A stretch of 64,000 nt of DNA from Macrostomum lignano (taxonomy: Eukaryota), in contig NIVC01001659.1 of assembly GCA_002269645.1 (NCBI GenBank), positions 190,455-254,454 of the forward strand. Direction: 5' to 3'. The notes under the pieces were generated by a model. That model had not been told where the DNA came from, did no database searches, and was given only the letters and a program-made list of their open reading frames with translations. The translations under genes and the position numbers were made by a program. Positions 1 to 64,000 of this stretch are shown one piece after another. Every line of letters begins with the position of its first letter. The first letter of the stretch is position 1.

Positions 1-442
1 TTAGTTGCAGTGGCCATCTTCAGTATATTTGCATACAGTTACAGTCATGTGTATAATTGTCTATGGCCAAAGCCACACAACTAAGGCTGGGGATACACCA
101 TAAATATGCAAACAGTTATGAAAATATTCAGTCCCCAATGTTTTTTAAAGAATATTTTATGCTTCTAAAAATTCTTACTTTTTATTTTGTTGGGTGACTG
201 GCGATGGCATGTGTGCCTAAGTGCCTAAGTGCCTAAGTTGAGATGGTATATAGAAGTAGCCACTGCCATGCCATCAGTCAACTAAGTTTCAATTATAAAC
301 GATGTATTTCTGATGCATTTAGACTTTTGTCAATTTGTTATATTGCAGTAATCTTTAAATATAAAAAAATGCTTAGGTAACTTAGGTCTGTAAGTGCAGC
401 CAGTGTACACTTAGCTGGACTCTCCTAACTGCTTCAGCAGCG

Positions 443-1560
443 ATGGGCAAGCTGGACAAGTTCGTCCAAGTCGGCCGCGTGGCCTTCATTGCCAACGGCG
501 CGGACTCCGGCAAGGTGTGCGCCATCGCCGAGATTGTCGACCAGAACCGCGTGCTTATCGACGGCCCCTGCACCGGCGTGCGCCGGCAGGTGTGCGACAT
601 GAAGCGGCTGCATCTGACCGGCTTCCACCTGCCCCTGCCGCACTCTTCCCGCACCGCCGTGGTCAGGAGGAAGTGGCTGGCCGCCAAGCTGGACGAGCGC
701 TGGACTGGCACCAGCTGGGCCAAGAAGCTCGAGGCTCGCCGGCTGCGGGCCAGCATGACCGACTTTGATCGCTTCAAGTGTGCGCGGGCCAAGCAGGTGG
801 GTCCGGCTGCTGGCAGCTGCTCCGCTCCCTGATCAGTCCCTGAGCCTGCCTCTCCGCTCCGTGATCAGTCCCTGAGCCTGCCTCTCCGCTCCGTGATCAG
901 TCCCTAAGCCTGCCTCTCCGCTCCCTGATCCGTCCCTGAGTCTGCCTCTCCGCTCCCTGATCCGTCCCCGAGCCTGCCTCTCCGCTCCCTGATCCGTCCC
1001 CGAGCCTGCCTCTCCGCTCCCTGATCCGTCCCTGACTCTGCCTCTCCGCTCCCTGATCCGTCCCCGAGCCTGCCTCTCTGCTCCCTGATCAGGGTTGCTT
1101 TCACAACCACGAAACTTCACAACCGCGAAGCTTCATAACCGCTAAAAAGACTGCTATATATGAAAGTAAGTGGAAAAATTTTAGCGGTTGTGAAGTATCG
1201 CGGTTATGAAGTTTCGCGTTTATGAAATTTAGCGCATATGAAAGTAGGTGATTTAGCGGTTGTGAAGTTTCGCGGTTATGAAAGTGACAGCAAAATTTTT
1301 AGCGGTTGTGAAGTTTCGCCGTTATGAAGTTTCGCGGTTGTGAAAGTAGGTGATTTAGCGGTTGTGAAATTTCGCGTTGCCTCCGCTCCCCTGATCAGTC
1401 CCTGAGTCTGCCTCTCCGTGATCAGTCCCTGAGCCTGGCTCTCCGCATTCACCCGCAGATCCGCAACCGCATCGTGTCGGTGGCCATGGGCTCCCTGCGC
1501 AAAACCAGCAGTCCTAAGCTGCGCAAGCCAAACAAGAAACGCCATTTGCGAAAAGCTTAA
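443..1560 (+). CDS. RPL14: 60S ribosomal protein L14, 2 exons (443-796, 1459-1560)
   Basis: Exon 1 translates MGKLDKFVQVGRVAFI...DFDRFKCARAKQ. GT donor at 797, CAG acceptor at 1456-1458, phase 0. Exon 2 continues IRNRIV... to TAA at 1560, matching the eL14 C-terminal RNRI motif. Confidence 0.96.
821..1445. repeat. ~30-bp C-rich minisatellite in the RPL14 intron, split into two blocks (821-1091, 1380-1445)
   Basis: Repeated unit ctgcctctccgctccctgatc(a/c)gtccctgag is visible on both sides of an AT-richer insert. Confidence 0.9.
1092..1379. mobile_element. Foldback/MITE-like insert interrupting the RPL14 intron minisatellite
   Basis: cacaaccgcgaagcttcataaccgctaaaaa (~1118-1148) is the imperfect reverse complement of the repeated tttagcggttgtgaagtttcgcggttatga units (1180-1376). 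No clear target-site duplication (TSD). Confidence 0.5.
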
Positions 1561-1971
1561 ATTATCAACTTTGTTGATTGACGAAGTACCGATCGAGACA
1601 TACCTTGTGGAGTTAGTCTGATTGCAGGTTGAATACAGCGGATGAGCATATTGTTTATTGCTTACGTTCAACATGGACGATTGCTGAAGTAATTTGTTTC
1701 TGTTAATTGTTTTAAACAGTTTTTTTATTTTCCAGCATGATCATACCCTGAGCAATAAGTCTCAGATGAAGGTGTTTTCAGACTTCTGGTTAAGTTGTTT
1801 TCGATTTTCAATTGCCCCATAAGAAGAAAAGCAATTCAACTCAAACTGATCAATTCTGGAGCCCGCCATCAGTATGTTTTCTATATTAGTATATTCTATA
1901 GTACGAGTAGTTGGGCTTCCTTACTCAGAGCAGGTTTTATTGAGTTCTAAATGGCAACAGTCTCTGCTGAA

Positions 1972-2997
1972 TCAGACGGAGGTTTCGCTCATCTGGTCGT
2001 CGAACTGACTGCAGGTGGCGCTGATGAAGTTGTTCGGCACCTCGGCCGGGTGGTAGCGCTTCACGATGAACAGCCGTCTGTTTGGATCGACCTCTGCACC
2101 GTCCGTCGGGGGGTTCGCCTTCGAGTAGGCGGGGGCCTGTCGGAGAGCCCGCAGCTGCTCCAGGCGGGGCACCTCCGACTGACAGCTGCGGGACTCCCAC
2201 TCGGTCCGAGCTGGCTGATTCTGGCTGCTATCGGCAGCTCTGGGTGAGGCTTGCTGCTGGTGCTCATGGCGACCGGTTGGAGCCCCGCTTGAGGCTCGCG
2301 GCTGGTGCTCATTGTGGTTGGTGGGAGCCCCGCTTGATGCTCGCGTCTGATGCTCTGGTGAATCGCTGAGACTTCTAGTAGGAGCCTCTGAGCTGTTCTC
2401 CAAATGACTTGGACTTTTGGCTGAGGCCGGCAGGTTTTCATGCTGCTCGGCCTGCCTTGGCAGCTGATTGGTCCCCGGTCTCGGCCTGGCGCTCGGCTTC
2501 CAAGCGGCGCGACTTTTGAAGTCGAACACGGACCGCGGCACGTAGCAGGACTCCGGCTCGCTGTCGGTGTCGCCGGATCCAGCTTCGCTTTTCGCTGGGC
2601 TTGTGGTCGCTTGCAGGTGCTGCTCGGCGGCCGCCAGCAGTTCGCGACGCGTGTCTGGCGGCGGACGCCAGCAGCCAAAGCGCTCCTCGCTCCAGTCGAG
2701 CGAAGCCCGCCGCGTGGAGGCTGCAGCGGCAGGAAATTTCGGCTGCTGAAGCTGCCGATCCTCAGCTTCCGCCGCCTCCAGACTTTCCAGGAACAGCCGA
2801 ATCGTCTCGGTCGCTTCAACGTTGCTCTCTGCAGTCGAAGTCCGGCCGCCTGCTCGGTGGTCGGCCCCATCGACAGACTGTCTGCGCTGCTGAAGCAGCT
2901 GCCGGTTCTGCTGCTGGCGGCGCTGCTCTAGGTAGCGCTTGGCGCCTCCGTTGGCTGTCCGGGATCTCAGCGGAGGACTCGGGGAGCTTTGGGCCAT
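1972..2997 (-). CDS. Hypothetical 341-aa low-complexity protein (Q/S/P-rich)
   Basis: 1-kb ATG-initiated GC-rich ORF in non-repetitive sequence, ending in AT-rich DNA. No domain recognised. Confidence 0.55.
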   Translation of the reverse strand: MAQSSPSPPLRSRTANGGAKRYLEQRRQQQNRQLLQQRRQSVDGADHRAGGRTSTAESNVEATETIRLFLESLEAAEAEDRQLQQPKFPAAAASTRRASLDWSEERFGCWRPPPDTRRELLAAAEQHLQATTSPAKSEAGSGDTDSEPESCYVPRSVFDFKSRAAWKPSARPRPGTNQLPRQAEQHENLPASAKSPSHLENSSEAPTRSLSDSPEHQTRASSGAPTNHNEHQPRASSGAPTGRHEHQQQASPRAADSSQNQPARTEWESRSCQSEVPRLEQLRALRQAPAYSKANPPTDGAEVDPNRRLFIVKRYHPAEVPNNFISATCSQFDDQMSETSV

Positions 2998-4944
2998 GGG
3001 GAGTTTTGTGTCCGTGCCTTGCTAGCTGGCTAGTGTTGCATTTGTCTCGGGCAGCCCAAGCAATTCCCCAGTGCGATCGCCGCTGCTGCCATTTATCGTT
3101 GGGGCGCAATCGATAGCGAACCGCGTGGGCAGCCGTTCGGCTACAGTGACTTGCCAACCAGCATTGAAGTCTTCCTGAGCCGCTCGGAGGGACAATAGTT
3201 CCCCACAGCTTGTTAGCTGAGGGCAATTGTACCGACTGGACAGAGCCAATGCCATGCAACCAAACAACTGCCTTTGAACTGAAAGGCGAAGCAAGAGATT
3301 GAAGAAAGCTGAGTAGTAACAAATCCTTCTCCGCGTATTTCTTTGGCGCTTGGTGCGGTTCTAATCGATTATAATAGCAAGCCAGAAAGTGTACGAACAC
3401 TTCCAAGAGTATAGATAAATGCCGCTTAGCTGAAGATTTGAAAACGAAAATCTTGCACAGCTCTGATTTGAGGCACTGAACTGTGCAGGTACAGTTTGCT
3501 AACCAAAAATGGGGTTTTCCTGTAAATTAATGAGTTCAGTAGCCTAATTAGAGGTTGATAATCGATGCACGAGGTCAACTAATTATGCTACGAACTTTAT
3601 CAGGTCTTAATTGCACCTGCCTAGTTGCGTGCTCGCAAAACGGTTAGCTACACGCAGTGCGCTTCGTGCATAGTTTCTATAGAATTCGAATGCATCACAG
3701 TATGAGTAACAGCTGCAGGTTCCGCAGCGGAAACGCGGCGACTCGGAGCACTGCATGAATGCCACTTGACACGAGGGGCGGTGCGTAGGCCGCTGTGCCC
3801 GTGTGACATCGCTGATGGATCGGGCATTGTGCTTTAATGGCCGGCGTGCATTGCTGCCTGTGAGTTTTGCTTTTTGGCGACAGAATTGTGCTGGCTGTGA
3901 GGTGGGGCAGCGGGGCTTGCAGGGGTGGCGGCCTGTACGCTCGGGGCTCAGCAGCATCTGCGCAGTTGGTTGGCCGCTCGCCAGCGTACAAGGCGACCTG
4001 CGACTTGAGACCTGAAAACTTATTCTACAACTTGGAAAGGAGGGATACATGTATGAGCGGGAGACAAATATGGCAGAGAGAGAAAGAGCTCAGGTAGAAA
4101 AACAAGAATTTCGCCGTGAGTACAACTGGCCAACGTATAAGCGGTCTCAGTAGCGGACCTGTGCGTTGTGTCTCAAAAGCCTTGAAAGCGAAGTGGAGTT
4201 TCCAGCATTCTCAACTTGCTCGCCAGCCGACGCAGCTCTCTCTAAGGTAAGGCTAAGATAACATTTTCCGTTTAATCTCCCGGTTCTACTCCCACTAACC
4301 CTCTCGAACATTGGAAACAAGCAAATTTCATAAAAGTGCAGCATGGTGTTGCCGAACATCACAGAGCGTGCCGCTCTCCAAGAAAAATCTCATAAGCTGG
4401 TAAAAGGCTTGCAAATTTGGGCGGCTGTCTGCCATTTCTTATCAAGCAGCTCCAATATGCGGGGCAGATAGCTCGTAAATGCACGCCTACGATGAGAGCT
4501 GTCCACGAGGGTCAGGGCTGGACGCTCAGGCATGCATTTCAGCTTTTATGGCGAAAATGTTTCAACACTTGAGTGTGTACGAGAGTGCAGCATTAGCTAA
4601 AAGTTTTATTAGCTCTTCTCTGGCAGTGGGACAGACTTCTGTATCTGCGAGTTCTGACCGCGAAAATTTTGCCCATTTTAATGCAACGCACGTGTATTTG
4701 AAGCCGCGAGTTTTAGTTTTTGCTCAATCCGTTCATCAGGATTCTGTATTTCTAGGCAGGTCTACGTAGTACAGTATCAAATGAAGCTGTTGCAAAGTGC
4801 CGTAGTTTACCTTCATTACTCCTAATCCTGTCCCATTGCGATTGGTGAGTGGACTCACTTAGCAGTAGGCATCATTTTGTGCGTTATGCCCAAGGCAAAC
4901 TTCCAATAAACCACATTTAGGTTTCGTCGCCTTCAAGGAAATTC

Positions 4945-7659
4945 ATGGCGACCGCAGTTCCGGCCAGCTTCCTGTCGGCGACTGCGTTCAGCAGCGGCAG
5001 CTCGGACGAGAGCGACACTCGCGACAGCGCCGATGAAAGCGACAACGAGGCCGACGAGGCGCCCGTCGGGTCCGGCGCCGCTCGGCGAAAGCGCTACAGG
5101 CGGACCGCCTCCATGGGCCAGAAAGACGCCGACGCTTGCAACCCCAGCTGGAAGACGCCAGTCCGACGACGCATCTTGCGCAAGGACCGGCGGGCGACGC
5201 TCGAGATGCTGACATCTGACGATGACGTGAATTCGTACCAGGAGGCTCGGCCCAGCTCCTACCGCGAGCCGGTGGCCCGCAGGACTCTGCACGAGACTTC
5301 TAAGCATCTGAAGTCCTCCTTCGAGACGCTGTACAACCCGGAGCTGAATCGCCAGCAGACCACGGGGCCAGGCTTGCTAACTTCCAGCAGCTCAGAGTCC
5401 TTGGCCAGCGACGCTGCGAATACTCTCGCAACTGACACTTGGCAGCTGGCCAGTGGGCCAAAGCTCTCCAGCCCCTATCTTGACGTGTCCAGGCCGGCTT
5501 TAGACTCTCGGATGACACCCGAGCAGGCTGAGCGCAGGGGCGATGGTTTTCAGCAGGATGGCAGGGCGCATGAGGGCACCAGCGGCGAGATTTGGACCGA
5601 ATTCGGTGGCCACTCACCGGCAGTGCTGGATGGGCAGTGGAAAGCGTCGGAAAGCCGAAACTCGCAGCCGGTGAACCTGAGCATTCGAATGTCCAAGCCA
5701 AGCTTGCAGGTCAGCACTGACGCTCCGACGCACAGCAACGGTTCCTTCGGAGTCAACGTGGAGGTTGAGCTGAGCAGGTCAGTAGTGCCAGCAGTCGCAC
5801 CAGAGCTCCCTGTCAGCGAGCCATTGATCGGAAGTTTCAAACAGCAAGGACTGCCAACCGCGTTAAAGCCGGCGCCACTTCTGCCAGACAAGCCGAAGAC
5901 TGCGGCATCGACACGCAGTCGACGCGTCCTGCCGGCTGTGCCGGACTCGGCAGACCTGGAGGTGTCGGACCTGCTGCGCAGGGACGCTCCGTCGGAGGCG
6001 GCGTCGGCGGATTTTTCTGGCCGACCAAAAAGCGCTGTGGAGATTCTGGTGCCCAAAGGCCGCTGCAGCTCCATCCAGCAGCTGCCGTCCTCTGCCACCG
6101 TCTCGCAGCTGCTCCGCAGCCTGTTCCACAACCCCAGTCCGCATATTATGCTGCACCGAGCGCCCACCCAGCAGACGCAGCCTCAGCCGCCCCGAACGCC
6201 CATAGCGGAGCATGACGTCAGCGCGGAGCTGAATAAAGCAAGGCAAAAGTACACGCCGTTACGAGCGAGTCACGTGATTAATCAGCCACCGCAGCCGCAG
6301 CCGCAGCTAGCACATCCGCATGGCAACGGACGCCAATCCGCTGTGGAGATGTTGATGTCGAGACAGCAGCCAACGTCGAGATCGCTGGCTTCAACTCCGC
6401 AACAGCTACAGCAGATGCCGCGCAGCCAAAAACAATGGACACCGCAGCCCAGTCAGGGTAGTCGGCAAGAAGCGCACTCGCATTATGGCGCAACACCTAA
6501 GCAAGCTTCGAATATTCCTGAGCATTATAACTCTCGCAGCTCAAGCAGTTCTGCTGTCCATGGCGCAATTCATCACGAGCCATATAAAGCATCACCTCAA
6601 GGATACTCTCATCAGCGACATGCTTCACCGGCTTCAGTGGCTCCGCATGATCGACCACGCCACGAGCAAACAGCATACAAAGCGCTCTTCGAGTCGCCAC
6701 ATCTTCCATCACGAGCAGCTCAAGTCCAGCCTCGCAAAGCCCAGCCCAAAGCTGTCTCCCAAACAGCCCGATATTCTCCGCAAATAGCGCAAACTCCGGC
6801 GCAGGCGCCGCCATTACCACCTAGGCGAGCCAAGCAGCAGTTTCTCGGCCACCAGGTTCCCAGCCCGCATCAGCTGAGCCGCGCTCAGTGTGCTGTTGAG
6901 CAGCAGTTTTACAACCGGGTCCAGCCGGCGCCGAAGCCGCTCCTGTCAACCTACCAGTTGAGGGCACCGCCACCCCCAGTTGATGCCGGCGGCAGCGGTG
7001 AGGATGACAGCGGCTGCGGCCAGTCATCGGGCGAGTACCTGCTGGCCAGCGAGCCTACCAGGCCGGCAGCGGAGAGTCCCGCCAACCCAACTCGGATCCA
7101 GACCAACCCGCGCTCCGGCAGGACAGCCGCGACTCTCGAACCCAAGCCGAGTCAACTGCCGAGCGGACCGCACCTACCGCCTAACGCTGTACGCGTGCTG
7201 CCTCGCATGGACAACGTTGAGGTCGGGGAACTTCAGCGGGTGCTGGCTCTTCGACGCGAGCGAGCAGCAGCGGCCGCGGCCATGAAGAGTGGTGAGGGTG
7301 CTAAAGATGCCATCGAGGGGCTGGAGCAAATGTGCCGCGACATGCGACTTCACGACGACCAGCTGCTGGACGGCGCGGAGCGGCGGGACACCGCAATTCG
7401 AGTGCAAGCTTGCATGGAGTCTCTGTGGACTCCTCAGAGCAGGTCCGCAGCGACAAATGAACAGCAAAGTGGCCATTATTCCCATGATAGGACGGCCAGT
7501 GATCAGGTGCAACAGTTGGCTGCAGATCCCAGCTGCAGATATCGTCAAACTGCGATAGTGACTTCGAAAATGACGAGGCCAGAATCGGCTACACGTAGAA
7601 GCGACCCCCTCAACTCGAGTTTGCAGCCTCCAAATCAGCGGCATCACAGAGCTGGGTAA
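4945..7659 (+). CDS. Hypothetical 904-aa single-exon, largely disordered protein
   Basis: 2.7-kb uninterrupted ORF in non-repetitive GC-rich DNA with AT-rich flanks. Acidic N-terminus, basic clusters (RRKRYRR, RRRILRKDRR), Q/P-rich middle, short helical C-terminal segment. No family recognised. Confidence 0.7.
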   Translation: MATAVPASFLSATAFSSGSSDESDTRDSADESDNEADEAPVGSGAARRKRYRRTASMGQKDADACNPSWKTPVRRRILRKDRRATLEMLTSDDDVNSYQEARPSSYREPVARRTLHETSKHLKSSFETLYNPELNRQQTTGPGLLTSSSSESLASDAANTLATDTWQLASGPKLSSPYLDVSRPALDSRMTPEQAERRGDGFQQDGRAHEGTSGEIWTEFGGHSPAVLDGQWKASESRNSQPVNLSIRMSKPSLQVSTDAPTHSNGSFGVNVEVELSRSVVPAVAPELPVSEPLIGSFKQQGLPTALKPAPLLPDKPKTAASTRSRRVLPAVPDSADLEVSDLLRRDAPSEAASADFSGRPKSAVEILVPKGRCSSIQQLPSSATVSQLLRSLFHNPSPHIMLHRAPTQQTQPQPPRTPIAEHDVSAELNKARQKYTPLRASHVINQPPQPQPQLAHPHGNGRQSAVEMLMSRQQPTSRSLASTPQQLQQMPRSQKQWTPQPSQGSRQEAHSHYGATPKQASNIPEHYNSRSSSSSAVHGAIHHEPYKASPQGYSHQRHASPASVAPHDRPRHEQTAYKALFESPHLPSRAAQVQPRKAQPKAVSQTARYSPQIAQTPAQAPPLPPRRAKQQFLGHQVPSPHQLSRAQCAVEQQFYNRVQPAPKPLLSTYQLRAPPPPVDAGGSGEDDSGCGQSSGEYLLASEPTRPAAESPANPTRIQTNPRSGRTAATLEPKPSQLPSGPHLPPNAVRVLPRMDNVEVGELQRVLALRRERAAAAAAMKSGEGAKDAIEGLEQMCRDMRLHDDQLLDGAERRDTAIRVQACMESLWTPQSRSAATNEQQSGHYSHDRTASDQVQQLAADPSCRYRQTAIVTSKMTRPESATRRSDPLNSSLQPPNQRHHRAG

Positions 7660-8353
7660 AGATTGAAAGCTATTGTTGAATTTTGTATTTTTAGAAAATT
7701 AGATGTATGTTTACAGACTACTACTATACATGTACAAGTCTCCTTGATCGTATTTTCTAACCTTAAGACGGTACTCATAATTTATTTAAAGTCGCATGTC
7801 ACACTTTGCACAACGCTTTACATGTGCGTATAACAATTTTCACAGTCAATCATTTTTATAAATGTCAACAAACAGAACATTTCTCATCTTTATTTCCAGT
7901 CAAGATCGTGTGCTGCTTCTACCTGGGGAGCAGGAGTCAGGACCAGAAATAATTCTGTAATCCGGTCAGCAACGCAAGAGGCACTTCAACCTCAACAGTC
8001 AATATTTTACGATAACTAAATCTATGTACAAGTGCACAAGCACGAAGCATACATGTACATTTGCATGATCATTAGAATACGATTTTTTACTTTAAAAGTA
8101 TCCACAAGTACGCTCGTACATGTACACTCAGCTGTTTATTTGTTTATTGTTACTGAAAATTATCAATATTAAATATAGCCAGAATTGTTACAGCATAGTC
8201 AATAATGAAAAGCGATTTCACAAGTTTTTCTTAAAAATTGAGCAAGAACAGCTTGCGAACTCTCTGTCAATGGACATTATTGCACCCAGCAGTCCTTAGT
8301 AGTGTTTTCAAAGGTATATGTAACATAGACTACTAGGTATATACATGTAAGCA

Positions 8354-8465
8354 GGGGCGTCGCCACCAAGGGGGGGGGGGTAGGGGAGACATGCCCCCCC
8401 CAGTGAAGGCTATGGGGGGCATGCCAAAGCTTGCCCCCACCCACCCCACCTTGTGACCCGTTGGG
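8354..8465. mobile_element. Short GC-rich MITE-end-like fragment (CAGGGGCGTCGCCA...G-run/C-run)
   Basis: GC island with G and C homopolymer runs inside AT-rich DNA. No partner end found. Confidence 0.3.
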
Positions 8466-8529
8466 GAATTAAGAATTTGGCTTAGGGCGTCATATAATAT
8501 TGTAATTAATTAACATAATTGATTACACC

Positions 8530-9090
8530 GTACCTGCCCTTGATGTGGAGCACAATAATTGCCCGCAGTGCAGTTTGCCCGCCGAGTTTTGCCAGCAATG
8601 TTTCTTTATGCAACTCATTTAGCCTCGCGGCAGATTATGTCTATACATTTGCCCGCCCCCAATGCTTAGTACCGCGTAGTGTACATGTACAGTATAACAT
8701 GTCTTAATAAAGAGATTTGGGGGACAAAGCGACACGTACAGCATATGATGAGTTAATAGCTCACCGATGTACCCCTGGATGGATATATAGAACTGAATGC
8801 CTACAAGAAAAATATGAATTTGATATGCAGTAACAATCAAAAGGTTTCGATCGGGTACATGTTGATCTCTTCATTAAGACTTACAAGCGTTAAGGGGAGG
8901 CAATGCAGACAAAATCTGCCGCATGGCTATATGCGCTGCAGGAAAAAAGCATTCCGGGCAAGGCCATTCGCTCGGGGGAAATTCACTCGCAGGCAAATTG
9001 CACTAGGAAAATCTCGGCGGGCAATTTTCTCGGCAGGTATGCAATTCCTCTGCGGGCAATTCACATGGACCTGCCCTGATGGGCAGATGT
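8530..9090. mobile_element. MITE-like element with imperfect long inverted repeats
   Basis: AATTGCCCGCAG (8557-8568) pairs with CTGCGGGCAATT (9050-9061), and TTGCCCGCCGAG (8575-8586) pairs with CTCGGCGGGCAA (9013-9024). Both are perfect 12-bp inverted pairs in nested order around an AT-rich non-coding core. Confidence 0.6.
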
Positions 9091-9659
9091 GCAACCGACA
9101 GATCAGCCGCAGCTATTGCGCAGCGCATCTGAAGGCTGCGTACTGAATCCCAAGGACTGGGCCGGGTCGCCACACCCCTCAATTACACACTAACTGTACC
9201 CCCAGCTAATTCTGGTACCCAACAGGGTGAACACCAATTCTGTTAGATGTGCAATGTTCCAACTGCTACTACGAGTAAACATTCAACCTTCCGTAATCGG
9301 TTCATTTGAGCAGGATGTTGGTCCCTAAGTGTATTTCGATTACAACTTGTCGTTGTCGCGGGTTCAATTATTTTATAAATAGTTTAACAAAACTTTACAC
9401 AGCATTGTATTTTACTAACCAGCAAGCATTTGTATTCAAATCTATTTACTGTTTAAAAACCTTGTTCACCATTTTTTCATGTGTTGATGAAGCAAGTCAT
9501 TCATAGAAGAGTTTTCTTTGAAATAGATGACGTGACGCAAAATTGAAAAGTTGACTTGATTCACAAGGTTACAGCTAAAGTACCGAACGACATAGGCCCC
9601 CTACGGCCTACTTTAAGGATGAAAAGCAGTCACCAAAATCAAAAGCAAAACTTAAATAA

Positions 9660-9920
9660 TATTTTATGTTAATTTTTGGTTTATGGTGGCATCGCTATTT
9701 TGGTTTTCAGCCAAAAGCTTTTGGTTTGGTTTTGATATTTTGGATTTGTGATGTTTCGGGTTATGATGGGCGTTGCTTAGTACTAGCCATTGCATTGATA
9801 TATTCTTGGTTTGGGATATTTCGGCTTTGTGTGATATTTCGGGTTTATGATATTTTGGGATTGTGATTGTAAGCACTTTTCAGTTCAGACTCAGAGTTGT
9901 GATATTTTGGGTTTGTAATG
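9660..9920. repeat. Degenerate short tandem repeat (gtgatattttgggtt-like)
   Basis: Recurrent gatattt(t/c)gg(g/a)tt(t)gtgat motif, about 6-7 times. Confidence 0.5.
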
Positions 9921-10499
9921 CACCACAAGGCCCCAGCCTCCCTTGATATATATGTAGGCCTGGCCTATTTAGTTTTCTATTCCATGCTCCTAATAATAAT
10001 AAATCGATTTTTCGACAAATACTGGTATCATTGGGCCATAGCAACATAGCCTAGCCATAGGTATCTATTTTGTCAATTTAAATTTTTTGTTCTAAACAAA
10101 TTTAATGAAAAAAACTTTATTAAGCCTATGGTATAGTCTATTAACAAAAGTAAACATAAAATTTTAGCAAATAACTGATTTCAATATAAATACAATAATT
10201 GAGTAATAATAGAATATGATATAACAAAATAAAAGCTAAAAGCATTGATAAATAAACCTAAGTTCTAACATGGAATCTTCTAGCTCTTATCTTTATAACT
10301 AGCTAGGCTATTGAAATGGGAGTTGTTATTACTTATTGCTATAGTTATGGACTTAAGTGAGATTTTAAAGGTTGAAAATGATGCAAAAAATGAAAATTCC
10401 TAAAACTTAAAAATTTGATTGTTATGTATTGAACTGGTTTTTATAAAAATCCAAAATTGTCTAAGAAACTTGGACAGAATAGTTAGTCACATGATTGCT

Positions 10500-11340
10500 C
10501 TTAGCCAATAGCAACTTACATGTATGTGTTGCCAGGTAAATCCTTAGGTTGCACAGTATATGAGGGACAGTGCCTCTGGATTGCCTGCAGGTAGTGCAGT
10601 TTGTCTAAATTGAGTGGTGCTAGGTCCTAATCCACACTTTGATGTGCAAGTTGATGACACAGCCAGGAATCAAGACAAGGGATTTGGGAGTTGGGACCGA
10701 GAAAGGAGCCAGAGGTGCCAACTTTTGCAAAGGTATCAGCCAACTCATTTCCTCAGATCTCCATATGCCCTAGAACCCACTTAATGATGATTTTATTGGT
10801 GGAGCCCAACATGTTGAGAAGTTTGATACAGTTAAGGACTGTAGCAGAATTGGTACTACAGCCATTGATGGTATGCAAGGCAGCTTGGCTGTCCAAATAG
10901 AAAATGATATTCTTACTAGTTATACCAATGGCGAGAAACTGCAATGCAGGAGCTGATGGTAAGAACTTCATTTTGGAAGACACTAGAGTTGACCCCAGTG
11001 TACTGAGCATAGGTTGCGATGACCCTCTCATTCAAGAAGATTCCAATACCAAAACCAGTGTTGGCTGACTGCTAAGAACAGTCAGTATAGCAGTGAAGCT
11101 CACCAGGGTTCTAGTGGTCATTGATGGTATTGCACAAGTCAATAGCTATGGAGTAGTGTTGTCTCAGGTTAAGCATTGAAGCAATGCCATTGGGGAAAGC
11201 AGGATTGGCCTGACACTTGTTGAGAATATTGAGGCATAGGTTGCTATGCGGGATGAGGTTCCACTTAGCAGGTGCCCTTATATAAAGGAATTTGACACTG
11301 GCATCAAGTAAACACCGCATTGTTCTAGCCACTTCACCCT
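10500..11340 (-). mobile_element. Decayed non-LTR retrotransposon fragment, RNase H domain (stops and frameshifts)
   Basis: Minus-strand frames give the RNase H motifs in order: LHCYTDCS*..GFGIG, VFQNEVLTI, IIFYLDSQAAL, IKWVLGHMEI*GNELADTFAK. This is the pattern of RNase H-bearing LINEs (I/Loa/R1-type). Confidence 0.82.
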
Positions 11341-11531
11341 TGATTTTAAGTCATTATTCCCTATACTGCTATAATAAAGTTTTCTTTAAAACCATTGAAG
11401 GTCTTATGACTTTGCCAATGTGTAGACCTATACAAATGTATAAAAATAGGGTTTTGCTAATGTCAATGAATAACTTATTAAATAAATTATATAGAATACA
11501 TTAATAAATAAATTTAGGATTATTTACCTAT

Positions 11532-12509
11532 TGAAGTAGTTAGGGTTTCTTCCCAGTTCAGGCACTTAAGATTACCTTAAATCTCGAGCCTCTTCAGTGG
11601 GAAGTTCTCTTAGCTCTCTCAGTAGCGTAGGTAGTGCTGCCACCAGTTCCTTCAGGTCTCGGCCTTCGGTAAGGTGAGCTTCCCGTCGGAACGAAATAAT
11701 GAAGGAAATGAACACAGCACGACGTGCAGATTTGCAGTTCAACATATAAGGCGTCTCATCAGCAGCACCTGCCGGGCTTGGAGGGTACAGGGAGGGCTGA
11801 GTTAGCCTCTCGTAGGCTTGGGGTGGCTTGGTTGGGTCTCAGTCGGAGCAATAGGAACAGATTCAATAAACGCAGAGACTCGGACACTCGGGACTTAGTC
11901 GCACGCGGACGTAGAACTCGAGGTTGAACAGAAAGAAGACTCCTTGACAGAAACAAGGGGGAGAGGGCTCCTATTTATAGCCGGGAAATGCCCGCGCACA
12001 AGACCTTGTGACTTGTTCTATTTTTAGAACTGACGTCACTCGAGAGTCTTGGGCAGGGTACAAGCGTGTGGAAGACCTCGTGACTTGTTCTATTTTTAGA
12101 ACTGACGTCACTTGAGGGTCCCGGCAGAGTACACATGGCTGTGACTCAGTTGCTATTTTTAGCAACATGAGTCACTCCTCTCCTTAGAGAAGGGAGGGGT
12201 CCGAAAGCATGTGACTCACCCAGTAAACAGGGCCAACGAGTGCAGTAAACATGTTTACTGCACTTTAAGATTCAAAGAACGCAAGAGCTGTCATGTGACT
12301 TGCTCACATGACAGAGGAAAACAGGATGGAAACGAAACAGAGACAGCCCACAGTCGAGAGACTGAGGGCTGAGAACGGAGACGCCGCAGCAGGGCGAAAA
12401 GGGACACGGGGGGCAACAGGCAAACGAAAGGGGGGCGGGAAGCTGACCAGCGGCAGACAGCAACCCAAAGGGAGGGCAAGGGAGCGGCTGACAAGGGCGA
12501 CGCCTAACA
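11532..12509 (-). mobile_element. Putative solo LTR (~980 bp)
   Basis: Sharp GC-richer block between AT-rich flanks with TG...CA termini (minus strand TGTTAGG...ACTTCA). TATA-like CTATAAATAG at 11971-11980 lies downstream of duplicated enhancer-like blocks (12005-12175). No 4-6 bp TSD, PBS or internal ORF found. Confidence 0.55.
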
Positions 12510-13150
12510 ATAAACTAGCGGCTCACTACGCTATTTATTTTTCTTAAAATTTTTCAACTCACTTTTGCCAAATGGCCTCTGAGGTCAATACCAATGCAAA
12601 AATCATTGGTATTTATAGAAAGTCTAGTAAATGTAATACTTCAAGGAAAGTCTGATGATTGAGTGGCAAGGACCATAGGTTTTAAACATTTATACTAATA
12701 GAAGCTTTGGAAATGTCATGGGCAATGTATTGCTCTTTGGTCATTGTTGGCTAAGCATGTTTCTATTTATCTTGTACTTAGCGTAGTAAGTATATTACAT
12801 ATAAACATATAATTTTTTACTATTTGCTCTATATGCAAAAACCCCTTTGTTTTTATATTTATAGTATAATAAAATCCTATAAACTATTAAGGCCTTTTTC
12901 TTGATATTATAGTTGGCATTTGCAGCAAAATAGCATTATTTTTATGTAATTGCAATTGGGTGGTCTAAACTGTTATTTTTATCATTGGTTATAACTAATA
13001 TGTTGGCATAAATTCAACAGGGTTACAGGATATTCAAGCTTAAGCACCCTTTGCATAGCAGAAAGTAATGCTAAAAGTTGTAGGACTTTATTACAGCCCA
13101 ACAAGTCAGTGCAGCCTAACCCAGGCAGTTCCAATGCTATTTCAGGTAGC

Positions 13151-16100
13151 ATGGAGAGTCAGGACTATTGGAGTGATGTGAATGCAGTTGGCGACTACTA
13201 CATCAGGTATGAGTGATGGAGCAAAATTGTTATTGAATTTTACCACAATGCTAAAAGTTTTTGCAAATCTGTAACCCACACACACCCCAGGCATGACAAT
13301 GTCTACACAATGAAGTTCATGCGGCACCTGCCCAACCTGAACAGCCACCTCACAGCCCTGGCCCAGTATGGCGGCCCGCTGGCCGTGTTCCGCCGCAACG
13401 ATCTCAATGAGGAGTCCAGAATGGAAATTTTCAATGCAGTGGGTCAGCTGATCACCGAGTTCAAGGTTGGCAATGCGGTTTTGCAATAAGTGCCAAGCTT
13501 CAGTTCAGAAGAGCCCAGCTCCCAGATTCATCAGTAGGCGCCACAAGCCCGGCTCCCAGATTCATCAGTAGGCGCCACAAGCCCGGCTCCCAGATTCATC
13601 AGTAGGCGCCGCAAGCCCAGCTCCCAGATTCATCAGTAGGCGCCGCAAGCCCGGCTCCCAGATTCATCAGTAGGCGCCACAAGCCCGGCTCCCATTTTCA
13701 TCATTAGGCGCCACAAGCCCGGCTCCCAGATTCATCAGTAGGCGCCACAAGCTCGGCTCCCAGATTTATCAGTAGGCGCCACAAGCCCGGCTCCCAGATT
13801 CATCAGTAGGCGCCACAAGCCCGGCTCCCAGATTCATCAGTAGGCGCCACAAGCCCGGCTCCCAGATTCATCAGTAGGCGCCGCAAGCCCGGCTCCCATT
13901 TTCATCATTAGGCGCCACAAGCCCGGCTCCCAGATTCATCAGTAGGCGCCACAAGCCCGGCTCCCAGATTCATCAGTAGGCGCCACAAGCCCGGCTCCCA
14001 GATTCATCAGTAGGCGCCGCAAGCCCAGCTCCCAGATTCATCAGTAGGCGCCACAAGCCCGGCTCCCATTTTCATCATTAGGCGCCACAAGCCCGGCTCC
14101 CAGATTCATCAGTAGGCGCCACAAGCCCGGCTCCCAGATTTATCAGTAGGCGCCACAAGTCCAGCTCCCAGATTCATCAGTAGGCGCCACAAGCCCGGCT
14201 CCCAGATTCATCAGTAGGCGCCACAAGCCCGGCTCCCAGATTCATCAGTAGGCGCCGCAAGCCCGGCTCCCATTTTCATCATTAGGCGCCACAAGCCCGG
14301 CTCCCAGATTCATCAGTAGGCGCCACAAGCCCGGCTCCCAGATTCATCAGTAGGCGCCACAAGCCCGGCTCCCAGATTCATCAGTAGGCGCCGCAAGCCC
14401 GGCTCCCATTTTCATCAGTAGGCGCCACAAGCCCGGCTCCCAGATTCATCAGTAGGCGCCGCAAGCCCAGCTCCCATTTTCATCAGTAGGCGCCGCAAGC
14501 CCAGCTCCCAGATTCATCAGTAGGCGCCGCAAGCCCAGCTCCCAGATTCATCAGTAGGCGCCGCAAGCCCAGCTCCCAGATTCATCAGTAGGCGCCGCAA
14601 GCCCAGCTCCCAGATTCATCAGTAGGCGCCACAAGCCCGGCTCCCAGATTCATCAGTAGGCGTATCAAGCCCGGCTCCCAGATTCATCAGTAGGCGCCAC
14701 AAGCCCGGCTCCCCAGAAAATCAATCAATGAACCCACAGAAAATGAGCTGAAGAGGCAACGAACCCCCCCCCCCCAAACCACAGTGGACCAGCGGCAACC
14801 TGCTCACGATGTCGTGGAGCAGCACCGAGAGTCTCGTCTGCGTCCAGACTGACGGCTCCGTGCTTATCTACCAGCTCATGGGCGGCTCACCCCAGCTCAA
14901 GAAATTCAATATTAATGCGAAAACCAGCGAACAGGTGGCCTCGGCAAAATTTTACGAGTCTCAGTTTGGCACCGGGGTTGCCATAGCAACTAGCACCGGC
15001 CGGTTCTCATTTCTCAACCGACTGGAGAATTTCAGCCCCAAGCCGCTGGTTGGACAGAACGGTGAGTTATCCTGATATTTCATGAATTTACTGAGTTCAA
15101 ATCCTAAGGTACAGAGTTCGAGTCCTAAGGTTCAGAGTTCGAATCCTCAGTTTCAGAGTTCAAATCCTAAGGTACAGAGTTCGAGTCCTAAGCTACAGAG
15201 TTCGAATCCCAAAGTAGCGAGTTCGAATCATTTTTAAAAAAGCTTTCTGTTTTTTGCAACAATAGCTGTTTTTGCTGTACTCATCCTATAAAAGTAAAAG
15301 CTTGATTTAAATGAGTTTTTCTCTTGAACTCAAACCGGTCAGCCAAAAGTCTATCCAGTTTGGATAAAGGAGGAATTCATATCGTTTGTCTTATTTCGGA
15401 CTGGGTTTTTCACAGCTAGTTAATCAGTTTTACTCGTTCTTAAGAAAGAAGATTGTTTAAGACAATGTACTTACTACTCATAGCATAAATTGTTGTTTGC
15501 AGTTCTGCCGCATTTTTATCAACAAAATTTGGTGCAGAAAGTACCATTAATTTTCTACTTTATTATAGCATCAAACATATACCAGTTATACAGTTAATAC
15601 TACTGCCCTAAGTAGCGCTGGCGGTGCTGAAAAAAAACAAAGCTATACAAGGCTTGGCAAAAGCAATGGCTTGGCAGTCTAAGGTCACTAGAAGGTCACC
15701 GCAGAGCAGCGCCCGGCTGTCAGACCTCGCGCACCGCGCCCGTGCAGTCGCCTTTTCCGGCAGCGCCTGGCGCCGCGGCTGCCCCGGCGGCGGACTTGCA
15801 GCCGGCCCGGTAAATCCGATAGCTGCGGCAGCACATGGACAGCCAGAGCAGCAGCATTACAGTTGCTATGCCGCACATGACCAGGCTGAACACCAGCTGG
15901 GAGGTGTCCCGGGACAGGTACAGCATGCCACCGGCCAGGCCCACTGCAACCAGCATCAGCACCGAGTGCACCGTGATAATCTTGCCCGGAGCAGTGCCGC
16001 AGTAGCTCCTGCTGTTGCTGCCGTAGTCCTTCGCCAGGCCGCCGCTGTCCTCAGCGTCAGTCAGCGGGTTCAGCGAGCTGCTGTTCTGCGTCATTTTCTA

Positions 16101-19100
16101 GCCGGTGTCGGGCCTTCGCGCCGCTGCAAAATGGCGGAATTGCTTTATTTTGAGCTGCTTGGGCACTTTTTTTTCTAATTTGTTGCGGCGAGCGCGGGTT
16201 CGGAGAATGAGAGCTGCCTGCCTGTCTGTCCTAGCGCGCGTCTGCCATATCTATTCTCATTTGGCATTCGAGTGCCCCCCCTGCGCTCCCAACTGCGCGC
16301 ACCCGCATTCAGGAAATATTTCTGAGCTGAGCAATGGCGGCAGCAGGGGATATGAATGCACATATCGATTTCTGCCCCGCTGCTACGGGACCGAGACCAT
16401 TCTGTCAGCGAGCTCCCTCTGGCGCTGAAGCTGTTCCCGTCTGACTTGTCCAGTTTTAACTTGAATTCTGTGCTTATCTAATTTCAGAATGAAATAGTGA
16501 ATCAACTTGAGAGCTTTAATTACAAGTTACTAATACGTTTTCTTGAAGGTTAGTGAACTTGAGCGTCTAAAAGCGAAATGAAAGTGTGTATTTAGTATTA
16601 TCTGTTGCACTTGTACGAAGACCTAAGCTTGATGAAGCCAAAACGCTACACACATACACATATCTTGGAATCATTTCCGAGTAACTTTGCGTGGAAAGCG
16701 GTGCGCCAGTCTAAGCTACGGGTAGGTTTACTTAAAGCGTCCGCTGTCGGTCATTTGTTGACTACGCTCTGCGTCCGGTGGTAGATCCAGCTGCCGATGA
16801 GCACCAGCTGGCTGACCTTCTTGTTCATGACCGACGGGTCCCAGGATGCGCTCTCCCGCTGCAACATGGTGAAGATGCTTGGCTCCACCAGCTCCTGCAT
16901 GCCGGCGGTGGCCTCGGCCTCGCTCTCGCCGGCCAGCATGGCCGTGTCCTTGTAGATCTCGCTCATTGTGTCGAACAGTGCGTTCAACTTGGCGTCCATG
17001 TTGGCCACATGCCAGCCAATCATCTCACAGCTTCTGGCCCCGGTAGGGTAGCTCACGGTGGTGGCCATGTTGCACTGCAGATTCGCCGGCTTCGGTTTGG
17101 AATTTCTTGCTGAGCAGCCGCTGTTCTGTTGGTTGCTCTGGCGTGTGTGACTCGGCTGCTGGTGTGTCGGGTTCTGGCTGCCGGATTTGTACGACCTTGG
17201 CCTTTGCTGCTCAGGCCGCGGCTGATGCTCAAACTGGCGATGCCGATGCTTCCGCTGGTCGGGGTGGTGGTCGAATTCGTACTGGCCTTGGTCTCGCGTT
17301 GACCTGTGCTGCCGTTTTCTCTGCATCTTGGTAGATATTTTTTCAAGAGTCTTGTTGATCGGTTCGATTCATTATCGCGCGGTTGTTATCGCTTTTTCGG
17401 ACCAATTTAATCATTTTATATACCAAATTCGCTCTGTCATCCCATTCCAACAGTTGAAAAAAATTGCTGACTTTTGGCCATAGACATCTTTTTTAGTCCA
17501 ATTTAAGGGAAGAGCCCAGCAATTTGAGGCTTATGCTTTAAATTTGCCTTAGACGAAATGAATCTTAGACCAACTTTCCCTACTCCATGGCTGCTCCTGG
17601 ACCCAGAGGTCCGTACATGACGATTTCAATGGAAACACGCGAACGTCTAATTCAAGTTAATGAAACTGGAGAGAACATGCACACCGTCTGTAGGATTTTC
17701 AATGTGAAGGGGAGAACTGCTGCGTTCATTCTGCGTCACTGCAAGTTGCATGGCAGACGTGGGTGGTCGTCAAGTGGCCAGCTGTAAAGTTCACGAGGAT
17801 ATACGCCTTGCACTGTAGAAAATCATTGACGAAAATCCATTGGCAACGCTGCAAATGATACAGGAGCAACTCGGAGAACGATTGTCACACAAGCCACGCA
17901 TTGGCCTGACCACCATCTCAGAAACGCTACAGGGCATGCTGCTTACTATGCTCAAAGCTGCTCAAAGCGTCACCAATGGATCCGATCTGCCGGACGTTAA
18001 AATGCAACAAAGAAAACAATGTCAGGCGTCGCGACTTCGCTCTGGAGTTCGTGAATTTGCCTATGGACTCGGTGACTGATTAGTTGGACGAGGCCAGGTT
18101 CAACCTCAGGGCGCGAAGAAGTCGAAGACCGATTTGAGCACTCGGCACAGCGGATATAGGCCTTGAAAATAGGCAGAAATAAGTTTTGCACATTCACAAT
18201 AGACAGCATCTTCCGGATCAGATTACACCAGAGACAAATTCTGTCTCTTTTTGAAAGCAATCCCTGCCTGTTTTCTGATCAAGTTGTAGCTGAGAACATC
18301 CATTTTAAACAGATTTTGTCCATATGAAAATTCTGCTGTTTTGGTTTTAGAGCTTAACACAAGTTACAACATATGCCCAGGGTCAGGTGACAGCTTCAAG
18401 GGCGTGCCTCCAGTCCTAATGCGAATACTAACCGCATCAAAGGTGTCTGAAGCGTCAGAACTCAGAGAGGATATCTGAAAGAGTTTAAGTCTGATCCGGT
18501 ATTCTGATTTGGACACTGCGTATAAAAGTTTTATTCCAATAATACTACTGTTCGCTACATTTTGTAGTAGTTTGTAAGCACCTTGACGCTTTCGCTGTTT
18601 TTTGCCTTACTATATATAGCCAAGTCCAGTAGTAAACTTATGTGCAGTTTACGTCAAGAAAAGCAAGTAGCTGGCTGTCAGCCTCGGCGTGCATCATCGG
18701 ATGCTGCTGTTTCGGTACAGAAAATTCTGCGCAAGTTTATTACTGCGCAGGCAGGCATGAATCACCCCACTTTCTGATCTGCTTGGTTTCTTCTAAGTTG
18801 AACTTCATCTAAGGTAGAGAGTGGACTGGGAAGAAAAGCAGCGCCGTTGGGATCCGCCGGATCGATTTTCTTGCGTCCGTCTGTACGTTGGTGCCTCCAC
18901 AGCGCTGTCCAGTACTCCTCGGTCGGTTGGCCACCAAATAGAGAGAATTGAGCGGCTTTGAACTCTCTGAATTTCCTGTTAAAGAGGCTAGCGCCCACCC
19001 GGTTCCGTTAGAAACAATCGAGAATTTCTCCAAGCCAGCGCCATCCAATAACCTCAGCATGTCTGTCTGCATATTGCCCAGTCTCTGTCTCCTGGTTCTG

Positions 19101-22100
19101 GCCGCGGCCGTCTCCGCCGCCCCGGACACCTCCCTATACGAAGGCGTCAACGCGCAGATTGTGGAAATTCGGCAGCGCTGCGGCAATCAGCAGGTCTGCA
19201 TTAACAAGAACGTCGAGCTGTCCCAGTCTGAGGCGGAGATCAAGAACATCCTTGAGGACACAATTCGCAAGCGGGAGAGCCCTCGGAGCAGCCGCATCAA
19301 CAATGTCTGCTTCGCCGTGGTTATCGAGAACAAGATGAAGGGCTTGTTTAGCATGGACAACAGCCGGCAGAAGATGATGGTGGCCGCCTACATCACCTAT
19401 AACCTGTTCGAGCGGATGCCCTTCGTCAGGCCTCCAGCTGGCGGCAACTGCCCCAACCGCATCGCCATCTTCTACTCCAGGCAGGACTCCACGCTGTACA
19501 GCTTCGCCACCAACGGCCTGATGGACTACACGGAAATCCGCACGGCCTCGGCCGCTGCCAGGCCTTACTTCAGCAACAGCATCCTGGAGGGCATGCGGTT
19601 CCTCATCTCCGCCTACATCGACACCGTGGGGAAGAGCTCCGGCTAGGTGCTGGGCAGCTTGAGCGCATACAAGTAGCTGGTTGCTTACCAGTAGCTTTGC
19701 TTTGCTTAATGACTTTACCCTGTAATTCTGATAACAGCCCTCCGCGTGTGAGCTAGAATTTAAGTCGCGTGCTTGACAGCTGCAAATAAATCTGGTTAAT
19801 TGATTCAATTTTTATATAAATCTTGGAGCTCATGGCCAGAGCATTGCTGCTTTAATTTGCTTCAGTTGGTATTTTCTACGAAATCTGATTTATTCATCTA
19901 TCAATTATTATCAGGAACCTGCATGTAATTTGGTTTGCTGAATAAATATCATAGCTATGAAATGACTCATTATCTTACTCAATCCTAAACTTTCATGTGA
20001 TTTGGAACAGAATCTCTTACCCAACTCTAAATTGTATTATTGATTTTCAGCTTTGAGTTCCAACAGGGAGATGTTAAGGTATTTAGTACATTTTCCTAGA
20101 AAATATCCCTCATCAGTGTACAATTAGATATTGTAAGAAATCGCCTACTGAAAAGTATCGAGAAAGGAATGTGAAGAAGTAAGAACTCAGTAGCCGACCC
20201 TGGCCTGTCGCGAGTTTGAATCTTGCTTTTGGGCACTTGTGGAGAAGTTCAGAGGTATGGTAATAATTCAGATATTTTTACAATCTACTTCGTTACAACT
20301 TGGCCTCTCAAAGTCATTACGAGTGTTAAGAAAATTCGGAGCTCAATGTAGAAGTTACATTTAATATTTGAGTTTGAAATTTGTAACGCCACTGGTAATC
20401 TGAATTAGAAACAAAAATCAAGCGCCATCCTGCAGAGAAGTCCGACGCTATCGACTGGCTACTTTAAGTAGGTAGCAATGCTGGCTATGATTTCTAAGAG
20501 GAAAAGTTTAAGCCTTACCTGTCCGCTCATCTCTTCCCGCCAGACCTGGACCCCGTGCCCGCAGCCTGGTGCGTGCTGGCGCCCAGGCCCAGCAACCAGC
20601 TCGGCCCCGACCAGATCCGGATTTTCGTGCTCAGCCGGGGCGGCCTGCTGCTGCTGGAGCAGAACCGGCTTCCGGCCAGCCTGCTGGAGCCGCCGCCTGC
20701 CGAGGCGCTGACGGACCTCTGCCTGAGCCTGGACCAGTCCCTGCTGGCCCTGTGGAGCGAGCCGCAGCGGCACCTCACCGTGTACTCGCTGGCCAGCGGC
20801 CTCTCCGCCAGCGGCTTGCCGGCGCCTCTGAGCCGCCACAGCCTGGCCGGTGGCCCAGACTCCGCCTTCGTCGGTGGCGATGGCGGCCTGCTGCGCATGG
20901 CCTGGTGCGCCAACGCCGCCGTCATGCTGGTGTGGGCCGATCAGCGCTGCCTGCTGCCAACCGTCCGCTCCGATCGATTCGCCAATCGGCTGGACGAATT
21001 CCACGAAGGTGAAGGCGACAGTGGTGCACCGCTGTTGGTCCCGGAGTTCGACGGTCTCCGGCTGCTGACTGCCGAGAGGCACGACCTGCTGCGGCCGCTG
21101 CCCCGTCCGGTGGAGCAGCTGTTCAACATCGCCTGCGTGTCCCCCGCCACCGTGCTGCTGCTCGCCCACGACACCATCAGCGGCCAGGCGCGCACCGAGA
21201 CCGCCGCCTACGAGCTCTTCCTCACCATCGAGTCCGACGCCGACAAGCTGGCCGCCGTCCGCTGCTGCCTGGAGGCCGCCAGGTTCATCGCCTGGCCACC
21301 AGACCAGAAGCGCGTGCTGCGGGCTGCCCGGACCGGCCTGGCGCTGCTGCCGCCGAAATACAGCAGGTTCGACTGGGGAGCTTGGGGTTGTTAGGGGTCG
21401 TTGGCTGGGGTTGTTAGGGGTCATTGGCTGGGGTTGTTGGGGTCATTGGCTGGGGTTGTTGGGGGTCATTGGCTGGGGTTGTTGGGGGTCATTGGCTGGG
21501 GTTGTTGGGGGTCATTGGCTGGGGTTGTTGGGGTCATTGGCTGGGGTTGTTGGGGGGTCATTGGCTGGGGTTGTTGGGGGTCATTGGCTGGGGTTGTTGG
21601 GGGTCATTGGCTGGGGTTGTTGGGGGTCATTGGCTGGGGTTGTTAGGGGTCATTGGCTGGGGTTGTTGGGGGTCATTGGCTGGGGTTGTTGGGGTCATTG
21701 GCTGGGGTTGTTGGGGTCATTGGCTGGGGTTGTTGGGGTCATTGGCTGGGGTTGTTGGGGTTGTTGGGTGTCACTGGCTGGGGTTGTTGGGGGTCATTGG
21801 CTGGGGTTGTTGGGGGTCATTGGCTGGGGTTGTTGGGGTCATTGGCTGGGGTTGTTGGGGGTCATTGGCTGGGGTTGTTGGGGGTCATTGGCTGGGGTTG
21901 TTGGGGGTCATTGGCTGGGGTTGTTGGGGGTCATTGGCTGGGGTTGTTGGGGGTCATTGGCTGGGGTTGTTGGGGGTCATTGGCTGGGGTTGTTGGGGTC
22001 ATTGGCTGGGGTTGTTGGGGTCATTGGCTGGGGTTGTTGGGGTCATTGGCTGGGGTTGTTGGGGTCATTGGCTGGGGTGGTTCTGGTCACTGGTTGGGGT

Positions 22101-24729
22101 GGTTCGGGTTCATTGGCTAATCAGTTGGTCTAACATTCAAAATCCACCGTCAACTCCGCAGGGAGCACCGCACGGACGAGCTGTGCCAGCAGCTGCGCCT
22201 GCTGAACAACCTGCGCTTCAACGAGTCCATCGGGCTGCCGCTGACGCACGCGCAGTTCAGCCGCCTGGGCCTCGGCGTCCTCATCGACCGTCTGCTGAAC
22301 CGGCGGCTTCACGAGTTCGCGTTCCGGGCCTGCGAGCTGCTGCGCCTGTCCGAGTCTGACGGCCAGGCCCGCGTCATGATGCACTGGGCCGAGTGCCAGA
22401 TCGACACCCTGCCGCCTCTGGTCGGCGCCGGCGTCGACATCGGCGAAAGTCGCGAGGACGCCCAGGCGAGCGATGCGCTGGTGGCGGACATTGTCAAGTT
22501 TGTCGGACAGCGGCCGGGCGTCAACTATGCCCGGCTGGCCGGCAAGGCGGCCCGTCTGAACCGGCCTGGGCTGGCCAGGCGGCTGCTGGACTTTGAGACC
22601 CGCTCGCAGGACCAGGTGGAGCAGCTGCTGGCGCTGGGCAGTCACGGCAAAGCGCTGGAGAAGGCGGTCAAGTCTGGCGATACAGATCTCATTCAGCAGG
22701 TTTGCGATCCTCTGTACAGTGTCTGTTATTGCAGTGTCTGTCAGTGCATTTTTGCCATTACAGTGTCTGTTATGAGAGTGTCTGTCACTGCAAAATCTGT
22801 GCTGTGTACAGGGTGTCAGTGCTGTGTACAGTGTGTCAGTGCTGTGTACAGGGTGTCAGTGCTGTGTACAGTGTGTCAGTGCTGTGTACAGGGTGTCAGT
22901 GCTGTGTACAGTGTGTCAGTGCTGTGTACAGTGTGTCAGTGCTGTGTACAGTGTGTCAATGCTGTGTACAGTGTGTCGGTGCTGTGTACAGTGTCAGTAC
23001 TGTGTACAGTGTGAGTGTTGTGTACAGTGACAGTACTGTGTACAGTGTGAGTGTTGTGTACAATGTCAGTACTGTGTACAGTGTGAGTGTTGTGTACAGT
23101 GACAGTACTGTGTACAGTGTGAGTGTTGTGTACAATGTCAGTACTGTGTACAGTGTGAGTGTTGTGTACAGTGTCAGTACTGTGTACAGTGTGAGTGTTG
23201 TGTACAGTGTCAGTACTGTGTACAGTCATCCCACTGCCTCCCTCGCCTCGCAGGTGCTGCTGAAGCTGCACAACATGCGGTCCGAGCTGGACTTGGCCGG
23301 CATCATGCGCAAACAGCCGGTTGCCATGGCGCTGTACCAGCAGGCCTACTGTGCCAGCGACCCGGCCGCTCTGCTGGACCAGGAGGACCGGCGATCCGAT
23401 CTGGCGGCGCTCGAGCTGCGTCGCGCGTTCGACTCTACCGAGGCGGCCCGACGACAGGAGCTGCTGGGGTCGGCGGCCAGCCGCTTCACTGAAGCCGGCC
23501 TGCCCGCTCTGGCCAAGGAGTGCCAGCTGGCCGCGCAGCTGCTGGAGCGGCAGAGGAAACTGGAGCGGGATCTCAGCGCCCAGCAATTTGCCGGGCTGTC
23601 GCTGCACGCCACTCTGGCCAGGTTGCTAGGCAACGGAAGCGAGAAACTGGCCGAATCGCTGAGGCGTGAATTCGAGGTGCCGGAAAAGCGGTGGTGGCAG
23701 CTACAGGTAAATTGAACTTTTTAGACTTTTATATTCCTTTTGGCTATGGGTCTCTGGGCAGTGTCCGAGTTGTCCTTGGACAGTGTTTCAGTTGTCTCGA
23801 CCAGTGTCCGAGTTACCCCTGAGCAGTGTCCGAGTTGTGTCGGATCAGTGTCCGAGTTACCCCTGAGCAGTGTCCGAGTTACCTCTGAGCAGTGTCCAAG
23901 TTGTATTCGATCAGTGTCCGAGTTACCTCTGAGCAGTGTCCCGAGTTGTATTCGATCAGTGTCCGAGTTACCTCTGAGCAGTGTCCCGAGTTGTATTCGA
24001 TCAGTGTCCGAGTTACCTCTGAGCAGTGTCCCGAGTTGTATTCGATCAGTGTCCGAGTTACCTCTGAGCAGTGTCCCGAGTTGTATTCGATCAGTGTCCG
24101 AGTTACCACTGAGCAGTGTCCCGAGTTGTATTCGATCAGTGTCCGAGTTGTGTTTGATCAGTGTCTGAGTTGTTTCTGGGCAGTATTCGAGTTGACTCTA
24201 AGCAGTGTCCGAGTTATCTTTAAGCTGTGTCCGAGTAATCTATAGCTGTGTCCGAGTTGACTCTGAGCAGTGTCCAGTTTTTTCAGCAGTCTGAAAGTTC
24301 TTATGCCCATGGTGGCCCGTTAATTTGAACCATGTCTCCGCCCCCCCCCTTCAACCGCAGGTGACCGCCCTGGCCAAGTCCGGCCGCTTCACCGAGCTTC
24401 GCCGCCTATCGGAGCGCAAATCGCCCATCGGCTACGCGCCTTTCGTCAACGCCTGTCAGGACGCCGGCAATGAGGCCGAGGCGGTCGCTCTGCTGCCCCG
24501 AGTCGAGCGGGAGCAGCGCGTTCGCTGCCTGTGCCGCCTGCGCCGCTACGCCGAGGCCATCGACTTCGCCAGCGGGTTGAAGACCGACGCCGCCTATCAC
24601 CTGGAGTACCTGCGCCGGCACCTGGCCAGGGAGGAAGTCAGGCAGCCCGGACAGCCGGTTGTCCGAGACGCCGCCCAGCGGCTGCGCGCTCTGCACCAAA
24701 CCATGGCGGCTGGGGGCGGCGGCGTCTGA
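13151..24729 (+). CDS. VPS16: Vacuolar protein sorting 16 (HOPS/CORVET subunit), 7 exons, 896 aa
   Basis: Exons 13151-13206, 13291-13465, 14785-15061, 20544-21366, 22162-22699, 23254-23706, 24361-24729. All introns are GT-AG with consistent phases; total 2691 nt. Motifs: AQYGGPLA, SWSSTESLVCVQTDG, FGTGVAI, LRLLNNLR..IGLPLT..QF, EKRWWQLQV, SPIGYAPFV. Confidence 0.95.
13515..14714. repeat. 34-bp minisatellite (~35 copies) filling VPS16 intron 2
   Basis: Unit cccagattcatcagtaggcgccacaagcccggct; period 34 measured. Confidence 0.97.
15093..15229 (+). repeat. 21-bp tandem repeat (7 units) at the 5' end of VPS16 intron 3, each carrying GAGTTCRANTC
   Basis: Cores start at 15093, 15114, 15135, 15156, 15177, 15198 and 15219. 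Confidence 0.9.
15720..16094 (-). CDS. Hypothetical 124-aa two-TM membrane protein nested antisense in VPS16 intron 3
   Basis: GC3-rich ORF island in AT-rich intron DNA. Two hydrophobic stretches (IITVHSVLMLVAVGLAGGMLYL; LVFSLVMCGIATVMLLLWLSM) followed by CC. Confidence 0.65.
   Translation of the reverse strand: MTQNSSSLNPLTDAEDSGGLAKDYGSNSRSYCGTAPGKIITVHSVLMLVAVGLAGGMLYLSRDTSQLVFSLVMCGIATVMLLLWLSMCCRSYRIYRAGCKSAAGAAAAPGAAGKGDCTGAVREV
16751..17326 (-). CDS. Hypothetical 191-aa protein (Q/R/H-rich N-terminus, helical C-terminus) nested antisense in VPS16 intron 3
   Basis: ATG-initiated GC-rich ORF with strong C/G-ending codon use in the C-terminal half. No family recognised. Confidence 0.6.
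   Translation of the reverse strand: MQRKRQHRSTRDQGQYEFDHHPDQRKHRHRQFEHQPRPEQQRPRSYKSGSQNPTHQQPSHTRQSNQQNSGCSARNSKPKPANLQCNMATTVSYPTGARSCEMIGWHVANMDAKLNALFDTMSEIYKDTAMLAGESEAEATAGMQELVEPSIFTMLQRESASWDPSVMNKKVSQLVLIGSWIYHRTQSVVNK
17587..18260 (+). mobile_element. Degenerate Tc1/IS630-like transposase remnant (N-terminal HTH region)
   Basis: Two frameshifted pieces, ISMETRERLIQ...CRIFNVKGRTAAFI and IIDENPLATLQMIQEQL...IGLTTISETLQG..T..K, resemble the paired HTH region of IS630-Tc1-mariner transposases. No intact DDE domain or TIRs found. Confidence 0.55.
19059..19646 (+). CDS. Secreted TPM-domain (MOLO-1-like) protein, 195 aa, nested on the same strand in VPS16 intron 3
   Basis: Signal peptide MSVCILPSLCLLVLAAAVSA. 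Pattern C...VC..N..L...EA.I..IL, C.AV, CPNRIAIFYSRQD, ARPYF...GM..LI..Y resembles the MOLO-1/TPM fold (my recognition, not an HMM result). AATAAA at 19785-19790. Confidence 0.7.
   Translation: MSVCILPSLCLLVLAAAVSAAPDTSLYEGVNAQIVEIRQRCGNQQVCINKNVELSQSEAEIKNILEDTIRKRESPRSSRINNVCFAVVIENKMKGLFSMDNSRQKMMVAAYITYNLFERMPFVRPPAGGNCPNRIAIFYSRQDSTLYSFATNGLMDYTEIRTASAAARPYFSNSILEGMRFLISAYIDTVGKSSG
21385..22112. repeat. ~22-bp G/T-rich minisatellite filling VPS16 intron 4
   Basis: Unit ggggtcattggctggggttgtt with G-run length variants. Confidence 0.95.
22730..23225. repeat. ~20-bp minisatellite filling VPS16 intron 5
   Basis: gtgctgtgtacagtgtgtca units grading into a gtactgtgtacagtgtgagtgttgtgtacagt higher-order unit. 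Confidence 0.93.
23755..24275. repeat. 45-bp (dimeric) minisatellite filling VPS16 intron 6
   Basis: tcagtgtccgagttacctctgagcagtgtcccgagttgtattcga; period 45. Confidence 0.92.
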
Positions 24730-24874
24730 GCTGCGAGATCTTCTGTACTTTTGTGTGGTGACGTCTCTCCACGTTTGGGATGAAGCGGGATGCTGAGACA
24801 GATATAGCATTATAGAATTTTATTGAATGTTAAAGCCTTTGGAATGACCAGGAGTTATTTACTACTAGGTTTCT

Positions 24875-25680
24875 GTGTGACCGGAAGTTATTTCTTATTG
24901 GCTTTCCGAATGACCGGAAGTGAGATACTGGCTACATAAATGACCGGAAGTGAGATGCTGGCTACCTGAATGACCAGAAGTGAGATACTGGCTACATAAA
25001 TGACCGGAAGTGAGATGCTGGCTACCTGAATGACCGGAAGTGAGATACTGGCTACATAAATGACCGGAAGTGAGATGCTGGCTACCTGAATGACCGGAAG
25101 TGAGATACTGGCTACATAAATGACCGGAAGTGAGATGCTGGCTTTCCGAATGACCGGAAGTGAGATACTGGCTACATAAATGACCGGAAGTGAGATGCTG
25201 GCTATCTGAATGACCGGAAGTGAGATACTGGCTACATAAATGACCGGAAGTGAGATACTGGCTAGCTGAATGACCGGAAGTGAGATATGAATTAGCTGAA
25301 TGACCGGAAGTGAGATACTGGCTAGCTGAATGACCGGAAGTGAGATATGAATTAGCTGAATGACCGGAAGTGAGATACTGGCTAGCTGAATGACCGGAAG
25401 TGAGATACTGGCTAGCTGAATGACCGGAAGTGAGATATGAATTATCTGAATGACCGGAAGTGAGATATGAATTAGCTGAATGACCGACCGGAAGTGAGAT
25501 ACTGACTATCTGAATGACCGGAAGTGAGATACTGGCTAGCTGAATGACCGGAAGTGAGATATGAATTATCTGAATGACCGGAAGTGAGATATGAATTATC
25601 TGAATGACCGGAAGTGAGATATGAATTATCTGAATGACCGGAAGTGAGATATGAATTAGCTGAATGACCGGAAGTGGATT
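24875..25680. repeat. 30-bp minisatellite (26 units) with an ACCGGAAGTG core, between VPS16 and SEC11
   Basis: Unit tgaatgaccggaagtgagatactggctagc with a variable second half. Confidence 0.97.
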
Positions 25681-26332
25681 TCTAGCTTTCCCGAATGACT
25701 GGAGCTGAGCTAGGCTTACGTAAATAACCAAGTGCTTAAAATTTCCTTAAGCCGTTTCAAAGTGTATTTGATCGAGGCGCAGTGCTGTGTTTACTCATGC
25801 ATAATATCGTCATGCAGTCATTTAATGCCTGCTGTGTTGCCCCAATCAAGTCGCTTCTCTGATTTTAAATTTATCTCAGTGTCAGCACCGATAATGAGCC
25901 CCATTCAGCACTGTTGTCCGCCACTAGAATTTTTTTGCTAAACCTGCTGCTACTCGCAGTAGTGCCAGAAGATTTTAATTATTATTCCTACTTGCGCGCG
26001 ATTGCCTAGAACAGAATCGTTGATTGCATTGCCTGTTTGTGTTGTACAGTACAGGTGCACTGCCTGATTTTATTATACAGATTAACTGCCATATTCAACA
26101 CTTTTGATCGGAGCTACATGTATCCTGCTGTACATGTACTCGTGCTCAATGTTCATGATTCCTACTGTATCAAAAAACTGATCATTCATAGTTCTGATGT
26201 TTGCCCATTGTCGTTGGGAAATTTTATTTATTAAATTCAAATCATTTTTATTGCACTGACAGCAGATAAATATCTCATATCAACACTTGCATTTTTGTTT
26301 TATGAAAACCGGGATTTAAGAGAGTCACTGAG

Positions 26333-26640
26333 CACATCCCCATTCAGTCTGGGTGATGGGTTCAGATCCCCATTCAGTCTGGGTGATGGGTTCAGATCCC
26401 CATTCAGTCTGGGTGATGGGTTCAGATCACCATTCAGTCTGGGTGATGGGTTCAGATCCCCATTCAGTCTGAGTGATGGGTTCAGATCCCCATTCAGTCT
26501 GGGTGATGGGTTCAGATCCCCATTCAGTCTGGGTGATGGGTTCAGATCACCATTCAGTCTGGGTGATGGGTTCAGATCCCCATTCCATCTGGGTGATGGG
26601 TTCAGATCCCCGTTCAGTCTGGGTGGCGGGTACAGATCCC
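26333..26640. repeat. 30-bp minisatellite (~10 units) just upstream of the SEC11 acceptor
   Basis: Unit cccattcagtctgggtgatgggttcagatc. Confidence 0.95.
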
Positions 26641-26696
26641 CATGGCATCATTGATATCAACCTTGGCAACATGGCATCCCATCTCCCCTTCAGACC

Positions 26697-27959
26697 ATGG
26701 GCCTGCTGGACATCAGCTTCTTGTCGGACCTGAAGCGCATGAACAAGCGCCAGGTGTTCTACCAGTTCCTCAGCTTCGGCATGATCGTGTCCTCCGCCCT
26801 CATGATCTGGAAGGGCCTCATCGTGGCCACGGGCAGCGAGTCGCCAGTTGTGGTGGTGCTCTCCGGATCCATGGAGCCCGGCTTCTACCGCGGCGACCTC
26901 CTGTTCCTAACCAACGACCTGGAGGACCCCATCCGGGCCGGCGACATTGCCGTGTTCCGCATCAAGGGCCGCGACATCCCCATCGTGCACCGGGTGCTGC
27001 AGGTGCGCCCTGCCGCTTGCTGAGCTCTTGATTGGCTGCTTGATTCCCGCTCCCCATCCCCACTCCCCATCCCCACTTCTCATTCCCGCTCCCCATCCCC
27101 GCTCCCCATCCCCGCTCCCCATCCCGCTCCTCATCCCCGCTCTCCATCCCCGCTCCCCATCCCCGCTCCCCATCCCCACTTCTCATTCCCGCTCCCCATC
27201 CCCGCTCCCCATCCCCGCTCCCCATCCCCGCTCGCCATCCCCGCTCCTCATCCCCGCTCTCCATCCCCGCTCCACATCCCCGCTCCCCATCCCCGCTCCT
27301 CATCCCCGCTCCCAATCCCCGCTCCCCATCCCCGCTCCCCATCCCTGCTCCCATCCCCGCTCCCAATCCCCGCTCCCCATCCCCGCTCCCCATCCCCGCT
27401 CCCCATCCCCACTTCTCATCCCTGCTCCCCATCCCCACTTCTCATCCCTGCTCCCCATCCCCACTTCTCATCCCTGCTCCCCATCCCCGCTCTCCATCCC
27501 CGCTCCCCATCCCCGCTCCCCATCCCCGCTCCCCATCCCTGCTCCCCATCCCCGCTCCTCATTCCCGCTCCCAATCCCCGCTCCCAATCCCCGCTCCCCA
27601 TCCCCTCTCCCCATCCCCGCTGCCAATCCCCGCTCCCCATTCCCGCTCCCGCTATCGCTCACCCGCCACTGCCGCATCGCTCACCGGCTGACTCGCCGCT
27701 GCCATCCCCGCCCCAGGTGCACGAGCGCGATGACGGCTACGTGAAGTTCCTCACCAAAGGCGACAACAACGCCATTGACGACCGCGGGCTGTACGCGCCG
27801 GGCCAGCTGTGGCTGGAGAAGGGTGACGTAATCGGCCGGGCCAAGGGCTTCGTGCCGTACATCGGCATGGTTACCATCGTCATGAACGACTATCCCAAGT
27901 TCAAGTACGCCGTGCTCGGCCTGCTGGGCATCTTCGTGCTTCTCAACAGGGAGGCCTGA
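26697..27959 (+). CDS. SEC11: Signal peptidase complex catalytic subunit SEC11, 2 exons (26697-27002, 27717-27959), 182 aa
   Basis: [25 protein letters not shown] (catalytic Ser), PIVHRV (catalytic His), [29 protein letters not shown]. Phase-0 GT-AG intron. Confidence 0.97.
27043..27650. repeat. C-rich 12/18-bp minisatellite filling the SEC11 intron
   Basis: cccgctccccat(ccc) units. Confidence 0.93.
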
Positions 27960-28084
27960 GATTGGAACTGTGCGCGGCATCTCAGATGCACTTTTATTGT
28001 CATTTAGTCCTCTTCTAAGTTTGCCGTTTCCATCTGTAAACCCTATGGGATCATAGCCCAGTCCCCAGCTGTTAGGTCCATTTA

Positions 28085-28490
28085 ACCAGCTCCATCTCCC
28101 ACCCCAGCTCCATCTCCCCCACCTAAGCTCCATCTCCCCCACCTAAGCTCCATCTCCCACCTCAGCTCCATCCCACACCCCAGCTCCATCTCCCACCCCA
28201 GCTCCATCTCCCACCCCAGCTCCATCTCCCCCACCTAAGCTCCATCTCCCACCTCAGCTCCATCCCACACCCCAGCTCCATCTCCCCCACCTAAGCTCCA
28301 TCTCCCACCTCAGCTCCATCCCACACCCCAGCTCCATCTCCCACCTCAGCTCCATCTCCCACCCCAGCTCCATCTCCCACCCCTGGTTCATCTCCCACCC
28401 CTGGTTCATCTCCCACCCCTGGGTTATCTTCATCTCTCACCTCAGCTCCATCTTCTACCCCAGCTCCATCTCCCACCTTTGGTTCATCTC
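28085..28490. repeat. ~18-20-bp C-rich minisatellite downstream of SEC11
   Basis: ccccagctccatctccca units. Confidence 0.9.
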
Positions 28491-29183
28491 CCAGTGGCGG
28501 AAGTGAGCAAAGATTGCAAGCCAGCCAAACAAGGTGAGCAGTGTGAGAGCTGTGTGAGTGCGGTCCTCATTCCTTTCAAACTCCCCGCTGTTTTGTGTTT
28601 CCTGCCGTTTTGTTTTTCTCTTGCGCTTTAACCGGCGCAGTTTCTGTAAGCAGCCACGCATTCGCTCTCGGTGCGCTGCCCCAACTCTCACTGTTACTGT
28701 AAACCGTCGTGTAATACGAGTGTTTGCTGTGTCCAGATGCTTTTGCTGGGTGACGGGTGGCCCGATGTTGCCTCAGATCTTTGTTCTGCTCTCTGTTTCA
28801 TTCTGTCGAATAAGTTTTTGTGTGGATTCCGCGAATTCTTGCTTATTCTGCTAATTAGTAATTCAATAAAATTTGGGATTTAAATCCCACAGCTATTGGG
28901 AGACTTACGTGTGGGCGTTTAAAAAAACCATTGTGTTATTTTATATTTAATTTTTGCTAGCGATGCAGGCTGTTTAGGCATTTTTGTGTAGTTGGGTAGT
29001 TGCTTGTTCTGTCTGTTCTGGTGCTGAAATCCTCAGCGCTCACTGTGTACTACTATGAGTAGTGCTTTGGCTTTCGGGTATGTTGCTTTTTTTCTGGCTA
29101 AATAATTTGACCTTATTTGAATGGTTTATTCATGTTCTCAAAATCTCGGGCTTGAGTCGCTACTTCTGGTCTGAGAGTTTGCG

Positions 29184-29735
29184 GATTAAGGACTCCAACA
29201 GCACACTGGGTGCTAATCTGGCCTAGGATTAAGGACTCTAACAGCACAGTGGGTGCTAATCTGGCCTGGGATTAAGGACTCTAACAGCACAGTGGGAGAT
29301 AATCTGGCCTGGGATTAAGGACTCCAACAGCACACTGGGAGATAATCTGGCCTGGGATTAAGGACTCTAACAGCTCAGTGGGTGCTAATCTGGCCTGGGA
29401 TTAAGGACTCCAACAGTACACTGGGAGATAATCTGGCCTGGGATTAAGGACTCCAACAGTACACTGGGAGATAATCTGGCCTGGGATTAAGGACTCCAAC
29501 AGTACACTGGGAGATAATCTGGCCTGGGATTAAGGACTCCAACAGTACACTGGGAGATAATCTGGCCTGGGATTAAGGACTCTAACAGCACACTGGATGC
29601 CAATCTGGCCTGGGATTAAGGACTCCAACAGTACACTGGGAGATAATCTGGCCTGGGATTAAGGACTCCAACAGTACACTGGGAGATAATCTGGCCTGGG
29701 ATTAAGGACTCCAACAGCACAGTGTGTGATAATCT
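29184..29735. repeat. 43-bp minisatellite (~13 units)
   Basis: ggattaaggactccaacagtacactgggagataatctggcctg; period 43. Confidence 0.95.
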
Positions 29736-29974
29736 GTGCCTCGAGCGTCGGCGGCCGCCCCAATCTATATTTAGCCTGGGGAAGCCACTAGGGCAGCCCT
29801 CAGCCGCAAGTTCTCCCCGCTGAGCTGTTGTCTATGGCCACAAGCGCCAGGCGCTGCAATCAGCGCCACGCGCATCCATTTGCTGCTCACCAGAGAATAT
29901 GGAGGGCTCGATATTCTCTGCTGCTCACCAACTCTGAGCAACTCTGAGCTCAGTCAGGCTGACCAGCCCAAAGG

Positions 29975-30238
29975 ATGGCGACCTCCGCCGCCGACTCCTG
30001 GCTGCTGCCATTCAGCAGCGTCGCTCCGGCAGCCGGCAGGTCTTTGTTTGCCTCAGCCAGCATTGGCCAGCGGTTCGAACTGCTGGTGCAGCTGCTGCTG
30101 GCCCTGCTGCTCATCGCCGCCTTCGCCGTCTATCTCATCAACACGGCGATGCGCCCGGCCGTGCAGAAGGCCGCCTTCGGCTACGCCAAGAAGGACTTCC
30201 TTGAGGACGCGTACCGTTTCGATGACTCGTTCGAATGA
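29975..30238 (+). CDS. Hypothetical 87-aa single-pass membrane protein
   Basis: GC3-rich ORF with one TM stretch (LLVQLLLALLLIAAFAVYLI) and a polar C-tail. A candidate 5'UTR donor (AAG|GTGAG, 28534) lies upstream. Confidence 0.55.
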   Translation: MATSAADSWLLPFSSVAPAAGRSLFASASIGQRFELLVQLLLALLLIAAFAVYLINTAMRPAVQKAAFGYAKKDFLEDAYRFDDSFE

Positions 30239-30780
30239 CCGAATGTTTGAATTATTTGCTCTTAAGTTCCGCGGTGATTGCAGCACTGTGCAACGTCTGT
30301 GTTAGGCAAAAACCCTACTGAAGTATTCGAGTATCTTTGTGCTGATTAAACTAGAGCTCATTTAGCTATTCTTGCTTTTTATCTATGCAGCACGTACACT
30401 TTAATTTGTGTTTAGGGACTTTCACTATGCCAACCAGATATATATATATTAAACGTGAGGTGCGTCATATTTCATTGCTACAGCACTAATAACTTGCATC
30501 GCTTCAATGCGCAAAGTCTCGAGAATTTGACAACTCTGGGTTTAAAGGAATCGTGCTGGGGAAACCCGGCCGGTGCATCAGCATAGCTTGGCTTTTCGAC
30601 CAGGTTTTGGCTTCAGAAGTCCTTGGGTCTGAATTATGCAGTCTGAAGCCATTATGGTACTTGTGTGTTGCACTATTAAAAGGGAAAATTCTGAGTGGCC
30701 ACTTGAATGTGTTTGTAAATATATTACCTACGAGTATAACCAGGTAGCACAGTGTTGAAATACAGGTAGCACAGGCTGCT

Positions 30781-30987
30781 GATACAGGTGACTCAGGCTA
30801 GTGATGCAGGTGACTCAGGCTAGTGATACAAGTAACTCAGGCTAGTGATACAGGTAACTCAGGCTAGTGATACAGGTAACTCAGGCTAGTGATACAGGTA
30901 ACTCAGGCTAGTGATACAGGTGACTCAGACTGGTGATACAGGTGACTCAGGCTAGTGATACAGGTGACTCAGGCTAGTGATACAGGT
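30781..30987. repeat. 22-bp minisatellite (9 full units) upstream of Lunapark
   Basis: Unit gatacaggt(g/a)actcaggctagt. Confidence 0.92.
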
Positions 30988-31097
30988 GGCATAATGAAAA
31001 CCTTGCCGCTGCATTCATGCCTGAGACTCGGTGCCTTGAGATTTCGAATTCGCGCCCTTTCGACCCGCCGCAGTGAGTGCAGAGCCGTGAGTGCAGC

Positions 31098-32300
31098 ATG
31101 GGCCTGCTGCTCAGCTACTTTCGGCGGCCCAAGGACTCGGTGGCCGAGCTGGAGTCCATCGAGGCCCAGCTCAACCGCCTGGAGGCCTGGCGCCAGAACC
31201 AGCTGCGCCTGCAGAAGCGCCTGCTGGGCTACCTGCTCATCGCCTTCCTCATCGGCTACCCCAGCGCCCTGGGAGTGTACTATGTCTACTGCCTGCCCGT
31301 GGCCAGCCGCCTCACCCAGCTGCTGCACGTGGCCGCCTTCGTCTTCGTGCTGCCGCTGTTTTACGCGCTGCGCCGCTTCCTGCTGTGGATTTTCGTGCGC
31401 TCGCTGGCCGGCTGCGAGGCCCGGGCCAGCCGCCTGAGGGAGGACAAGCGGAAGGTGCTGGACCGGGTCATGGACACCGAGACCTACAAGCGGGCGAAGG
31501 AGATCCTGGACCGCTTCGATCCGGACCGGTTCAAGGCCGAGTTCCAGCAGCCGCAGGCTCCGGCCGCGGTGAAGCCCGGCCAGTTTTTCGCCAAGTCATC
31601 GCTGGCCAAGCGACCGCCGCCTCAGCAGCAGCAGCCAGCGGCGCCGCAGCCCCAGCCGCCGCAGGGAGTCGTGCTGCGCAAGCTGTTGCCGGCGCCGAAT
31701 CAGCAGCAGCCTCCGCCGCCGATGCAGCAGCAGCCTCTGCCGCGGCCCCAGCTGCCGCGGCCTGTGCTGAGCCGCGACCGCTCCGCCATGGACCGCATCA
31801 TCGACCTGCTGGTCGGAGACGGCGCCGACCGCCGCTACGCCCTGATCTGCCGGCGCTGCTGCAGCCACAACGGCATGGCGATGGCCGAGGAGTTCCCGCA
31901 CCTGGCCTGGCGCTGCGCCTACTGCGCCTACCTGCACTCGCCCAGGCAGCCGCTGCCCAACCCGCCCGTGCTGCCCCTTGGCGAGGCGTCCCCGCAGCCC
32001 GGCCGGCCGCAGTGGCAGTCGCTGACGGACCTCCGGCCGGCTGCGTCAACTTCGGCGGCTGGGGCTGGCGGCGAGGCCGGCCGGGAGGACTCGTCGTCTT
32101 CGGCAGCCTCGACTCCCGCGGCAGCAGCTGCGGGCGAAGCCGCGGACGCCGGCGAGGTGAACGGAGAATCCGGAGACGCTGCGGCGGCTGACGCTGAAGC
32201 TGCTGAAGAGGCCGAGCCTGCCACCGGCCAGGAGGTGCGCCGAAGAGCTGCGGCGGCGGCTGGAGCTCCGGTCGGGGAAGGAGGGGAGGACGCCGCGTGA
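31098..32300 (+). CDS. LNPK: ER junction formation protein Lunapark, single exon, 400 aa
   Basis: N-terminal MG (myristoylation-type), coiled coil, two TM segments, KVLDRVMDTETYKRAKEILDRFDP, P/Q-rich linker, DRIIDLLVGDG..RYALICRRCCSHNGMA...WRCAYC zinc finger. Confidence 0.95.
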   Translation: MGLLLSYFRRPKDSVAELESIEAQLNRLEAWRQNQLRLQKRLLGYLLIAFLIGYPSALGVYYVYCLPVASRLTQLLHVAAFVFVLPLFYALRRFLLWIFVRSLAGCEARASRLREDKRKVLDRVMDTETYKRAKEILDRFDPDRFKAEFQQPQAPAAVKPGQFFAKSSLAKRPPPQQQQPAAPQPQPPQGVVLRKLLPAPNQQQPPPPMQQQPLPRPQLPRPVLSRDRSAMDRIIDLLVGDGADRRYALICRRCCSHNGMAMAEEFPHLAWRCAYCAYLHSPRQPLPNPPVLPLGEASPQPGRPQWQSLTDLRPAASTSAAGAGGEAGREDSSSSAASTPAAAAAGEAADAGEVNGESGDAAAADAEAAEEAEPATGQEVRRRAAAAAGAPVGEGGEDAA

Positions 32301-33503
32301 GCCGCGGTCGGAGCCCAGGGCTATGCTGACTGGCCAGGTTTCTCTGGGACTTTCCTGGCAGAGCGGGCCAGCTCTTATCCGGCGTACGAAGTATTGTTTT
32401 CAATTTTCTCAAGGCTCCACTGGCTCCAAGGCTCTTCCGTTTCGACGCTCGCGTAACTTGTTTATCAATGCTCAGCATCTTCCCCATCCGCCGTCTCTTC
32501 CTGGCCGCCTAGTCTTGGTTTTTCTCGGTTTTTTGCTGAGTTTTCTGCCGACTGCCGTGATATTCGGGCTAGTCGGGCACCCCGGCCGCTGTGCTCCCAT
32601 CGCTGCTCTCAGTTAATCAATTACTCATCCCGAATCGGTTCATCGCCTGTTACCGGAGGAATTTTGTTTCGTAAGCACCGGTTTTTGTGTCGTCCGGCTT
32701 GACAAGCCTTGCTGTCCCTACTGTACATGTAGCTGTACCAAATGCTATCGCAGCGTTATGACTTCACCATACTTAAACCAGAGCTGTAATGCTTACTTAC
32801 TTAATTAATGAAGCACAATAAAATATTTTTCCTGCTCTATAATTGCTCTTATTGTTCGCTAAATCGTTTCGCCCTCAAAGTAAGCCCTAAGCATTTGAGC
32901 TTGTTCTGCGTTAGCTCTGTCTTTTGGTTAATCAGGTTGTCCTTGTGATGAGCCTTCAGCCAATCAGGAGGCCGCTTGAGTTAAGCTTGGCGGGTCAGTG
33001 GTAACGGGGGGCTAATACGCTTGTATTGTGCAAGGGAGCGGCGAATAGCAACAGAAGTGAGCGCTGCTTCTCGCCAAGCGTTGGAATCGATTCGAGAGGG
33101 CCCCTCCAAAAGCCAAAGATAGATAAAACGGTTCAGGTTTGCAATAATACGCTCTCTGTTCTCTCGATGGAATCAGACTTGAGCAGAAGTAACCCGCACT
33201 GAAATTTAGCTGTCCTGCACTCTGCACCTCGCCAGACAGAAGCAACACTGGGGGCGCAGTTTGCCGAAACAACAGAAATCAAAGCCTTCAAGATTGGATA
33301 ATTGGCTTACGAGGACGCAGGAACACTAAATACGAGACCATGCCTTCTTTAGGCGTTTAAAATGGTCTTTAATGCATTGGGCAGATTTTGAAATCGGTAG
33401 ATGAATCATAAAGTTTTTTGCGTCCTAGGAGTCCGCTAGCTCGGACTGGCGCGCGCTTCATCAGTTATTTGCTGCAAATCGATCAGGCGTTTTTGATGGC
33501 GGC

Positions 33504-36414
33504 CTAAAAACTCGTCTGCTCCAGCTTTGGCCGGGCGGCTGGCCTGGGCGACCCTTCTTTGATCTTGCCGCCGGTCTCTCCTTTGGCGCCGCCGGTCTCT
33601 TTTTTGGCGCCTCCGGTCTCTCCTTTGGCGCCGCCGGTCTCTTCTTTGGCAAAGTCTTTGGTGCCGCCGGTCTCTCCTTTGGTGCCGCCGGTCTCTCCTT
33701 TGGCGCCGCCGGTCTCTCCTTTGGCGCCGCCGGTCTCTGTTTTGGCGCCGCCGGTCTCTTTTTTGGCGCCTCCGGTCTCTTCTTTGGCGCCGCCGGTCTC
33801 TTTTTTGGCGCCGCCGGTCTCTCCTTTGGCGCCGCCGGTCTCTGTTTTGGCGCCGCCGGTCTCTTTTTTGGCGCCTCCGGTCTCTTCTTTGGCGCCGCCG
33901 GTCTCTTTTTTGGCGCCGCCGGTCTCTCCTTTGGCGCCGCCGGTCTCTTTTTTGGCGCCTCCGGTCTCTCCTTTGGCGCCGCCGGTCTCTTTTTTGGCGC
34001 CGCCGGTCTCTCCTTTGGCGCCTCCGGTCTCTCCTTTGGCGCCTCCGGTCTCTTCTTTGGTGCCGCCGGTCTCTTCTTTGGTGCCGCCGGTCTCTCCTTT
34101 GGCGCCGCCGGTCTCTTTTTTGGCGCCGCCGGTCTCTTTTTTGGCGCCTCCGGTCTCTTCTTTGGCGCCGCCGGTCTCTTTTTTGGCGCCGCCGGTCTCT
34201 CCTTTGGCGCCGCCGGTCTCTGTTTTGGCGCCGCCGGTCTCTTTTTTGGCGCCTCCGGTCTCTTCTTTGGCGCCGCCGGTCTCTTTTTTGGCGCCGCCGG
34301 TCTCTCCTTTGGCGCCGCCGGTCTCTTTTTTGGCGCCTCCGGTCTCTTCTTTGGCGCCGCCGGTCTCTTCTTTGGCAAAGTCTTTGGTGCCGCCGGTCTC
34401 TCCTTTGGTGCCGCCGGTCTCTCCTTTGGCGCCGCCGGTCTCTCCTTTGGCGCCGCCGGTCTCTGTTTTGGCGCCGCCGGTCTCTTTTTTGGCGCCTCCG
34501 GTCTCTTCTTTGGCGCCGCCGGTCTCTTTTTTGGCGCCGCCGGTCTCTCCTTTGGCGCCGCCGGTCTCTGTTTTGGCGCCGCCGGTCTCTTTTTTGGCGC
34601 CTCCGGTCTCTTCTTTGGCGCCGCCGGTCTCTTTTTTGGCGCCGCCGGTCTCTCCTTTGGCGCCGCCGGTCTCTTTTTTGGCGCCTCCGGTCTCTCCTTT
34701 GGCGCCGCCGGTCTCTTTTTTGGCGCCGCCGGTCTCTCCTTTGGCGCCTCCGGTCTCTCCTTTGGCGCCTCCGGTCTCTTCTTTGGTGCCGCCGGTCTCT
34801 TCTTTGGTGCCGCCGGTCTCTCCTTTGGCGCCGCCGGTCTCTTTTTTGGCGCCGCCGGTCTCTTTTTTGGCGCCGCCGGTCTCTCCTTTGGCGCCTCCGG
34901 TCTCTTCTTTGGTGCCGCCGGTCTCTCCTTTGGCGCCACCAGCCTTTCTTTTAGCGCCACCAGCCTCTTCTTTAATGCCGCCGGTCTCTCCTTTAGCGCC
35001 GCCGGTCTCTCCTTTGGCGCCGCCGGTTTCTTCTTTGCCGCCTTCATCGCTCCCAGAGTCTGTATCAGCGTCGCCAGCTGCCGGAGGCTCGGCGGCAGGT
35101 GGCTCGGTAGTCGCCGCTCGCGCGGTCATGCGGAAGAGCTCCCGGCTGGTGACGTGCTCGCGGCCTCCGATGCAGCAGCCGTCGCTGTCCTCCGCCAACA
35201 CGAAGGCCCGGCAACGGTAGCAGTACTCAAACTCGTCGCTGTAGTTGTCGGGCTCCAGGGAGGGCAGCGGTCGTCCTCGGTTATAGTCGGTCGGGATCCG
35301 CCATCGACTCTGCGGCGGCTGCTGCGGCTGGCAGCACCTGCGCAGGCAGCAGCAAGCGGAATAGTAGCTGAGCAGCGCCGTCAGAATGGTTGCCACGGCA
35401 AACATTACTAGATAGTCGCCGGGAAAGTACTTCCAGTGGGCCATGCCTTGAGCTGCTTGCCGGTCCGCGAGGAGGCGCTCAGGCACCACCTGACTTAAGC
35501 TGGTGAGGAGGATGTGGAGCCGCGCCAGCGAATCGAGTTGAGGCAGCTCCGGGACGGAGTCGATGGACAACAGGCTGAGCTGCTGCTGATTGACGGCTAT
35601 TGGCTTGAAGTTTGACTGGCAGTCAACGCCTTATCCCACTCGGCCTCTGTCTCACTCTCTGTCTTTGTCTCACTCTCCCTGCCTCAGTCACTGTGTCTCA
35701 CTCTCCCTGCCTCAGTCTCTGTGTCTCACTCTCCCTGCCTCAGTCTCTGTGTCTCACTCTCCCTGCCTCAGTCTCTGTGTCTCACTCTCCCTGCCTCAGT
35801 CTCTGTGTCTCACTCTCCCTGCCTCAGTCTCTGTCTCACTCTCCCTGCCTCAGTCTCTGTCTCACTCTCCCTGCCTCAGTCTCTGTCTCACTCTCCCTGC
35901 CTCAGTCTCTGTGTCTCACTCTCCCTGCCTCAGTCTCTGTGTCTCACTCTCCCTGCCTCAGTCTCTGTGTCTCACTCTCCCTGCCTCAGTCTCTGTCTCA
36001 CTCTCCCTGCCTCAGTCTCTGTCTCACTCTCCCTGCCTCAGTCTCTGTCTCACTCTCCCTGCCTCAGTCTCTGTGTCTCACTCTCCCTGCCTCAGTCTCT
36101 GTGTCTCACTCTCCCTGCCTCAGTCTCTGTGTCTCACTCTCTCTACCTTTCTCTCCATTCTACTCTCCCTGTCTCACCCTCTCGCACCCAGACCAGATCT
36201 TTTCATAGGAGTTTTCATTAATACTTACGGACTGTCGTTAAGATATTTTTTAATTAGTCTATTTAGCAAACTTGAATTTGTAAAGTAGAAAAATTAGAAA
36301 TCGTTAGTTTATAATTACGATTTACCGTTAAGATTTTTGTTATAACGAGAGCATGTGTTAAAAAGTGAGGACTCTTTATTTTAACGCTTCATAGGAATTT
36401 TGTCTTACGACCAT
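33504..36414 (-). CDS. Hypothetical single-pass membrane protein with ~70 ETGGAK(G/K/E/T) heptad repeats; probable exons 36414-36409 and ~35585-33504
   Basis: The unique GC3-rich N-terminal ORF (TM segment YLVMFAVATILTALLSYYS followed by ACCCLRRCC) runs in frame into the 21-bp repeat with no donor at the junction. An upstream ATG GTC|GTAAGA (36414-36409) is phase-0 compatible with the CAG acceptors at 35580-35588. The start exon is inferred. Confidence 0.6.
33559..35040. repeat. Coding 21-bp tandem repeat with a 726-bp higher-order duplication
   Basis: Unit ggcgccgccggtctc(t/c)n(c/t)ttt. The unique interruption aaagtc recurs at 33651 and 34377. Confidence 0.95.
35645..36145. repeat. 26/28-bp pyrimidine-rich minisatellite (intron of the heptad-repeat gene)
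   Basis: ctcactctccctgcctcagtctctgt(gt) units. Confidence 0.95.
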
Positions 36415-37050
36415 TCCATCACAGCCAACTGCATGCGCAGGTATCCTCCAGGATTCGAACAACCGACGTGTTCAGCCCGCACGCCTGAGATCAGCTTACA
36501 GCACTGAGGAAGGCGTCCCTGTCTGACACTGCATTTGTCTTGCCCTTGTGGCGTGTACGAGTGACTGTCTAACCCTGTCTGACCCTTCCTGTCCTGTCCT
36601 GTCAGTCGTGTCCTGTCCTATCTGTCCTGTCAGTCGTGTTCTGCTCTGTCTTTTCCTTTCTTTCCTTTCACTTCCACCAGCATCTCCCGCTTTCTGCACC
36701 TGGAATTTTCCCATATGTTTCCCTTCCAGTGGACCTCCGTTCCCCAGATCAGCCAGCCTGGTGTACAGGCCGGTCCGTGCCAACACGTGATGTTGCTACA
36801 GGTTGCTCTGCACGGAAGGGGCATCGATCTGCAGCAGCGGCCGCCCGACAGCGAACTGCATGGCGAGTCACAGGGGTCCAGAGAAATTCCCGACGCAGCC
36901 CCGCGCCGAGACGCACATTGGCACACAGGGCTGGCGGTTTTTGGGGCAGAGAGGGGCCGGGTAGGTTGGGAAGACTTCCAGCAGCATGCGTCATGCGCCA
37001 GGATAAAACTGGCAGGCCGCGGCCAACTCCCCCAGCGCAGCGCCCAAAGC

Positions 37051-39407
37051 ATGGCAGACCTCAGCGACACCGGCCTGCAGCGCTCCGTGGCCAGCCAGAC
37101 GGACTTCCAGGAGCCGGACGAGGCCACACTGCGCAACGAACTGGCCATGGCCGCCTACCTGGAGATTCTCAGCGTCCTTGACGACGAGCGGCAGCCGGTC
37201 TATCACGACCTGGGCGAGGCCTACGCCAATAAAGTCCTCCTGCTGGCCGCGGCGGACGAGGAGGACCGCCAGACGGAGGCAGCGGATGAAGCCGGGGATG
37301 CGGCGCTTGCGGCGGAAGCCGAGAGTCAAACGCCTCAGCCGCAGCAGCCTCCGGAGCTGCAGAGGCTGGAGAGCCTCGAATCGCAGGTGAGCGGCTGCAG
37401 CCAACAACCATGGGCAACCATGGACGGCTAAGAATGGACGCCCACTGGCAATTAAAATCACCTTCCGAATTTCAAATAGAGCAAGCATGCGTTTCGTTTG
37501 AGCTGTGCACTCAAATTATCAAGCTACATGTATATTCGCTTGAAATGCTACTGAAGACCACGGTATTGGCGGATCCAAGGGGGTCAAGGGAGTCCTTTGA
37601 CCTCCCCCTCCCGATAGTATAGTTATAGTATAGCCCTTAGTATAGTTATTACATTGCTCAAATGCATCTCAAACTCGGAGCTTGAACTCACTGGCGGATC
37701 CAGGGGTAGGGGTCAAGGGGATCGACTGACCCCAACCCCCGGGAAAAGGCTGGCATTGGAGACGGGGAAGCAAGCAGAGTTCCGCCGAAATTTCATGCAG
37801 TTGTTTCAATCATTCTGGTGCGGTCTTTCCGTTGGCGAAGAGCCATTCAGCGCTGTGCGGTTCAGCGAACCTTGCGAAATCCCCTTCAGAAAACGTAGCT
37901 GCATTTCCAGCGCAATTCCGAAGTCTAGTGCAGAAGGCGAGTCATGTGGAAAACTGAATTTTGCACAAATTTATAGCGGCAACTCTCTTCTTTATTTTAA
38001 CTTTAACATCATTAAAAACAGACAATGTAAACAAAAGTTATGAACTAAAATGTAGCAGGACCTCGACCAGACTTACAGTAATTCGACAAGTTAGCGGAAA
38101 GTAGCGAAAGTACTTTTGATTGAATGCACTCAGACTTCTTTGTTAGGCTGCTGTGACAAAGAGATATCTACATGTATGTAAACACTTGGAGAAGCATATA
38201 GCTTTTAAAGCAACAGAATATTTTAAACTGGGCTTCAGCTTTATTGCTGTTTGTTCCCTCTTTTCTGCGCTAAAATTCCTCGATGTGCATTCAAGTGTTG
38301 CTCAGAGGAGTGTGATATACACCCTTTGGGGGACGGGGGACAGTTGAGCCGAGATTCATGCTCAACTTCATCGGCTCATGGGTCTTAGCAGTCATTTACC
38401 GGAGTCATTTTGCAGCATTCACTGCGGCCAGTTACCCATTTGTCAGCTACCACTTCGAATTTTTGTTAACTTGCCTACTTACTGTAAGTCTATTCTCAAG
38501 GTCCTGCTACATTTTAGTTTATTATAACTTTTGTTTCCATTGTCTGTTTTTAATGATGTTAAAGTTAAAATAAAGAAGAGAGTTGCCGCTATAAATCTGT
38601 GCAAAATGATGTTATTTGGATCAGCAGAACAAGAGATAATGAAAATTAACACTACTTTTTGGACTGCCCTCGTACATGGCATCCAGTAAAATCTGCACAT
38701 TTTACGAGGGATCTGCGAATCGTTCCTTTCTTAAAGCGACTTTGAAGGCTGCCTTGTTGACGAAGAAAGCTTTACAAAACCCGGTGAAGCAATGCAACTC
38801 GCTCTGCTTTTTATTCAGATATGTTGCTATTTGTGTGCCGAAAATTTCCCATCTCTGCAGTGTATTTTTGCACAAAGCTGGCCTTCACAGATTTTCTAAG
38901 AAACTTCACTGCCCCGTCCTACTCCAGTCGTCCTGATTTTATATTCAATGAATTTAGCTGACGCTGTGGCCCCCTCGGCAGGTGATCGAGTCCGAGTGGT
39001 CGCTGCGCTGCAAGCTCGCACAGGTGCGCGAGTCCACCAAGCACCCCGTGCAGCGCTGGCTGGAGGGCGCCACCGCCTCCCAGGCCGCCAGCCCGTTCGC
39101 CTCGCTAGCCCCGTCGATCCGGTCCGGCCAGCAGCCGCACCAGCCGCACCAGCGCCACCCGTCCACCAGCTGCGGCAGCCGGCCCAGCTCCGTGGCCGGC
39201 CTGTCCGAGGTCTTCGTCTCCGATTCGGAGGAGGACGATGAGGAAGGCAGCATCGGCCAGGAGGCTGCGGAGGGTGGCGCCGACAGCAAGTCGGAGATGA
39301 CCTTCTACAACTGCGCGGTGCACGGCGTTGAGGTGCCGGAGAGTTTCGTGCGCGTCAAGTTCAAGGGCGGCGGCGGCGCGGGCGAGGCCCCGGCGGCGGG
39401 GAAGTGA
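37051..39407 (+). CDS. Hypothetical acidic protein, 2 exons (37051-37386, 38982-39407), 253 aa; may start at ATG 36715
   Basis: Two GC3-rich ORF islands joined by a phase-0 intron (CAG|GTGAGC at 37387; ggcag|GTG at 38981). Contains an RSVASQTD motif. No family recognised. Confidence 0.65.
37563..37765. mobile_element. Two related MITE-end-like fragments (TGGCGGATCCA-GGGG..TCAAGGG) inside the intron
   Basis: ttggcggatccaagggggtcaaggg (~37566) and ctggcggatccaggggtaggggtcaagggg (~37692) are near-copies of each other. Confidence 0.4.
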
Positions 39408-40169
39408 CCGCAGTGACCGCACAGCAGTTTCAAACTAAAAGACCCAATGAGCGATGCGTTTTGCGCTCGTGCTTCTAGCAGTTGGTTGATGCATGCGAGG
39501 CGCATCGAAGTGCAGAGCCATCCATCGCACAGGGCTATGCCAGTAGAAGCTGCTGGCTCTGCAATCCGGTGAAATCAGGCAGGCCAATTCAGCTGTAGGC
39601 GGCTCACTGCACCGGTCTGGGCGGGGCCACCCGGGAGGGGCTGATGCTACCAGCAGAATGGGGTCCGTCAGTCCGGCTGTAAATACGGGTGTGGGTGGCG
39701 GTGGGTGGATAATGTGACCCACGCAGCGGCAGTGTTTATCCCAGACCATTAGAAGGATTCTTAGAAAACTTCTGACCGTCTACGTCTCCAACAGAAAACG
39801 TTTTTACACTGAACCTAGCAGTTGGAATCAAGAGTTAATTTTCTATTCCCTAAATATCTGAAGTCCCACAAACTGCTGAATTGGCGCTGCTTAAACAAAT
39901 AAACTATCGCTCGCTTATCTTGGCAATGTATTTCTTCAAATATACGTGAGCAATAAAGCTTTTTATCTTAGAAACAATGCAGCGCCCGTGTCAGGGCGGT
40001 CCTTGGCTTGGTGACGACCGAGTGAATAACAGCCAAGCATTCGTCAGGTCCTGGATGCCAAATCCTAGCATGAGAATTATAACCTGTTCCTGGCTATTCG
40101 AATAGAAGCCGATGCACATGTACGCCTTCCTGGATTCTATGGCTGACAAGGACCAGGTGCGATGAGCCT

Positions 40170-40428
40170 GAAGCGACTGGGATTCCCCTGCACCGGGGCT
40201 CAAGCGACTGGGATTCCCCTGCACAGGGCTCAAGCGACTGGGATTCTCCTGCACCGGGGCTCAAGCGACTGGGATTCCCCTGCACAGGGGCTCAAGCGAC
40301 TGGGATTCCCCTGCACAGGGGCTCAAGCGACTGGGATTCCCCTGCACCGGGGCTCAAGCGATTGGGATTCCCCTGCACGGGGGCTCAAGCGACTGGGATT
40401 CCCCTGCACGGGGGCTCAAGCGACTGGA
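40170..40428. repeat. 31-bp minisatellite (~8 units)
   Basis: gactgggattcccctgcaccggggctcaagc. Confidence 0.93.
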
Positions 40429-40894
40429 GCGCTGAAGTGGCTGAAATGACTTACTGTTTACAAAGTAACAGCTGGGAGCCGAACCTTTCTCAACAGAAAA
40501 TAATAAAGATACTCAGGCGAACCTCAATTGTAGCCCTGGATGGCTGGATTATCCATCATCGATAAAATCGTCAGTGTTAAAATTTATTTGCTTATTCCAA
40601 CGTGGTCTAGCTAAAGAGCAAATAATACTGTACAAATCAGTTCCGCTCGAGTACACATGGGTGAGTACATTAGTGCGGGCCAAACAAAAACATCATGCGT
40701 TACATGATCACAGCTACAATAGTAACTGTGGTTGAATAGGCTGACTGGTTGGTCAAGTGTGCATGTGTACATCTGTACCAACACCAGGTGAGCCGTCGGG
40801 GATTTTAAACCCCCTGATGATAGAGTAGTAACCACTCTCTCTCTCTCTCTCTCCATCGAGTGCGAGTCGAGGCTGGCGCATTAAGCTGGAGCCG

Positions 40895-41228
40895 CTGGCA
40901 CCAGCACCCACCCAAGCCCGTCATGGCACCAGCACCCACCCCAACCAGTCATGGCACCGGCACCCACCCCAGCCCGTCATGGCACCGGCACCCACCCTAG
41001 CCCGTCATGGCACCGGCACCCACCCCAGCCCGTCATGGCACCAGCACCCACCCCAACCCGTCATGGCACCAGCACCCACCCCAACCAGTCATGGCACCAG
41101 CACCCACCCCAACCCGTCATGGCACCGGCACCCACCCCAGCCCGTCATGGCACCGGCACCCACCCCAACCCGTCATGGCACCGGCACCCACCCCAACCCG
41201 TCATGGCACCAGCACCCACCCCAACCGG
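40895..41228. repeat. 28-bp minisatellite immediately 3' of the DNAJC28 stop codon
   Basis: gtcatggcacc(a/g)gcacccacccca(a/g)ccc. Confidence 0.93.
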
Positions 41229-41236
41229 TCAGCCAG

Positions 41237-42794
41237 TCAGCTCTCCTTCGAGCCCTTGAACAGAGCATCCCGCAGGTCGGCCCAAGCCTGCCGCAGGGTG
41301 CTCAGGGAGAACAGATCGGCAGTGCTGAAAGCGTCAAGTTCCAGCCGCTGCCGCTGCTGCTGGGGTCGCACAGGCGGCCGCCAGCTGTGAGCCAGCGAGT
41401 TGTCCTGGGCGATTGGCCGGGCCAGACTGTCCAGCCGGTAGTGGCAGCGCTGCTGCTGCAGGGTGGGCACCGTCAGATTGAGCTGGTCCACCTGCTGGTT
41501 GAGCTCGGACACTGTCGCGGCGCAGTCGGCCAGCGCTCGCTCCCAGGCGGCCGAGTCCGCCTCGCTGAACGGCCAGCGGCCGAGGCGACTGCGGGCATCG
41601 GTCAGCCGGTTGCGGATCTCGGCGGCGCCGGCGCGGACAGCCTTGTCCAGCAGCAGCCAGTCGGGCTCGTAGCCGTTGCTGGCCAGGATGGAGTTGAGCT
41701 TGTGCGTCATCGAGTCCGCGAACGGGTCCGCGTTGCCCCCAGCTGTGCGGTCCGGCAGCGGCTTGCCGAAGTACCGGCAGCTCTGCAGCTCGCCGCGGCT
41801 CAGCGAGTCCTGCGCGGGGGCGGTGGAGGAGGCGTCGGGTACCGCTTCCGCGCTTGGACTCCCGCTCCCTGCTAGCCTTCAGCGGGCTGCCTCTCCTAGC
41901 CTTCAGCGTGCTGCCTCTCCTAGCCTTCAGCGGGCTGCCTCTCCTAGCCTTCAGCGGGCTGCCTCTCCTAGCCTTCAGCGGGCTGCCTCTGCTAGCCTTC
42001 AGCGGGCTGCCTCTCCTAGCCTTCAACGGTCTGCCAGACGCTCTTACAGGGATATTTCTCTTCCTAGAAACCAGCTGGCTTGGATTTCAAAGCACTTCGG
42101 GCCGCACCTGAATGAGATCCTCCACCAGCCTGTCAATCAGCGAGTGCGTCCGGAAATTCTTCGCCGACCGGCGCTCCGAGCTCTTCAATGACGGCGCCGC
42201 GGTGGCCACGGCAGTGCCGGAAGCGGCGGCCGCCTCCTGCTGCAGGCGGGCGATGCGGAACTCGCGGACATTCTCGACGGCCCGGTGCACCCGCCACTGC
42301 TCCCGCTGCCGCTGCCGCTCCGACGGCGTCCCGGAGCCGATGCCGTCGAACTCCAAGTACTGCCGGTGCTGCGGCGCCGTGTGTCGAATGTCGAACCGGC
42401 CCAGCGCCTCCTCCGTGGCCGCCTCAACTGAGAACTCCTCCGTCAAGCCGCCGCTGCCGCTCTGCCGGCGGTGCCGAGCGGCCAGTGCGTAGGCGTCCTG
42501 CGCCTCGATGAACTTGGCGGTGCTTCCGCCGTCGCCGGCCGCGTCCGGGTGGTGCAGCTTGGCCAGCCGGACGAAGGCGGCCTTCAGCTCGGCGTCGGTA
42601 GCATCGGCGGCCACGCCCAGGGCGGCGTAGGCGCGGGCCAGCCTGGCCGACGGGTCACCGGCAGCGGCGCCGCTGCTCGAGCACCGCCATCTGGAGGCCG
42701 AGGCCGCGGTCAGCAGAAGCGGCGTCCGGTGCACCGGCGACTGGATGGACGATCGGCAGAGGTTCGCCAAGATGTCCGAGCGCCGGTGCGCCAG
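41237..42794 (-). CDS. DNAJC28: DnaJ homolog subfamily C member 28-like; exons 42794-42108 and 41809-41237; start codon not located in these exons
   Basis: J domain with HPD (LAKLHHPD), RHTAPQHRQYLEFDGIGSGTPSERQRQ, IDRLVEDLIQ|DSLSRGE..GKPL, DSMTHKLNSILASNGYEPDWL. Phase-0 GT-AG intron at 42107-41810. Confidence 0.9.
41868..42026. repeat. 24-bp minisatellite in the DNAJC28 intron
   Basis: ctagccttcagcgggctgcctctc units. Confidence 0.92.
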
Positions 42795-42829
42795 CTGAAA
42801 GAGATGGATTAGATTGTTAGATTAGATTA

Positions 42830-43730
42830 GATTTGGGAATGGTAGGATGAGATCGAAGGCTAGTAGGGTGGGATCAAAAGCTAGTAGGGTGAGATCTAAA
42901 GCTTTTAGAGTGAGATTTAAAGCTTGTAGGGTGATATTTAAAGTTGGTAGGGTGAGATCTAAGGCTGGTAGGGTGAGATTTAAAGTTGGTAGGGTGAGAT
43001 CTAAGACTTTTAGGTTGAGATATAAGGTTGCTAGGGTGAGATCTAAGGCTGCTAGGGTGAGATCAAAGACTGGTAGGATGAGCTCTAAGGCTGGTAGGGT
43101 GAGATCTAAGGCTGCTAGGGTGAGATCAAGGAGTGGTAGGGTGAGATCTAAAGCTGGTAGGTTGAGATATAAAGCTGGTAGGGTGAGATCTACCGGTAAA
43201 GCTGGTAGGGTGAGATCTAAGACTTTTATGGAGAGATCTAAGGCTGGTAGGATGGTCTCTAAGGCTGATGGGGTGAGATCAAGGAGTGGTAGGGTGAGAT
43301 CAAGGCTGGTAGGGTGAGATCTAAGGCTGCTAGGGTGAGATCAAGGAGTGGTAGGGTGAGATCTAAAGCTAGTAGGGTGAGATCAAGGCTGGTAGGGTGA
43401 GATCTACCGGTAAAGCTGGTAGGGTGAGATCTAAGATTTTTATGGTGAGATCTAAGGCTGGTAGGATGGTCTCTAAGGCTGATGGGGTGAGATCAAGGAG
43501 TGGTAGGGTGAGATCAAGGCTGGTAGGGTGAGATCTAAGGCTGCTAGGGTGAGATCAAGGAGTGGTAGGGTGAGATCTAAAGCTAGTAGGGTGAGATCAA
43601 GGCTGGTAGGGTGAGATCTACCGGTAAAGCTGGTAGGGTGAGATCTAAGATTTTTATGGTGAGATCTAAGGCTGGTAGGATGGTCTCTAAGGCTGATGGG
43701 GTGAGATCTAAGGCTGGTAGGGTGAGATAA
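42830..43730. repeat. ~21-bp minisatellite upstream of the DNAJC28 acceptor (intron or outron)
   Basis: ggtagggtgagatctaaggct units with higher-order recurrence. Confidence 0.93.
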
Positions 43731-44328
43731 ATGAAGCATTATAAGTGCATGAGAGCCTGAATAAGAAATCAGGTATCTAATTTGAAGGAACGGCAGAATC
43801 AAATGCAGTGGCTGGGCACTCGGGGCCCGGCCGATTCAAAGTCAATCTGGTTGCAACAAAAATTAAAAGAATTTGTTCAGCCAAATACAAAGACAATTAG
43901 TAATGAAAAAAAGCGCATTTACAATCAAAGTCAAAGTTGACAGTAGATGAATAAATCAGCGAAGGACAGCGATAAATTGAATAGTTTACCTATAGCCACA
44001 GCAAATTCCTGGACATCCGTAGTGCTGGATCATGAGTGAAAGGTCCAATGGATTTCATGCTTGCCTGACATTCTCTGCATTTAGATTTGGACCCCATGCG
44101 GTTCGGTGGAATTATTATGATTCTGACTAGAAACACGCGCTACTCGCGCATGCCTCGGGTTCGTGAGCACAGAAGTTCGGCGAGTTCAATCTGCATTTAT
44201 TAAAATTGGGCCTTCTAGTTTTTAACATTTCCCAAATTTTGAAGTGCGCACTTCATGCGTGAACATGTTCAGCCGCACCGTTCTCCTGCTACTCAGCGGT
44301 CCTTGGTTCGTATCTGTCAGAATGCAGC

Positions 44329-44916
44329 TCATATGCGAGCTGGGAGCAGCAGCGGTGCCGGAGCAGGCGGCAGCTCCTCGGACAGTTTGGCCGGCCGCGC
44401 CTCCAATTCGGACAGCAGGCGGCAGAGCCGCTGGCAGTCAGCCAAGCCCCGCCGGCCGCCCGGACACTCCGACAGCTTGCTGACCGGCAGGCCGCAGCGC
44501 CGAAACTCGGCCAGCTTCTCCGCTTCATCGCCTCGCCCGCCGCTGAGCAGCGCCACCAGCCGCGCCTGGCCCGCCCGAAGCCGCAGCTGCCGGCACAGCG
44601 GCCGCACCGCCGCCCAGGCCAGGTCGGCCGGCCGCAGCAGGCAGAAGTCGGCGCCCTCCAGCCCGGCTGACAGGCTGTCCGTGGCCAGCAGGCCGTGGCC
44701 GGGTCCGGGCGCCAGGCCGGAGTCCAGCAGGCCGGCCGCCAGGTCCCGGCAGGCGGGCAGGTCGGCCGGGTCGCACAATCGCAGCCGGACAGGCCGGCCG
44801 GGGCCGAAGACGTCGCCGGCGAGCAGCGGCCAGAGGCAGCGCTGAAGCGGCTCGCTGTTAGCTGGTTGGACCGCGCAAACGGTGATGATGCCGGGTGTGC
44901 GAGGCTGGGTTGCCAT
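44329..44916 (-). CDS. Truncated malate dehydrogenase (MDH1/MDH1B)-like NAD-binding-fold protein, 195 aa, probably non-catalytic
   Basis: ITVCAV...LWPLLAGDVFGPGRPVRLRLCD...LAAGLLDSG...LLATDSLSAGLEGADFCLL parallels the cytosolic MDH N-terminus (G.VFG..Q.I.L.L.D...MELQD...ATD...AF...D). AATAAA lies ~130 nt after the stop. Confidence 0.65.
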   Translation of the reverse strand: MATQPRTPGIITVCAVQPANSEPLQRCLWPLLAGDVFGPGRPVRLRLCDPADLPACRDLAAGLLDSGLAPGPGHGLLATDSLSAGLEGADFCLLRPADLAWAAVRPLCRQLRLRAGQARLVALLSGGRGDEAEKLAEFRRCGLPVSKLSECPGGRRGLADCQRLCRLLSELEARPAKLSEELPPAPAPLLLPARI

Positions 44917-44922
44917 GGCTAC
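44909..44922. promoter_or_regulatory. RFX X-box-like palindrome GTTGCCATGGCTAC overlapping the MDH-like start codon
   Basis: 13/14 match to the GTTGCCATGGCAAC consensus. Function untested. Confidence 0.4.
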
Positions 44923-45234
44923 CGGGCCAGACTGGGCGGGAATGAAGAATGCAGCGATGCGAAGGCGTGTGATTGTGAATAATCTGAGCATGCTGGTGAA
45001 TCCACAAGCGTCTTATCAAATTCACTAGGCTCGCATGAACTAATCATGACAATGCCCAATCTAAACATGTACATTGTGACGGGGAATCCAGGTGTGTACA
45101 CAATAGATATAGAAATAAGCCTGAACCCAGTGCAAGGTGCCAGGTGTTACAGACAATGGCACGGCTGCAATTTCTAGCACTGTGGGGGCCGCTACTTGCA
45201 CCCCGTATTTGAAGCTTAATTTGCAACTCGGCTT

Positions 45235-45560
45235 ATATTATACGTACACTGCATCGAGGACTTTCAATTCCCAAGTGCGTACATTTTAATGAGGATCGGG
45301 GAATCCCAAATGCGTACACCGTAGCGGGGAACCGGGGAATCCCAAGTATGTACACTGCAGCGGGGAACGGAGGAATTCCAAGTGTACACTGCAGGGGGGG
45401 AATTCCACATGTGTACACCGTAGCGGGGAACGGGGGAATCCCAAGTATGTACATTGTAGCGGGGAACGGGGGAATCCCAAGTATGTACATTGTAGCAGGG
45501 AACGGGGGAATCCTAAGTACGTACGCTGTCGCAGGGAATCCCATGTGTACTAGGACATTC
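45235..45560. repeat. Degenerate ~37-bp minisatellite
   Basis: gggaatcccaagtatgtacactgtagcggggaacgg-like units. Confidence 0.8.
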
Positions 45561-46539
45561 TAAGAGTGTACATTGTAGTTCGCATTGCAGCGTCATCAAG
45601 TATTTAAAAAGACTTTAAAAGAAGAGGACATTTGTTTAAAATTGGCAACTTCCAAACGTAACAAGGGCTAATCGGATGTATTTCCTGCTTGGCACTGAAA
45701 AACTGAAACTTCTGATCGGATTCAGATACTCAAACGCGGATACAAAACGAGTCAAAACTGAGTGAGGGGGCGAAAGACGCAACGAGTTGCAATCCTAGCA
45801 AAACATTGAAAATCAAAGAAGAGAAGAAGACAAAATGAACTGCTTCATTGTGAGTCAGACAAAAAAATGAAAGGCCAAAGCTGATCGGTGAAGTAAAATC
45901 TGTCGCCACATTACGCTCGTAAAAAGGGTCGGTCGAAAATCTGTTTGCCAAAATTACTCCAACAAAAAACTGCATTTACCGTGCGTCATGCATTAAACAT
46001 ACTACTGTAGGTAGGCAAGTGTGCAACTGGGCTCGATATGGAGGTGTAAAAACGGGACCAACTTGATGAGAGTTCTATCTGGGAATGCTTACTGTTGAAG
46101 ACAGGTGAAAACACAGGTGAGGTTTGAAACAAGAATGCAAATACAAATACTATAGTTCCGGTCAAGGCTGGGAGCTCAAAACTGAATTTGACAAAAGCAG
46201 ATGGCTGATTTAAGCAACCAATGAGAATACCATGCAGATGCCAAAATGGCAAACAAAAGCAACAAAAACGTTTGAAATGCGCCGCCAGCAAAACGCAACA
46301 CTGATAGCAAATACGGGTACACTCTGGAAAGACAAAGACAGAAATTTGTTAAAAAAACAAACAAAAAGCGACAGAGATGCAACTGAGCAAAAGCAAAAAA
46401 CGGAGTGTAAAACAAAACTAAAATAACAAATTTTGCCCAAATCGGGCAATAAGCCGCATAACAGAGCCACACAGTTTCGCATTTGGAGCCGATTTCAATA
46501 AGCGGTAAGTCGAACCTTTCCAACACAACTAAATCACCG

Positions 46540-48162
46540 TCAGTCCTCATAGGGATCCGCCCGCCGCTCGGCCAGTTTCAGGCGGTGCGCCTCCAGCCGG
46601 CGGAACGCTCGGGCCTCAGCGCTGCCGTCTCCGCCGCAGTCGGCCACCTCGGCCTCGACCTCCTCCCCGGCAACGGCCATCTGCAGGGTCGCCCACAAGC
46701 AGGTCCTGGCGGCCTGCAGCTGCTCCAATAGCTCGCCAACAGCCGCTGACACCGCCCGGCTGTCTCGCTCTTCAACAGCGCGACCGCCGCCACTGCTGGA
46801 GCCGCGGTTGTTCAGGCTCGTCACCTCCTCCTTGCGCCGTGTCTGGCACTTGCGCACCGCCTCGGACAGCCGGTCCAGAGCCGAGTGCACCCCGGCTGGC
46901 AGGGCGGCGTTTCGCAGCCTCTCAGCCCGCTGCACCAGTTGATGCAAGCGGCTGAGCTCCTGGCACACCGCCAGCAGCTCCCGGTCCTCCCGGCCGCCCA
47001 TGGCCCCGTGCTGCCTGGCGAGCGGAGGCGGCGAGCTTGGCGGCGAGAATCCGGCTGCCTGGGCGCCGGAGTTCGAGCCGCACGAAGCAGCGGCAGCCGC
47101 ACCAACCGAAGCTCCAGTTGGCGCCACAGCTGGGACGCCGCTGAATCTCCGAGCCTGCCAGGCCGCGGATAGGCGAGCCTCAGCATGGCGCAGCTCCTTG
47201 CCGAGCAGGCGGCGCAGCTCCGTCAGTTCGGAAAGCCGCGCCGAGCGCTCAGAGTCTGTCTGGGTGGCGCGCCGCGTCATTGAGGCCTGGCGGGAGCCTG
47301 GGCTACCAGCCAGACCAGTTTCCATAGCAACCAGGTTACCGGTGCTCGACTGAGAAAGCGATGACGAGGGCTGGGCCAGTTGCTGAGGCTGCGGATGAAG
47401 CGGTCTGGGGGCCAGTTGAAGAAACTGCGGGTGCTGCGACAGCAGGATGTAGTTAGACGCGGAAGGCAGGACAAGAGCTTGCGGATGCTGATGAGCGCGC
47501 GACTGCTGCTGTTGCTGCTGCTGCACCGGAACTCGAGTCACATTACCAGCTGATTTGATGGCCGCATCGGTTCGACCTGACTGGACGGTCTCCATGTGGC
47601 AGGCCTGCAGGGCCATCCAGTTCTGTTGCTGCGGGTGCATAGCGGAAGCAGAGGTCACACAGTTCTGCAACTGCAGAGACTGCTGGCTAGGCTGGTGCGT
47701 AACGGCATGCTGCAAGCTCTGCTGCTGCTGCATGCGCACAAGCGGCCGCGGACTTCTCTGGTCAATTGCGGCCTGCAGCTGCGGCTGCTGCTGGTGGCCT
47801 TGCAGATGCATAGGCTGCTGTTGCTGCTCCAGCAGCTGCTGGGATGGCAACAGTGGTGGCGGCATCTGGTCGTCTTCTGAGTCCACCAGCTTATTGACAA
47901 GGTCGCTGATCATGCAGGCAGTGTGAAGCGACGAGGATGACATATAGCCAGAGTCAGCCGCAGTTGCTGTAGCAGTGGCACTGGAAAAGCCAGATGGGTC
48001 GCCATTGGGTTCGCACAAGGTGGCACTTGAGGTGGCTGCTGTAGAGGCACTGGTAAAGGTGGTAGACATTGGCTGCTGGTTGAAGTTGAGCAAGCAGGAC
48101 TCTGTGGTCTGGCTGTCCCATAGGGCAGTCTGGCTATATAGCAGCTTGTCTGGTGCTGCCAT
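46540..48162 (-). CDS. MEIOC: Meiosis-specific coiled-coil protein MEIOC-like, single exon, 540 aa
   Basis: Q-rich disordered N-terminus. C-terminal RAERLR..LPAGVHSALDRLSEAVRKCQTRRKEEV and QAARTCLWATLQMAV match my recollection of the MEIOC conserved domain (MERLR..LHASISTALDR..VQSRRKDEI; KARTALWCALQMT). Confidence 0.8.
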   Translation of the reverse strand: MAAPDKLLYSQTALWDSQTTESCLLNFNQQPMSTTFTSASTAATSSATLCEPNGDPSGFSSATATATAADSGYMSSSSLHTACMISDLVNKLVDSEDDQMPPPLLPSQQLLEQQQQPMHLQGHQQQPQLQAAIDQRSPRPLVRMQQQQSLQHAVTHQPSQQSLQLQNCVTSASAMHPQQQNWMALQACHMETVQSGRTDAAIKSAGNVTRVPVQQQQQQQSRAHQHPQALVLPSASNYILLSQHPQFLQLAPRPLHPQPQQLAQPSSSLSQSSTGNLVAMETGLAGSPGSRQASMTRRATQTDSERSARLSELTELRRLLGKELRHAEARLSAAWQARRFSGVPAVAPTGASVGAAAAASCGSNSGAQAAGFSPPSSPPPLARQHGAMGGREDRELLAVCQELSRLHQLVQRAERLRNAALPAGVHSALDRLSEAVRKCQTRRKEEVTSLNNRGSSSGGGRAVEERDSRAVSAAVGELLEQLQAARTCLWATLQMAVAGEEVEAEVADCGGDGSAEARAFRRLEAHRLKLAERRADPYED

Positions 48163-51100
48163 CAGCAGTTAATAAAAATTGACTTAAATTTAGACACAAA
48201 AACAAAATATATTAGAATTTCATATTCTAAATAGTTTTTTAAGCATATTATATAGATTATTTATATACTTGAAGGCAAAAAAAAATAAAAAAGAATCAAT
48301 TGAAATATCCAAGCATGTATTTTTATATATCTTTTTCTAATTTTTTATTAAAAGCCAAAATTAAGTTAATATATACAGTGCAATATATCTTTATATTATT
48401 CATTTTAATGTGCTTCAAGTTCAAATTGTGACTTTTAATAAAAAATATTAGTAGACTTAAATATGTCTTGATTGTATAATTAAGCATATTTTAATTTGAA
48501 TTCTAAAAAGATAAAGCTTTGGTAGACAAATTTATTTTTGCTTACCTAAAAGAAATAATAAATAATAAGCTAAACCTATCTTATTAACCAAATTTTAATG
48601 TCTTTTAGAAGTTCAATTTAGATAAGTAAAACCAGACAGAAATGGCTAGCTCTATTAAAAACTACAAATAATAGCTTAAATATTTAAGCTATTAAATTAA
48701 GCATTACTTATAAATACTATAAAACATCTTTCTCGATGCATTTGCCATTTTGGACCACTAGGTGACTAAGATTAAGATAATGAATCGATTCCCTGATTTA
48801 TAATTATAGTAAAGCAAGCTAAAAAACAATAAAAACTTTTCTTTTTTGCATAGGCCTAGTGTAAAGTAAAGATACAATATTAATGGGAAAAGTTAAAGCA
48901 ATAAATTTAAGTTGATACAACAGTCCAAATTTAAATGATAAATATAAAAATCTGCTGCATTCTGCAAGACCCAAATTCCATGAAGCATAGGCCTAGTATT
49001 TTTGATATACTAAATTCAAAATCAATAACTGATTCCTGAAGCAAAGGAAATGTAGCTCTTAAATACACTTGTATTATGAGTTATAAAGGAATAAAAAATG
49101 TATATCAAAAAAATATACAAACACCGAGCTCAGTGCTAGTGCTTGCCTAATAACCACAATTGCCTACCAGGCCAGGATGGGATTGATGGGGGTTAAATAT
49201 GGGGGCGGATCATATGATCCCTGTCAGTGGGATTTGGAAAGGTCTTTGAAAGGTCAGAAGTAAGGAAGTTTCGATGCTTAGCTACTAGAGACCGAGTAGT
49301 TAGCACAATATTAGGCTAGTCTAGTAACCACCGCATCCGCAATGCAGTCTGAGTTTAACGAGAGTTTGAGCTCGGCGCAATGACGTACTATAATAATCTT
49401 GACACATGTCAAGACAGTGTCGAGTAATTAATTACATTGTCGTGACTTTTTTATAATAACGTCGAGTACGTTGTAAAGTTCTTTATGTATCACTTGAATG
49501 TATGTACTTTTTATAATGTATCGTGCGTTCCTAAAATTATCTTTTAATTATTTCAGTCAGTGTTTATTCAGTAGTGTTTCCTTTTCCGCGATACTTACTG
49601 TACGTACTTTATTACTATGTTATTGCTTTATTGTTTTACTGTATGTTAATTCCTACCGTCTTTGAAACGCGAATGCGCTGTGTTAGATGTAATTAGGGTT
49701 TCTAGGCGCCGCGTGGTAGTTGCAAGGACTTCTAGACTAGTTAAATAATATAATCTAATTACTTTTATTGCAAATAGAATATACAAATAAATATGAAAAA
49801 AATTAAAGCGCATTGCAACCAAGCCAAGGACGCATTCATTCATCTGTCTGTCATCACAACGAATATTGTTTGAATTGTTCGACTTCAAGAAGTTTATTTT
49901 ACACGAGCGTAATTTCAATTTTACACCTTAATTACGTGACAAAAATCAAATGAATTCAGACAAACAAAATGCTTACACGCTCGAAAGAATAAAAAAAGCC
50001 ATGATTTCTAAACTTCAGCAGGTAGGCTCTTTGTGCCTCGTATTTTTCATACATACATAATTAAGCTTGAACAAAGGCTCAGCATAATTCATAGGTCTAA
50101 TGAGATAAAATATGCTTGTTCTCTGCTAACAAGCCAAAGCATTCGGGATAAAGTAAATAAGTAAAGCTTCTAAAGCGAATTATAGTTTACAACAATGTAT
50201 ATAAAATCAATGCAATGTATTTTACTGCATGTAAAGGAACTAATTGCTTATTTAAATTTGCACTTGCACAAAAATGCGTCCCGATGGCTCACGTACAACA
50301 ACAATAACGGTTAATTAATGTGTAATCAATCGAATTACTGTGCTCTAAAATATCATTGTTGCAATGCTGAAATGACATACTGTGTCGTTTTCTACGTTAA
50401 AAAATCTAATCAAACAAGTTTAAGTATCTCGATCAAGTGTTTGAGTTTACAAAAAGTTTGACTTTGTTAAAAATCCTATATGGATATTGACTCAAGTCAA
50501 GTCCCTAAGTATCTTTATCCAAACAGTACGAAACTATTTTTTGATTTTCAGTGGATTCAAACAAAAAGAATTCTGCAAACGTACAAATTAATCACATTTT
50601 GAAGATTTGTTTTTAATCGAAACGCCAAGTCAAAGATTGATAGCTGTTTGAGAAAATTTTCGGGGCTATAAGCTTCGTGTAGTGTTTATTTCTTCGTTTT
50701 TTAAACAACATACATGTAATTGACAAAGTTGACTTGTGCAAAGTACAAGGAAATAACCAAACGCATAGGTGCTATATGAAACAAGTAGTGCAGACTTTGA
50801 TTAATTGATTTCAATAAAAAGATTCGCTGAAATAAAGTAGCGATTAAGTTTTATGGCTAAACAATTAAAGATAGGAGGGTCCGTCTACAAAAAAAACAAA
50901 ACAAAGCGCACGGATACAGTAAGCTCGCAGCTTAAAAGATTTAGTAAAACAAACAAAACTTTACTATCTTGTAATGTAAAATCAATAAAATCTTGATACG
51001 TAATTAAATAACAATTCTAAAAGGGCTAAAAGGAAAACACAGAAGAATCAGCTAAGCTCTCGCACATGTCCAGAAATATTACTCGTAAAAAGAAAATCTG

Positions 51101-51396
51101 TCAAAGTCTTTCTCTAATAACTAAAAAACTTCGAATGTGCAAATAAGTAGAGAAAAATTATTTTTTTAAATGTGCAACACCCTAGAAACAGTGTCTCAGT
51201 CTGAAAGTGCTAGTGATAAGGCAGAGATGTGAATAACAGTTTCACAAACGGTCAGATGTTATTGTGAGGCGCGCGGGTAAGCAAAAACGGGCAATGCGGA
51301 GGGGACCGAAGGGATGAGAACTTGTCAGTGTCAAGGAATGTGACGCTTCAGGTTTCAGATTGATGGCAGATAAGCCGCCTCCGAGGCCGCCGGAGC

Positions 51397-57661
<6,265 letters not shown>

Positions 57662-59977
57662 GATAAGAGATTGAAGATGCGAAGCTGCTGAGATGAATCT
57701 GGCTTTAACAAGAGCACGGGATCACCTGATACCTGCCAAGCAAATGCTCATGAAGTGTTGGACTGAATTTTAAGTTTGTTGTGATAAAAATTATATCATT
57801 TTAAACTTATATTACAGTGACTTAATAAAATAATTATACAAGTCCGTAACAATATCTTAGAAATGCTATTTCCAATTTGTAAAAGTCTAATTTGAAATGG
57901 AAAATATATCTTTAGAATTTTTCTGAAAGCTGACCATGACAGTACTATCCATGGCTTAAAATCTTACAAATTAATTTATGGCAATAGAAATTGGTCAAAT
58001 TGCTAAATTAATGACAAATTTGATAGGCCTTGCATGATTTTTTTATTAGACAATATAGTGGAAATTCTAAACTATAATTCTACAACTTGATTCAAAAAAG
58101 CTATTAATAGTAGGTGAGATTGAGAAATAATGTTTTTCTAAATATTAAAGTATTTAATAATTTATTGATGAAAAGAATCCAATCTATGAATCTGATATAC
58201 AAATTTTGCTTTTTAATTATCGAAACAAAAACCTATCAACTATGTTACGGTCGAGTTTTTTTCATTAATTTATATCAAAATCAAAGCATAAATACATCAA
58301 TACTATACAAAAACAAAAATACACTATACAGAATCAATGTCTTAAATTTTGCTAAGTTCTGATTTTTTTATTAATCAACCCCTTGAAATTTCAGTAGGAT
58401 TCTAGAACTTCTTTTCCATTCTCCATGATCATCAATGTCTTCAAGTTCAAAGTGTGCATCTGGAGACAGGACTATACTTCAATCTTAAACGGTGGACCTT
58501 TACTAAGTTTACTTTCTCTACAAAACTAATTGATTTGAACCATTTTATGCCCAATTATCGATTGCAATAAAAAACTCCGATAGAAAGAGTTGAAACTTAA
58601 ATACAAATATTCTTTATCACGCTTCAATCAAAATGCTACTTCGTAAATTGAAACGAAGATAGCTGAAAAAATCTGCACGATGACTAAAAAGGCGAAAATC
58701 ACATAAACTTAAAATATCGGATTAATAACATACTCAACTTTGTGGTGCAGCAACGTTTTTACTTCTTTTTTCTTCTGAATTTTATTTTATAAATCTGTGT
58801 CCAAGGATAAATGTTATACAGTGTTATTTGCCGAATTTTTTTTGTTACGGCTATGTATTTTGATATAATTCATTTTCCAAGTCAGTTTGGTTTTTACGGA
58901 TATTTTTCTGATCAATAGTCTTATTGATAGAGTCGGATAGACAACAGAGGATGAGTCTAAAACGAATGTATATTTTATTCCAAAGCTTAAAAAGCCCATA
59001 ATTAGAATTATGATGGCAGACAGTGTTATGTTTTTCAACATAACTTTATGTGCAAGTCAATTAGGACACCCAAAAGTAGTAGGTACATAGCCATTGCATG
59101 CATCTTTTGAAGCCTCCGATCCAGCATGCAACGTGGACCACCAACAAAACTGGATGACAGGATCATTAATTTGCCAATAATTTGCAAATATGCCAATAAT
59201 TTGCAAATATGCCAATTCTGCTGGCATCATTTACCGTCTCGTTTGAAACTGTTGTTAAATTATGCCCGCAAATTAGAGGCAGTTATTTATGTCATCTGCC
59301 GTAATGGCTGTTTGCGATGGCTGGACGTAAAGAGAAAAACAGATGCTTCGATTCATCTGGCGCTGCCTAAATTAGGAAGAAATTCTCTGAACATTGATCG
59401 GGTTTGATTTTAATCTGTCCAACATCGTTTTGAGAGACACGATTGTTCTCGCGGCTTATACTGTATGCCATGGTTTTGCCTTTGCCTGTTTTGATTGGTT
59501 TCTCTGAAATCAAAGTGTCAATCGTTTTTTGATATGCCATCTGTTTGCAGACGTTATTTCAGTGAAGTTATTCGTGAAGGATTTATGAGCACTGTGAAAA
59601 GGATTAATTGCGCGCCCAAGTTCTCAAATTGGTTGCTCTATAGACCCCCTTTGGGCCATAGACAATGAAATACAAGTTTTCAATAGCTTGATTCTCACAA
59701 TAAGGATTAAATTCCTTCTCCTATAGACTCAATTGGCTTGGAAAATGCCATATTTTTTCAATTCGCAAAATAAGCAGTTTTGGCTATAGACATTTTTTTA
59801 GATTTCATTCTTTCTTTCTTTGTCAAGAGTGCTGGTGTGCTAATGTGGGGGCTCTGCCCCCATACCCGCGCAAGGGGGCTCAAGCGCCCCCTTGATCCCG
59901 CTTTCTTCTGACTTTGCCATAGACATTTTCTGTGGGCCGTGAAACCGACAGAATGCATTGGAGTAAATGGGATTTTA

Positions 59978-60179
59978 CCATAGACAGTCTCAGGGGGTCG
60001 TGAAACCGCGTTTCACGCCCGCTAACTATAACACTAAAATATGGATGGGCCGCATCGGGCAGAAACGAGCTAACACACCTCGGAGTTATAGCTCGTTTCT
60101 GCCCTCTGCAGCCCATCAATATTGGTATATTTTGATTTAGACTTTGTTCGATTTATGCGGGCTTAAATGTAGTCTATGG
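59978..60179. mobile_element. 202-bp MITE with 8-bp TIRs (CCATAGAC...GTCTATGG) and a TA target-site duplication
   Basis: TA (59976-59977), CCATAGAC at 59978, GTCTATGG ending at 60179, TA (60180-60181). Further CCATAGAC ends at 59656 and 59917 suggest nesting. Confidence 0.6.
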
Positions 60180-61154
60180 TATGAAAGGGATTAATTAAGT
60201 GCCCGCCGGGCAAAAAGGTCATGGTACAATCGATAACAACATGTAGCACATCTTTTATACATGTACATGTAGCACCCAAACTTCAATTCCTCCCTTGCCT
60301 CTCTTTAGCGCAAAAAGCTCAAACTGGGCCATAGGCAAATTTAGAAATCAGCAGTGCTCTGACTGAGAGAAAAAGACATTAAATAGAGGAAAAGAACGGG
60401 TTTTTTAATTTAATAAGAATTGTAAGACTCATGGACTGTTAAAAAACTCAGGACGCAGAACTTGAACGTTTGAAGTCGTGTTGCTTTAGGAAAGTGTATG
60501 TATACGAGCATAAATATATTTGTATATGTGAAATTGAACTGACACCAACACACAACAAGCAATAGTAGATAGATAAGTGACTGGAAGGGGAGCTTTTTGA
60601 CCAGTAGAAAGATGATGACAATGTACACACCCCCAGCAATATGCTCGTAAAATATATCCAACAGTAGGGGTTTAAATTTGAACTCAAAATGTCAGTACGT
60701 ATGAAAACGGCAATGTCAGAAGTCAGAAAGTGAATTTTATCGCACAGCATTTATGAGTAGATCGAAGATGTTTCTATTAATGCACTGCAAATAGACCTAA
60801 CGTTATTTCTTTTTGCATGTAGTTGCTGCATTTCCTTTTTTCGCAATTGCTCGTCTCAGGTGTTCAAAATAAACTGCTGTCTCCATTGCCTGCATCGGTA
60901 TGTTTGCCGAAACATCTGCATGGCTCTGAAACAACTGGAAGTGGAGCTGCAACTTTTCATCAGCTGGTGTCTGGGGCCTTCATTCTAATTTTCATTCGCC
61001 ATGCAGGTGAGAACAGAATTTTGCGCATTCTGCTCTTGTGTGCATCTGGAGTTATGAATAATTATCTTGGATGGTTGGCCTACAGTACAATAAAATGTGC
61101 ACGTTTTGCGCGTGGCGTCCTTCTAACATTACTTAATTAGTCTGTGCTGTGCAC

Positions 61155-62208
61155 GGGTGGGTAGTCGGGGTGGGTAGTCGGGGTGTGAGCAGTCGGGTTG
61201 AGCAGTCGGGGTGGGTAGTCGGGGTGTGAGCAGTCGGGTTGAGCAGTCGGAGTGGGTACTCGGGGTGTGAGCAGTCGGGTTGAGCAGTCGGGGTGGGTAG
61301 TCGGGGTGTGAGCAGTCGGGTTGAGCAGTCGGAGTGGGTAGTCGGGGTGTGAGCAGTCGGGGTGAGCAGTCGGGGTGGGTAGTCGGGGTGTGAGCAGTCG
61401 GGTTGAGCAGTCTGGGTGGGTAGTCGGGATGTGAGCAGTCGGGGTGAGCAGTCGGGTTGAGCAGTCGGGGTGGGTAGTTGGGGTGTGAGCAGTCGGGTTG
61501 AGCAGTCGGGGTGGGTAGTCGGGGTGTGAGCAGTCGGGTGAGCAGTCGGGTTGAGCCAGTGGGTGGGTAGTCGGGGTGTGAGCAGTCGGGTTGAGCAGTC
61601 GGGGTGGGTAGTCGGGGTGTGAGCAGTCGGGTGAGCAGTCGGGTTGAGCAGTCGGGTGGGTAGTCGGGGTGTGAGCAGTCGGGTGGGTAGTCGGGTGTGA
61701 GCAGTCGGTTGAGCAGTCGGGGTGGGTAGTCGGGGTGTGAGCAGTCGGGTTGAGCAGTCGGGGTGGGTAGTCGGGGTGTGAGCAGTCGGGGTGAGCAGTC
61801 GGGTTGAGCAGTCGGGTGGGTAGTCGGGGTGTGAGCAGTCGGGTGAGCAGTCGGGTGGGTAGTCGGTGTGAACAGTCGGGTGAGCAGTCGGGGTGGTAGT
61901 CGGGTGTGACAGTCGGGTGAGCAGTCGGGTGGGTAGTCGGGGTGTGAGCAGTCGGGTTGAGCAGTCGGGTGGGTAGTCGGGTGTGAGCATCGGGTGAGCA
62001 GTCGGGTTGAGCAGTCGGGGTGGGTAGTCGGGGTGTGAGCAGTCGGGGTGAGCAGTCGGGGTGGGTAGTCGGGGTGTGAACAGTCGGGGTGAGCAGTCGG
62101 GTGGGTAGTCGGGGTGTGAACAGTCGGGGTGAGCAGTCGGGGTGGGTATCGGGTGTGAGCAGTCGGGTGAGCAGTCGGGGTGGGTAGTCGGGGTGTGAGC
62201 AGTCGGAT
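61155..62208. repeat. Composite G-rich minisatellite (gagcagtcggg(tt/gt) and gggtagtcggggtgt modules)
   Basis: Direct inspection; ~1.05 kb. Confidence 0.95.
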
Positions 62209-62774
62209 GGAGATTTCATCTGTAATGTGCAGTACATGTATTTGAACAATATTGCTAACATGAACATTTGAGTAGTCTTGAACTGAGCAGTTGCAGTCCC
62301 AGAAAGGAACAAAGTCAAGGCAAACAATCTCCATACAATTTTGGTGCAATAAAAGTGTTAGAAAAGAGGCTGCAGCGCGGAGTTCAGCTTATTAATGTAT
62401 TTTTCAGGTAGATTGAGCGGTGATCTCACATACCGCCTGCTCACAAGGAGTCCGAGGCACTTGCAGCTACAGAAAGGGCAGAAAAAGCGAACTCCTATAT
62501 TGGATTGGCGTTTAAAGCAACTCAGGTAGAGGATAGCGACAGAGGCGAAGTCTACTAAGGTGACATGAAGCCGGCTGGCTGCTTCTAGCAGAAATTTGAA
62601 TACAGACTGAAAGAAGTCGCATCATAAAGTCAGATGGGGCTGTGTAAGGCTGTACCTGATAGGCCACCACTACTGAAAGCAGGTTTGGGGTTGCGCGACC
62701 TGGGGGCTGAACACCAATTGCTGGCATTTTAACGACAGGTGGGTTCGGAGCCCATTATTTATCATCGAAATCAC

Positions 62775-63305
62775 CACAGGAGCAGGGAGTCCCAAAATCT
62801 GTCCATAGGAGCAGGGAATCTCAAAATCTTACCCCACAGGAGCAGGGAATCTCAAAATCTCACCCCACAGGAGCAGGGAATCTCAAATCTCACTCCACAG
62901 GAGCAGGGAATCTCAAAATCTCACCCCACAGGAGCAGGGAATCTCAAAATCTCACTCCACAGGAGCAGGGAATCTCAAAATCTCACTCCAAGGAGCAGGG
63001 AATCTCAAATGTCACTCCAGGAGCAGGGAATCTCAAAATCTCACCCCACAGGAGCAGGAAATCTCAAAATGTCACTCCACAGGAGCAGGGAATCTCAAAA
63101 TCTCACTCCACAGGAGCAGGGAATCTCAAAATCTCACTCCACAGGAGCAGGGAATCTCAAAATGTCACTCCACAGGAGCAGGGAATCTCAAAATCTCAAC
63201 AGGAGCAGGAAATCTCAAAATGTCACTCCACAGGAGCAGGGAATCAAATCTCACAACAGGGATCCAAATCTCACCCCACAGGAGCAGGGAATCTCAAAAT
63301 CTCAC
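62775..63305. repeat. ~31-bp minisatellite
   Basis: ctcac(c/t)ccacaggagcagggaatctcaaaat units. Confidence 0.93.
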
Positions 63306-63754
63306 TATATCAAATGTCACAATTAGTGCCTGAATTACAACAGAGTCACTTAAAGAAGACAGCATGCTCTCAAAAAGAAAATTAGTTCAAGTAAGTGAAA
63401 AGTGTCAAAGCTGTATAAGTACTAGAAAAAACAGGTGGGAATGTTCTCAGAAACGGATAATTAGTAAGCTTTCTTGTGCTCGAACGCATCGAGGATGCGA
63501 AATGTCTGGCAGCGCTTCCTGCAGTCTTGCAGGCGTTCAGATTGAGGCCGAAAAATCTTTTTGCTGCAGCTAATACGCACAAATTAATAAATAAGTGAAT
63601 AAATAATAAACGAGCGCTGAAAATCACAGAGAGGCAACGCCGACACAAGAGACTTATGCGGCACGAAATCTTGTTGTTGAGTTTGGCCAAGCCCGTATGA
63701 CCTGGACAGTGGCGTGACTTCTCACTCTGGACAATGCAGGTGTTTGCGCTGGGC

Positions 63755-64000
63755 ACAGATTAATCGGGGGAGGGAGGTGGAGTCAGTGTACATTGGGCAC
63801 AGATTAATCGGGAGGGAGGTGGGAGTCAGTGTACATTGGGCAAGATTAATCGGGAGGGAGGTGGGAGTCAGTGTACATTGGGGCAGATTAATCGGGGAGG
63901 GAGGTGGGAGTCAGTGTACATTGGGACAGATTAATCGGGAGGGAGGTGGGAGTCAGTGTACATTGGGGCACAGATTAATCGGGGAGGGAGGTGGGAGTCA
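63755..64000. repeat. ~41-43-bp minisatellite running off the window end
   Basis: gggcacagattaatcgggagggaggtgggagtcagtgtacatt units. Confidence 0.92.

What the first reader, a model, noticed from the sequence alone, without database searches (positions are those of the whole stretch)
42108..44040. DNAJC28 has no in-frame ATG before its J domain; a spliced-leader AUG would supply it
Seen: the J-domain exon begins at a good acceptor (ctctttcag, plus-strand 42795-42797) exactly in phase 0 and reads LAHRRSDILANLCR..., an Arg-rich, presequence-like N-terminus. It contains no Met in 229 codons; the first in-frame ATG (41710) would skip the whole J domain. The only strong upstream donor (ATAG|GTAAAC, ~43989) cannot help: the phase-0 frame ends in TAG at the junction, and the phase-2 frame hits a stop shortly after splicing. 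Established: flatworm spliced leaders end in AUG and that AUG can act as initiator. Inference: this gene depends on trans-splicing for its start codon, giving M-LAHRR...
Basis: partly seen in the sequence, partly recalled or inferred. Interest (0 to 1): 0.72.

Follow-up and report, generated by a model that had tools for sequence, protein, structure and literature searches.

The report
Flatworm DNAJC28 start codon from spliced leader

Summary
The window is Macrostomum lignano (assembly Mlig_3_7, contig NIVC01001659.1, reversed). The sequence observation holds. DNAJC28 exon 1 (minus strand, 42794-42108) follows a TTTCAG acceptor, has 229 codons with no ATG, and has an in-frame TAA nine codons upstream. 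The M. lignano spliced leader ends in ATG, and joined at 42794 it reads in frame as M-LAHRR.

GenBank's transcript-derived models for this copy and for one paralogue begin at exactly that base and are marked 5'-partial. That is what a pipeline that cuts transcripts at spliced-leader read peaks would produce. Locus tags place the gene third in a multi-gene transcription unit.

GenBank uses it for a second paralogue, so "depends on trans-splicing" is too strong for this copy. In the third copy a 10-bp duplication puts a TAG into that mini-exon, while the coding sequence stays intact with mostly synonymous differences.

No RNA reads could be examined, so trans-splicing is inferred rather than shown. 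Spliced-leader AUG initiation was described in flatworms in 2006 and has been noted for Macrostomum. This is a new example of a known mechanism and of low interest.

The parts
42795..42800 (-). 3' splice acceptor TTTCAG. Proposed spliced-leader trans-splice site, which also serves as the cis acceptor.
   Evidence: Sequence. Matches the M. lignano trans-splice motif [T/C]TNCAG. Conserved in all three copies.
42108..42794 (-). DNAJC28 coding exon 1: 229 codons, LAHRR...EDLIQ, no in-frame ATG. Includes the J domain (42632-42486, HPD motif present).
   Evidence: GenBank CDS PAA65381.1 starts at 42794.
41810..42107 (-). Intron 1 (GTGCGG...CGCAG, 298 nt), carrying a 24-nt tandem repeat at 41872-42035.
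41237..41809 (-). DNAJC28 coding exon 2 (190 codons plus TGA). Holds the DJC28_CD domain and the only genomic in-frame ATG, at 41710.
42801..44064 (-). Outron, or alternatively a 1270-nt GC-AG intron when the acceptor hexamer is counted. Mostly a 21-nt minisatellite (42840-43728).
   Evidence: It is 901 nt in paralogue L002.
44065..44097 (-). Candidate cis mini-exon ATG GGG TCC AAA TCT AAA TGC AGA GAA TGT CAG (MGSKSKCRECQ), phase 0, followed by the GC donor GCAAGC (44064-44059).
   Evidence: Identical to the N-terminus of PAA86006.1. Disrupted by a 10-bp duplication in L003.
44252..44266 (-). It lies in the 3'UTR of the upstream gene and has a weak donor.
   Evidence: Used only by the chimeric UniProt model A0A1I8GZ01. 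The donor GT is absent in L003.
44196..44201 (-). AATAAA poly(A) signal of the upstream gene orf190 (CDS 44901-44329). It lies about 100 nt upstream of the mini-exon ATG.

Best explanation
DNAJC28 in this window is a downstream gene of a same-strand, multi-gene transcription unit (MEIOC-like gene, orf190, DNAJC28). Its mature mRNA is made by trans-splicing the 35-nt M. lignano spliced leader (SL) onto the TTTCAG acceptor, so that the mRNA begins ...UUAUUGCAUG|CUGGCGCAC. The SL's terminal AUG sits in phase 0 and acts as the initiator. The product is M-LAHRRSDILANL..., about 55 Arg/Ser/Ala/Leu-rich residues ahead of the J domain, which is what a mitochondrial DNAJC28 would be expected to have.

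A minority or by-product RNA can instead be cis-spliced from a GC donor after a 33-nt mini-exon and would encode MGSKSKCRECQ-LAHRR.

Shown here: the anatomy, the reading frames, the SL sequence (from the literature), and where the annotation models begin. Inferred: that SL reads actually end at 42794, and that ribosomes start at the SL AUG.
For: 1. Organism and locus: the predicted protein is 100% identical to M. lignano PAA65381.1, and locus L001 is contained in the window.
2. The SL ends in ATG (PMC8629364). The Macrostomum SL's final ATG is described as a translation start codon in PMC10468722.
3. SL plus exon 1 is in frame and open.
4. There is no in-frame ATG between the TAA at 42824 and residue 263.
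5. The Mlig_3_7 annotation is purely transcript-based. Its TBONE step cuts transcriptional units at peaks of SL-trimmed reads (PMC5730564). In two independent copies the CDS starts at exactly the base after the AG. Neighbouring 5'-partial models, by contrast, start at ragged, non-AG positions that differ between copies.
6. Locus tags are Mlig019868g3 here and Mlig016264g1/g2 in the paralogue, which places the gene in one transcription unit with its upstream neighbours. The gap to orf190 is about 1.4-1.5 kb, or about 0.5-0.65 kb once the 889-nt minisatellite is subtracted. That is under the published 1-kb operon threshold.
7. 45% of human-conserved M. lignano genes are SL trans-spliced.
8. In copy L003 both cis ATG candidates are dead: a 10-bp duplication gives ATG GGG TCC AAA TAG, and GAAGTG has become AAATTG. 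Its CDS is nevertheless intact and differs from this copy by 9 synonymous and 4 nonsynonymous codons, at 1.0% divergence against 2.9% plus indels in the flanking non-coding DNA.
9. In orthologues the Met lies 20-65 residues before the J domain, so no long missing exon is expected.
10. SL AUG initiation is established in flatworms: Cheng et al. 2006 J Biol Chem 281:733, as summarised in PMC9851317 and PMC12582326.
Against: - No SL-containing read or cDNA was seen; none of the tools gives access to M. lignano RNA data.
- Supplements of the relevant papers do not list the gene.
- The transcript-based GenBank model of the near-identical paralogue L002 uses the cis mini-exon, which is intact in this window with a consensus-like GC donor. 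A genome-encoded AUG is therefore available here.
- The three copies are only 1-1.5% diverged, so the argument from the broken L003 mini-exon is weak. The indel may be very recent, or L003 may be expressed little.
- The AUG context in the SL (U at -3, C at +4) is not a strong Kozak context. That standard comes from my own knowledge of vertebrates.
Confidence: 0.75

Rival explanations
1. The normal mRNA is cis-spliced. A short first coding exon (44097-44065) supplies the AUG, a GC-AG intron of 1270 nt is removed, and the protein starts MGSKSKCRECQ-LAHRR. Under this view the 5'-partial GenBank models are truncated assemblies.
For: - GenBank PAA86006.1 (BOX15_Mlig016264g2, a complete CDS) has exactly this structure at paralogue L002.
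- The mini-exon and the donor CAG|GCAAGC are identical in this window.
- It is the best-scoring candidate in the phase-0 scan.
- An in-frame TAG 14 codons upstream makes this the first AUG of that frame.
- Flatworm acceptors are often shared between cis- and trans-splicing (PMC12582326).
Against: - The mini-exon frame is destroyed in L003 by a 10-bp duplication that creates a TAG, while the main CDS stays intact with 9 synonymous and 4 nonsynonymous codon differences from this copy.
- The models for this locus and for L003 lack the exon and start precisely at the acceptor.
- The mini-exon lies only about 100 nt beyond the upstream gene's AATAAA. In L002, where that signal is TATAAA, orf190 has no separate model. 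This suggests the L002 model is a read-through precursor RNA, which is an inference.
- The 11 added residues have no counterpart in orthologues.
Confidence: 0.15
2. DNAJC28 is the C-terminal part of a larger fused protein that begins in the upstream gene orf190, as in UniProt models A0A1I8GZ01 and A0A1I8I123.
For: Two WormBase ParaSite/UniProt models join orf190 to LAHRR.
Against: - The two models use different, ad hoc junctions (...MFTHE|LAHRR and ...PECPAT|LAHRR), and both must splice around the orf190 stop codon, which is conserved in all three copies.
- At 1072 and 3061 residues, these models chain several unrelated genes.
- Orthologues across animals are 335-400 residue proteins with an N-terminal J domain.
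- GenBank models keep the genes separate.
Confidence: 0.02
3. Translation starts at a non-AUG codon (the CUG that is the first codon of exon 1) on an RNA without the spliced leader, or the copy is a non-functional pseudogene or an assembly artefact.
For: The first codon is CTG in this copy.
Against: - In L003 that codon is CTC, so a near-cognate start is not conserved.
- All three copies have intact 419/418-codon frames with the HPD motif and both Pfam domains.
- Substitutions between this copy and L003 are biased to synonymous sites.
- The same structure in three contigs excludes a local assembly error.
Confidence: 0.03

Closest known systems
[quoted passage not shown]
   Same: - The SL ends in AUG and is joined at a phase-0 acceptor.
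- The recipient exon has no AUG of its own before a conserved domain.
- In Schistosoma mansoni the SL AUG is in frame in 28% of trans-spliced mRNAs, and more than 40 cDNAs need it.
   Different: - The species (free-living Macrostomum lignano) and the gene (DNAJC28) are different.
- Trans-splicing and initiation are inferred here, not demonstrated.
- A cis-spliced GC-AG mini-exon offers an alternative genomic AUG in two of the three gene copies.
M. lignano SL trans-splicing and operons (Wudarski 2017, PMC5730564; Ustyantsev & Berezikov 2021, PMC8629364)
   Same: - The acceptor motif matches.
- The gene belongs to a same-strand gene array under one transcription-unit name.
- A repeat-inflated intergenic spacer falls below 1 kb once the repeats are removed.
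- The gene is conserved in human, a class enriched for trans-splicing.
   Different: Those papers do not discuss the SL AUG as start codon or this gene. In the public annotation the consequence appears only as a CDS marked 'partial'.
Shared cis/trans 3' splice acceptors in parasitic flatworms (PMC12582326)
   Same: One acceptor is apparently used both by the SL and by an upstream cis donor, giving different 5' ends.
   Different: Here the choice would also change the N-terminus of the protein (M- versus MGSKSKCRECQ-). The cis donor is of the rare GC type.

Membership tests
SL-AUG-initiated flatworm mRNA (slORF) | The host has a spliced leader whose last three bases are AUG. | tested here: met
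   The organism was identified as M. lignano. Its published SL, CGGTCTCTTACTGCGAAGACTCAATTTATTGCATG, ends in ATG. There is no SL RNA gene in the window itself.
SL-AUG-initiated flatworm mRNA (slORF) | SL-containing transcripts end at the acceptor, giving an experimentally mapped trans-splice site. | not testable with these tools
   The evidence is indirect only. The acceptor fits the motif. The GenBank CDS 5' ends in two copies fall exactly after the AG, in a pipeline that cuts at SL-read peaks.
SL-AUG-initiated flatworm mRNA (slORF) | The SL AUG is in frame with the main ORF, with no intervening stop. | tested here: met
   Translation of the SL-exon 1 junction reads VSYCEDSIYC-M-LAHRRSDILA.
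SL-AUG-initiated flatworm mRNA (slORF) | The trans-spliced mRNA has no genomic in-frame AUG upstream of the conserved domain. | tested here: met
   Exon 1 has 229 codons without ATG, and the first ATG is at residue 263.
SL-AUG-initiated flatworm mRNA (slORF) | Translation actually initiates at the SL AUG. | not testable with these tools
   This needs ribosome profiling, a reporter assay or in vitro translation.
DNAJC28 (J-domain co-chaperone, subfamily C member 28) | A J domain with the HPD motif, plus the DJC28 conserved domain (PF09350). | tested here: met
   Pfam DnaJ at residues 55-103 (E=2.3e-10) and DJC28_CD at 223-294 (E=9.7e-11). The motif reads KLHHPDAAG, and invariant columns are shared with animal orthologues.
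DNAJC28 (J-domain co-chaperone, subfamily C member 28) | An N-terminal mitochondrial presequence. | tested here: inconclusive
   The first 45 residues have 6 Arg/Lys, 1 acidic residue, and 53% Ser/Thr/Ala/Leu. No dedicated predictor was available, and the mini-exon variant looks similar.
Downstream gene of an M. lignano operon | A same-strand upstream neighbour less than 1 kb away after repeat subtraction, with the downstream gene trans-spliced. | tested here: inconclusive
   The distance criterion is met: about 1.4-1.5 kb minus the 889-nt minisatellite. Shared transcription-unit locus tags also fit. The trans-splicing itself is not shown directly.
GC-AG cis intron with an ATG mini-exon | A consensus GC donor (AG|GCAAG) and an open ATG exon in phase, conserved among copies. 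| tested here: not met
   The donor is conserved in all three copies, but the ATG frame is open only in L001 and L002. In L003 it reads ATG GGG TCC AAA TAG.

The most novel reading that the evidence does not exclude
The same acceptor is used in competition by the spliced leader and by a GC-type cis donor. The gene would then make two N-terminal isoforms, M-LAHRR and MGSKSKCRECQ-LAHRR. A 10-bp indel toggles the genome-encoded start between recently duplicated copies. That would be a snapshot of a gene gaining or losing independence from the spliced-leader AUG, possibly with an effect on mitochondrial import or translational control.
Probability: 0.2. Interest if true: 0.4.

Novelty: new member of a known kind. 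Interest (0 to 1): 0.2.

Why it matters
The main value is for annotation. In Macrostomum and other flatworms, coding sequences that begin exactly at a trans-splice acceptor are deposited as "partial", or gene predictors fuse them to upstream operon neighbours (UniProt A0A1I8GZ01 and A0A1I8I123 here). In fact they are complete once the spliced-leader AUG is added. Adding the leader AUG in silico at mapped trans-splice sites would correct many such models.

Biologically this is one more case of a known flatworm mechanism. The one mildly interesting point is the alternative GC-AG mini-exon, which is intact in two copies and broken in the third.

Tried and rejected
- An Rfam scan of the whole window found no RNA family and so no SL RNA gene. 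A search for the 35-nt SL with up to 3 mismatches found nothing in the window. The SL gene lies elsewhere in the genome.
- I looked for direct transcript evidence in several places. The 90% protein clusters hold only NCBI and UniRef members, with no RNA-seq-derived contigs for this gene. Full-text and supplement searches for Mlig019868, Mlig016264, Mlig001356 and DNAJC28 in the M. lignano papers found nothing.
- A profile search for flatworm orthologues returned mostly insect and nematode proteins and no other flatworm. One 422-residue Logan contig that I inspected has an ordinary 5'UTR and no leader.
- The Cheng et al. 2006 paper itself is not held, so it is cited through PMC9851317 and PMC12582326.
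- Presequence statistics do not discriminate between the two possible N-termini.
- dN/dS between the copies is limited by their 1-1.5% divergence.
- Rejected: assembly error (three copies agree), CUG initiation (CTC in L003), and fusion with orf190 (conserved stop codon, inconsistent junctions).
Full report
**Identity of the window.** The spliced translation of the two exons is 100% identical to Macrostomum lignano PAA65381.1 (BOX15_Mlig019868g3, 419 aa, "partial"). The 21.5-kb locus fetched for that protein is contained, reversed, in the window: GCA_002269645.1, contig NIVC01001659.1, L001 position 1 = window 52794. Pfam finds a DnaJ domain (residues 55-103, HPD present) and the DJC28 conserved domain (residues 223-294). 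Animal DNAJC28 proteins align over the whole length.

**Check of the observation.**
- On the minus strand, CTCTTTCAG occupies 42803-42795.
- The exon begins at 42794 with CTG GCG CAC CGG CGC (LAHRR) and runs 687 nt to CAG|GTGCGG at 42108/42107.
- Exon 2 begins at 41809 after CGCAG and ends with TGA at 41239-41237.
- Exon 1 has no in-frame ATG. The frame carries a TAA at 42824-42822, so reading through the acceptor does not help. The first in-frame ATG is at 41710, residue 263.
- The donor ATAG|GTAAAC at 43990/43989 ends in TAG in phase 0. In the other two phases the read-out of exon 1 is out of frame.
- The protein has a single Met in 419 residues, so the lack of internal Met is unremarkable. 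The real finding is the missing initiator.
- Three assembled copies share this structure (L001 = the window, L002 on NIVC01000297.1, L003 on NIVC01000151.1), which excludes a local assembly error.

I scanned every ATG between the upstream gene and the acceptor for an open frame reaching a GT or GC donor in phase 0. The best candidate is a 33-nt mini-exon at 44097-44065: ATG GGG TCC AAA TCT AAA TGC AGA GAA TGT CAG|GCAAGC. Its donor closely matches the AG|GCAAGT consensus that I recall for GC-AG introns. This is exactly the N-terminus (MGSKSKCRECQ) of PAA86006.1, the complete GenBank CDS for the 99%-identical paralogue L002. The mini-exon and its donor are base-for-base identical in the window. 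The statement that no cis exon can supply the ATG is therefore wrong for this copy.

**Evidence that the acceptor is a spliced-leader site.**
- M. lignano has one 35-nt spliced leader (SL), CGGTCTCTTACTGCGAAGACTCAATTTATTGCATG. About 30% of its genes are trans-spliced, and 45% of the genes conserved in human. The top motif at trans-splice acceptors is [T/C]TNCAG, and TTTCAG fits it (PMC8629364).
- The Mlig_3_7 annotation is built only from transcripts. Its TBONE step maps SL-containing reads after trimming the leader and cuts transcriptional units at those peaks, and TransDecoder then calls ORFs (PMC5730564).
- In that annotation, the CDS of this copy and of L003 both start at exactly the first base after the AG and are flagged partial. 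Other 5'-partial models in the same loci start at ragged positions with no AG, and those positions differ between copies. The exact coincidence at the acceptor in two copies is therefore best explained by a mapped SL peak.
- The locus tags (g3 of Mlig019868 here; MEIOC = g1 and DNAJC28 = g2 of Mlig016264 in L002) put DNAJC28 in one transcription unit with its same-strand upstream neighbours.
- The spacer to orf190 is about 1.4-1.5 kb, of which 889 nt is a 21-nt minisatellite. Once repeats are removed it falls under the 1-kb threshold used to call M. lignano operons.

**Consequence for the reading frame.** SL plus exon 1 reads ...TTA TTG C ATG CTG GCG CAC..., that is M-LAHRRSDILANL, in frame and open. 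This places the Met 56 residues before the conserved Y-x-x-L-G of the J domain. In orthologues the Met lies about 20-65 residues before that motif, so no longer missing exon is called for. The N-terminus is rich in Arg, Ser, Ala and Leu with one acidic residue in 45, which is compatible with a mitochondrial presequence. The 11-residue mini-exon extension would not obviously spoil that, so this feature does not discriminate between the two starts.

**Comparison of the three copies.**
- In L003 the mini-exon carries a 10-bp tandem duplication (GGTCCAAATA/GGTCCAAATC) and reads ATG GGG TCC AAA TAG. No ATG-initiated open frame reaches any good donor in that copy.
- The L003 coding sequence is nevertheless intact. 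It differs from the window copy at 13 of 1260 bases (9 synonymous and 4 nonsynonymous codons). The roughly 490 nt of non-repetitive spacer that holds the mini-exon differs at 2.9% and has 25 gap columns.
- The first codon is CTG in L001 and L002 but CTC in L003. This is a synonymous change, as expected if the codon is read as Leu, and it argues against CUG initiation.
- These arguments are modest. The copies are very young and the polarity of the indel is unknown.

**How the two readings fit together.** Parasitic flatworms share acceptors extensively between cis- and trans-splicing (PMC12582326). I think the same happens here.
- Main product: the SL-capped, monocistronic mRNA starting at 42794 (the models for L001 and L003).
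- Minor product: RNA that still carries the outron can be cis-spliced from the GC donor (the model for L002).
- In L002 the upstream gene's AATAAA is TATAAA, and orf190 has no separate model. This suggests the L002 "gene" is a read-through precursor in which TransDecoder found the mini-exon ATG. That last point is inference.

**Comparison with what is known.**
- The flatworm SL's 3'-terminal AUG as initiator methionine was described for Schistosoma mansoni by Cheng et al. 2006. [quoted passage not shown]
- All reported flatworm SLs end in ATG (PMC12582326).
- The paper describing the Macrostomum cliftonense and M. hystrix genome assemblies states that the SL's final ATG is a translation start codon (PMC10468722).
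- The mechanism is therefore known, and known in this genus. What is new is only that DNAJC28 is an example, with an alternative GC-AG start exon that is polymorphic among paralogues.

**Limits.** I could not reach any M. lignano RNA reads, cDNAs or browser tracks. The protein collection has no RNA-derived contigs for this gene, and the papers' supplements do not list it. Trans-splicing at 42794 and initiation at the SL AUG are therefore strongly inferred and not shown. My estimates:

| Claim | Probability |
|---|---|
| The acceptor is SL trans-spliced | about 0.9 |
| The SL AUG is the main initiator | about 0.75 |
| This particular copy strictly depends on it | clearly lower, because the mini-exon is intact |

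**Verdict.** This is a new member of a known kind, of low interest beyond its use for correcting annotation.

Noticed in passing
window 42840-43728: A 21-nt minisatellite (about 42 copies, consensus TGGTAGGGTGAGATCTAAGGC on the plus strand) with a 214-nt higher-order period (x4.1) fills most of the outron/intron upstream of DNAJC28 exon 1. The interval is 1270 nt here but 901 nt in paralogue L002, so copy number varies between copies.
   Followed up: partly
window 41872-42035 and 40896-41231: A 24-nt tandem repeat (6.8 copies) lies inside DNAJC28 intron 1, which is 298 nt here and 394/395 nt in the paralogues. A 28-nt repeat (12 copies) starts 6 nt after the DNAJC28 stop codon, in the presumed 3'UTR.
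   Followed up: partly
window 52794-41237 (minus strand): A same-strand array: PARP-domain gene (above 51397), MEIOC-like gene (48156-46540), orf190 with no Pfam domain (44901-44329), and DNAJC28 (42794-41237). GenBank locus tags number several of them as g1/g2/g3 of one transcription unit, which suggests an operon-like precursor.
   Followed up: partly
L002 9742-10270 and CDS 10935-12585: In paralogue L002 the orf190 poly(A) signal reads TATAAA instead of AATAAA, and orf190 has no separate gene model. Its DNAJC28 carries four private nonsynonymous changes and a one-codon deletion just after the HPD motif, against one synonymous change. This may reflect relaxed constraint on that copy.
   Followed up: partly
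UniProt A0A1I8GZ01 (P0019, 3061 aa) and A0A1I8I123 (P0017, 1072 aa): These older M. lignano gene models are chimeras that chain neighbouring genes. Each joins orf190 to LAHRR through a different improvised junction (...MFTHE|LAHRR and ...PECPAT|LAHRR). This looks like what a gene predictor does when a trans-spliced exon has no ATG.
   Followed up: partly
L001 4639, 7894, 15834 (window 48156, 44901, 36961): Several neighbouring GenBank CDSs are 5'-partial and begin a few codons before or after an obvious genomic ATG, for example ATG GCA|GCA CCA for MEIOC and ATG GCA ACC CAG CCT|CGC for orf190. Their deposited N-termini are therefore artefacts of transcript-end calling, not real protein starts.
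   Followed up: partly
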